Origin: Eledone cirrhosa
Taxonomy: Eukaryota
Direction of reading: 5' to 3'
Assembly: GCA_964016885.1 (NCBI GenBank)
Contig: OZ024742.1
Location: 331,328,001 to 331,392,000, forward strand
Length of the DNA stretch: 64,000 bases
The notes under the pieces are model-generated. The model did not search any database. It was given only the letters and a program-made list of their open reading frames with translations, and was not told where the DNA came from. Position numbers and translations under genes: made by a program. Of this stretch, positions 1-64,000 are shown one piece after another; the first letter of the stretch is position 1, and every line of letters starts with the position of its first letter.

Positions 1-1013
1 AATTTTGGAACTGTACACGAGAAATCTTACCAAATTTCTGGTTTCCCATTCTAACAATACAACTTTTCGGAACAATAACATGTCAGCAAGAAAACTTGTT
101 ATATAGACAAACACAAACCGGGGCTCTCTGTATTCATATTCAAGATAAGTTTTACGTACAAAGTCATGGGTTATAATTCTGTTATACGCCTCAATAAAGA
201 AACTTAATTGAGTACCGTAAAGAAAAAAATGAGCGACAAACAATAGGACAGAGGGTTTATTTAAATCAATACAACTCCCTGTGTGAGAACAAAATAGGCA
301 ACGTCAACGCAAATCCGATTGAACTTTTGAAAAGCTACTCATGGTAAACATCAATGTAAATGCTAATTGAATAATCAGGCTTATTTCTGAAAAAACATTC
401 CTATATTAAAAAAAAAAACAATTATAATTTATTTTATTGGAGCAACTTCATTAGGCCTCATTTGCACTCATCATTCAGTTCCCGTCAAATGTTGAACCGA
501 CTGGAAAATTATCCCCATATACACTACAGAGCACTTAATCATGAAAAGTACCAAACCATAATCACACAATCATACTATATCACAATTCTCTATGCATCCC
601 ACGACACACCGTTCTCCAAAAAACAAATTATACTGAATTAACTGAAATCTGAACTAATCCTAATTCAGAATAAATGATTACGTTCAGAAAAAGCAATAAA
701 ACGAAATTCTTAAACTAACGCTAGCTTCCATTTACACTACAGAAATATGAAGACATGAAACGGTTGAAGTGATTACCCTTGCGTATATTTTGGCAATATA
801 TCGTTTCGAATAACATAATTCCTTATACGACGAGAATGAAATATTTGAGGCAGACGTGCTACATTAACAGCTGGATGTATTTTCTAATGGCCGTCTCATA
901 GATTTAAGAAGAAAAGCAATAAGGTACTGCTCTATTAGAGGCACGAGAGGGCCGATACGCATGTCAACGGAAGCAAATCTCACCACCAAAAAGCACCTTC
1001 CTCCCAAAAATAT

Positions 1014-1105
1014 AATAATTGTTTCTACTTTTGGCACAAGGTCAGCAATTACCCAGTACTTTATTTACACGTACTTTATTTTATCGACCCCGTAAGGATG
1101 AAATC
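1014..1105 (-). mobile_element. Truncated tRNA-derived SINE (3' part; same family as 26725-26915)
   Basis: Reverse complement matches TCATCCTTACGGGGTCGATAAAATAAAGTAC...CCTTGTGCCAAAAGTAGAAACAATTATT of the full copies. Confidence 0.8.
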
Positions 1106-1440
1106 ATCTGATCTTGGCATCTGATCTTCCGCCCTGAATGAGACATGGCACGTTTTCAAGAGACATATGTAAAGAAACACTAAATATAACATTAATATTC
1201 AGACGTAGGAGCCCAAACCCCCCTAGCAACAAATATTCTTGGACCCAGCTGTGTTTGACTTGAGAGCGTTTCTGTGAGTCAAATGAAAAGTTTCACAGCA
1301 ATTTTAGACCACGTATGGACATTTTAATGGGATCAAAATTTCGAAATCTATATCAATATATGTGTACGGATTTCGTTTCGCAAACTTTAGTTTGAAATTT
1401 GGAAGCAGGAGTGTTATTGATATCCACATAGTCTCTCTAT

Positions 1441-1526
1441 TTCTATTACTACTGCTCCTCCTCCTCCTCCTCATCCTCCTCCTACTACTACTACTACTAC
1501 TACTACTGATATTACTGCTACTACTG

Positions 1527-1558
<32 letters not shown>

Positions 1559-1617
1559 GATACTACTACTACTACTACTACTACTACTGATACTACTACT
1601 ACTACGACTACTATTAT
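1441..1617. repeat. (CTA)n/(CTC)n trinucleotide microsatellite
   Basis: Visible directly; accounts for the poly-Ser and poly-Leu ORFs. Confidence 0.95.
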
Positions 1618-1662
1618 GTTCCTTAATAATCGCAACAGAAAAGCACATACAGAGATAAGTAC

Positions 1663-2135
1663 ATACGAGGTGGTATCAACAAATTTCCCGACTAGTTCTG
1701 TAGCGCGCTAATAGATGGCAACACATTGTTGTGTACGCAGTGAGAGCTTAGCAGTGACCTCCATGCGCCAGTGTGCCGTGTGACATTACTGTATTTACTT
1801 CTAAAGTTGTCATATTTGTCTTTTTGTGATCATGTGTATGATGTAGCTTGCGATTTCGTCATGAACAGCAAGTTGTAACGACGAGCCAACGTGAAATTTT
1901 GTTTTTACCTTGGGAAGTCTGATACAGAGACATTGAGCATGCGTCGGCAAGCTTACGGCGACGAGATATTGGGTTATACGCAAGCATTCGATGGCGGATG
2001 AATGTCCCAGGAAGATGACAAGTGAACTGAAAAACAAGGCATATAGCCTCGCCCCCGGAAATCTGGAGAAAATGAATCAGCTTGTGCACGAGGATGGCTG
2101 GAGGACAATCTATCGGTAAATATTCGTACAATGGA
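1663..2135 (+). mobile_element. Tc1/mariner transposon relic (left end plus N-terminal transposase HTH)
   Basis: Starts TACGAGGTGGTATCAAC (mariner-like terminus after TA). About 1880-1992 translates RANVKFCFYLGKSDTETLSMRRQAYGDEILGYTQAF, typical of mariner N-termini. Disrupted downstream. Confidence 0.75.
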
Positions 2136-4075
2136 AATATATTTCATTTTCTACAATATACACAGTAGATAAACACTACTCTATTTCAACAAACCCACAC
2201 GCACATATATAAATCTGACGACAGATGCGCACATATACATGTCAACTGCATATAAAATCAAACACACACAAACACAAAACTCATACAACAAATAACCAAA
2301 TATGTTCAAGAATTACAAGGTATGCTTTAATAGTAGACATATGATCTATCGAAAGGACAATTCATTTACTTTCTGTCATAACACTTGTGTATACAGATAT
2401 ATAAGCTGCCCTTCTCAAATATATTCGTGTTTCCACGATGTATGTCTGGTTAAATTTCGTACATGACACTTGTCAAAAGAAAAATGTTTTATTGACGCTA
2501 TTTCGGAAACAAAATATAAATAAAACGCATACTAATTTACATGGATCCTACATTTTTGGCATATGAAAATCATATATAATAATTGTGTAGCATACATAAA
2601 TGGGTAAGTCCTTTATTGAGAGCTATATAGATATATTTGAGAATAAACCAAGAGATTTACACAACGTTAATATTAATGACAGCAACGGTAGCCATTTTCT
2701 TTATGTTATAAATGATGGGTCTTACATATTAATTTTTATGCATCTTTCAGCTCCTAAGAAATTGCAAACATAAACCTATCGAAATTTAAAGAGCTTCTTT
2801 AGAACTTTATTTACAATATGTCCACTTTCATATATAGGATGGTATCTGTTGAAAGCCTTTCGATATTTATGTGAAAACGGTTATTCAGAATATTATTATA
2901 TGATAGTGATTTTATCAACGGACATTTTCCGGAAGAATATTATGGCATCAAATAATCTGTCTCCTAGATCCTTGCACATCTATCTTCACAGAATGACGAT
3001 TAGGATATAAAAACACACCATTATTGTGAAGAATGCTTTCAGGTTTCTCATCACTTTGCTTTTGTTAACGTTCTCCATATGTGTAGTAAGAAGTGAGAAG
3101 CATGAAATATGATTTCTATATATACTAAATCCATTTAACCGGATAGTATAGAGTCCCATTAATTGTACAGAATTGTCAAAATATGTTGCAAATTATACTT
3201 ATAGTTTTAGATCCAATGAAATACTTTATTGAGTTAACATTGGCAATGACTTCACTCCCTTCTTTTACATGGGGAAGATTTACATCTACAAAAGAATAAG
3301 CTGGAACGCTCATATACAAGAAACTATACATAATATTGTCACGTATTTATTAAACGGAATGGATGAAGTATTAAGGCTTTCTTCTCAAACCCAAACTGAA
3401 GTTTGTAACTGGTTAACAATATGTTTTAAACGTTTAGTCTTCAGAATTCCTTGAGATCTCAAATAGGTAGACAGTTTACACTTCGTTTTAACGCCCTCAG
3501 TTTGCTCAGGGATTACTCTGAATTTGGAGTGAATGGTACCCACACAACTTACCCTAAGTTATTCATCCACATAAATCCTGTCGGGTTTGTGGGCTTTCTA
3601 GTACAAGCCCACTCTTACCACGAATATCCATCACAAATTCAAATGGATCAGGACAAAAACAAACTAATTTATCTATCTATGACTCCGATTACCGTTACAC
3701 TATGCTGCGTCCCTTGTTCCCCCTTGCAAAGAAAAATGATATATTATAATTGCTTTTGTTGCTTCAAAAACTATTGCAGTTTTAGTGGTCTTATACGCAC
3801 CAGTCACCAACCTTTCGTAGCACCACGATGTCAAGGCTTTTTTAGAGGGAGCACTTACTCGGCTCAGCCTAGCTACATTACTTGGCTGTGAGAGTTTTCT
3901 TGGGATCTAATAGTGTCATCAATTTCTCTCCCTTTCCTTGTAGTTTACCGCTGTTTGTTCGAGTTTGCTCATTCGTCCGGTAGGATCACGCTCATATCGC
4001 AATTAACCATGGTATGAGATGGGTGTATCTCTATTCGCCAACCGCGACCCATTTTTCTGTAGAAGATATATAATA

Positions 4076-4687
4076 CTACCAGTGGTACCCGGCGTTGCAC
4101 GGGATAAGGTATTTTGGAACGCGGGTCGCCAACAGACCTAATCGTGGAAAAAATGCATGTTTGGTCAATATGTAATGAACATAAACCGAATAATCTGATG
4201 GCTGGATAATCTTTAAGATTTTCCTCGATGAAGCTGGAAAAATGCAGGTTTTCACCTAATGTGGGCCTTAGGAGATCAAGAAAATGAATGTTGTTGATGT
4301 GCATGATATGCCTTAAAATTTCGGGAAAATCGGCTATACGTAACGCCTCAAAAGAGCCATAAAAAGCTGAAAAAATGAAGTTTTTCACCTAATGCCATAA
4401 AAGAGTTGGATTTTCTTTGCTCACGGTATGAAGAAGAGACTGACTCATACATAATTACAATCTCAAGGAAATCCGTCTGATGTACGGCCTCAAAAAACCC
4501 CTAAAACGTTAAAAGAAATGCAGTTTTGCACCTAATGCGGGCCCTAGGGGATCACAAAGTTGAATCTTCATGAAACATAATTAATACACATGTAAAGTTT
4601 GAAAAAAATCGGTTAGGTACTTCTCGAGGTTTAGGGATTCAAACTCACAGACACACAGACATACATCCTCAGTTTTATATATATAGA
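4076..4687 (-). mobile_element. Non-autonomous Helitron-like element
   Basis: Minus strand starts A|TCTATATATATAAAACTGAGG and ends with hairpin CCCGTGCAACGCCGGG, then GTAG|T (CTAG variant), i.e. inserted between A and T. Internal subrepeats TTTTCACCTAATG x3. Confidence 0.7.
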
Positions 4688-5214
4688 TGAGTGCGTGTGT
4701 GTATATATGTATCTATGTATATATGGATGTATGTAGATATGTAAGAATGTACCTGTTCGTGTATGTATAGAATGTGTTTATTTGTGTGCGTAAATGTATG
4801 CAACGGTTTAGCGAGCGCTATGATTCTAGTCGTATATTACAATATATATTTCGAGTTTATTAAAATAAAATATACAGTATTCTGATATTTTTATTTTGTT
4901 ACTTTTATTGATGTGTGTGAGTGGGTAAGCAATTTATGTAAATTTACCAATTTTAATTGAAATTTCATCTTAAGGCAAAAATTAATTTATATAAATCACG
5001 AATATCACTGTCTCTTAAATAACATAAATTCAGGTTTCATATGAAACATATTATAAAAAATATAACTTCCCGAAAAGTGAGGGAGAGAGAAAGAGAGATA
5101 AAAATGGAGGAAAATACAGACACATACACATGCACAACAATTTATATACTTCACTATCACTCTTTCTCTGTGCGTATATATATATATATATATATAAATG
5201 AAAATATATATATA

Positions 5215-6224
<1,010 letters not shown>

Positions 6225-6235
6225 TCATATATCTA

Positions 6236-6273
<38 letters not shown>

Positions 6274-6383
6274 TTGAAAAAATGAAAACGAAATTTCATT
6301 TCTCACTCTTAGTATGGCACTTACTTAAATGTAAGTATGTATGTATACGTACATACATATATGTATACAGACGTACAGTAGCA

Positions 6384-6465
<82 letters not shown>

Positions 6466-6601
6466 CACATATGCATACAGGTACACATACATATATGCAC
6501 GCATCAGTTTAGTCGTTGACAAACAAACGAACAAAGCGGCCGGCGTTATAATAAACGTCGACTAAACTGATGCGTGCATATATGTATGTGTACCTGTATG
6601 C

Positions 6602-6664
<63 letters not shown>

Positions 6665-6899
6665 TGCTACTGTACGTCTGTATACATATATGTATGTACG
6701 TATACATACATACTTACATTTAAGTAAGTGCCATACTAAGAGTGAGAAATGAAATTTCGTTTTCATTTTTTCAACTTATCGTTTTCGGTATGCCTGACCG
6801 ATTTAACTCACTCAATATGCAAATTAGGCTGCTCAGCCGTTAATTTTCATAAGGAAAGTATATACTTTCGAACGTTCAACTATCTGGCAGATGGGTAAA

Positions 6900-6940
6900 C
6901 GGTGCTGATGATAGCTAACAAGCTTGAAACTAGTACATCG
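6900..6940 (+). ncRNA. Minimal type I hammerhead ribozyme
   Basis: CGGTG-CTGATGA-TAGCT(AACA)AGCTT-GAAA-CTAG-TA-CATCG: stem I CGGTG/CATCG, palindromic stem III ACTAGT, GUA cleavage triplet. Confidence 0.88.
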
Positions 6941-7105
6941 TTCCTGTGTCAGTGTTGAACAAAAAGGTGACGTGGTTGCCTTAACACCGTATGGCATAAA
7001 TTCAGGATGTTCGCTTTTTTGACAAACAAACGAACAAAGTGGCCGGCGTTATAATAAACGTCGACTAAACTGATGCGTGTATATATGTATGTGTACCTGT
7101 ATGCA

Positions 7106-7198
<93 letters not shown>

Positions 7199-7429
7199 TG
7201 CTACTGTACGTCTGTATACATATATGTATGTACGTATACATACTTACATTTAAGTAAGTGCCATACTAAGAGTGAGAAATGAAATTTCGTTTTCATTTTT
7301 TCAACTTATCGTTTTCGGTATGCCTGACCGATTTAACTCACTCAATATGCAAATTAGGCTGCTCAGCCGTTAATTTTCATAAGGAAAGTATATACTTTCG
7401 AACGTTCAACTATCTGGCAGATGGGTAAA

Positions 7430-7470
7430 CGGTGCTGATGATAGCTAACAAGCTTGAAACTAGTACATCG
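7430..7470 (+). ncRNA. Minimal type I hammerhead ribozyme (second copy)
   Basis: Identical to 6900-6940, 530 bp downstream. Confidence 0.88.
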
Positions 7471-7575
7471 TTCCTGTGTCAGTGTTGAACAAAAAGGTGA
7501 CGTGGTTGCCTTAACACCGTATGGCATAAATTCAGGCTGTTCGCTTTGTTGACAAACAAACGAACAAAGCGGCCG

Positions 7576-9412
7576 ATATACCAACTAGATCGCCCACCCT
7601 ATCCACCGCCCGCCAACCGCGAGCTGGAAGAAAAACTCTCGAGACTAAAACATTCCGTATTTAACATCTTACGGAAACAGAAGAAGATGGCCCCTAACCT
7701 CTCCAGGACACAACAACTCGCCCTGAAGAACCTACGTAATAAGGAACTTATTTACTTACCATCCGACAAAGGTAAAGAGTTCTGCGTCATCTCTCAAGCC
7801 ACATACAATAACCTAGCCTTCGAACACCTAAGCAACAGTGAACTGTACACAGTGATCCCGGACATGACCGCAGCCCAAATCGAAAAACAGACCAACTCCA
7901 TTTGGTTCGATATCTGTAGGAGAAGACAACTCCCGAATAAAATTAAACTCAACTACACCACTAGAAATAGCAGACTGCCTACTTTCTACCACCTCATCAA
8001 GACCCACAAGAATAGCACTAAGACGCATATAAGACCCATCGTCTCTAGCATAGAAGGACCCCTATACAAAATTTCCTGGCTTCTCTCCCAGGTCCTCAAG
8101 CCTCTACTCTCCACCTTCCCCGGACATGTCAGTAGTTCCGACGAAGTTATACGTAGATTACACCAACTCCAGCCAGAACAACTTAAACTTAATAAATACG
8201 CTTTTAGCCTCGACGTTGTCTCCCTCTACACTACAGTCCCCGCTCACCCAGCTGTCGATTTATTGACGGACTGCGTGGTCGCAGAGAACATCCACTGCTA
8301 CGGCCTCCACCCGACGGACATACACCAACTTTTGTCCTTCACAGTAGACAACACGTTCTTCACCTTCCACCAGCACACATACAGACAGACAACAGGATTA
8401 CCCATGGGATCCAGCCTCTCTGGCCTGCTGGCCATCACTTACATGAACCAACTAGAATGCCGAGCCCTCAACACCTGCCATTCCCATGCCTTCTTCACCC
8501 GATATGTAGATGACATACTCATCCTTACATCATCCCGTGAAGAGGAAGAGAAAATATACACAACATTCTCCAGCATGGACGCCAGTATAAAGTTCAGCAT
8601 AGAACACCCCGATGACCGCGGATCCCTATCCCTGCTGGACTTCCAACTCAGGGTAACAGAGGAAGGCAACATCCACACCTGCTTCTATAAAAAAATCCGC
8701 CAGCAGGGACCTGTTCGTACATTTCAGATCGGCCCTCCCACTCGGTGCCAAGTTCGGATACATAAAGAACGAACTGGCACGTATCAAGAACAAATGCACC
8801 GACGCCAGAGACCGAGACACACACACCACACATTTCCTGGAAGTACTCAAACTGAACGGATACACGACATCCACCACAAACCGTGCCAGAAAGAACAGAG
8901 GACACCACACCCGAGGCACTAACACTTGCTTCCTGAAGCTCCCACACTTCAGTGAAGAAACAACAACAGCCATCCGCAGAGCCATCAGACGAGAAGGTCT
9001 AGATATTCAACTGGCCCATTCGGGTCCTTCTTTACGTGGACGGCTAGCTAAGAGACACTCCACCAGACATGACAACTGCTGCAGACTAGCCAACTGCCCC
9101 ATCAACGACACAGACCTATGCCACCAGGCTTACGTAGTTTACAGACTAGAGTGTGACAAATGCAACAACTTCTACGTAGGTAGCACCACCAGACCACTCC
9201 ACATAAGAATAAAAGAACACCTCAATACTAACGCTTCCTCATTTAAGAAACACCTAGTTAAATGCAAAAACACTGATAAAAACATAACAGTTAGGATAGA
9301 AACTAAAGAAAGAAACCTCGGCAATCTTAGAATCAAGGAAGCACTCATTATAGATAGAACACATCCACCAATCAATAATAGACTAGAGCTCAACACCCAA
9401 TTTATAACCTGA
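7576..9412 (+). pseudogene. Penelope-like element ORF: reverse transcriptase + C-terminal GIY-YIG endonuclease; 5'-truncated, one frameshift
   Basis: RT motifs PSDKGK, IKTHK, RPIVS, SLDVVSLYT, GLPMGSSLS, RYVDD. One extra A in the run at ~8689-8695; removing it gives FYKKSASRDLFVHF...CPINDTDLCHQAYVVYRLECDKCNNFYVGSTTRPLHIRIKEH...RIKEALII...IN, stop at 9410-9412. Confidence 0.93.
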
Positions 9413-9946
9413 TAGGGCCTCTAGCCCCACTTTACGCACCCCACACACACGCACGCGCACACCTCCACTTATTCTCTCTCACACATACACACACAAAACC
9501 AGTTCTAACACTAGATAACACCTACCCCTCACTTTTACGATTAGACCTATCTTCCCACACTCACACACACACACCCACATACCTACACCTTCATGCTTTC
9601 TCCCACACACATATACAGGCACGCATATAAAATTTAAAAAACACAACAAAAACATAAACAAACCCCTCTTAAAGGGAGACTACTCTTTACCCACCTAATT
9701 TTAATTCTTTGATATTAAAGTTAGAACTCTATACTATTTCCGGTCAGCATGGCTTCATTGGAAATTTAAGACGCTGGTCTGAGACTTTTACTTCCCTCCG
9801 AAGAAGAGATATTATCTCGAAAATTAAGGACATTTAAATAAATTCAAGGTGAAAGACGAATTCTCATCAATATCTCTCACTATTGCATTCTTTTTTCTAT
9901 GTCCATATCTGCATTGTCTTGGCCTTATTACACATATTCTAACGTT

Positions 9947-9968
<22 letters not shown>
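7576..9968 (+). mobile_element. Penelope-like retroelement including 3' UTR, ending in (TA)n
   Basis: ORF as above, followed by ~530 bp non-coding sequence and a (TA)n tract. Confidence 0.85.
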
Positions 9969-9978
<10 letters not shown>

Positions 9979-10668
9979 CGTGTGTATGTACGTCTGTTAT
10001 GCAAAAACCAACCAGAGAAGCTTTCGTGGATGACCGGAGTATGCATACCATGCTGAAATAACAGCCAAGCACAAGGACTCGTACATTGTTGGTAGAACTT
10101 TGTCCTTCAAACATCACCTTCTTTTGCCACTCCCATATGATCGCCCTTGCCTATAACATTTTTCAAAAAGGTCCTCATTAATTGAAAAATAACGAGGTCC
10201 AACAATGTCGGAACACTTCCAAATAACTGCCGGCTCAACCTCTGGATGCCTGTGTTTGACGTTGAAATGTAAGTGGAGATGAAAGGATCATTTATTTTCG
10301 TAATCCTATTAAGAGAAACCCTTGGCTTCATTGTGCTCAGTTTTCAGAACATGTCTATCATGGGCAATTTGAACAGAAATTCATTCTGTGTGGAATTTTG
10401 AGAGAGGGGGGGGGGGGGGGGCTGAATAGTGACCTTGTCCTTACGGTCATTCTGTGAACGATACATTTTATGTTCAACAAATGTGGTGATTATATAATGC
10501 TTTGCAATCCTGATGTACCCTATGTCTGTTTAAGAATTATTCGTGTGCAGAGAGTATTAGTATCATTTTCGATTATTAAGCAGTATTTTGTTCTCATATA
10601 TATATATATATATATATATAATGAAATGACAAGAGGCTGGATTTGTGTAAATCCTTGAAAGGTTTATT

Positions 10669-10726
10669 ATACTATGATCATTTCAATGACCGGGTTCCGT
10701 ATGAATCCGGTGATATCATCAGGTAT
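10669..10726 (-). ncRNA. Type I hammerhead ribozyme
   Basis: Reverse complement ATAC-CTGATGA-TATCACCGGATTCATACGGAACCCGGTCATT-GAAA-TGATCA-TA-GTAT: stem I ATAC/GTAT, palindromic stem III ATGATCAT, AUA triplet. Confidence 0.8.
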
Positions 10727-10862
10727 TCGAAATATAATACGTGAATGTAATAGATAAAATCCATGGGGTTGAAAATCAAGGACCCGAGGGCGACCGCCAT
10801 CCAGCATCTTCTACCTTTGCCGGTCGCCCTTTTATCTATTACATTCACGAATTATATTTCGA

Positions 10863-10920
10863 ATACCTGATGATATCACTGGATTCATACGGAACCCGGT
10901 CATTGAAATGATCATAGCAT
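10863..10920 (+). ncRNA. Type I hammerhead ribozyme (stem I mismatch)
   Basis: Same motif as 10669-10726; the 3' stem I strand reads GCAT. Confidence 0.7.
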
Positions 10921-13079
10921 AATAAACCTTTCAAGGATTTACACAAATCCAGTCTCCTGTCATTTCATTATAATATTTAACTCCGTAATAGCACCACCAA
11001 CTACCAAAACAAAGACGGTTTAACTGCTTTACGTTGAGTACTCTCTATATTATTACATTGCGATTGACCATACGGAATTGACAAGCTCTATCGAGTGGTG
11101 AACCTCAAACCTGAATAAATAATGCTCCTGAAATGTTGAGCACTTCCAAATGTAATAATGAACAGCGGCATGGGACTGAATATATCTAACCACCATTCGG
11201 ACTTTTACTCGCGTGTACCCTTAGTAAACCACACTGGAATGTCTCCCCCTGGGTACATAAATACTGCAACCTGAACTATATTGTACTTCTCCTATGTCTT
11301 GATTTCTCCATCTTACTCCACCACCACTCTTGTTGGTTTATTTATATATTTATATTTATATATTTATACCTTTTCTTTATCAATGTGCTTTTCCACGTAT
11401 TCCACTTCTATGCATCGATGTATTTCTACTCCTCCAATTGGGACTTTTGCTCACTTGTACCCATTAGCACACGACACTAGAATGTCTCCCCCTGAGAACA
11501 AAAATAAATATTACCCGACTATATCCCTTACTCTACATCCCACTAGGATAAATTATAGAAGATCTACATAATACAATTAACGTTTCTTCATATAAGACTC
11601 TCTTTAACTAAACCCCGCAACCCAAAACCTTTAAAAAGTTTTTTTTTAATGTTTAATTTTCAATTTTCTGTTTGTTTAATTCTCAATCTTCTAACTCTTT
11701 AATTTTAATTTTATAATGTTATTCTGAATTCTTTCAACTTCATCCTATAAATTTAAACAATATTTTAACGTTCCAACTTTCTGTCGGACTGTTGGGTTGG
11801 TTTACCTGGCGGCGGGACCGGCTCCCTGGCGCATAGGCCTACCTTGAGTGCTTGGAAAAATAAATTTCCCCTTCTTACGGTAAATGGAACTACTCAGAAT
11901 GGCTTGATTCCCCCCAGGGGCCCGGCGCGCGGCCGGTTTTTTAACCGCCGCATAGTACCTTTAAATTACAGATCAAATCAGAACTATTACATATATCACG
12001 CCTCCCTCTACTTAAGCAACCCCCCCTCCTCCTGGGTAAAGGAATAGTATTGGTTTTGTACAAGAATGGCGTAACGATGCAGGCTGATTTCCTGCTGGCG
12101 CAACTGAAGCCTATTATACATTCCTAGAGTGCTCGGAAAAATCGATTTCCATATCTTTCGCTTGGCGATATCACTCGGAGTGATGTGCTGTGCTGCCCAA
12201 GCTTGTGGTCGCCGCATGCTGTTAGACGGCTAAACAAAGGCATAATCTTTACTCTATAATAAAATGTAAGTGTCTTCATAAAAGACTCTTTCTTTGCCTA
12301 AATCTTGCAACCTTAAAAATGTTAAACTGTTTAACTTTACATTTTCTAATTTCTTTAATATTAATATTAATTTTTAACTTCATCCTATAAGTCTAAACAA
12401 AAACGTAACGTTCCAATCTTCTGCTCACACATTATAACACACTGACCCCCACTATATTTACCTCTGCTAAGATACGGGTCCCTGTGAACATTTTTTCGCG
12501 CCACTCCCGGCCAGACTGTAGTCTGACATTAATATCGACCTTTCTTCCTCTTTCTTTCTATCTTTCTTCTTGTAGCCATCAACCCTGACTTTCTACTTCT
12601 TCCTTTTCTTCCTTCTCTTCTCCCTTCTTTCTGACTTCCTCCTGCAGACTTATCTTCCTTCCCCTTTTGTTTGCCTATATTTGACCGGTAGTAGTTGTTA
12701 AGATACGGGTCCCTTAGATTAAATAATTTCTTTGCGACAATCCTGGGCTGACTGTAATACCGACTTTTCCTCTTCTTTCTTTCTGTCTTTCTTCTTATAG
12801 CTGACATTAACCCTGGCTTCTCTTCTTCTTCCTTCCCCCCTTCTTCTCTCTTCTTTCTTTCGTTCTTTTTTTTTTCTTGTGGCATGATATTAACGCTAAC
12901 TTATGTTCCCATCCCTATATGTTTTCCTTTTTCTGACCGGTAGTAGCACACTGTAGGCTTTAGCCACGTCACTCGAGGGCGACTGGCAAAGGCAGAAGAT
13001 GCAGGATGGCGGTCACCCTCGGATCCTTGATTTTCGGCCCCATGGATTTTATCTATTATATTCACGTATTATATTTCGA

Positions 13080-13132
13080 GTACCTGATGATATCACCGGA
13101 TTCATACGGAACCCTTGAAATGATCATAGTAT
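13080..13132 (+). ncRNA. Type I hammerhead ribozyme (deletion in stem II)
   Basis: GTAC-CTGATGA-TATCACCGGATTCATACGGAACCCTT-GAAA-TGATCA-TA-GTAT. Confidence 0.6.
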
Positions 13133-13330
13133 AATAAACCTTTCAAGGATTTACACAAATCTAGCCTCCTGTCATTTCATTATATATATATATATAACTC
13201 CGTAATAGCACCACCAACTACAAAAACAAAGACGGTTGAACTGCTTTACGTTGAGTACTCTCTATATTATTACTTGCGATTGACCATACGGAATTGACCA
13301 GCTCTATCCAGTGGTGAACCTCAAACCTGA

Positions 13331-13389
<59 letters not shown>

Positions 13390-13427
13390 TATGTATTAAT
13401 AAAATACATTTTCCTTTGATAAATTAC

Positions 13428-13480
13428 ATTTTATTATACATATTTCGGATGTACAACAGTACGTCCTCATCAGACAAAAT
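13428..13480 (-). ncRNA. Type I hammerhead ribozyme (separate family)
   Basis: Reverse complement ATTTTGT-CTGATGA-GGACGTAC(TGTT)GTACATCC-GAAA-TATGTA-TA-ATAAAAT: 7-bp stem I, 8-bp stem II with one mismatch, AUA triplet. Confidence 0.82.
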
Positions 13481-14290
13481 ATAATGACATACCCTGAGAT
13501 GTTAAATGGTTAAGATTTAATCAAGGTAGTGATTAGCCGATAGAATATTTTTCTTATATCATATATGTGTGAGAGTGCGAAAACGTAATAAATTCATTAG
13601 AGAATGTGTGAGTAAGAAAAAACGTTGCATACTTAAAGTGTTCTAAAATGTTTAATTGTATGATACAATAATATCTAGGGAACGTCTCGTGAATCATAAC
13701 AGCCAGTGATAGCCACTGGAAAAAGATTTATAAGGAGGGAAAGATAAAGTGTGTGGGGGGGGGGGGCGACAGTTAAACGGTTAGAATTAGGAAATATTTA
13801 ATTTATAATATTAATGTGAAGACTCCAGATTTCAGGTTATTTGCTATTTAATTATATATTATTTATATAAATTCGATAAGTGTCTTTTCATTTCTAAACT
13901 TCTGAATTGTGAGAATAACATGTTAAAGGATTTAGCTGGCACGTAAAGAATGAAATATTATACTGTTGCTTAATTACCTAAATCTAAACTTTAACAAATA
14001 TCTCAACATATTAGGTATGTAAAGCTTTTAAAGTACTTATTGTTATAAATATTTGAATAACTAGTATGTATATAGGTATATATAAATGAGTCAGTATATA
14101 TAAGATAAAAATAAATTAAAATAAGATGTTAAAGATAAAATGTATACATATGTATAATTATTCTTCAAACAAGATATCAACGTATTATTAGATATAGGGA
14201 TGTATATATATAGATATATATTAGGTATTATCAATGTAGTATACATTAGGTAAATGATAAGGTATACTCTTAACAACATGTCAGATTTAA

Positions 14291-14325
<35 letters not shown>

Positions 14326-14697
14326 CAAAACAAACAATGAGTGCATGTATAATGTTCAAAATAATGTCTATAATAATTTTTAGTTTGGATATCTTCTCTT
14401 TATTTGAATCATGTATATAGAAGTATGGTAGGCATATTTAAAAATATAAAAAAAAAATATAGAATACAATATATAACTACATATATATTATAAAACATTA
14501 TATTATAAATAAATAAATAAGAGATCGAAAGTACAGCGAAAAAATTCACATTTATATATAAGTTTGAATCCGTCTCAAATTTAGATATTATAGTGCAGTA
14601 AGTATATTTAAAAGAAATATATGCTATATTATACTTTAAATAATAGATCAAAAAGTCATTAAACATTTGGAGTTATTGAAAAATATCGTAAAAATCG

Positions 14698-14823
14698 TGA
14701 ACAACACAGTATATAAGTATATAACTACTCATTACCAAAGGTTTTAGGACCCTAGCCAATATTAATATTGTGTAGGTTCCTGAAACATTTGGTAATGGAG
14801 TAGTTATATATTGTGTTATTCAC
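14698..14823. repeat. ~125-bp imperfect palindrome
   Basis: TATATAACTACTCATTACCAAA...TTTGGTAATGGAGTAGTTATATA with outer arms GTGAACAACACA / TGTGTTATTCAC. Confidence 0.75.
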
Positions 14824-15036
14824 TTTCTAATTAAATACCACTCTTCTACACATAGAGCACTGTTTTTCCATTGCTTTTTCTTCGAAATAAACTTATAAGC
14901 GCCTGTAGGTCAAACATTTACTTGCCTCATGTATTCTGGAGGTGTGGTCACATTTGGGCCTTGAAACGTTGGGCGACGCTCTTCTCCCGTCTATGATCAT
15001 AAATAATATATATATATATATATATGTATTTATTTA

Positions 15037-15083
<47 letters not shown>

Positions 15084-15320
15084 CGAAGGAAATGTATTCT
15101 ATTCTATAGCGATTAGGTCTTCAAAATGTTTATTATAAACATACAGAATATTTTCGAATATTCTATGTCTATATTCACATATATATCGCTATTTCAGAGC
15201 ATTTATTCCAATTTCTAATTTCTGCCGGACCGGCAACCGCTCTTTCAAACCAGTTCCTGTACACAGATAAGTATTCTATAAGTCTCTAGCTGTGTCATTC
15301 TCGATAAAAGCACTGGATAT

Positions 15321-15363
15321 GTAGTCCTGAAGATTTCTAATAAGAATGAAACGCGTAGATTAC
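15321..15363 (+). ncRNA. Minimal type I hammerhead ribozyme, unit 1
   Basis: GTAGTC-CTGAAGA-TTTCT(AATA)AGAAT-GAAA-CGCG-TA-GATTAC: palindromic stem III ACGCGT, GUA triplet. Stem I extended by the 16-bp ATTCTCGATAAAAGCA/TGCTTTTATCGAGAAT. Confidence 0.9.
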
Positions 15364-15630
15364 TTCCCTTGCTTTTATCGAGAATCTAATTGTAATACGT
15401 GACGTATTCTATTCTATAGCGATTAGGTCTTCAAAATGTTTATTATAAACATACAGAATATTTTCGAATATTCTATGTCTATATTCACATATATATCGCT
15501 ATTTCAGAGCATTTATTCCAATTTCTAATTTCTGCCGGACCGGCAACCGCTCTTTCAAACCAGTTCCTGTACACAGCTAAGTATTCTATAAGTCTCTAGC
15601 TGTGTCATTCTCGATAAAAGCACTGGATAT

Positions 15631-15673
15631 GTAGTCCTGAAGATTTCTAATAAGAATGAAACGCGTAGATTAC
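15631..15673 (+). ncRNA. Hammerhead ribozyme, unit 2
   Basis: Identical motif, +310 bp. Confidence 0.9.
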
Positions 15674-15940
15674 TTCCCTTGCTTTTATCGAGAATCTAAT
15701 TGTAATACGTGACGTATTCTATTCTATAGCGATTAGGTCTTCAACATGTTTATTATAAACATACAGAATATTTTCGAATATTCTATGTCTATATTCACAT
15801 ATATATCGCTATTTCAGAGCATTTATTCCAATTTCTAATTTCTGCCGGACCGGCAACCGCTCTTTCAAACCAGTTCCTGTACACAGCTAAGTATTCTATA
15901 AGTCTCTAGCTGTGTCATTCTCGATAAAAGCACTAGATAT

Positions 15941-15983
15941 GTAGTCCTGAAGATTTCTAATAAGAATGAAACGCGTAGATTAC
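15941..15983 (+). ncRNA. Hammerhead ribozyme, unit 3
   Basis: Identical motif, +620 bp. Confidence 0.9.
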
Positions 15984-16250
15984 TTCCCTTGCTTTTATCG
16001 AGAATCTAATTGTAATACGTGACGTATTCTATTCTATAGCGATTAGGTCTTCAAAATGTTTATTATAAACATACAGAATATTTTCGAATATTCTATGTCT
16101 ATATTCACATATATATCGCTATTTCAGAGCATTTATTCCAATTTCTAATTTCTGCCGGACCGGCAACCGCTCTTTCAAACCAGTTCCTGTACACAGCTAA
16201 GTATTCTATAAGTCTCTAGCTGTGTCATTCTCGATAAAAGCACTGGATAT

Positions 16251-16293
16251 GTAGTCCTGAAGATTTCTAATAAGAATGAAACGCGTAGATTAC
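16251..16293 (+). ncRNA. Hammerhead ribozyme, unit 4
   Basis: Identical motif, +930 bp. Confidence 0.9.
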
Positions 16294-16769
16294 TTCCCTT
16301 GCTTTTATCGAGAATCTAATTGTAATACGTGACGTATTCTATTCTATAGCGATTAGGTCTTCAAAATATTTATTATAAACATACAGAATATTTTCGAATA
16401 TTCTATGTCTATATTCACATATATATATATATATATATATATATCTTAGACATATCATAGACAGCTTAACGATAAATGCTTGGCTAGAAATATAAAGAAT
16501 ACCTTTCAAGTGAACACAGAAAAATATATTAATTAGTATGAGGGAGAAAGCAGCGATTCTTTGCTGAAACTTTAATCTGTTATTTTCATGATTATTTGTA
16601 TAAATATAAATGTTTTTATATATTTATATATATTTATATATTTATATATATACATATTTATTTATATGTATTTATTTATATAAATATATATTTATTTTTA
16701 TAAATATATATTTATATATATATACATATTTATATAAATATATATATATACACAAATATATATATATAC

Positions 16770-19700
16770 AAAAACAACAAAAGTAATGCTGTTCCAGTCT
16801 TGTCATAAAGACACGATCACAATAACAAAAAATGCAACAACAACAAAAATAACGCTGCTCCAGTTTTTTCACAAAGTCACAATTACAACAAATACAACAA
16901 CAACAAAAGAGGGAACTACAACCCTATCCAATGTTGTAACCACAAATCCAATCAAAAACTGCTCCCATAACAAACAAAAAATCTTTCTTTTCTAGCCATG
17001 AACCTGGCAAAAGAGATAGAAAAAAAATGTTAGCCATCACCCAACACCATCCTTGCTGTCACTAACACACAATCACAAAACAAGCCCCCTGCAACAGTCA
17101 AAACTAGCCTCCACATTCTTACTCAATACACAAGGTATCAGCCCATCCATCAATGCACAGAAATGGAAGATTCAATTCATTGAAGATTGGGTTGGTAACC
17201 ATCCATTTCACATCCCCTTCTTAATTCTTACTGAGACCCAACTTGACAACTGCTATTTGGAGGTCGAAGTAAAAGGGAGAAATTTCATAACCATCCGTGC
17301 AGATCGTGTTGGCAGAAGGAAGGGTGGAACTCCCATTGTCCTACATGATTCCTCTAAGGCAGATGGCAACACAACATTCTCTAATGGATACTGTGAATCA
17401 GTCACTGTGCCCAATATAGCCAATGACCTGACATAAGTTGGGCTCTATAGGCCACCACAAACACCCATTATCTGCTTCAAAGATGCCTCAACAGTATTAA
17501 ATGCTTTATTAAACAGTGCCATTCCAGCAACATACTTTTGATGGTAGACTTTAATCTATCCTCTGTCGATTGGTCTACATGTAGTTTGAAACCAGGATGC
17601 ACAGACACAACCACTGACAAAGAGGCTGTCGAGTCACTTCTTGACTTCATGAATTAGTTTTTCTTGTTCCAACTTGTCCTTGCACCAACGAGGCATCAGA
17701 AGAACATTCTGGATCAAGTGTTTAGTAACCACACTAACACTATACATAATATTACAATGGAAAAAACCCTTCTCTCAGACCGTGACATGGTTCTTTGTAA
17801 CCTGAGATTCCACCAGCCGAGAGCTAATCCCAGGGTCCTCTCTCCAGCCTACCCATTTGATAACATGGATCTCTACAATGCCAACTGGGATGGAATTATG
17901 AACGAACTATCACATGTCGACATCTTTAAAACACGCACACACTTCCACCAACATCAAAACATCTTGGCAGATCTTTGTAGACACTGTCACAAATATATGT
18001 ACAAAACACACCCCACCAAAACCTGTTAACAAAACCAAGTACAGTATCCCCCAAAACAGAAAAACAATTATCAGAAAAAAAAAAATTAACACACTAAAAT
18101 ACTGCCAAAACCAACACGCACATTCAATGGCTATCACCCTGCTTGAGTAAAAAAAATATAACTTCCAGCAATACATGATGACCATCATCAATAACCCCAA
18201 AGTGTCCTTCTCATTTGCTAAAAAACACAGGGTCACCGACTCCACTGTTGGCCCCCTATTTGATGAAAATGGGACACTCCAGGACAATGCCAAAACCATA
18301 GGCGAGATACTGCAGAAACAATACTGCTCTGTTTTCAGCAATCCTGATATGGCCGATCTGGGGCGTATCATTGATGTTAACCCCCAACACACTATATCAG
18401 ACATAACGTTCGGCGCCGCTGATGTCTTAGCGGCATTAAACGAAATTAAACACCATTCAGCAGTAGTCCCCGACAGGTTCCCTGCTTGTGTTCAGAAGGT
18501 GTGTCGACACCAACTTGCAACTCCTCTTGCTAATCTGTGGAGGAATTCACTGGACACTGGCTATATTCCTGAAAATGTATGTCCCATTCTGTTGTCCCAG
18601 TCTTAAAAAAGGTAAATAAGATCCTTGCACGGAACTACCGTCCGATCTCACTCACCTCTCATATTATCAAGGTATTTGAGAGGGTGGTGAGGTCACGAAT
18701 AACCCACTTTCTTGAAAGCAACCGCCTGCTGAACTCCAACCAACATGGGTTCCGTAATGGAAGGGATGCCTAACGCATCTCCTGCAACATTTTGACGATG
18801 TTTTGAGAGCCTTGGGAGAGGGCTCCAACACTGATGTCATCTACCTTGATTTCAGCAAGGCCTTAAACAGGGTTGATCATAAGATTCTATTGAAAAAACT
18901 ATCCTTTGTTGGTGTCTCTGGAAGGTTACTACAGTGGATCAAATGTTTCCTGACAGGCATAAACCAGCATGTTGTTGTCGAAGGAGTAAAATCAAGCCCT
19001 GCCAAAGTCAGCAGTGGTGTCCCACAAGGCACTGTGTTGGGCCCACTTCTTTTCATCATCTAAATTAATGACATTACTGACATCATCAAACACAGCAACA
19101 TCAGAATCTTCGCAGATGATTCCAAGCTCCAAAGGGTCATCAATGAGGTGGGTGGCCGGACTTGCCTTCAGTCAGACCTACTGGCTGTTATCCAATGGGC
19201 AGAAATGAATAATAGGCATTTGAATGAGGATAAATTTGAACTAATCCACTTTGGAAAAAATGATGCCCTGAAACTACCATACTCTTTTCCTTCATGTGAA
19301 ACTGTAGTGGCCTGCAATAACATCAGAGACCTGGGAGTAATTGTGGAGAACAATATAGGCTGGGACACTCATATAAACAGCAAAGTTGATATGGCCCGCA
19401 GAATGTGTTCCTGGATTCTCAGAACTTTCTAGTCTAGAGATATCCACACTGTTGTCCTTCTCTTCTCCACTTTTTCCCGACCCCACGTTGAATAATGTTG
19501 TCCACTGTGGTCACCCCTCACGAAACAAAGTATAATGAAAGTTGAAGCACCCCAAAGTTCAATTACAAAAAAGATAGATGGAATAACAGGCCTTGACTAT
19601 TGGAGTCGATTAGAAAAGCTCAAACTCTATTCTCTTCAACGTCGCCGTGAGCACTACATTATTTGTATGATGTGGAAAATATTCCATCAGCTTAGCCCAA

Positions 19701-20083
19701 ATGATGTTGGGATCACCTTTATTGTACACCCAAGACTTGGGACCCGTACTATCCGCCCACGACAAAAATCCCACTCGCATCACACAACGACAATACGGCA
19801 CAATTATTTCACCTCAATTGGCCCTGCACTCTATAACATTACACCAAAACACATCAAAGCAGCGACAGACCCCATCAAGTTCAAGAAGACTTTGGATAAA
19901 TTCCTTCAAGAAATCCCGGATAAGCCTCCTACACCTGGATATGCCTTCGTAAACAATAAATCTCTGCTCGAGTGGGCCATGGTGCCCAAACACTGATTTG
20001 TAAGAATTCGCCAGGTGGTGCTATTAAGTTAGACATGGCCTGGGCCAATACTGGCCGAAACCTATCAAAGTTATCAAAGTTAT
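16770..20083 (+). mobile_element. Decayed CR1-group LINE (APE endonuclease + RT, many stops and frameshifts)
   Basis: EN motifs ILTETQL, RADRVGRRKGG, PTR..ILDQVF. RT motifs NYRPISLTSHIIKVFER, QHGF, YLDFSKA, SGVPQGTVLGPLLF, FADDSKL, then SLQRRRE. 3' tail (ATCAAAGTT)2. The 5' boundary is approximate. Confidence 0.9.
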
Positions 20084-20817
20084 ATGTGTGTTTGTGATAG
20101 TGTGGATATGTATGTGTGCGTTTTAGTGCGTATGTGTGTAATTTCATTTATTCCCATCCATACAACATAGTTACGATATCTCTGCAAAGCGAGATGGTGG
20201 TTCATTGAGCTTCTTTGGAGAAATGATCAGAGAACTACCTGTTCGTTTTGCTGAAACAACATAGTGATATTGTGAATAGATAAAATGATATATATTCTAT
20301 TATCAGTATTGTGTTAGGCGTCCATTTTTGTCAAAGGCATTAGATATGAAAACAATATGTGTGTGTGTGTGCGTGTGTGTGTGCGTATGTGTGTATATAT
20401 GTGTGTGTGTGTATGTGTGTGTGTAAGTGTGTATATGTATGTATGTGTGTGTGTGTGTATGCGTGTGTGTGTGTGTGCGTGTGTGTATTTATGTACGTAT
20501 GTAAGTATATAAACAAAATTACGAAAAAACAACACAGGAGAGACCATACAGTACAATGATGTGTTAGCTTAACGCTGGATATAACTGGAAAAAAGGTTTA
20601 ACGTTTTCGAATTTAGTATTTTCAGTAGAGAAATTAAGAGATCAAAGAACATATTGAAAGATAGACGAGATTAAGAAATGAAAACCAAAAACGAAAAGAT
20701 GTTTGCAGAGATAGCAGATGTGTGTTTAGTCAGCCATTTTGTGGAAGTTCATGTCAGAATGTATCATATGTATAAAAGTTGTGATAAGAAGATAACCATT
20801 GTGAACCTTGCATGATA

Positions 20818-21110
20818 GTGAGGTCACATGGTCTAGTGGTAAAGGTTGGCGATTTACTATCAAAATGTCGTGGTTCGATTCCTGGGCTTCGTTGCGTGTA
20901 GTATTCTTGAGCAAAACATTTCATTTCACGTTGCTCCACCATACTTAGTCGAAAATGAGTACCAGAAATACCTAGGGGATTACCACTGTGATGGACTGGA
21001 TTCCTCTCCAGGGAAGAGTCTTGTACTCTCAGTCTCTTCACGCCTTGAAACCGATATATACACCGGCCCACAGAGTGTTCTGGCTTAAGGACGTTGGATC
21101 TTGATGAGCA
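20818..21110 (+). mobile_element. tRNA-derived SINE, second family
   Basis: A box TGGTCTAGTGG, B box GGTTCGATTCC, followed by central domain TTCTTGAGCAAAACATTTCATTTCACGTTGCTCCA. Confidence 0.75.
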
Positions 21111-21459
21111 TAAGCTTGTATATGGATGCGGGCGTAGAAGCATTTTTTTTACCACTAGGCCATGTGCCCTCCTATCATGCAAGGTACACAAGGATTATCT
21201 TCATATCAAAACCTCCTTTCTATGTATACCTGTGCTTTTCTCGGCTGAATAAATTTCTAAACTGTTTATTGAATATAGTACATGATACTTGGTTTTAATC
21301 ATGATATATGTTGCACATATAAACGAAGTGCTTATATCTCTGTATATAGAGACGTAGTAAGAGACCAAAATAGAGGCACATACACACCCACACATACTTA
21401 TATCTTTATTTCCCTCTTTCTCTGTATATATATATATCCATATATATGCGTGTGTGTGA

Positions 21460-21522
<63 letters not shown>

Positions 21523-21524
21523 TA

Positions 21525-21600
21525 ACAGATTAAAGTTTAAGCAAAGAATCGCTGCTTTCACCCTTAACGGGATCTTCTGAAACCAACAAAGTCAATATGT
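21525..21600 (-). ncRNA. Hammerhead ribozyme copy with core change CAGAAGA (probably inactive)
   Basis: Reverse complement of the 22387 motif with U4>A. Confidence 0.55.
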
Positions 21601-21820
21601 AAACGCAGAAGTGGATATTTCAAAAAATGTTGCACGGGTATGTTCTTTGTAGAAATATTATGATGTTGTTTCTGCATGATGAATATAAGTCAATAGAGTG
21701 CTCAGCCGAGGAAGCCAAATAGTAATAATAATAAATTTGAAGACTAAAATCCAAAGAGGGCTCGATAAGGATGAATATATATCAAATATATAAGAACCGT
21801 AAAGCAAATATTTAATATAT

Positions 21821-21861
<41 letters not shown>

Positions 21862-21868
21862 TAAAATA

Positions 21869-21944
21869 ACAGATTAAAGTTTAAGCAAAGAATCGCTGCT
21901 TTCACCCTTAACGGGATCTTCTGTAACTAACAAAGTCAATCTGT
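21869..21944 (-). ncRNA. Hammerhead ribozyme copy with core change CAGAAGA (probably inactive)
   Basis: Reverse complement of the 22387 motif with U4>A. Confidence 0.55.
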
Positions 21945-22386
21945 AAACGCAGAAGTGGATATTTCAATAAACGTTGCAACCGGAGGAACACAGGAAGACG
22001 ATACTTTGGTTCGTGGAAACATGCCCTGGCAAAGAACGGGAAAAACGAATATAATACGTCATTAATAGGAGCGGTGAAACACAATTACGCGCAAAGCAGA
22101 ACCACGTTTATGGTATAAAAGAGGTCGTAGACTAATGTTCTCTTAGGTGGTTCATAGAGACGTTCTCTGGCAATGAACGAAAAAAACGAAGATAATACGT
22201 CATATGTAGAGCGTGGCGAAGAATTGCACGCAAAGCAAAACCACGTAAATGGTATAGCAGAAGTCGTAGACTAAAATTCTAACTAGGAGACCGAATGAAT
22301 CTCCGCTACAGAGTTAAGAAAAAAGTAAATAAATACAATACAGCCTGCGGTTGCAACGTTTTTTTGAAATATCCACTTCTGCATTT

Positions 22387-22462
22387 ACAGATTGACTTTG
22401 TTAGTTTCTGAAGATCCCGTTCAGGGTGAAAGCAGCGATTCTTTGCTTAAACTTTAATCTGT
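22387..22462 (+). ncRNA. Type I hammerhead ribozyme with a true stem III and bulged, extended stem I
   Basis: ACAGATTGA-ctttgtt-AGTTT-CTGAAGA-TCCC(GTTCA)GGGT-GAA-AGCA(gcgattctt)TGCT-T-AAACT-TTAATCTGT; CUU triplet. Confidence 0.78.
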
Positions 22463-22597
22463 CATTTTAATAAATATTTGCTCTACGGTTCTTATATATT
22501 TGATATATATTTATCCTTATCGAGCTGTCTTTGGATTTTAGTCTTCAAATTTATTATTATTACTATATATTATTACTATATATATATATATATATAT

Positions 22598-22646
<49 letters not shown>

Positions 22647-22672
22647 ATTACTATATATATATATGTATATAT

Positions 22673-22816
<144 letters not shown>

Positions 22817-23045
22817 TTACACCGACTTCATTTACAAAAAAATAGAAAAACAGGAATATTTGAAATTTAAAATTTAATCATCACAACGCGAATAATTATA
22901 TGCCATTCTGAGGGAGGGATATATATATATATATATATATAAGAGAATAGGTAGTGAAGGATAGATAGACAGGCATTACTAATATGATTGAGTAATTAAC
23001 TTATTTTCCAATAATTCTTCCTGTTTCATTTTGTAGCTGTAGATT

Positions 23046-23438
23046 AAATAATTGTTTCTACATTTGGCACAAAACCACCAATTATCTAGTACTTACTAGT
23101 ACTTTATTTTATCAATACCGTAAGGATGAAAGGAAAAGTTAACCTCGACGGGATTTGGATTCAGACTGTAAAGGGACTTAACTATGCTAGAAAGCATGTC
23201 GTCCAACACTCTACCGATACTACGAACGCACCGCCCTGTAGATTAAATAATTGTTTCTACTTTTTGCACAAGGCCAGCAATAATCCCAATGTATTACTGG
23301 TACTTTATTTTATCTACACCGTAAGGATGAAAGGCAAAGTTAACCTTGACGGGATTAGACTCACACCATAAAGGGCCGTAACTCTTTGCTGCAAAGCATG
23401 GCGTCCGCCCCCCTACCTATACTGCCAATTCACCGCCC
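23046..23438 (-). mobile_element. Two tandem tRNA-derived SINEs (23046-23238, 23243-23438)
   Basis: Reverse complements of the 26725 family. Confidence 0.88.
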
Positions 23439-24189
23439 TTGTAGATTAAATAACGCCTCTTCACCTTTATGCTATTTCCGTGTCCTAACACATAGCACAG
23501 CATGTCATTGACATAATATCTACGTAAATAGATATGATGCGGGAGACCAGTCAGCTATATATAGATAAGGTAAAGCCATAACAGTAATATAATTGCGAAA
23601 TATTAAATTCAATACAAGGCTCAAGGATATTTAAAATGAATATATATTTTATCATAACATAGCAAATAAATATTAATAAGAACTAGAGAAGAACGAGTTT
23701 GGAAGATATGTAAGCCCTTAGAGGTGGGCTGCAAATGTTTAGCATAAGACTCACTATGGATTGTCCCTAACAAATAAGAAGGCAATTACATCCTCGAACC
23801 AACTTTCATAGAATGTCACAACATGGATTAAATACCATCCCAAATATGTGCTTATACGGTTCTATATATTGGAAATTAAATGGAATAGGCCTCTGTCAGT
23901 TTGGACAATGAGGTTTCCAGTAGTGTGGTCAATAGAACAGCAGGCTCTTGAATTTAGAGCGGCTGAATATTCCACATCAATATGTTCCTATAAATTAAGC
24001 TAGTGTAACACAGTGTGGAAAGTCATGTAATTGTATGTGTATTCCATTTTGCATTAGAATTTAATTATCAGAGTATCATATTAAGACGCGCACCATTAAT
24101 GCAATTATCATGAAAATGAAACAAAACAACGTGAACAGGATTACCATTTGGATTACAGGTACATTCATTTTCATGGGCCCCAAAACAGA

Positions 24190-24330
24190 TTCCTTCAACC
24201 AATTTCCAATCACAAGTTTGAGTTGACCTGATGTGATAGTAAACATTTATTTTGCCCAGATCCCGCGGTTGGATGCAACTCGGTTTATATGGACTGTGAA
24301 GCGAAATTCTTAAGCATTTGACTATGCTGC
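24190..24330 (-). mobile_element. Degenerate SINE head
   Basis: Reverse complement shows a decayed B-box-like CCGAGTTGCATCC followed by CTGGGCAAAAT; a similar plus-strand relic lies at ~25545-25630. Confidence 0.4.
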
Positions 24331-26724
24331 AACACTAAATTATTGACTATATGAAATCTAAGTGTGGTTATTCAAAAAAGCTCAGGTCCAAATACGAATT
24401 CAGATGAAAGTGCTGATGGCTTTATCATCAACAATTAGACGATAGCAACGTGGATTTTGCATCAATTTAATCAGTTCAATAGGGAAGTACCGGCGAACTT
24501 GTTAAAGTTGTGATGTGATTGGCTGTCTTCTATGTTCAAAACCTGCTTCCAGAACCTATTAACAATGGAAATTCAAAAAGAAAAAGTGTTTCCTTTGTCT
24601 GATCTCATATTACGATGAGTTCGTTTCCTAACATGCTTCGACTAACATTTCGGGACTTGTTCTATGCCTGGATGTGAATAAAATATCTGATGTGTATCTG
24701 TTTTATGAGTTAGAAATATCACCCTAAAAGGCAACGAAATGAAAGAGTCAAGTCACTGAAATACTGAATTTCATATGAAAGACAGGTGTATAAAAAATGA
24801 TTTCTTCGTGCCGAAAGATTCAATGCATTAGACAAGACAAAATCATTTGTTCAAATAAAGAGAATGGTGAAAGATTCAGAAGAGTTAATCACAAAACTAA
24901 CTACAACTACAATAACCATACGCTGGCTATGATAATGTCACTCATAAATTTGTAATCGGTAAAAAAATAAAATATTTTCTTTTCCTATCATTTAATATTC
25001 TAGATTTGTAATGAACGGAAACAAATGTAGGAAATAGTTAACTACGAGATGTGTCAGATATAAGGAAATAATTAGATATCAGACGTGTCAGAAAATAAGT
25101 TCATATGTACACACAGTCGTATTAAAATGATGTCATGTATAATCACACTTGATATCAGTGTAGAAACAGGTGTAAGATTGGTTTAAATATAAGACACATT
25201 TCATTACTTTATTGAAATGTGTTGAAATATATTGTCGAAAAACATTGATGCTAGAGAGTTTGACACTGGAATGACTGTGAAAACGTTACGAGTTTTAGAG
25301 TTTCATGTATCGTATTTCAGGCTTGATTCCGCTCATGTGACAGGTGTCTCAAACAGTGCTACATCAGGTGTTTTGATGTGATAGTGTAATGTTTACATGT
25401 AGCGCTGCCTATATATTATATTGTATAAAATAAAATATAAGCAGCTGGTTAGGCTGGTAAATATAATATCTATTAGAGGTTTATCATCAGATGCTAGATT
25501 TCGTTTTAGGGGTAGTCGTGAGATATGCATGTATTGGTTTATAAGTAGGCATAACTATGCAATCAAGCACTTCTCTTTCCACTGAGGTTCCCGGTTCTAT
25601 CCCGCTTCGCAGCGACTTGGGCATGTTGCCGGTCATATTGTAACAAACATTGGGTAGAGGTAAACTAGTTGTGACTCTGTAGTATTTACTTTAAACTGTG
25701 GAAAGCGGAATCTCTGAAAATTAATATTAAGTGTACGCATGTCTCTGGAGTTATGAGCCACATTCACCTTCGTGTTATGGGTATTTGTTAATTGCAGAGT
25801 TATCGTCGAAACTGACGAATTTTAATTTCCTTACTTAATGCTGACTTGTAGAAAGCTGGGGGAAAATGAATGGTAGCAGAAGTGAAAGAAATTTGGAGAA
25901 AGTTCACTGAGGTATTCGGAGATAGCAGGGAATTCCAGGTTGCGCTAATCCAATGATTGAAGCATTCACTATTTCATTGTGTGTAAAAGCAGAACATGGT
26001 TGTAGATGTGTTTCTCTGTCGTCGACAATGTTACTGTATGTATAAACTATATAGATGCGCATGGACATATTTCAAATCCTTCAAATCTGCCATAGGGGGA
26101 GAGGCATCATAAAACGAACATTTTTAGTAACGTTCGAGGGTTGTGTGGCGACGTGGCGATGATGATCATGGTGGTGGTGCTTGTGGTGGCCGTATTGGGT
26201 ATTGGTGGATGTGGCGGTGGTGATATTGACGTATATGATGGTGGTACTTGTTTTTGGTGCTGATTGTGGTAGTAATGTTGATGGGGATGATGTTGCCAGT
26301 GTTGGAGATGGTGGCGGTTTCTAAATGATATAAAAATAACACAAATATATTATATTCCATTTGATAGGTGTTAATTGAATTAACGAGAAAATTAAAAATG
26401 AATTTGTAGTTAGAGGTGATAATCGATTTGTGACAATGTTGAAAGTTGTTAACACAAGCTGAGGGAATCATTATTAAGACTAATCAGCCTTATTGTTTTC
26501 CCCAATAATCGACACTAATTGAATCTTTTTCACTCTTTTTAACTCTCAATTCTTTTTCTTTTTATTACCGTAATAAAACATTTAATATGTAGATATAATC
26601 TATATTCTAGCAGTTAAAGTTATTCACCAAGTGATAACACAGTTGTAACATTTAGTTATTTATTAGAATTTATATTTAATAAGAGTTGATTTATATATTT
26701 ATTGTTTCATTATTTCATTTTACA

Positions 26725-26915
26725 GGGCGGTGAATTGGCAGTATCGGTAGAGAGTTGGACGCCATGCTTTCTAGCATAGTTACGTCCCTTTACAGTCTGA
26801 GTTCAAATCCCGCCGAGGTTAACTTTGCCTTTCATCCTTACGGGGTCGATAAAATAAAGTACCAGTAATGTACTGGGCAATTGCTGTCCTTGTGCCTAAA
26901 GTAGAAACAATTATT
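26725..26915 (+). mobile_element. tRNA-derived SINE (~190 bp)
   Basis: GGGCGGTGAATTGGCAGTATCGG (A box) ... GAGTTCAAATCC (B box) ... AT-rich tail; at least 7 copies in the window. Confidence 0.9.
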
Positions 26916-28261
26916 TCATTTTACAACTGTGCGTCGGCATATTGGAAATTAAGGATAAAGCAATTCCAATGTTATGGAGACTTTTACGTGGGGCTCAACT
27001 GTGTGCATTCATATCCAACTGCATTAAACGGCTGAGTATTAAACTTAAATCTCGTGTCAAGTAAGCATGACGCTGTGTGTGACTGGGATCAATCTTTGAA
27101 AGAATTATTGTTACAAATAGAAAGGAAGTTGTTTTGTGAGAGAGAGAGCGTGAGGGAGATACTGAGAGAGACGTCCACTCCCAATATTAAACAAATGTTT
27201 TATATATTGACTGCAAAACACTGGTTGTACGCCTATCTCGGCGGTATTTGAAATCAGAATGCCGAAAATTGAAATGAGTACAGCTAAATATTTCATAAGA
27301 AGGACAGCTAAATCTCTGTTTGTCGTTTTACTGAAATATATGATATACACAATTGTATGCCGTACTCTGTATCATATTTGGTAACATCAATATCATATGA
27401 AGCCAAACGTGATATGTAATGTAGTCGTTTGCATGATATACACGCCACAACGTATCATGACCTTATCATTACAGTTATCACTAATAATAGTTCAATTGGT
27501 GGGTATTTCATCAGGGTCAACATTTGATATGATATCATTGATCGTGTATGAATCATTGAATACCATTCCAAATTCTGAGTCGTATATGATAAATTGATTC
27601 GTATATAATCCATCATTGTTGATGTATCTCCATTTTATATATGATTATCTCAATCCATTTCTATCGAAGTTTAACTTAAAAAGATTAAGACGACAAATCA
27701 TTTAATAATATATTACTTATATTTATTGTGATTGGTGCTGTTGCTATTTTGCCGATTGTGAATTCTGCCATAGCGGACCTGCCCTCAAGAGGTTATTGCA
27801 CAGAAAAGTTCAACCCCGAAATCTAAAACGTAAAAAGCTAGCTATATATATATACCCCCAAATGTACCGATAAGTGGGTACTCGCTCTTGTAATATTTGA
27901 TACAAACATTACTTTTTTTCTCGGCGTCAGAAAATAAATAGTTTTTTCACCAGGCAAAACAGCTTGCCTTAGCTCTGCTTATATATATGTATATATAACA
28001 TGTGCGACACCATATTAATACGTTTGACTATCATTAGATAATGCATAACAATGCTGAAACCGGTAATAGACAATTATTAAATATATAAATAGATAAATAA
28101 ATGCCATTGTTAAATAATAAATAAATCAACTACTATATTACCATTTCACACAAGGTAAAACATTTCGTTTTAATCATTTTCTAACCCAGAAAAAAGAAAG
28201 AGAGAAACAAGAAAGGAGAAAAAAATATGTTTCTTCCTAATAATCGTCTCTTTCTCCCTGT

Positions 28262-28352
<91 letters not shown>

Positions 28353-28468
28353 CACAGGCGGAGCTAAGGCAAGCATTTCTAGTCCTGTAGAAGCCATTCA
28401 TAAATATATATATATATATATAATAAATAAATAACAAAGAACGCTTATAGCATATGCATATCTTTACT

Positions 28469-28514
28469 TGCTAACATTGTTTCATCCGCACTATAAGTGG
28501 GACTCATCAGAGCA
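28469..28514 (-). ncRNA. Minimal type I hammerhead ribozyme
   Basis: Reverse complement TGCT-CTGATGA-GTCC(CACTTATAGTGC)GGAT-GAAA-CAATG-TT-AGCA; GUU triplet. Confidence 0.82.
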
Positions 28515-29217
28515 TAAAGGTTAATTACATACCATACAAGCAATAACAAATCCAAGACATTGAAGAATGAAAGGTAACAATAGACGATAGAGGATAAGAA
28601 TAAAAATAAAAATAAAAATAAAAATAAAAATAAAAATAAAAATAAAAGTAAAAATAAAAATAAAAATAAAAATAAGAATAAGGGGTGCTATCAGTCACAG
28701 TTGGGCGGGGTGCTGTCAACATATAGTTACATTCAAGCATACACATGGATAAGAGAACAGACAAGAGTAGACACATGGATAAGAGAACAGACAAGAGTAG
28801 ATAAGATAATGGGATTAGGTAAGAGTAGGTAAAAAATAGGTAAAAAATAGGTGAAAAACAGACTTATAATATATATAAAAAGAAATACAAAGAAATACAT
28901 AACAAACTTACATATAAAATATAAAATATAGGGTAAGGAATGAGATAAAATAATATAAAATTAAAAATTAAAAATTATATACATAGAACATAATATAGTA
29001 TAATCGTAAAATAAGATAAAATAAGGTAAACTAAAATCAAATAACATAGACTAAATTAAAATAATATAATATAAGATATAATTAAATGTATAATTAAATG
29101 TAATTAAATGTAATTAAATAAATAAATAAATAAATAAATAAAAAAATAAAAATTAAATAAATAAATAACATTAAAATTAAAATTTTAAAATTTTAAAATT
29201 TAAATTTAAATTTAAAT

Positions 29218-29253
<36 letters not shown>

Positions 29254-31073
29254 ATGGAGTCAAGTAAGTAAATAAATAAAATTAGATAACATGAAATGAA
29301 ATAAAATAAAATGAAATAAAGTAAATTGAGATAAGATATATATTTTTTTAGAATATATCTCTTGAATATATCAGGGGCCCACGAAGGCACTAAATGTCAC
29401 AGTTATGTGTATCACTTGACCAATTTTTTAAAATATATTTCTTGAAAACATCAGGGGCCCACGAAGGCACTAAGTGTCACAGTCACCAGTATCACTTGAC
29501 CATTGCAAGGCAATGCCCCCACCGAATATTAAGCTCTTTCTTCTACTTTAAACCTGTTAGCTAGCACGTCCTTATTCCTCCAGTTGGGCTGTCTTGTGTA
29601 ACTGTCTCTGACTGAGTGTAACTGTCTCCTAATGTTGGTCGTCTATGTATACGAGTCTGTGAATGTATACGTATGCCTGTGGGAGAATATTGATCTTGAT
29701 ATTGGGGTGTGCAGGGGAGTGTATGTTAATAAGCACCCCTGTTTGGTACAGTGGATGTAACCCATCCACGCTGGCCTACCCACCATTAGTGAATTGGTGG
29801 ACCTATCCTGACGTAATTCGTGTTGATCTGTACCTCTGTATGCGCATGAGTTGTGATGTAATGTATTTATGTAAAGCGTGTATTGTGATTTAGGCTGCAC
29901 TAGTAGAAATTTAGCCTGTAACTGTGGGCGGACCCGTGCCATCCTGCCGTAAGCAGTGGATACGTGGCGCATATACGTGTTGCCCTCATATTCTGTGGTT
30001 CAAGATCTACAGGCTGACCTCTGGGAGCTCTTACCCGGGGTTGTAGTCTTTCTAGCACGATCGGCCTTCCATATATTGACGGTCGTTTTTATGATCCCGA
30101 AAGTAACGTTTTGGCCCCGATGGCCCTCCGTAGTTACTAACGGTCTGTGTACACTCGAATCGGTCAATGGCACGTGCAGACATGAATATCTCCGTAGGAT
30201 TTCAACTTTATTTTAATACATCTCATCGTATGTATTTGTTTTGAATATATTACCTGTGGTGGTGGGTCTGGTCTAATGTGGTATTTCGGTGTTTAATATC
30301 GTATTTAATATCGTATTTAATATCGGCTTTGACCCGGGTGTCCTACGCTGTGTGTGTGTGTGTGTGTGTCCGTCTATACATTTATATGTGTATGGGTGTA
30401 GGTGGTTATATGTCTCTGTGTATATATTAAAAAAAAAATATATATATATATGTATACCGTCTCTGCATATGCATGTGGTGTGTATACGTGCATATACGTG
30501 GTGAACATATTGATGTGTACAATCTTGTGATGTCCCAATGCGGTGACTTAATGGCTCTTGAAGCTATTTTTTTATATATCTTCTGTCTTTTTATATAAGT
30601 TTTGTATGCGCTACAACTGTGTCTGCTTGCTTTAACCTCACCTCGCTTGCTAATGCATGTGAATTCTTCTACCTCCTTCGAAGCACCTCTCTGACCATTT
30701 GACTCCTGCCCGTGTGTGAACACGTTTGTGATTACCCCACCGCTCAACTGTGTGAATGCACACCCATGACTTTCGAGTGAACTTTCGAGACTGCCCAACC
30801 TGGGACGCCTCCATTGCCTTGCAATGGTCAAGTGATACTGGTGACTGAGACACTTAGTGCCTTCGTGGGCCCCTGATGTTTTCAAGAAATATATTTTAAA
30901 AAATTGGTCAAGTGATACACATAACTGTGACATTTAGTGCCTTCGTGGGCCCCTGATATATTCAAGAGATATATTCTAAAAAAATATATATCTTATCTCA
31001 ATTTACTTTATTTCATTTTATTTTATTTCATTTCATGTTATCTAATTTTATTTATTTACTTACTTGACTCCAT

Positions 31074-31109
<36 letters not shown>

Positions 31110-31185
31110 ATTTAAATTTTAATTTAAATTTTAAAATTTTAAAATTTTAATTTTAATTTTATTTATTTATTTAATTTTTATTTTT

Positions 31186-31229
<44 letters not shown>

Positions 31230-31822
31230 TTACATTTAATTACATTTAATTATACATTTAATTATATCTTATATCATATTATTTTAATTTAGTCTATGTT
31301 ATTTGATTTTAGTTTACCTTATTTTATCTTATTTTACGATTATACTATATTATGTTCTATGTATATAATTTTTAATTTTTAATTTTATATTATTTTATCT
31401 CATTCCTTACCCTATATTTTATATTTTATATGTAAGTTTGTTATGTATTTCTTTGTATTTCTTTTTATATATATTATAAGTCTGTTTTTCACCTATTTTT
31501 TACCTATTTTTTACCTACTCTTACCTAATCCCATTATCTTATCTACTCTTGTCTGTTCTCTTAACCATGTGTCTACTCTTGTCTGTTCTCTTATCCATGT
31601 GTATGCTTGTATGTAACTATATGTTGACAGCACCCCGCCCAACTGTGACTGATAGCACCCCTTATTCTTATTTTTATTTTTATTTTTATTTTTACTTTTA
31701 TTTTTATTTTTATTTTTATTTTTATTTTTATTTTTATTCTTATCCTCTATCGTCTATTGTTACCTTTCATTCTTCAATGTCTTGGATTTGTTATTGCTTG
31801 TATGGTATGTAATTAACCTTTA

Positions 31823-31868
31823 TGCTCTGATGAGTCCCACTTATAGTGCGGATGAAACAATGTTAGCA
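31823..31868 (+). ncRNA. Minimal type I hammerhead ribozyme
   Basis: Same motif as 28469-28514 on the plus strand. Confidence 0.82.
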
Positions 31869-32304
31869 AGTAAAGATATGCATATGCTATAAGCGTTCTT
31901 TGTTATTTATTTATTATATTACGGCTCTGTCCTCAGACATTGAGCTAACCTCATACTGCCTGCTGGATAAGTGGAGTGTTATACACCCCTGATCCTTTCC
32001 CTAGCATACTATATATATATATATATATATATATAAACGGATACAATGAAACAAAATTTCATTTCCCACTCTTAGTACGGCTGTTACTTAAATATACGTA
32101 TGTACACGTACATACATATATGTATACAAACGTACTGTAGTATGTATATATATATATATACATGCATGCACACATATATATACGTACGTATGGATTCACC
32201 GAACAGTTATTATAATGCTCGGTGTGTTTGTAAACAAACATCCCGTATTAAGCCGTAGTGTCTAGCAACCATCGTTGCTCGTTTGTTCAACACTGAAAAA
32301 GGAA

Positions 32305-32345
32305 CGCTGTACTAGTTTCAAGCTTATTAGCTATCGTCAGCAACG
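32305..32345 (-). ncRNA. Minimal type I hammerhead ribozyme
   Basis: Reverse complement CGTTG-CTGACGA-TAGCT(AATA)AGCTT-GAAA-CTAG-TA-CAGCG. Confidence 0.88.
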
Positions 32346-32604
32346 TATAACTTCCTGCCAGATTGTTGAACGTATATACTTACCTTATGCATATTAACTG
32401 CTGAGTAGCCCAATTTGCATATCGAGTGGGTTAATCGGCCGAGTGCACCGAAAGCGATAAACGGAAAAAATGAATCGACATTTCATTTCCCACTCTTAGT
32501 ACGGCTGTTACTTAAATGTAAGTATGTACACGTACATACCTATATGTAAACAGACGTACAGTTGTATGTATATATATATATACATACATGCACACACACA
32601 CACA

Positions 32605-32703
<99 letters not shown>

Positions 32704-32940
32704 GTATGGATTCACCTAACATTTATTTACGTCTGTCTACATATATGTATGTACGTGTACATACTTATATTTAAGTAACAGCCGTACTAAGAGTGGGAAA
32801 TGAAATTTCGTTTCATTTTTTCCGTTTATCGTTCTCGGTGCACCCGGCCGATTAACCCACTCGATATGCAAATTGGGCTCCTCAGCCGTTAATATGCATA
32901 AGGTAAGTATATACGTTCAACAATCTGGCTTGAAGATATA

Positions 32941-32981
32941 CGTTGCTGACGATAGCTAATAAGCTTGAAACTAGTACAGCG
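32941..32981 (+). ncRNA. Minimal type I hammerhead ribozyme
   Basis: CGTTG-CTGACGA-TAGCT(AATA)AGCTT-GAAA-CTAG-TA-CAGCG. Confidence 0.88.
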
Positions 32982-33155
32982 TTCCTTTGTCAGTGTTGAA
33001 CAAACGAGCAACGATGGTTGATAGACACTACGGCTTAATACGGGATGTTTGTTTACAAACACACCGAGCATTATAATAAATGTTCGGTGAATCCATACGT
33101 ACATATATATATATGTGTGCATGTATGTATATATATATATACATACTACTGTACG

Positions 33156-33248
<93 letters not shown>

Positions 33249-33491
33249 TTGAGTGGATATATATATACAGATTAGAGCAAACATCACGGGCGCTCTATCT
33301 CAAAATTATTTTTGAAAAGCATTAGAAATGCGCAACCGGTAAAACTTAAAACCAAAACTGAATACTAACCAATACTATTACTAATTTTTACTTGTTCCTA
33401 ATTAAACTATTTTTCACTGGGAACAATTTGTCAGCATTTTCTTTTCCGCTTACCAATATATCATAACTCGTGTGTTACACCTTTATTCTTT

Positions 33492-33557
<66 letters not shown>

Positions 33558-33716
33558 ATAAAAATACTTGAGTGTATTAGAGTTAAACACACTCGTCGTA
33601 TTAGAGAAATGACAGTATAAAATATAGCTCAATTTCATCCAACATAGCCGAAAAATTATATAAAAAATTATATAAAAAATAAACAAAGAAGCCTTTAATT
33701 CATCAAAAATCTTTAT

Positions 33717-33761
33717 TTGCTGACAATGTTTCGTCCCATTAATAAGGACTCATCAGAGCAA
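33717..33761 (-). ncRNA. Minimal type I hammerhead ribozyme (canonical core)
   Basis: Reverse complement TTGCT-CTGATGA-GTCC(TTATTAATG)GGAC-GAAA-CATTG-TC-AGCAA; GUC triplet. Confidence 0.92.
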
Positions 33762-34992
33762 GGAAAAAGACAAGAAGTATTAACGGCCAGAACAAGCCAA
33801 ATATCAGAAGAACAGCTAATGGATATTTATGAAAATGTGGGAAAATTATCACGGCAGACATGCTAAATCTAATAGGGTGCATTTGTAAATAAAGACTATA
33901 GGGCAAGAGAGCAGGCAATACATTAAACAAACCCACGTTAGAAGTACAATATAAGTCTAATACTAGAAATACAACCTGGTAATACAATGTGAGAATTATA
34001 ATATACAATACAATACAATAGATATACAGAAATAAAACTTAATATATATATATATACATCCACTCTCACTCTGACACATATATATACACATTTACACATA
34101 CACATAATAACACAAATATAAATATAAGCATTATAATAGAATAATCACCCTGACGGTGTGATTAAACAATACCAAAATCAATGAAAATAATATATTGACA
34201 TTAAAAAAAATATATAAAAATTCATCCTACGTATCATGTAAAGTCACCTAAATGTGTATAAAAATATAATGTATTTCACAGGGTAAAAAATAATAATAAT
34301 ACCATATAATAATATAAAGTATGGTGGAAAAATATATATAAATATATATAATAGACAATAAATATACGGAGATATAGGCAGTTCAAATCCATATAATATT
34401 ACATATTAATATTTCAAATACGGACACATACTTATAATTCAAATACATATAATATAACATTATATATTAACATTAATATTTCAATAGCAGACACAAATCC
34501 ATATAATATTACATATTAATATTTCAATACCGGGCACATACTTATAATTCAAATACATGTAATATAATATTATATATTAACATTGATATTTCAATAGCAG
34601 ACACACAATAGCAAGGGAAAAAGCTTACACGATAAATTCAAGGACACAATTTACAGATGATAGGAAAGACAGACAGCAAGTGAGAGTGGATGTATATATA
34701 TATATATATATTAAGTTTTATTTCTGTATTATCTATTGTATTGTATTGTATATTATAATTCTCACATTGTATTACCATGTTGTATTTCTAGTTTTAGACT
34801 TATATTGTACTTCTAACGTGGGTTTGTTTAATGTATTGCCTGCTCTCTTGCCCTATAGTCTTTATTTACAAAGCACCCTATTAGATTTAGTATGTCTATC
34901 CATGATAATTTTCCTAAATTTTCATAAATAACCATTAGCTGTTCTTCTGAGTTTTGGCTTGTTCTGGCCGTTAATACTTCTTGTCTTTTTCC

Positions 34993-35037
34993 TTGCTCTG
35001 ATGAGTCCTTATTAATGGGACGAAACATTGTCAGCAA
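34993..35037 (+). ncRNA. Minimal type I hammerhead ribozyme (canonical core)
   Basis: TTGCT-CTGATGA-GTCC(TTATTAATG)GGAC-GAAA-CATTG-TC-AGCAA. Confidence 0.92.
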
Positions 35038-36925
35038 ATAAAGATTTTTGATGAATCAAAGGCTTCTTTGTTTATTTTTTATATAATTTTTATATAATTT
35101 TTATATAATATATATATATATATATATATATTTGAATGGCTTCTACAGGCCTAGAAATGTTTCATTCGAGAGAAATCTCCAGGAAAGGGCTTTCCATATG
35201 TTTTCCTTCGAATAAAACAGTTCTAGTCCTGTAGAAGCAATATGGATATGAAATAATTTGTATACGATCTACTAATGTATTGAGTACCTTGCTTAATGGG
35301 AATCCACCGATTTAACCCGCGACATATTCACATACACTCGACCCTCCCCCACCCCACCCCACCCCCACACACACATATAAATATATGAATATTAGAACTT
35401 TCGGAAATTAGTTTTTCCGTCGCTTTGAATTACGAGTCATCCACACAAGGCATAAACCTATGTCTCAGTCCGACAGGGTGTTTTTTATAATATTTTTTGT
35501 CATTGCTTACTGCTGAGGCATCTAAAATATTTCTGCGATATAAACCTATGCGTTGAAGTGTACATATCCGCTGTTATATCACAGTTTATGGTGTGTGGCA
35601 TATCCAACAAGACTAGCTCTGGAAAAGAACCCACTCTGAATAGAGAATGTTTGAAAGTGAAACACGGTGATTTGGCGCAAAAAATGATGTATCATATTTA
35701 AGTGTACAGGAACATCTCGTGTGATCTAGAAAGCATGCAAAGGGAGAATTTGTGTCTCTTATGTGCTTTTGTTTGATAAACGAACACGACGTTCCAACAT
35801 GTAGCAGTATTATTAATAGGAACTCTGACCTTTCCTTTATTGTATTGCAGTATTTCAGGTGATATAAATTGGGACCGTATGTCAACGGAAAAGGAAATAG
35901 AGAATGGTTATCACAGATGTCCTTATGTTTTGTATGTATATCACTGCATATGTATATTGCCAGCAGATTGATTGGATAAACGAAGCGTTACGACGGAAGT
36001 ATTCAGCTTCAGTAAATAAAAACAATATGTCATTCTCCTGCATGGAAATCCAGTAGTACATTCTGGAAAAATAAACTCAAGAAAAGATAAGATAACTAGG
36101 ATGAGAAAATATTTTATATCCACTATATTCATCAAATTTTGTACCTACAGATTTTCATTTGTTTCGACCACTAGATTGACAGAACATTCAGAAATAGAAA
36201 AAAATGAAAACTGTATTTCGAATATGTTTGAGTGGAAAATATACAGATTTTATGAAATGTCGAGTCGAAAATTTGTCTTCTTGTAGTATTTAAATAAAGT
36301 GGACTTGGATTTATTTTCTATATTCTCTCTGAAAACAAACCGTAATAGCTATACTAAAAGAGCTCCAATGAAAGGTCTCTGATATGAAAGTGTGATTATA
36401 TTTTGTAGGTATTTTATGTTGAACTGTATTCTGTGTGGTCTCTTTTATATATAATGAGAAATTTAGCTCAATATAATGTCACAGGCGTAGAAGCCAACGC
36501 AACTTTTTTATCTTGCTTCCTATAGAACAGCTCAAGGATAATGGTACCACGCACATGTTATAATTCGTTTTAAAATACATCCATTTGTTCAAAGAAAAGC
36601 TGCCCCTATAGAGGGCAAAGTATGCTGATAACAATCAAACACATTTAAGAATTCTAACAGTTTAATTTAAAAAAAATTAAATACTTATACTTCCATCAAC
36701 TGAACCAAATTATTTTTGAACCCTGAAAACATTTCCCAGATACAAGTATTGGAAATTGATTACTAGCATTTGGGACTTGAGATCCATTTAATATACACGT
36801 AACCTATACTGATTCTCTTTCTCTGTTCATCATATCGTCTGATTTCATTTATCTCTAGATTCAATGTCAGTTCTCTCAGTTTGTAACTCGTCATATATAA
36901 TTTGTAAACAATAATTAAAATATAA

Positions 36926-37120
36926 GGGCGGTGGATTGGCAGTATCGGTAGAAGGTCGGACGCCATGCTTTGAAGCATAGGGTTACCTCCCTTTATGATA
37001 TGAGTTCAAATCCGGCCGAGGTTAACTTTCCCTTTCACCCTTAAGGGGTCGATAAAATAAAGTACCGGTAATACAATGGCATAATTTCTGGCCTTGTGCC
37101 TAAAGTAGAAACAAAAATTA
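36926..37120 (+). mobile_element. tRNA-derived SINE
   Basis: Same family as 26725. Confidence 0.88.
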
Positions 37121-37962
37121 AAATATAAAAATTGAATCAGATATGTTATTTCGCGTAGCTTACAATGACAGCCTGCCAATGACACAAACATATGTCCAAT
37201 TACATATTCGTTGATATCAAAATAGCAGTTAAGCGATGAATGCAGCGAGTTAACTAGTCATTAAAAATTTGATTATATGCTTCTCTTTTTGTTACTGCCT
37301 TCTTATTTTAAATCCTCTCGAGGTTAATTTTGCCTTTTATCCTTTCAGAGTTGATAATTGACGTTAGAGTGGTGATAGTTTAGCAGAATTGTTAAAAAGT
37401 TATAATCCCGGAGAGCAGTTGTTATCACCAATGGATAGGCCAAAGCTTTCTAGTTGTCTTCTGACAATTGGATCCTTTCATTTGTACATACACAACTATT
37501 CAATTTGACGTGACTTATTCAGTACCTAACGAGGAAGCATTTAAAAGCAAAACGAAGGAAACGTTACCTTGTCATTCCACCAGAAATAAATAACAGTTAC
37601 GATGTGAGATGATATAAGGATAACCTTAAATCTGAAAGCGAGTTAAGTGTTAGGTTTTCGTCCTAGTTCCCATCATATCATGATCACTGCGGTACAATGT
37701 ATATATTTCAGTGTTATCATCCATAGCAATCGAGATTGTAAGTTTATTACAATGTTTATATGATAAGTGTATATATATATGTCTTTATTTCTAATACATA
37801 GGTCTAAAATCTATATAAAATATAGCTTATTTTAAATTCAGTACTGCGTGTGTAAACATCACTGATGATAGTTGAAGACATCGGGCAATATTTATAACTT
37901 TAAACAATCATAGCAAGACATATATATACATGTATTTTACGTAAACATAACATATATGGCAT

Positions 37963-38340
37963 ATATCGGTAGAAGGTCGGACGCCATGCTTTGAAGCATA
38001 GAGTTACCTCCCTTTATGATCTGAGTTCAAATCCAGCCGAGGTTGACTTTGCCTTTCATCCTTACGGGGTCGATAAAATAAAGTACCAGTAATGTACTGG
38101 TTAATTGCTGGCCTTGTGCCAAAAATAGAAACAATTATTAATATGATTATTAGGATTGGCAGTATCGGTAGAGGGTCGGACGCCATGCTTTCCAGCATAG
38201 TTACGTCCCTTTACGATCTGAGTTCAAATCCCGCCGAGGTTGACTTTGCCTTTCATCCTTACGGGGTCGATAAAATAAAGTACCAGTAATGTACTGGGTA
38301 ATTTCTGGCCTTGTGCCAATAGTAGAAACAATTATTATAA
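37963..38340 (+). mobile_element. Two tandem tRNA-derived SINEs (37963-38140, 38153-38340)
   Basis: Same family as 26725. Confidence 0.88.
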
Positions 38341-38929
38341 TCATTATTCACTTATTTATGTTCATACACAGAAAAAGCACAGCGCCACCTTAGGTTTCAA
38401 GATTCAGTTATGGCCATCTTCTCAGAGAGAGAGATGGGGGGAGAGTGAGAGTGAGACAGATAGGACAGACAGACAGATAGACAGACATATATACAGAGAT
38501 TTGTGAATATGTGTACGAATGCTTGCATCTACGTGTATATTTTCATTTTAACTACAACATGAGCTGGTCATTCAACAACGCAATTATTCGTACATCTTAC
38601 AATGATATAATATGCCACACCGATGTATATGGAAAATCATAAAAACAGAGTTGTGCATTATGCCAACATATATTTCAAAGCAAAATATTTCACAAAAAAA
38701 TTCATGCTGGGAGACATTTCGAAAATTAATGTTGATTACTATGGGTAAATCGAAGTGTGTAAGGATACTATATCCAAAAGGATTAGATATATTCATGTAA
38801 CAATCTCTGTGTCGTAATGTTAACATGTGTACCGAAAGGAAGAGTTGTAGTTAATAGTTGAAAAAAAGAAATGTCTAATCGGTGGCAACTCCGAAATCAT
38901 TTAGCTCTCTAGTAGAGAACTGATGAGTG

Positions 38930-38982
<53 letters not shown>

Positions 38983-39362
38983 CATATATATGTGTGGGCA
39001 CACATATGTGTGTGTGTGCGTGTGCGTCTATATGAGTGTTAGAGTGTGTCTCTGTGTATGTGTTGTATTATATAAATATGCCGTATTATTTTCTTACAAA
39101 ACACGTTTATATTTACGAATTGATATGCTCCTCTCCACATGGTGCAGATAAAAAGGAAGCATTGGCTTTTACTATGCCAGCGGGAATATATAATATCAGT
39201 CAAACCTTTTAAATATATATATATTTCACAGTTCATTCTAAAATTAAAATCATAAATGTTACTAGAATCATACAAGTACACATGATGTTTGTTTTTACAT
39301 ATATAGTATAATCGACAAATATAAATACATATACTCTTATCTTTATGTCTGTACATGCACAC

Positions 39363-39365
<3 letters not shown>

Positions 39366-39448
<83 letters not shown>

Positions 39449-39461
39449 CATATATATACAT

Positions 39462-39509
<48 letters not shown>

Positions 39510-39516
39510 TATATAC

Positions 39517-39567
<51 letters not shown>

Positions 39568-39573
39568 TATACA

Positions 39574-39605
<32 letters not shown>

Positions 39606-39606
39606 C

Positions 39607-39653
<47 letters not shown>

Positions 39654-39684
39654 CATATATATATATATACATATATATATATAC

Positions 39685-39779
<95 letters not shown>

Positions 39780-39782
39780 TAC

Positions 39783-39873
<91 letters not shown>

Positions 39874-39885
39874 CATATATATACA

Positions 39886-39926
<41 letters not shown>

Positions 39927-39951
39927 CTGTGTGTGTGTGTGTGTGTGTGTG
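39366..39951. repeat. Long interrupted (TA)n/(TACA) microsatellite plus (TG)n
   Basis: Visible directly; many similar tracts across the window (e.g. 40150-40450, 53898-54124). Confidence 0.97.
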
Positions 39952-40319
39952 TACGAATATATATATATTGTCTGTGTGAGCATCAAACAAAAATAATTCC
40001 ATTAACGCCCTATTTTCAAAATATAAGATACGATTTAATATCATATACAAAGCATATTTTGTGTAAATTGGTGGTTCATATTCAGTTTAAATGCTACTAA
40101 AATTAAACATGTATGGCAATACACACAGCCACAAACACACACACTCGCGCATATATATATATATATATATATGCATATATATGTGTATATATATATATAT
40201 ATATATGCATATATATGTGTATATATATATATGCATATATATGTGTATATATATATTCATATATATATATGCAGATGTATATATATATATGCATATATAT
40301 ATATATATATATGCATAGG

Positions 40320-40407
<88 letters not shown>

Positions 40408-40649
40408 TATATATATATATATGCATATATATATATATATATATATATTATTGATATTATTATTATTATTAATCATACGAATCACGAGCAACAAATCTTT
40501 GACACACATATAACTAATATTTCATGTCGTGTGATCTTTTTTTCAGATGTTAGCTTTTTAGTGTTTGGTGTAAAATCAATCATGATTTTGCAAATGGCTA
40601 CGTTGGTCGCTGGTTGCTTATTTATTGTGCTACATGCAAGCGTTATTTC

Positions 40650-40705
<56 letters not shown>

Positions 40706-40714
40706 AGGGAGAGC

Positions 40715-40794
<80 letters not shown>

Positions 40795-41896
40795 TTTTTT
40801 ATATATACATATATATATATAATACATATTGTTTGGCTGACTGAGACACCTGTCTCATCACATTTTCAAATGAAATTCCCTTACGTCGCTTCCTCTTCAT
40901 TAAATTCAGTAATTTTTTGTATTTACAGAATTCAGAGTCTGTGAATTACTTGCGTGTCAGTTCTATATTGTGTGTGGAGTGAATGTGCGGGACTTAATGT
41001 TCAGTATATTCGAGTCAGACGCGTAAAATCATAAGTTCTATTTCCAGTAGCACGCATTGCCTTTTACCATGGCACTGATAATCCTGTTACTCCATTATCC
41101 CAAGCTGGTTAATGAACTAACCATATTTTTGAAGTGGTTAATTTTCTCATTGACTGTGTCATGCTGAATCCACCATTGAATTTCCTTTACGAAACTATAA
41201 TAAAAAAACCCAGCAAGTTTCCCGTTAATTGCAGATGCTGGTTGCACCCTTGATGAATTATCTTGAAAAAGTTCTACTCGGAACACACGGCAGTACAACA
41301 ACTATACGTCCGTCGCAACACCTAGCTCCTACCTCAGTTAATTTTGGCCACAATGAATCTTCACCTGAACTAAGTCAAAAGCACCGTTCCTTTTATGCTA
41401 TCTCATATATAAAGTTTGTAATTAATATATTACGAAAAGGACATTTGTTTCTGTATATGTACACCTGTAAATGTTCAAAATTAAGGTAAATCCCTTTGCC
41501 TTCTATGAGAACTTTCGAAGTGAATGAGTACGAAATAACATTATGTAACTAGATTATAAACTAAAACGAATAACATCGGCCCTCCATTGCACTTGTGGGA
41601 AAAAATCATAAGTATTGTGTGGTATATATTCCAGCGTTATTTGAACAAAACTGTGTATTGTGTCGCCACTAACTCGAAACAATTTCAGCATTTTAACCTA
41701 ATCGCATTGTGATTTGGTGGATACCCTAATGTCTCCGTCTAAAACGCGGAAAGTTGAAAACATCCGGAAGGCATACATACTTTGAGCGACTACATAACTA
41801 GATAATATACAAACGATGAAGGCTGTGCCTTTTAAACGTCGATTACCATTATATAAATATCTCAATCATTTTAGTAACAATCGTCAAAATAATATG

Positions 41897-42171
41897 TACA
41901 GCTAAACGTGTTGCCACCAGTAACACAGTTATATATGTGTTACCGCCAGTAACACAGCTATATATCTCATGTCTAGTAAAACAGTTAAATCTGATAGTTC
42001 CAGTAACAGAGCTACATGTGTAATATTTGCCAAAACTACAAAATGCGTTACCTTTAGTAACATAGCTAACTGTGTTATGTCTAATACCTGTTACATTAGA
42101 TATGGTTAATCACAGAGCTAAATGTGTTAAATTCATATCTGGCTAAATGTGTTAAATTCATATCACAGATA
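41897..42171. repeat. Degenerate ~27-29-bp minisatellite (CAGTAACACAGCTAAATGTGTTAC-like)
   Basis: Recurring AGTAACACAG / AGCTAAATGTGTT motifs. Confidence 0.65.
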
Positions 42172-42388
42172 GATTTCTTTATTTACCATAAAGGCATAAA
42201 AAGAAGGGACAAATACAAAGGGGGAGTTTACATATAATCGAGTAAAAAGGGTGTGACATGAAAATAATCGAAAATAACCTCAAAAGGGAGGGGTCGTGAT
42301 GGGGGTTGCACACACCCCCGAAAAAGTGTGCAATCCTTTGCCCGGGGAGCACATGGAGAAGGTGCTCCCCTCTCCTTTACTTCTTTAC

Positions 42389-45300
42389 CTACAGGATGGT
42401 ATACAGAGAAGGCCCATTTACACGAGCCATTCTCGCCACTATCACCCACCTTTCATAAAACTGCCTGTGGCCAAGCACCTCTCTCTCCATTCTTATCCTT
42501 CTTCCGAAGTGATATCGGAAGAAGTAGACCAGACTATGGCCAGAGAGGAAGTTGCCTGACCTCAGACCTTTCAATCGTGTCCACCAAACAACCTCTTTCA
42601 ACATGGCTATTACGCACAGAAAAACCGCCTTTGCTTCCTTTGTGAAGAGGGGAGGCGGTTTGATTGTCATCACGGACTCGGCGGTCAATTTAATCGGCGC
42701 CACCCGGGACAGCAGTCGTTCGGCGTAGCCCCACAGATCAGCCACGCCCGGACATTGCACCAATGCGTGCGCAACGGTTTCTTCGTGACGCACGCATCTA
42801 GGGCAAATCTTTTTTGAGGGATCCCTGCCCGGGCGCCCGTGTCTGTAGAGCCTCTCTCGAACGGGTAGAGCCCCCCGGTAGCACTGCCAGGCCAGTGACT
42901 TCTGGAAGTTGTCCATTGGTCCTGGGCCGAAAGTCCTACCGAACAGGCTGGCCAGTTCGTCCTCTTCCATGTCCAGCGACTCTCCAAGGGCGTCATCGCC
43001 CCTGCTAGCCACCAACCCTCTATAGAATGATGAGGTGGATTCTCCACCGATGGCCTGGCCCGCTTGCCAGAGAGCCCTGAGCGCCTGAGCACACTCAGTG
43101 TGCCAGTCTCCCAGTTTTCCGGATCTTTGCTTGACCCAGGACTGTAGCTCGGTGAGCGAGACGAGTCTCGGAAAGGCTCGTTTCACGAACGGAGCCCACA
43201 CCGGTTGACCAGTGAGGAATACCTGTAGGTGGCGTAGCCTTAATGCGTGCCTACGCATCATCAACCACGGCATCCCCAGCCCTCCTTTCGAAGGTTGTTG
43301 GCAGCAGATGGATCTTCTCACCATAGGAGGACGCTTCTTCCAAAGAAATTGGAAGAGCATGCGTTCCATGGTGGTGAGTGTTTCCTTAGGGCAAGGCACG
43401 ACAGTCAGGCGGTAGTAAGTGACGGACGCTATGTAAATGTTCGCCACCTCCGCCCGGCCTTTTAGGGACAGCTTACACTTGGCCCATTTCTGGGATAGTG
43501 CAAACACCTTGTTCGTAACCTCGTTCCAGTTCTTTTCCACCTGGAGGTCCGGTCCAAACCAGACCCCAAGCAACTTTACCGGGCCCTCCGTCCAGTGTCC
43601 GACGACACCGTCAGGAGGCACCGGTCTGCCTCTCCACGTTCCGAGTTGCAGCCCGATGGATTTTTCCCGGTTCAGTTTCGCTCCTGACAACCTTTCGTAC
43701 TCCTCCAGTAAGGTACCGATCGCCTCGATCTCCGAGTCGGTTGATACCATTACTGTTACGTCATCGGCGTAGGCCGACACCGCTTTGCTCAATCCTGGTT
43801 CCAGGGGGATACCCTGCAACAACTCCAACTTCCTCAGTAAAGGCTCGAGAGTCAATACGTACAGAAGGGAGGAGAGAGGGCACCCCTGTCGAATGGATCG
43901 TGTGATTTCGAACGGCTTCGAAAGGTAGCCGTTCACCTTGATCCTAGAACAGATGTGGTTGCTATGTAGGGCAGTGATCCAGCCTCTGAAAACAGGACCG
44001 AACCCAGCCGCCGCTAGCACCGCATCCAGGTAACCATGGTCGACCCTATCGAAGGCTTTAGACTGATCTAAGTTGATCAGGGCCCCACCGAAGCCGGGTT
44101 TGTTGCCAACCCTCTCTATGATGTATCGCCTGAGGTGGAGGTTATCGTGAATGGACCTGGATGGGATAGCACATGTGTGCGCATCTCCCACCAGGCCACC
44201 CACGACAAGCGCCAACCTCTTTGCTAACACCTTGGCCAAAATCTTTAACTCTGTGTTTAGCAGGGTTATGGGCCGAACATTATTTATATTATCCCACTTG
44301 TTCTCGTCCTTCCTCACCAGCGTGACTACGCCCTTGGCTACAGAACAAGGAATTATCCCGTTCTGCTGCCAATTGCAGTAGACCGCTTCGAGGAGTTCGG
44401 AGAAGAAGACCGGCATTGCTAAATAAAGTTCGTAAGGTATACCATCGAGACCTGGAGATTTGCGTCTGCTGCATTGGCCCAGCGCATCTCCGATCTCATC
44501 AGCCGAGATTGGTCCCTCGCAGGACTCTGCCTCTTCGTTCGAGAGACGCGGCAGGCCGTCGAGGTATGGACCGAAATCCACGCCCCCGCCCGGACCCTCG
44601 CCTCCCCCGAACAATCGGGCAAAGTGCCTTTGAAAGGCCTCGCACATCTGCTTAGGCTCCCGGATCACCCGTCCAACTTCGTCTTGCAACGACCGGATGG
44701 TGGATCGATTTCCACTCTTAGCTTCTGTCACGCGGGCCCATCCAACGGCTTTGGCCCCCTCATTACCTAGAGCACGTATTTTACTTCGAATGACGCAGCC
44801 TTCGTGCTTTGCATCGAAAAACTGGTTCAAGGCCGTCCTCGATGCCAGCACTCTGGCCACATCTTCGCTCTTGATTGCCACTTCTAATTTACCTGTTAAT
44901 TCTTTCTCGTTTCTATTCCTATCGGCAGCTAACATCTTGCTATAACTTATTGATTCTGTTCTAATCTCTCTTTTGAGAGATGCCCACCATCGGTTGTTGA
45001 CGATTGCACCCGTCAACCTCTCCTTAACTAATCTGCTAATCCGGTTTCTGTAAGTCTCTTTTGCCGGTAAAGACAAATTAAGTTTCCAGTAACCGGGACC
45101 CTGTCTATGTGTTTTCTCGAGATTGACCACGCAGGTCACTAATTTGTGATCCGTGTAGCCAACCGTGCGCATTTCTGGACAGCTTAATATGTCCCTATCC
45201 TTACTTCTAACTAAGAATCTATCTAAGTACGATCTAGATTGACCACTGTGGTTTCTCCAAGTCCAGGTAGGCACAGTTGGAAAATCTAGTCGATATCTAT

Positions 45301-45826
45301 CGACCAAGTTAAAACGGTCGAGTAACCCCTTGAGGCTGTTACACCCCCCTCTATTAGGACATGCTCCTGCATAGTCCCAACGTGCATCCAGGATGTCATT
45401 CCAGTCCCCCGCTAGAAGCAGGGAACGCGACGTTCCCAGAAAAGTCTCCAAACGCTGGAAGAAGTCGGGCCGTTCAGCTCCGAAAGGGGAGTAGACGGCG
45501 ACCAGTCTCAAGGCCGCACTTTCACTACTGCCAACGTCTAGCACCAACAAACGACCCTCCGGGTCCGAGTGCATAACCTGTACGGCAAGACCCATGTGTT
45601 TTTGCAGCAGTACGACAACCCCACCCCCACCTCCAGGTTGACAGAGAGATGCATGCACCTCAAAGTCATCGAAGGTGGGGGCCAGCTGCCGCACGACGCT
45701 GATTCGAGTCTCACAGATAACCATTACATTTATACTACATGACCTGAGGTCATTTAGAAGCTTTGCTTGCTTCCAAGTTGAGCCCAGGCCACGTGCATTC
45801 AAACATCCTACTCTTAACACATCCAT
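42389..45826 (-). CDS. LINE ORF2: APE endonuclease, reverse transcriptase, C-terminal zinc finger (1145 aa, uninterrupted)
   Basis: CLNARGL, ICET, AGDWN, SYLDRFL, TDH, YWKLN, KSPGLDG, RPITLLN, DQSKAFDRV, QGCPLS, YADD, CPRC..ETVAHALVQC. Confidence 0.96.
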   Translation of the reverse strand: MDVLRVGCLNARGLGSTWKQAKLLNDLRSCSINVMVICETRISVVRQLAPTFDDFEVHASLCQPGGGGGVVVLLQKHMGLAVQVMHSDPEGRLLVLDVGSSESAALRLVAVYSPFGAERPDFFQRLETFLGTSRSLLLAGDWNDILDARWDYAGACPNRGGCNSLKGLLDRFNLVDRYRLDFPTVPTWTWRNHSGQSRSYLDRFLVRSKDRDILSCPEMRTVGYTDHKLVTCVVNLEKTHRQGPGYWKLNLSLPAKETYRNRISRLVKERLTGAIVNNRWWASLKREIRTESISYSKMLAADRNRNEKELTGKLEVAIKSEDVARVLASRTALNQFFDAKHEGCVIRSKIRALGNEGAKAVGWARVTEAKSGNRSTIRSLQDEVGRVIREPKQMCEAFQRHFARLFGGGEGPGGGVDFGPYLDGLPRLSNEEAESCEGPISADEIGDALGQCSRRKSPGLDGIPYELYLAMPVFFSELLEAVYCNWQQNGIIPCSVAKGVVTLVRKDENKWDNINNVRPITLLNTELKILAKVLAKRLALVVGGLVGDAHTCAIPSRSIHDNLHLRRYIIERVGNKPGFGGALINLDQSKAFDRVDHGYLDAVLAAAGFGPVFRGWITALHSNHICSRIKVNGYLSKPFEITRSIRQGCPLSSLLYVLTLEPLLRKLELLQGIPLEPGLSKAVSAYADDVTVMVSTDSEIEAIGTLLEEYERLSGAKLNREKSIGLQLGTWRGRPVPPDGVVGHWTEGPVKLLGVWFGPDLQVEKNWNEVTNKVFALSQKWAKCKLSLKGRAEVANIYIASVTYYRLTVVPCPKETLTTMERMLFQFLWKKRPPMVRRSICCQQPSKGGLGMPWLMMRRHALRLRHLQVFLTGQPVWAPFVKRAFPRLVSLTELQSWVKQRSGKLGDWHTECAQALRALWQAGQAIGGESTSSFYRGLVASRGDDALGESLDMEEDELASLFGRTFGPGPMDNFQKSLAWQCYRGALPVRERLYRHGRPGRDPSKKICPRCVRHEETVAHALVQCPGVADLWGYAERLLSRVAPIKLTAESVMTIKPPPLFTKEAKAVFLCVIAMLKEVVWWTRLKGLRSGNFLSGHSLVYFFRYHFGRRIRMEREVLGHRQFYERWVIVARMARVNGPSLYTIL

Positions 45827-45859
45827 GTGGGCGGCAGAGCCAAAGGAGAGTGTAGAGAC

Positions 45860-47762
45860 CTACCTTTCCGCTTCCCGGGGTTCGGGTTGCACGACTTCCA
45901 TGGGGTCGAGGGTGTTGTGTGAAGGGGTGTCTTGTGGTGGTGTGGGGTCGTCAGTGTGTGGTGGGGTTGGGGTGTTTGGAGTTGTGTTGGGGAGGGGAAG
46001 GGGAGGGGGAAAGCTTTTTAGTAGGACGTGGTTTATGGGTTTGACAGAGGGTGGTCCTATGTCCTCCTTAATATCCTTTTTTAGTTTTTGGTAGAGGTTC
46101 ATTGGGATTTTATTAGTCTTAAATGTGGGTAGTTTTCTGACGAGACAAAGTTTACACCTTCGGTTTGTACCGAAGGATTATTGTATATGAGCTCATTTAA
46201 TTTATTATTGTTTCTGTTGATGTAAGTATAGTGTAATGTCTTTTTTTCCGATGGTGTGAGTGTTTCGAAGAGGGGGGGGGGCAGGTTTGGTTTTATTTGT
46301 TGCTGGAGGGGTGTTTTCTGTTTTGTTGGATTGTGTTGAGATTTGGGTGGGGGTTGTTTGTCCTTGTGTGTTTTGCACATGTTTTCTTTTTTTCTTTTTA
46401 ATCTGTCTGAAGGACTCCGTTTCTTCCTCCGAATTCGTTGGGTTATCTTCAGTGTTGGAGGGAAGAGGTATGTTTGCTGGTAATGTTTCCGTGTTGGTTT
46501 TCTTTGTGGGGGAGATGGATGTCACTATGTTAGACTGTGTTGTGTGTTGTGTCTGCGGTGGTTGTGTTGTTTTATTGAGTGAGAGGTTGGGTGGGCCTGT
46601 ATTTTGTTTTGGGGTAATGTGTTGTGACTGTTTGTGTTGTGGTGGTGTTGTGGTTTTACTGAGGGACGGGTTGGGTGGGACTGAGTTTTGTTGTTTGTTT
46701 ATCTGTTGTGGTGGTGGTGGTGGAGCTGGTTTTGGTAGCAGGGTTTTCTTTTTGTTGAGTTGGGGACAAGCGGCCTTCAGGTGCCCTCTGCCTGCACAGA
46801 TATGGCAGGACGGCCTTCTCCCCTCCACGCTAATGTTTATATACCCGTGGTCCTCTAATAGGATTCTGTCGGGTATTTGGGCGATGCGTTCAGGCTTCAT
46901 TTGTACTACCATTTCTATACCTGTTCCACTGAACGCATTGCCTGTGGTTTTCCCAATGGAAATCACGTTGTCATTCACTGGATCGATGAAGCCAGCTATG
47001 AGCCAGCAGTAGTCCACATCTGGCATCATTGCATCCAGCCATATGCGTTGAGTTCTTTTCCCCATATAAGATGGATAAAAGGTGAAACTTTTCGAACGAA
47101 TCGGTGACAAAGCACATTTTTTTTGCCGCCGATTCGTTCTTCATGATAATTGCTAGGCTTCCATACAGTCTGTCTTTTCTTATGAAAGTGGTTTCATTAA
47201 GTACTTCTGTGAGTACTGTTTTGATATCTGCTTGAGAAGGCTGTTCAGGTTTTTTTGTACTGTTGTTGATGGTCCGAAACTTGACCGTTCGGCTTTCAAT
47301 CTCTTTCGTGAATTCTTGAGGCATTTTTACCGATAAAATACCATTCTCTCCTTCACTTATGTATTGTTTGGCGTCCGTGATCCTTCGTACCACATCTGAA
47401 ATGTTTTCCGCTATATAAGTCAAAGATTTCTTTGTTTTCTGTGCAAATGAAATCTTGTCGTCTGCTTTGTTTTCTGATATGGTGTTATTTTCAACTGTTA
47501 TTTTTGTGTTTGTTGTGTCTTTGTTTGTGCTATTAGTATTGTCATGCAATTTTTCAATTTTTTTTTTTTCGTTGTTGGAATCCAAGTCCAGATTTGTGTT
47601 TTCGTCATTTAATTTTTTCTCCGCAGATTCGTCTGTTTTTATTTTAATTGTTCCTTCCTTCTCTATGACGTTAGTTGGGAAGGAAGGGAGGACTAAAGCG
47701 TGCGAGCTTACAACTCTTACCGCTGTCCCCCCACCACTATTTTCGTTCGCTGCGTTTAACAT
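45860..47762 (-). pseudogene. LINE ORF1 (gag-like, CCHC zinc knuckle), split by about 3 frameshifts
   Basis: Overlapping ORFs 46971-47762, 46205-47110, 46099-46380 and 45860-46102; CHICAGRGHLKAAC knuckle followed by a Pro/Thr/Gln-rich region. Confidence 0.85.
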
Positions 47763-49116
47763 TTCTGTTAGACGATTGAAATTTTTTACACAAAATTTTT
47801 TAAAACAGGTTTTTCACCTCTAGGAGGGGTAAAGATGAGTTGACCCACCGCCTGACAGTTCAGACGGAGGGTCAAGCTACACAATTGTATCAAAATTAAG
47901 TTTGAACTCACAAAATTTCCTCAATAAATTTGAACAAAACTTCTGTGCGAAGTGAATGACATCCACACTGTAGAACAGACGACAGCTAGATTAGATTCAT
48001 ATCACAGATAATGTGTTAATACTTGTCCAGCCAGTAAAGTGCTTATGTTATTTCAGACTTCCTCTTCCAATGAGTCATCAAGATACTCTGCGACCTATTG
48101 TGCATCTTGCTAGGCATAACAACAAAATCTATCTCGAATTGCACACTGCAGTCTAATAAATGTATATCATAATCGATACACTATGCCCTGAAAACGATGA
48201 AATGGACACGGTTCGATATGAATTTTATTACTAGTATATTTGAATTGAGTGGAAAGTCTGCGTGAATTATTATTTGGTGAGTTCGATTCCAGGCAGCGAC
48301 TGATAATATGTTTCCTATGAATCCAGTCCACTCACCCCAAAAGCATGCGTTTTTTATGTGATCAAACGTCCAAATACATTACACACCGTCTCACATTTAA
48401 TCTCCCTGGGACCTATCAACCATATACATGTTAATGGGAAAACGGCAACATTCGAATTCTGAAGCAATGGGGCTCCCATACACACACGTTTTATTTAAAC
48501 TAACATGGCTCTATGCATCCACAAGAAAACTACATTCAATGAAAACGACAAAGTAGCTGCGATGCTGAGTGTAAGACTTCTGGAAATAACAAGCAAATCT
48601 TTTGCAAATCACTTCTTAACATTTTTAAAGAATAAGGTTACGCTATGAAATGAAAGGCTAGTACATATATGGTAAAAGAATACTAGAAAAGCCACGACTG
48701 GAAAATTAAAATGCTCTACATCATACTTTTGTGCAGTGAGCATACTTTCATTTCGAGAAGCTATAATCATTGTTTTCACTAACGTGCATTCAGATATTTA
48801 ATCAACTGAAAGACAGCCTCGTGTATTAAGTGGCTACGTATTCTACAGACCCTTTCACCCTTAATATAATTCACAAGCGAAATCAGCATGCCACATTAGG
48901 TGACATTGCTGGACTTTTGGATTAGAGGTGCACTCAATATCACCGGCATGAACACCGTTTTCGTCTACGCCATACCTCTCAGAGATTAGGTAGTTTCAAA
49001 ATTATGGCAGAGATATTTGTCCTAGATTGCATGCAGTGGGATCTAATATTGATTCTAGTGTTTGCGAAGTGAAATTATTCACCACTTAAAATTATTTCCA
49101 ACACATTTTTCTAACA

Positions 49117-49220
49117 GAGTAGACCAGTGCAACGGGAAATAAAGAGTTTTGCTCAACGACACAACTCACTGTCTCACGATCGTGAACCGAACACCGTAAC
49201 TACAACGCCACGTGCCTTCC
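49117..49220 (-). mobile_element. SINE fragment (family of 20818)
   Basis: Reverse complement GTGTCGTTGAGCAAAACTCTTTATTTCCCGTTGCAC. Confidence 0.6.
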
Positions 49221-49619
49221 CATCTAACTATATGATATTCAAAATATATAGCGAAATAAACAGCATTGATTTATAAGGTTATGTACATACGTCAAACATA
49301 CCCACTCTTATTAGATTTCGAAAGAAAGAAATTCCTCATATTCGGTTCACAATCGCAGCATTGTTTTTGAATTCCTTCATTTAAGCATTCATATATTTGA
49401 AGTTACTTGGAGCAATAAACTAGTATTTCTCCCTTGGTAAAGGGTAAAGGAAAGGAAAAAGAAGTAGACAGTAAAGAACAGCAATCAATAAAGATTTTCC
49501 TCATATATACACAATCAAAAAGAAGCATGAATACGCGAAGTTGCAAGCATACACTTAAATATATACACACATACATACACACGTATAAAATGTATAGGTA
49601 TATAAATACGTATATAAAA

Positions 49620-49653
<34 letters not shown>

Positions 49654-49856
49654 TTTTATTATATATAGTAAAAGAGGGAAGAATAACATGGTCAACAGTA
49701 CATATTTGTACATATATATATATATATAAATAGATATATATGTATATATATAAACATTTAGTCTCAAGTGTCTTGTGTGCCCTCTGGTTACTAATGCAAA
49801 TTATTCTTTATCTGGTGAATTTCAAGGGACACCATTCAGGACGCCAAACACACACA

Positions 49857-49946
<90 letters not shown>

Positions 49947-49965
49947 CTACTCTTCTTTCGTTAAC

Positions 49966-50007
<42 letters not shown>

Positions 50008-50609
50008 TTAAAAAAGGAAAATACGAATAAACGAATAAAATATATTTTTCTTACAAAACATCAGTGAAAAGAAAAGCAAACACGGGAGATTTTCAAATGA
50101 ATCCGTCCTCTATCTCATTGAGTGTTCCAATTGATTCTGTTAAAAATGTATTTTGAGGTACAGCTGTAGTAGTATGATGAATCGAACAATGCTCTGCTCA
50201 AGGCTATATTTTGAAGGAGGACCGATACTTCTCTTAGAAATACTATTTCTGAATGCTCAAATTATGAATAAAAATCTAAATATTAATAATAAAAATAGCA
50301 AAAAGGAAGTTATTTCAAATATATGTTATATTTTGTTTCACGAAGTATAAAAAGAGAAGGAAGACGTGTTTCAATCACGTTGAAATAAATACATGATGTA
50401 CAGAAATTTCAATATATATTATATGATGCAGGTGGGTATAATTTTACGTGGGAGATGTCTATATTTTAAGATACTTCAACTATTAAAACTACCACTATTG
50501 TTACTGCTGCTACTGCTTAATACAACAACGTATCACGGTTCTCAACGAAGGAGGCAGAGGAGGGGTGAACTACTTAGCTCTGCCAATAAAAATGCTAGAC
50601 GAATTAAAC

Positions 50610-51510
50610 CATTGAATGTGGGAAATGATTCAGTGATTGACTAATTAACCTATTAGTTCAATTCGCACTTGTTAAATTGCTCACATGTTTCCTAGTTGCT
50701 GTCTACTACTACTGGCTCTGACTCCGAATTAAAAACATCTGGAGACACCTTAGCCATGTAGTGATGCCAATGCTAAGACTTGAACAAGTTGAATGCGCCA
50801 GAAAGATTCTCATCCAACTCTGTACTGATCACCGAGATAAAGGCGCTGGCAAATTGTTCACTCTGATGATGGTGCTTGATATTGTTAATGTAGTTGGAAC
50901 CCTTCTATATCGAAGACTATGTCAGTTAGTTATATCACCTCTCCCTCTTCCCCATATATTGGTTTTCTAGACTTTCCTGTTGAGAATGGAAATCTAGTAG
51001 CAGTAAATACGTGTATGAGTATTCAGATATAATCATTGTAGTAGTATCGAACATTTCTGACTAGCGGCAGTCGACTCCAGTCTAGAATGTTGCCATTATG
51101 TTACTTGGGTTTGCAATAACCCAGAAAATTCAGTGAAACTGCAATTCGGCACGTGCAGAATCAATAGTATGCCAGACAGTGGAAATATCTGCATCTGAAC
51201 TGATGGTCCCTTCAAATTACGTGGTGTCTGGTTTTGCCCAGACCACGTCTAAATAGACAAGAAATGGATGGATGTCACAAATATCTCAAAGAGACATGGG
51301 CAAAAAGAAAGCTTTCCCTCAAATGTTAGGCGGAGGCCGTCAATACCTACCTACATTACTTCGATGGTACCCTACTGCCTGACTTCTGTAGCATGGCAAC
51401 AGAAGCAACTGACCTGACCGGAACATGTATTTTTCAAATAGTGTCGAAGAGACAAATCCCGCCATCACAAAGTCAATCTAGTACCAAAATACGCATCATG
51501 GTGGGTCCAG
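50610..51510 (+). pseudogene. Highly decayed L1/Tx1 RT fragment related to the 42-48 kb element
   Basis: ~51200-51330 reads TDGPFKLRGVWFCPD..IDKKWMDVTN..WAKRKLSL, versus TEGPVKLLGVWFGPDLQVEKNWNEVTN..WAKCKLSL in ORF2. Confidence 0.7.
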
Positions 51511-51539
51511 GTTTGCATCACTAGTTATAGGTATATGCG

Positions 51540-53330
51540 CACTACTACTAATTTTTTTACTATTTCTCTTCACCTACATCTTTATCTAATATTATTTCTG
51601 TTAATGAATGCGGCTTTGTGTTGGGGTTTCTCTCTAATCCGATACTGATATCTGCAATTTATAGCTAATAGTTTTTTCATAATATTTATATATGTGCAAA
51701 AATATTCCTCTTTAAAGTGAGATAATGTTTTTTTTTTACAAATCGTGCATTAGTTATCTCTAAACCTTTTAGATTTTACATATATTTTGCATATCTAATG
51801 TCTTCATGATATACGTGGGCGGAACTCTCTAACCTGATTTGTGATTATTAATCCATGCCATGCTCAATCTCTGATTTCTCTGTCTGCAGTATTATGTTAT
51901 TATTTTACCGATAATTAATTCAACTTTACATGCACTATAACGTTTCGAGGCTTCAATTCCCTTCTAAAGAAAGGGCTTATTCAGCCATGTATTTAGTAAT
52001 TATCTACGATATTATTGCAGTTCATGATTTGTAAGTTAATAGGAAGACATATTGTGTGTTTGTGGTTTTGTAGTCAAATATTTTAAAATGTATTTTCGCT
52101 TGGTGAAGAAGTAATTGACTAAAACTTCATATATCTTTATCAAATTTATTATTATAAATTTATTATACACTTATGCTCTGGTTCTTAGTTTATGATTGTT
52201 TGATTCTGGACTATTTTGATGGTAGTTACAACGATTCTTCAAATATTAAGGTCGTTATGTTGAACTATATTATCTATGGTGAATCATGTGACCACTCTAC
52301 CATCCTTATAATGTTCTACTGCTCTTGTTCGTGTTGCATTGAATCCTATGTTTTCAACTAACTATTGATGAAATCGACGGGGGTTGAGGTGGAACTATTT
52401 GATTCGTTTGAAAGAATCTGTCGTTTTTCATCTTCGTTTTTTTTTTTTACTATTTAACAAGTACCTCTTTTTTCAAACGTCCTTGGATTATTTTTCGGTG
52501 TCAATTCTCCTCCCTAGAATCTCACTAATTCACTAATTCTTTTTTTCTGTAAAGCGCTGCATTATTTTCCTTTTTTTTTTTATGTTCACCTGATTGATAA
52601 TGTAGTTTTCGGTAGCGTGATTTGTAAGTTTTGTTCAAAAAATCTTAATCCCTTTTCATACCCATGGATTCTTTTTGATTTAGCAGGTATTTCTTGATTT
52701 AATAATATATGTTTTATTATATTGGATATATTCTCCATTTTTAGATGTTATCATTATTATGTTGTTTGAAGAAATATCATCCGCAAAAAATATCGTTTAG
52801 ATTTCCACCCACGAAAAGGAATATTCAAATTTCAATAAACTACTTGAGAAGAAGAAGGAGAAGGAGAAGAAGAAGAAGAAGAAGAAGAAGAAGATAATTG
52901 TTTCATTTGTTTTGAAAGTGTTGTGTTTGTTGTGTGTGCGGTGTCATCATTTTCTGTTTTGGCTGTGTGTGATGTGGCGTTATTTTTGTGTGCCCAATTT
53001 ACTCTTTTTCTGCTTTGGACTTTGTCTCGACTTCGCTACTGAAAGATAAGGTGTCGTTTTCGTGTCAATATGTGTATTTTTTTTTAAGTGCGTGTGTGTG
53101 TGGGGGGGGGGGGGTCTAGCAATGGCGTTCTTTCGTCGCTGAAGAAACAGTGCGGACTTTTGCCCTTGGACATTGCATATAGTGCCGTCCCATATTGGAG
53201 GTGGATTTCATCGAGAATTCTTCTCCAAGTCAAAAAGGGAGAAGTCCTCCTTAGCTGTTCTGGTCGCCTCGATGGAGACGGCATCTGTCACCTCCACAAT
53301 CATGCATCCGCAGCTCTGACAAACCCAACT
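51540..53330 (-). pseudogene. Possible decayed L1/Tx1 ORF1 / 5' region
   Basis: A-rich minus strand with weak similarity to ORF1 (VREFRP versus VEGRRP; LQITLPK versus LSVKMPQ). Confidence 0.35.
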
Positions 53331-53889
53331 GTTCATGACCCAATTTGGAAATCAAATTTGAATTTTTTTAATTGTGTCCTGTTCGTTGGTATTCGGGCTT
53401 TCCTGCAAACATTAATTTCTATTTATTGATTGCATGCTATTTCAATTCTCATCACACATACACATCTATATATGAAAACACACACACACAGACACACACA
53501 TACACACACACACACACACACACCCACACACACACAAACACACAACTATATATATATGTATATATATATGTAATATATATATATAAAAGAATAGATTGAA
53601 ATAAAATTATTTCAGCCTTTCATAACTTAAATAGCACAAAATCTATATTATAGAATAAAATCTATAATTGTTGAGCTTCATTCTTTCAAAATATATATTT
53701 AGGTGTCAAAAGTGACAATATATTAAAAGTAAGCATTACAAGCAAAGTATATATATTTTAAAATTAGAATATTATTTCACCCAAAAATTCGTGCTTATAC
53801 GGCGGTTTCTTTTCGGCAAAGAAATAGATATTAATGAAGATAATTAATTATAATTAAAACGCTGTAAACTCATCAGTAAGTGATGTGTG

Positions 53890-54127
<238 letters not shown>

Positions 54128-54546
54128 GGTGGCCCTTAGCAACAGGTAATTTTCCGAAAGTTAAAATGTTTGCTTCCACCCCCTAATCATGTTCCATTCA
54201 ACAAAATATACGTGGAATGCAAAATTGCAGGTCTATCGGAGAACTGTTAGGCGACCCTCAACCGTCTTGAATTTGGACTTCGTAAATGCAACGATTAATT
54301 CTGTTCAAAAGCGATATATTGTTCCTGATCTCGATCATTTTCTTTTTTCCTTCTTAGAGAAATTTATCTGGACTCATCCAGGCAACCTCAGAAAATTATT
54401 CAAAACATTCTGAATCAAATCTACCAATAGTTAATATGAAATATTCCGGAAATATCATGAAAAACTTATGGAATATTAGCTTTACTTATTAAAGCACACA
54501 ACTTCTATGAGAGAAACGGATCTAAAATAGAATCAAAAACATAATG

Positions 54547-57500
54547 TGAACACTGAACACTGAATATTGAAGGTTATTTTTGCAGAAGAGAGGATTTAGT
54601 GGCAGTTGGGGTGAAGATTGAACACTGAATATTGAAGGTTATTTTTGGCAGAAGAGAGGATTTAGTGGTAGTTGGGGTGAACACTGAACACTGAATATTG
54701 AATATTGAAGGTTATTTTTGCAGAAGAGAGGATTTAGTGGCAGTTGGGGTGAACACTGAACATTGAATATTGAAGGTTATTTTTGGCAGACGAGAGGATT
54801 TAGTGGCAATTGGGGTGAACACTGAACCATGAACACTGAATATTGAAGGTTATTTTTGCAGAAGAGAGGATTTAGTGGCAGTTAGGGTGAACACTGAACA
54901 ATGAACACTGAATATTGAAGGTTATTTTTGGCAGAAGAGAGGATTTAGTGGCAGTTGGGGTGAACACTGAACACTGAATATTGAATATTGAAGGTTATTT
55001 TTGGCAGAAGAGAGGATTTAGTGGCAGTTGGGGTGAACACTGAACACTTGACACTGAATATTGAAGGTTATTTTTGGCAGAAGAGAAGATTTAGTGGCAG
55101 TTTGGGTGAACACTGAATACTGAACACTGAATATTGAAGGTTATTTTTGCAGAAGAGAGGATTTAGTGGCAGTTGGGGTGAAAACTGAACACTGAATATT
55201 TAAGGTTATTTTTGGCAGAAGAGAGGATTTAGTGGCAGTTGGGGTGAAAACTGAACACTGAATATTGAAGGATATTTTGGCAGAAGAGAGGATTTAGTGG
55301 CAGTTGGGATGAACACTGAACATTGAATATTGAATATTGAAGGTTATTTTTGGCAGAAGAGAGGATTTAGTGGCAGTTGGGGTGAACACTGAACACTGAA
55401 TATTGAATATTGAAGGTTATTGTTGCAGAAGAGAGGATTTGGTGGCAGTTGGGGTGAACACTGAACACTGAATATTGAAGGTTATTTTTGGCAGAAGAGA
55501 GGATTTAGTGGCATTTGGGGTGAACACTGAACACTGAACACGGAATATTGAAGGTTATTTTTGGCAGAAGAGAGGATTTAGTGGCAGTTGGGGTGAACAC
55601 TGAACACTGAATATTAAAGGTTATTTTTCCAGAAGAGAGGATTTAGTGGCCCTTGCGGTGAACACTGAACACTGAATATTGAATATTGAAGGTTATTTTT
55701 GCAGAAGAGAGGATTTAGTGGCAGTTGGGGTGAACACTGAACACTGAATATTGAAGGTTATTTTTGGCAGAAGAGAGGATTTAGTGGCATTTGGGGTGAA
55801 CACTAAACACTGATCACTAAACACTGAATATTGAGGGTTAATTTTGGCAGAAGAGAGGATTTAGTGGCAGTTGGGGTGAACACTGAACACTGAACACTGA
55901 ATATTGAAGGTTACTTTTGTCAGAAGAGAGGATTTAGTGGCAGTTGGGGTGAACACTGAACACTGAATATTGAAGGTTATTTTTGGCAGAAGAGAGGAAT
56001 TAGTGGCAGTTTGGGTGAACACTGAATATTGAAGGTTATTTTTGGCAGAAGAGAGGATTTAGTGGCAGTTGGGGTGAACACTGAACACTGAATATTGAAT
56101 ATTGAAGGTTATTTTTGCAGAAGAGAGGATTTAGTGGCAGTTGGGGTGAACACAGAACACTGAATATTGAAGGTTATTTTTGGCAGAAGAGAGGATTTAG
56201 TGGCATTTGGGGTGAACACTGAACACTGAACACTGAATATTGAAGGTTATTTTTGGCAGAAGAGAGGATTTAGTGGCAGTTGGGGTGAACACTGAACAGT
56301 GAAAATTGAAGGTTATTTTTCCAGAAGAGAGGATTTAGTGACCGTTGCGGTGAACACTGAACACTGAATATTGAATATTGAAGGTTATTTTTGCAGAAGA
56401 GAGGATTTAGTGGCAATTGGGGTGAACACTGAACACTGAACACTGAATATTGAAGGTTATTTTTGCAGAAGAGAGGATTTAGTGGCAGTTGGAGTGAACA
56501 CTGAACACTGAATATTGAATATTGAAGGTTATTTTTGCAGAAGAGAGGATTTAGTGGCAGTTGGGGTGAACACTGAACACTGAATATTGAATATTGAAGG
56601 TTATTTTTGCAGAAGAGAGGATTTAGTGGCAGTTGGGGTGAACACTGAACACTGAATATTGAATATTGAAGGTTATCTTTGCAGAAGAGAGGATTTAGTG
56701 GCAGTTGGGGTTAACACTGAACACTGAATATTGAATATTGAAGGTTATTTTTGCAGAAGAGAGGATTTAGTGGCAGTTGGGATGAACACTGAACACTGAA
56801 TATTGAATATTGAAGGTTATTTTTGCAGAAGAGAGGATTTAGTGGCAGTTAGGGTGAACACTGAACACTGAATATTGAATATTGAAGGTTATTTTTGCAG
56901 AAGAGAGGATTTAGTGGCAGTTGGGGTGAACACTGAACATTGAATATTGAAGGTTATTTTTGGCAGACGAGAGGATTTAGTGGCAATTGGGGTGAACACT
57001 GAACACTTGACACTGAATATTGAAGGTTATTTTTGGCAGAAGAGAAGATTTAGTGGCAGTTTGGGTGAACACTGAATACTGAACAATGAATATTGAAGGT
57101 TATTTTTGCAGAAGATAGGATTTAGTGGCAGTTGGGGTGAAAACTGAACACTGAATATTTAAGGTTATTTTTGGCAGAAGAGAGGATTTAGTGGCAGTTG
57201 GGGTGAAAACTGAACACTGAATATTGAAGGATATTTTGGCAGAAGAGAGGATTTAGTGGCAGTTGGGATGAACACTGAACATTGAATATTGAATATTGAA
57301 GGTTATTTTTGGCAGAAGAGAGGATTTAGTGGCAGTTGGGGTGAACACTGAACACTGAATATTGAATATTGAAGGTTATTGTTGCAGAAGAGAGGATTTA
57401 GTGGCAGTTGGGGTGAACATTGAACACTGAATATTGAAGGTTATTTTTGGCAGAAGAGAGGATTTAATGGCATTTGGGGTGAACACTGAACACTGAACAC

Positions 57501-60500
57501 TGAATATTGAATGTTATTTTTGGCAGAAGAGAGGATTTAGTGGCAGTTGGGGTGAACACTGAACACTGAATATTAAAGGTTATTTTTCCAGAAGAGAGGA
57601 TTTAGTGGCCGTTGCGGTGAACACTGAACACTGAATATTGAATATTGAAGGTTATTTTTGCAGAAGAGAGGATTTAGTGGCAGTTGGGGTGAACACTGAA
57701 CACTGAATATTGAAGGTTATTTTTGGCAGAAGAGAGGATTTAGTGGCATTTGGGGTGAACACTAAACACTGATCACTGAACACTGAATATTGAAGGTTAT
57801 TTTTGGCAGAAGAGAGGATTTAGTGGCAGTTGGGGTGAACACTGAACACTGAACACTGAATATTGAAGGTTATTTTTGTCAGAAGAGAGGATTTAGTGGC
57901 AGTTGGGGTGAACACTGAACACTGAATATTGAAGGTTATTTTTGGCAGAAGAGAGGATTTAGTGGCAGTTTGGGTGAACACTGAATATTGAAGGTTATTT
58001 TTGGCAGAAGAGAGGATTAAGTGGCAGTTGGGGTGAACACTGAACACTGAATATTGAAGGTTATTTTTGGCAGAAGAGAGGATTTAGTGGCAGTTGGGGT
58101 GAACACTGAAGACTGAATATTGAATATTGAAGGTTATTTTTGCAGAAGAGAGGATTTAGTGGCAGTTGGGGTGAACACTGAACACTGAATATTGAAGGTT
58201 ATTTTTGGCAGAAGAGAGGATTTAGTGGCATTTGGGGTGAACACTGAACACTGAACACTGAATATTGAAGGTTATTTTTGGCAGAAGAGAGGATTTAGTG
58301 GCAGTTGGGGTGAACACTGAACAGTGAAAATTGAAGGTTATTTTTCCAGAAGAGAGGATTTAGTGGCCGTTGCGGTGAACACTGAACACTGAATATTGAA
58401 TATTGAAGGTTATTTTTGCAGAAGAGAGGATTTAGTGGCAATTGGGGTGAACACTGATCACTGAACACTGAATATTGAAGGTTATTTTTGCAGAAGAGAG
58501 GATTTAGTGGCAGTTGGAGTGAACACTGAACACTGAATATTGAATATTGAAGGTTATTTTTGCAGAAGAGAGGATTTAGTGGCAGTTGGGGTGAACACTG
58601 AACACTGAATATTGAATATTGAAGGTTATTTTTGCAGAAGAGAGGATTTAGTGGCAGTTGGAGTGAACACTGAACACTGAATATTGAATATTGAAGGTTA
58701 TTTTTGCAGAGGAGAGGATTTAGTGGCAGTTGGGGTTAACACTGAACACTGAATATTGAATATTGAAGGTTATTTTTGCAGAAGAGAGGATTTAGTGGCA
58801 GTTGGGATGAACACTGAACACTTAATATTGAATATTGAAGGTTATTTTTGCAGAAGAGAGGATTTAGTGGCAGTTGGGGTGAACACTGAACACTGAATAT
58901 TGAATATTGAAGGTTATTTTTGCAGAAGAGAGGATTTAGTGGCAGTTAAGGTGAACACTGAACATTGAATTTTGAATATTGAAGGTTATTTTTGGCAGAA
59001 GAGAGGATTTAGTGGCAGTTGGGGTGAACACTGAACACTGAATATTGAATATTGAAGGTTATTTTTGCAGAAGAGAGGATTTAGTGGCAGTTGGGGTGAA
59101 CACTGAACATTGAATATTGAAGGTTATTTTTGGCAGACGAGAGGATTTAGTGGCAATTGGGGTGAACACTGAACCCTGAACACTGAATATTGAAGGTTAT
59201 TTTTGGCAGAAGAGAGGATTTAGTGGCAGTTGGGGTGAACACTGAACACTGAACACTGAATATTGAAGGTTATTTTTGCAGAAGAGAGGATTTAGTGGCA
59301 GTTAGGGTGAACACTGAACAATGAACACTGAATATTGAAGGTTATTTTTGGCAGAAGAGAGGATTTAGTGGCAGTTGGGGTGAACACTGAACACTGAATA
59401 TTGAATATTGAAGGTTATTTTTGCAGAAGAGAGGATTTATTGGCAGTTGGGGTGAACACTGAACACTGAATATTGAAGGTTATTTTTGGCAGAAGAGAGG
59501 ATTTAGTGGCAGTTGGGGTGAACACTGAACACTTGACACTGAATATTGAAGGTTATTTTTGGCAGAAGAGAAGATTTAGTGGCAGTTTGGGTGAACACTG
59601 AATACTGAACACTGAATATTGAAGGTGATTTTTGCAGAAGAGAGGATTTAGTGGCAGTTGGGGTGAAAACTGAACACTGAATATTGAAGGATATTTTGGC
59701 AGAAGAGAGGATTTAGTGGCAGTTGGGATGAACACTGAACACTGAACACTGAATATTGAAGGTTATTTTTGGCAGAAGAGAGGATTTAGTGGCATTTGGG
59801 GTGAACACTGAACACTGAACACTGAATATTGAAGGTTATTTTTGGCAGAAGAGAGGATTTATTGGCAGTTGGGGTGAACACTGAACACTGAATATTAAAG
59901 GTTATTTTTCCAGAAGAGAGGATTTAGTGGCCGTTGCGGTGAACACTGAACACTGAATATTGAATATTGAAGGTTATTTTTGCAGAAGAGAGGATTTAGT
60001 GACAGTTGGGGTGAACACTGAACACTGAATATTGAAGGTTATTTTTGGCAGAAGAGAGGATTTAGTGGCATTTGGGGTGAACACTAAACACTGATCACTG
60101 AACACTGAATATTGAAGGTTATTTTTGGCAGAAGAGAGGATTTAGTGGCAGTTGGGGTGAACACTGAACACTGAACACTGAATATTGAAGGTTATTTTTG
60201 TCAGAAGAGAGGATTTAGTGGCAGTTGGGGTGAACACTGAACACTGAATATTGAATATTGAAGGTTATTTTTGCAGAAGAGAGGATTTAGTGGCAGTTGG
60301 GGTGAACACTGAACTCTGAATATTGAAGGTTATTTTTGGCAGAAGAGAGGATTTAGTGGCACTTGGGGTGAACACTGAACACTGAACACTGAATATTGAA
60401 GGTTATTTTTGGCAGAAGAGAGGATTTAGTGGCAGTTGGGGTGAACACTGAACAGTGAACACTGAATATTGAAGGTTATTTTTGCAGAAGAGAGGATTTA

Positions 60501-63500
60501 GTGGCAGTTGGAGTGAACACTGAACACTGAATATTGAATATTGAAGGTTATTTTTGCAGAAGAGAGGATTTAGTGGCAGTTGGGGTGAACACTGAACACT
60601 GAATATTGAATATTGAAGGTTATTTTTGCAGAAGAGAGGATTTAGTGGCAGTTGGAGTGAACACTGAACACTGAATATTGAATATTGAAGGTTATTTTTG
60701 CAGAGGAGAGGATTTAGTGGCAGTTGGGGTTAACACTGAACACTGAATATTGAATATTGAAGGTTATTTTTGCAGAAGAGAGGATTTAGTGGCAGTTGGG
60801 ATGAACACTGAACACTTAATATTGAATATTGAAGGTTATTTTTGCAGAAGAGAGGATTTAGTGGCAGTTGGGGTGAACACTGAACACTGAATATTGAATA
60901 TTGAAGGTTATTTTTGCAGAAGAGAGGATTTAGTGGCAGTTAAGGTGAACACTGAACATTGAATTTTGAATATTGAAGGTTATTTTTGGCAGAAGAGAGG
61001 ATTTAGTGGCAGTTGGGGTGAACACTGAACACTGAATATTGAATATTGAAGGTTATTTTTGCAGAAGAGAGGATTTAGTGGCAGTTGGGGTGAACACTGA
61101 ACATTGAATATTGAAGGTTATTTTTGGCAGACGAGAGGATTTAGTGGCAATTGGGGTGAACACTGAACCCTGAACACTGAATATTGAAGGTTATTTTTGG
61201 CAGAAGAGAGGATTTAGTGGCAGTTGGGGTGAACACTGAAAACTGAACACTGAATATTGAAGGTTATTTTTGCAGAAGAGAGGATTTAGTGGCAGTTAGG
61301 GTGAACACTGAACAATGAACACTGAATATTGAAGGTTATTTTTGGCAGAAGAGAGGATTTAGTGGCAGTTGGGGTGAACACTGAACACTGAATATTGAAT
61401 ATTGAAGGTTATTTTTGCAGAAGAGAGGATTTATTGGCAGTTGGGGTGAACACTGAACACTGAATATTGAAGGTTATTTTTGGCAGAAGAGAGGATTTAG
61501 TGGCAGTTGGGGTGAACACTGAACACTTGACACTGAATATTGAAGGTTATTTTTGGCAGAAGAGAAGATTTAGTGGCAGTTTGGGTGAACACTGAATACT
61601 GAACACTGAATATTGAAGGTGATTTTTGCAGAAGAGAGGATTTAGTGGCAGTTGGGGTGAAAACTGAACACTGAATATTGAAGGATATTTTGGCAGAAGA
61701 GAGGATTTAGTGGCAGTTGGGATGAACACTGAACACTGAACACTGAATATTGAAGGTTATTTTTGGCAGAAGAGAGGATTTAGTGGCATTTGGGGTGAAC
61801 ACTGAACACTGAACACTGAATATTGAAGGTTATTTTTGGCAGAAGAGAGGATTTAGTGGCAGTTGGGGTGAACACTGAACACTGAATATTAAAGGTTATT
61901 TTTCCAGAAGAGAGGATTTAGTGGCCGTTGCGGTGAACACTGAACACTGAATATTGAATATTGAAGGTTATTTTTGCAGAAGAGAGGATTTAGTGGCAGT
62001 TGGGGTGAACACTGAACACTGAATATTGAAGGTTATTTTTGGCAAAAGAGAGGATTTAGTGGCATTTGGGGTGAACACTAAACACTGATCACTGAACACT
62101 GAATATTGAAGGTTATTTTTGGCAGAAGAGAGGATTTAGTGGCAGTTGGGGTGAACACTGAACACTGAACACTGAATATTGAAGGTTATTTTTGTCAGAA
62201 GAGAGGATTTAGTGGCAGTTGGGGTGAACACTGAACACTGAATATTGAAGGTTATTTTTGGCAGAAGAGAGGATTTAGTGGCAGTTTGGGTGAACACTGA
62301 ATATTGAAGGTTATTTTTGGCAGAAGAGAGGATTTAGTGGCAGTTGGGGTGAACACTGAACACTGAATATTGAAGGTTATTTTTGGCAGAAGAGAGGATT
62401 TAGTGGCAGTTGGGGTGAACACTGAAGACTGAATATTGAATATTGAAGGTTATTTTTGCAGAAGAGAGGATTTAGTGGCAGTTGGGGTGAACACTGAACA
62501 CTGAATATTGAAGGTTATTTTTGGCAGAAGAGAGGATTTAGTGGCATTTGGGGTGAACACTGAACACTGAACACTGAATATTGAAGGTTATTTTTGGCAG
62601 AAGAGAGGATTTAGTGGCAGTTGGGGTGAACACTGAACAGTGAAAATTGAAGGTTATTTTTCCAGAAGAGAGGATTTAGTGGCCGTTGCGGTGAACACTG
62701 AACACTGAATATTGAATATTGAAGGTTATTTTTGCAGAAGAGAGGATTTAGTGGCTATTGGGGTGAACACTGATCACTGAACACTGAATATTGAAGGTTA
62801 TTTTTGCAGAAGAGAGGATTTAGTGGCAGTTGGAGTGAACACTGAACACTGAATATTGAATATTGAAGGTTATTTTTGCAGAAGAGAGGATTTAGTGGCA
62901 GTTGGGGTGAACACTGAACACTGAATATTGAATATTGAAGGTTATTTTTGCAGAAGAGAGGATTTAGTGGCAGTTGGAGTGAACACTGAACACTGAATAT
63001 TGAATATTGAAGGTTATTTTTGCAGAGGAGAGGATTTAGTGGCAGTTGGGGTTAACACTGAACACTGAATATTGAATATTGAAGGTTATTTTTGCAGAAG
63101 AGAGGATTTAGTGGCAGTTGGGATGAACACTGAACACTTAATATTGAATATTGAAGGTTATTTTTGCAGAAGAGAGGATTTAGTGGCAGTTGGGGCGAAC
63201 ACTGAACACTGAATATTGAATATTGAAGGTTATTCTTGCAGAAGAGAGGATTTAGTGGCAGTTAAGGTGAACACTGAACATTGAATTTTGAATATTGAAG
63301 GTTATTTTTGGCAGAAGAGAGGATTTAGTGGCAGTTGGGGTGAACACTGAACACTGAATATTGAATATTGAAGGTTATTTTTGCAGAAGAGAGGATTTAG
63401 TGGCAGTTGGGGTGAACACTGAACAATGAATATTGAAGGTTATTTTTGGCAGACGAGAGGATTTAGTGGCAATTGGGGTGAACACTGAACCCTGAACACT

Positions 63501-64000
63501 GAATATTGAAGGTTATTTTTGGCAGAAGAGAGGATTTAGTGGCAGTTGGGGTGAACACTGAACACTGAACACTGAATATTGAAGGTTATTTTTGCAGAAG
63601 AGAGGATTTAGTGGCAGTTAGGGTGAACACTGAACAATGAACACTGAATATTGAAGGTTATTTTTGGCAGAAGAGAGGATTTAGTGGCAGTTGGGGTGAA
63701 CACTGAACACTGAATATTGAATATTGAAGGTTACTTTTGCAGAAGAGAGGATTTATTGGCAGTTGGGGTGAACACTGAACACTGAATATTGAAGGTTATT
63801 TTTGGCAGAAGAGAGGATTTAGTGGCAGTTGGGGTGAACACTGAACACTTGACACTGAATATTGAAGGTTATTTTTGGCAGAAGAGAAGATTTAGTGGCA
63901 GTTTGGGTGAACACTGAATACTGAACACTGAATATTGAAGGTGATTTTTGCAGAAGAGAGGATTTAGTGGCAGTTGGGGTGAAAACTGAACACTGAATAT
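54547..64000. repeat. Satellite array, ~58-73-bp units, running off the window end
   Basis: Constant 44-45-bp core GAAGGTTATTTTT(G)GCAGAAGAGAGGATTTAGTGGCAGTTGGGGT plus 2-4 heptamers GAACACT/GAATATT. Confidence 0.98.

What the first reader, a model, noticed from the sequence alone, without database searches (positions are those of the whole stretch)
6271..9968. HHR tandem repeat fused directly to a 5'-truncated Penelope ORF it does not appear to belong to
Seen: the third repeat unit breaks off at ...AAAGCGGCCG (7575) and PLE coding sequence begins immediately, on the same strand. The repeat does not match this PLE's own 3' UTR (9413-9945), unlike a normal pLTR. Inference: a template switch by PLE RT from its own RNA onto a circular HHR RNA (two rounds, then an inversion). 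That would be direct evidence of trans-mobilisation. Nested insertion is the alternative.
Basis: inference. Interest (0 to 1): 0.72.

Follow-up and report, generated by a model that had tools for sequence, protein, structure and literature searches.

The report
Penelope element fused to ribozyme repeat
A broken copy of a Penelope-type jumping gene is joined directly to about two units, plus a mirror-image stub, of an unrelated small repeat that carries a hammerhead ribozyme motif, all inside one TA microsatellite; this likely records one enzyme copying two different RNAs in a single insertion, a step that has been proposed but not shown.

Summary
Window 6271-9950 is one block between (TA)n tracts. 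It holds an inverted 246-nt repeat arm, 2.1 direct units of a 503-530-bp repeat (REP), then a 5'-truncated Penelope-like element (PLE, unit positions 757-3141 of 3141).

REP has a minimal type I hammerhead, supported by covariation but below Rfam thresholds. It shows no similarity to the PLE and is not its pLTR: in the 39 sampled places where PLE copies have upstream element sequence, it is their own (13 tandem, 25 head-to-head). No repeat remainder follows the PLE. The REP|PLE joint (CCG microhomology) and the inversion joint are each unique in the 3.0-Gb genome.

Both families are young and abundant, insert in (TA)n and form the same head-to-head "two-armed" insertions. A second, independent REP-PLE fusion exists elsewhere on the same contig.

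Best reading (about 0.5): one insertion event in which the RT switched from PLE RNA to multimeric or circular REP RNA. "Circular" is not shown. Main rival (about 0.35): a PLE landed beside an older REP insertion and deleted its end. An allele or long-read survey would decide.

Earlier scan notes report a related Penelope-retrozyme fusion on other DNA of this genome.

The parts
6083..6270 (.). Left (TA)n tract (188 nt), part of a compound (CT)n(TA)n microsatellite. It is the presumed target site, so a target-site duplication cannot be read.
6271..6516 (-). Inverted REP arm, REP positions 530->284. Its outer end is the family's usual 3' end (...CAACTT/A) abutting (TA)n.
   Evidence: the same outer end is seen in other REP loci
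6516..6517 (.). Inversion joint between the minus arm (inner end REP 284) and the plus array (start REP 239-241). The 28-mer across it occurs once in the genome.
6517..6779 (+). Direct REP, partial unit (REP 241-530), with an internal (TA)n of 53 nt at 6609-6661.
6780..7309 (+). Direct REP, one full 530-nt unit, with an internal (TA)n of 85 nt at 7111-7195. GC 31.7%.
6898..6942 (+). Minimal type I hammerhead motif. Helix I is 7 bp, the core is CUGAUGA / GAAA, helix II is 4 bp, and helix III is 2 bp inside the palindrome ACUAGU. The predicted cut follows GUA, between 6935 and 6936.
7310..7575 (+). Direct REP, partial unit (REP 1-266), broken off at ...AAAGCGGCCG. It has 0 differences from the family majority in 266 nt.
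7428..7472 (+). Second copy of the hammerhead motif. The predicted cut lies between 7465 and 7466.
   Evidence: copy 530 nt downstream of the first
7573..7575 (+). CCG microhomology at the REP|PLE joint (REP ...GCGGCCG|GCGTTAT; PLE ...GATTCCCG|ATATACC). The 30-mer across the joint occurs once in the genome, allowing up to 2 mismatches.
7576..9412 (+). PLE ORF remnant (about codons 252-860) with RT and C-terminal GIY-YIG domains. It is broken by a private 1-nt insertion in an A-run near 8689.
9413..9950 (+). PLE 3' UTR up to the normal 3' end ...CTAACGTTTATA. This copy lacks the 40-nt tail that many other copies carry on one arm. No canonical hammerhead core was found.
9951..9971 (.). Right (TA)n tract, followed by degenerate (TG)n. 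No REP remainder follows.
9987..9997 (+). An 11-mer, TGTACGTCTGT, that otherwise occurs in the window only inside REP and REP2 copies. The extended similarity is not significant. It remains unexplained.

Best explanation
A 5'-truncated Penelope-like element (unit positions 757-3141) and 2.1 tandem units plus an inverted 246-nt arm of an unrelated hammerhead-bearing repeat form one block bounded by (TA)n, and this block was likely written in a single target-primed insertion in which the reverse transcriptase probably switched, at a CCG microhomology, from Penelope RNA onto multimeric or circular repeat RNA.

Shown:
- the anatomy of the block;
- that both inner joints are private to this locus;
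- that the two families share no sequence;
- that both families target (TA)n and build the same head-to-head two-armed insertions;
- that a second, independent fusion of the same layout exists.

Inferred steps:
1. The bottom-strand nick in (TA)n primed on PLE RNA at ...GUUUAUA, and 2.37 kb was copied.
2. The RT left the PLE RNA at position 757-760 and continued on REP RNA from REP 266 for 1,059 nt. It passed twice through the ribozyme cut site and twice through the 530|1 unit border, so the template was uncleaved or religated (multimer or circle).
3. The top-strand nick primed a second cDNA on the usual 3' end of REP RNA, giving the 246-nt inverted arm.
4. The two cDNAs were joined at 6516|6517.

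On this reading, the RT of a coding PLE used retrozyme-like RNA as template in the same event.
For: - Direct fusion on one strand, with no (TA)n or other filler between REP and PLE, and a 3-nt microhomology.
- The REP|PLE joint and the inversion joint each occur once in 3.0 Gb. Neither was inherited from a master copy in this assembly.
- No REP remainder lies downstream of the PLE. The block's outer ends are the usual 3' ends of REP (left, minus strand) and PLE (right), each in (TA)n.
- REP behaves like a PLE passenger. It has at least 818 candidate sites at 98-99% identity (40 scored), ends at a fixed 3' end in (TA)n, and shows both orientations in 12 of 20 places. PLE|PLE head-to-head joints occur in 25 of 39 places.
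- Loads of private changes are similar. REP has 4 in about 989 nt. The PLE has 9 substitutions plus 1 insertion in 1,925 nt.
- All three differences between units 1 and 2 are private or near-private to unit 1. This fits one template variant.
- A second fusion has the same layout (L067, G000:C3:361639000-361648500): (TA)n, minus REP arms, inversion, plus REP 166->~455, PLE 750->3141 with tail, (TA)n. It differs in REP subfamily, joint (CA microhomology) and PLE sub-lineage, and that joint is also unique.
- Unfused REP/PLE neighbours were not seen in 29 REP loci or in 38 further PLE places.
Against: - No empty or intermediate allele could be examined. The public runs are short contigs that break at the repeats. 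The right flank has no close paralogue.
- A target-site duplication cannot be read in (TA)n.
- PLE 5' joints in non-TA DNA are common (4 of 9 single-arm copies, by eye). A 5' joint formed with loss of upstream target DNA is therefore plausible. Microhomology-mediated 5' joints without a duplication are described for Penelope (PMC3846280, passages read).
- Both families target (TA)n and REP carries (TA)n, so chance neighbours are expected. L110 looks like such a case: a REP fragment, about 70 nt of (TA)n, then PLE 750->, and no REP after the PLE.
- The internal (TA)n differs by 32 nt between the two units (53 vs 85 nt). On a single circle this needs slippage.
- An 11-mer otherwise found in the window only in REP and REP2 lies 16 nt beyond the right (TA)n. 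It could be a trace of older REP DNA.
- Samples are small, and they are the best-scoring 40 of 700-1,500 candidates, so they are not random.
Confidence: 0.5

Rival explanations
1. Two steps. A normal two-armed REP insertion sat in the (TA)n first. A PLE later primed in the (TA)n on its right. Its 5'-truncated cDNA was joined by CCG microhomology to upstream DNA 264 nt inside the REP plus arm, deleting the arm's end and the intervening (TA)n.
For: - Both families target (TA)n.
- Four of 9 single-arm PLE copies have non-TA DNA directly at the 5' joint.
- Microhomology 5' joints without a target duplication are reported for Penelope (PMC3846280).
- L110 shows that a PLE can sit in (TA)n next to a REP fragment.
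- The REP part alone has the ordinary REP architecture.
Against: - It needs a deletion ending inside REP both here (264 nt plus TA) and in L067 (about 75 nt plus TA).
- No unfused REP/PLE neighbours were seen in 29 REP loci or 38 other PLE places.
- Loads of private changes in REP and PLE are alike. This does not require equal age, but it gives no sign of an older REP.
Confidence: 0.35
2. Later rearrangement. Independent REP and PLE insertions lay in the same microsatellite. A subsequent deletion (end joining at CCG) removed the PLE 5' part, the spacer and the REP 3' part.
For: Microsatellite-rich, palindromic DNA is deletion-prone (general knowledge). The 3-nt microhomology fits end joining.
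Against: - It needs two insertions in the same orientation plus a deletion.
- The same would have had to happen again at L067.
- 5' truncation is already the normal state of PLE copies, so no extra deletion is needed to explain that part.
Confidence: 0.08
3. Retrotransposition of a pre-formed chimeric REP-PLE RNA, that is, a chimeric sub-family with REP as its 5' module or promoter.
For: Three PLE copies that are fused to or lie beside REP break within 10 nt of each other: unit position 750 in L067 and L110, and 757-760 in the window.
Against: - Each joint is unique.
- The REP side differs in position, orientation and subfamily.
- The window's PLE groups with L033 and L032, not with L058/L067, and L110's PLE is 6.1% diverged.
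- Breaks at 751, 755/756 and 760 without REP also exist, so the interval is not REP-specific.
Confidence: 0.04
4. The repeat is simply the pLTR or terminal region of this or another coding PLE, so this is a normal PLE structure.
For: pLTRs of many PLEs carry hammerheads, and vertebrate retrozymes resemble pLTRs (bioRxiv 10.64898/2026.07.22.740005, sections 14 and 16 read).
Against: - REP and this PLE share no similarity.
- The upstream partner in 39 of 39 other places is never REP, except for the L067 fusion.
- tblastn with the 860-aa ORF finds no PLE ORF beside 29 REP and 30 REP2 loci, apart from one decayed 100-aa fragment about 770 nt away.
Confidence: 0.02

Closest known systems
Metazoan non-LTR retrozymes (Cervera and de la Pena 2020, PMC7229834; abstract and passages read)
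   Same: - Dispersed short tandem arrays of a non-coding, AT-rich unit, each with a type I hammerhead.
- Minimal helix III inside a palindrome, as in forms said to act as dimers.
- Coexistence with autonomous PLEs, which that paper names as a "strong candidate" mover.
   Different: - The unit (503-530 bp) is longer than the 170-400 nt quoted.
- It has an internal (TA)n, a fixed 3' end in (TA)n, and frequent head-to-head arms.
- RNA, cleavage and circles were not tested here.
- Here the repeat is physically fused to a coding PLE.
Complex Penelope insertions: direct or inverted pLTRs, a one-sided tail, microhomology 5' joints, capture of unrelated DNA (Arkhipova et al. 2013, PMC3846280; passages read)
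   Same: - Head-to-head arms.
- An optional short tail on one arm (40 nt here).
- 5' truncation.
- Preference for simple AT-rich targets.
- Template jumps are proposed there.
   Different: There, the captured DNA lies between the element's own pLTRs. Here the partner is another mobile RNA family with its own 3' end forming one arm, and no PLE pLTR lies upstream.
Retrozymes as non-autonomous derivatives of PLEs (Li, Clavereau, Pollet, bioRxiv 10.64898/2026.07.22.740005; abstract and sections 14 and 16 read)
   Same: The same proposed pairing of partners: retrozymes mobilised by PLE enzymes.
   Different: Their evidence is co-occurrence and pLTR similarity in vertebrates. Here REP has no similarity to the PLE it is fused to, and the evidence is a physical joint. 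In the sections read, I saw no chimeric insertions described.
LINE-1 chimeric retrocopies such as U6/L1 (PMC11838501, PMC4476161, PMC2104539; search listing and abstract starts only)
   Same: The 3' part is a 5'-truncated autonomous element and the 5' part is a copy of an abundant small RNA on the same strand. This is read as an RT template switch during one insertion.
   Different: - A different RT class (PLE, with GIY-YIG nuclease).
- The acceptor is copied for more than two unit lengths and is broken at an internal position.
- An inverted arm is present.
- No poly(A) and no readable target duplication.

Membership tests
Penelope-like element, canonical C-terminal EN+ type | Single ORF with a reverse transcriptase domain | tested here: met
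   RVT_1 at E 7e-16, residues 396-591 of the 860-aa ORF of a full-length copy. The window copy is 98.5% identical over unit positions 757-3141.
Penelope-like element, canonical C-terminal EN+ type | C-terminal GIY-YIG endonuclease with two Cys between GIY and YIG (CCHH) | tested here: met
   Pfam GIY-YIG at E 1.4e-05, residues 768-846. VVYRLECDKCNNFYVG followed by ...KEH...KRH is read. The motif definition comes from PMC8557442.
Penelope-like element, canonical C-terminal EN+ type | N-terminal DKG motif (DKT in the Hydra clade) | tested here: met
   LPSDKGKEF is read. By the criteria of PMC8557442 section 11, the element is therefore not Hydra.
Penelope-like element, canonical C-terminal EN+ type | Tandem or inverted partial copies (pLTRs), 5' truncation, one-sided tail | tested here: met
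   Head-to-tail joints in 13 of 39 sampled places and head-to-head joints in 25 of 39. A 40-nt tail is seen on one arm in many places.
Penelope-like element, canonical C-terminal EN+ type | Canonical hammerhead in the terminal repeat (usual, not obligatory) | tested here: not met
   No CUGANGA...GAAA core on either strand of the unit. No hammerhead hit up to E 10 in the 3' UTR, the unit junction or the 5' region. Rearranged forms were not tested.
Metazoan non-LTR retrozyme | Dispersed short tandem repeats, AT-rich, with no coding capacity | tested here: met
   At least 818 candidate sites, in arrays of about 1 to more than 6 units. GC is 31.7%, and the longest stop-free run in a dimer is 83 codons. 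The unit, at 503-530 bp, is longer than the published 170-400 nt range.
Metazoan non-LTR retrozyme | One type I hammerhead per unit | tested here: met
   The core is conserved. 91.2% of cells pair against 19-38% in slid controls, and 8 of 13 pairs are compensated. The Rfam score is only 18.5 bits against a gathering score of 52.
Metazoan non-LTR retrozyme | Expressed as self-cleaved linear and circular RNA | not testable with these tools
   No RNA run is listed for this stretch. The runs that could be laid are contigs.
Chimeric retrocopy made by RT template switching (L1/U6 type) | Two unrelated RNA copies fused head-to-tail on one strand, the 3' one being the 5'-truncated autonomous element | tested here: met
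Chimeric retrocopy made by RT template switching (L1/U6 type) | One target-site duplication around the whole chimera, or an empty-site allele | tested here: inconclusive
   Both flanks are (TA)n. No paralogous or allelic empty site was found.

The most novel reading that the evidence does not exclude
One Penelope integration complex wrote two unrelated RNAs into a single chromosomal break. It copied its own mRNA, then ran more than two laps on a circular hammerhead RNA, while the other DNA end primed on the same small RNA. This would be the first physical footprint that a coding Penelope-like element reverse-transcribes retrozyme RNA, and that it does so by rolling-circle copying.
Probability: 0.3. 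Interest if true: 0.75.

Novelty: new variant of a known kind. Interest (0 to 1): 0.55.

Why it matters
The papers read here name Penelope-like elements only as the likely movers of animal retrozymes. Their grounds are co-occurrence, shared hammerheads and pLTR similarity (PMC7229834 discussion passage; bioRxiv 10.64898/2026.07.22.740005, sections 14 and 16). They state that the mechanism remains to be worked out.

A fusion between a coding PLE and a sequence-unrelated retrozyme-like repeat would be direct genomic evidence for that link if it arose in one event. Its features fit that reading: private joints, canonical outer ends and a second independent example. It would also show that the passenger need not resemble the PLE's own termini.

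My searches for papers holding "Penelope-like" with "template switching" and "chimeric", and "retrozyme" with "Penelope-like" and "hammerhead", listed no paper whose title or abstract start describes such fusions. The full texts of most were not read.

If the two-step reading is right, the locus is an ordinary nested pile-up in a TA microsatellite.

Tried and rejected
- **Rfam at gathering thresholds, whole window:** nothing. The hammerhead had to be shown by core and covariation instead.
- **Sequencing runs:** no RNA holder is listed. The four runs laid are short contigs that stop at the repeats, so they give no presence/absence or transcript information. They show only that both families occur at 95% likeness or more in runs labelled as two other organisms.
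- **Paralogous empty site:** the right flank from about 10055 is an old 65-75% repeat, and nothing closer exists.
- **The 11-mer at 9987-9997 as a REP remnant:** the exact word is rare, but the best local alignment score is reached by 39 of 300 shuffles. Left unexplained.
- **Hot spot at PLE 750-760.** The window (757-760), L067 (750) and L110 (750) break close together, and two of them are fused to REP.
  - Breaks at 751, 755/756 and 760 without REP also exist.
  - L117 and L118 are uninterrupted variants.
  - With 700-1,500 or more copies, a few breaks per 12 nt are expected.
  - The REP enrichment in this interval is post hoc and rests on 2-3 loci.
- **A word shared by the PLE (AACTAGATCG at 767) and the REP ribozyme site (AACTAGTACATCG):** AACTAGA occurs twice and ACTAG six times in the PLE. 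Treated as chance.
- **ADAR-type editing in L110:** its 95 differences are balanced transitions, so no.
- **REP2 as an older copy of REP:** it is a young sister family.
- **REP as the tail of a second coding PLE (L015/L149):** only a decayed 99-100-aa fragment was found.
- **** failed on a too-short search term, and **** on pattern length. Both were corrected.
Full report
**What is there.** The window lies at G000:C3:331328001-331392000 of a 3.0-Gb animal genome. Between a 188-nt (TA)n tract (6083-6270) and a 25-nt (TA)n tract (9947-9971) lies one composite block:

- An inverted arm of a repeat I call REP lies at 6271-6516 on the minus strand, covering REP positions 530->284.
- Direct REP follows at 6517-6779 (REP 241-530), 6780-7309 (a full 530-nt unit) and 7310-7575 (REP 1-266).
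- From 7576, with no spacer and on the same strand, comes a Penelope-like element (PLE) that runs to its normal 3' end at 9950.
- The three bases CCG at 7573-7575 fit both partners. REP continues ...GCGGCCG|GCGTTAT in its other units, and full-length PLE copies read ...GATTCCCG|ATATACC.

**The PLE.** Other copies show that the full unit is 3,141 nt. It has a 12-nt leader, an 860-codon ORF and a 3' UTR of about 550 nt.

- It has a DKG motif and two cysteines between GIY and YIG (read).
- By the criteria in PMC8557442 it is a canonical EN+ PLE and not of the Hydra clade. I did not place it further.
- The family is young and abundant: 701 and 1,494 first-look candidates for two segments, with the 40 scored in each at 98-99% identity.

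The window copy covers unit positions 757-3141, so it lacks about 250 codons. It carries 9 private substitutions and one private 1-nt insertion (the frameshift near 8689) in 1,925 aligned nt, compared with 28 other copies.

I found no canonical hammerhead core in the unit.

In 39 other distinct places sampled, 25 have a head-to-head PLE|PLE joint and 13 a head-to-tail one. Where element sequence lies upstream of a copy, it is the element's own. Many two-armed insertions carry a 40-nt tail (unit positions 1-40) on one arm.

**The repeat.**

- REP has at least 818 candidate sites. The 40 scored are mostly 98-99% identical.
- In 29 other loci (20 distinct places) it forms short arrays. These usually end at the same 3' end (...TTCAACTTA) against (TA)n.
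- 12 of 20 places hold both orientations, the same odd head-to-head layout as the PLE.
- GC is 31.7% and it has no long open frame.
- REP shows no similarity to the PLE.
- tblastn with the PLE protein finds no ORF beside 29 REP loci or 30 loci of the sister family REP2. The only exception is one decayed 100-aa fragment about 770 nt from an array.

REP is therefore not a pLTR of a coding element in this sample.

**The hammerhead.** Rfam gives nothing at gathering level and only 18.5 bits for HH9. Each full unit nevertheless reads AACGGUG-CUGAUGA-U-AGCU-AACA-AGCU-U-GAAAC-UA-GUA|CAUCGUU. The features are:

- a 7-bp helix I;
- a 4-bp helix II;
- a 2-bp helix III inside the palindrome ACUAGU;
- a predicted cut after GUA (6935|6936 and 7465|7466).

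Evidence comes from 187 strict-motif occurrences in the fetched loci, which gave 45 distinct variants. I aligned 27 of these, taken from REP, REP2 and a third family (L020:507-565).

- 91.2% of cells pair, against 19-38% when partners are slid.
- Eight of 13 pairs change on both sides.
- No shuffle of 500 reaches any measure.
- In the third family the palindrome becomes ACGCGU, so it stays a palindrome.

Most double changes come from that one family and from the REP/REP2 split, so the number of independent events is small. Cleavage and circular RNA were not testable.

- "Full-length PLE copies carry this repeat as pLTR": not so.
- "The rest of the repeat unit lies after the PLE": not so. The next REP-like DNA in the window is a separate REP2 insertion at 32030-33230.
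- An 11-mer at 9987-9997 otherwise occurs in the window only in REP and REP2. The surrounding similarity is not significant, with 39 of 300 shuffles reaching it.
- The 30-mer across the REP|PLE joint and the 28-mer across the inversion joint each occur once in the genome, allowing up to 2 mismatches.

**Age and template.**

- REP pieces in the block carry 4 private or near-private differences in about 989 nt. The PLE carries 10 in 1,925 nt. The loads are alike, which fits one event but does not prove it.
- Units 1 and 2 differ at three sites, all private or near-private to unit 1, plus a 4-nt ATAC slippage and a 32-nt difference in the internal (TA)n.
- The array passes seamlessly twice through the ribozyme cut site and twice through the 530|1 border. 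The template was therefore uncleaved or religated. A multimeric transcript and a circle fit equally well.

**Other fusions.** Among the 39 other PLE places, one is fused to REP (L058/L094, fetched as L067). Read in PLE orientation, it has:

- (TA)n;
- minus-strand REP arms of about 2.1 units;
- an inversion;
- plus-strand REP 166->~455;
- PLE 750->3141 with its tail;
- (TA)n, with no REP after the PLE.

Its REP belongs to another subfamily and the joint shows CA microhomology. The joint is unique. Its PLE is not of the window copy's sub-lineage, since the window groups with L033 and L032. This is therefore an independent event with the same layout.

A third locus, L110, has a 65-nt minus-strand REP fragment, about 70 nt of (TA)n, then a 6.1%-diverged PLE from position 750 with its tail and (TA)n. 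With (TA)n on both sides of the PLE, it looks like a plain insertion next to a REP fragment.

The closeness of the three PLE break points (750, 750, 757-760) caught my eye. However, breaks at 751, 755/756 and 760 without REP exist as well. At this copy number, a few breaks per dozen bases are expected. I leave the apparent REP enrichment there as an unexplained, post hoc observation.

**Mechanism.** For both families the common product is a head-to-head pair of arms whose outer ends are template 3' ends in (TA)n. This is most simply read as both strands of a staggered break priming reverse transcription, followed by joining of the two cDNAs. That reading is an inference. Self-priming and template jumps are discussed for Penelope in PMC3846280.

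In this block the left arm is REP and the right arm starts as PLE. The plus-strand REP between them is contiguous with the PLE. It can belong only to the right-arm cDNA, because the left arm (246 nt) is too short to have templated 1,059 nt.

The simplest one-event account is therefore an RT switch from PLE RNA at positions 757-760 to REP RNA at position 266. I put this at about 0.5.

The main rival (about 0.35) is a PLE insertion into the (TA)n beside an older two-armed REP insertion, with its 5' joint formed 264 nt inside REP. Two observations keep it alive:

- Four of 9 single-arm PLE copies have non-TA DNA at their 5' joint (judged by eye).
- Both families seek (TA)n.

Against it, no unfused REP/PLE neighbours turned up in 29 REP loci and 38 other PLE places. 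The samples are small, though, and they are the best-scoring hits rather than random ones.

**Comparison with what is known.** The papers read name PLEs as the probable movers of animal retrozymes on indirect grounds (PMC7229834; bioRxiv 10.64898/2026.07.22.740005). PLE insertions with captured foreign DNA and microhomology joints are known (PMC3846280). RT-switch chimeras are known for LINE-1 (listings only).

A coding PLE fused to a sequence-unrelated retrozyme-like repeat is a new variant of these known kinds.

Earlier notes of this scan report a head-to-head Penelope-retrozyme fusion and two-armed retrozyme insertions on other DNA of this genome. I did not see those loci. My own data agree on the architecture.

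Noticed in passing
window 32030-33230: A separate two-armed insertion of a sister repeat family (REP2, 77-88% like REP) sits in another (TA)n. Its hammerhead has N7 U->C, and one helix I pair is flipped from G.U to U.G. REP2 is itself young and abundant (at least 309 candidates; the 40 scored are 97-98% identical).
   Followed up: partly
L020:507-565 (minus strand): A third hammerhead family lies beside a REP array. Helices I and II are fully compensated, and the helix III palindrome is changed from ACUAGU to ACGCGU.
   Followed up: partly
L061:5898-9038 and many PLE loci: This PLE family has only a 12-nt leader before its ATG. It carries a 40-nt tail (unit positions 1-40) after the 3' end on one arm of most two-armed insertions. 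No canonical hammerhead core was found anywhere in the unit.
   Followed up: partly
window 9987-9997: The 11-mer TGTACGTCTGT, otherwise seen in the window only inside REP and REP2 copies, lies 16 nt beyond the right (TA)n in degenerate (TG)n.
   Followed up: yes
window 10055-10400: The right flank is part of an old dispersed repeat (about 19 hits at 65-86% identity).
   Followed up: no
L127-L134, L146-L147 (G000:C28:110.04-110.06 Mb and 116.22-116.24 Mb): REP2 hammerhead copies recur at 2.1-3.8-kb spacing on one contig. This suggests a higher-order repeat or a larger unit. No PLE ORF was detected in them by tblastn.
   Followed up: partly
L110 / L159 (G000:C4:202809800-202815657): A 6%-diverged PLE copy, broken at the same unit position (750) as the L067 fusion, lies about 70 nt of (TA)n away from a 65-nt REP fragment.
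   Followed up: yes
window 5650-10350, runs X5 and X6: Contigs of runs labelled as two other organisms carry both REP and the PLE at 95% likeness or more, so both families are shared beyond this genome.
   Followed up: no
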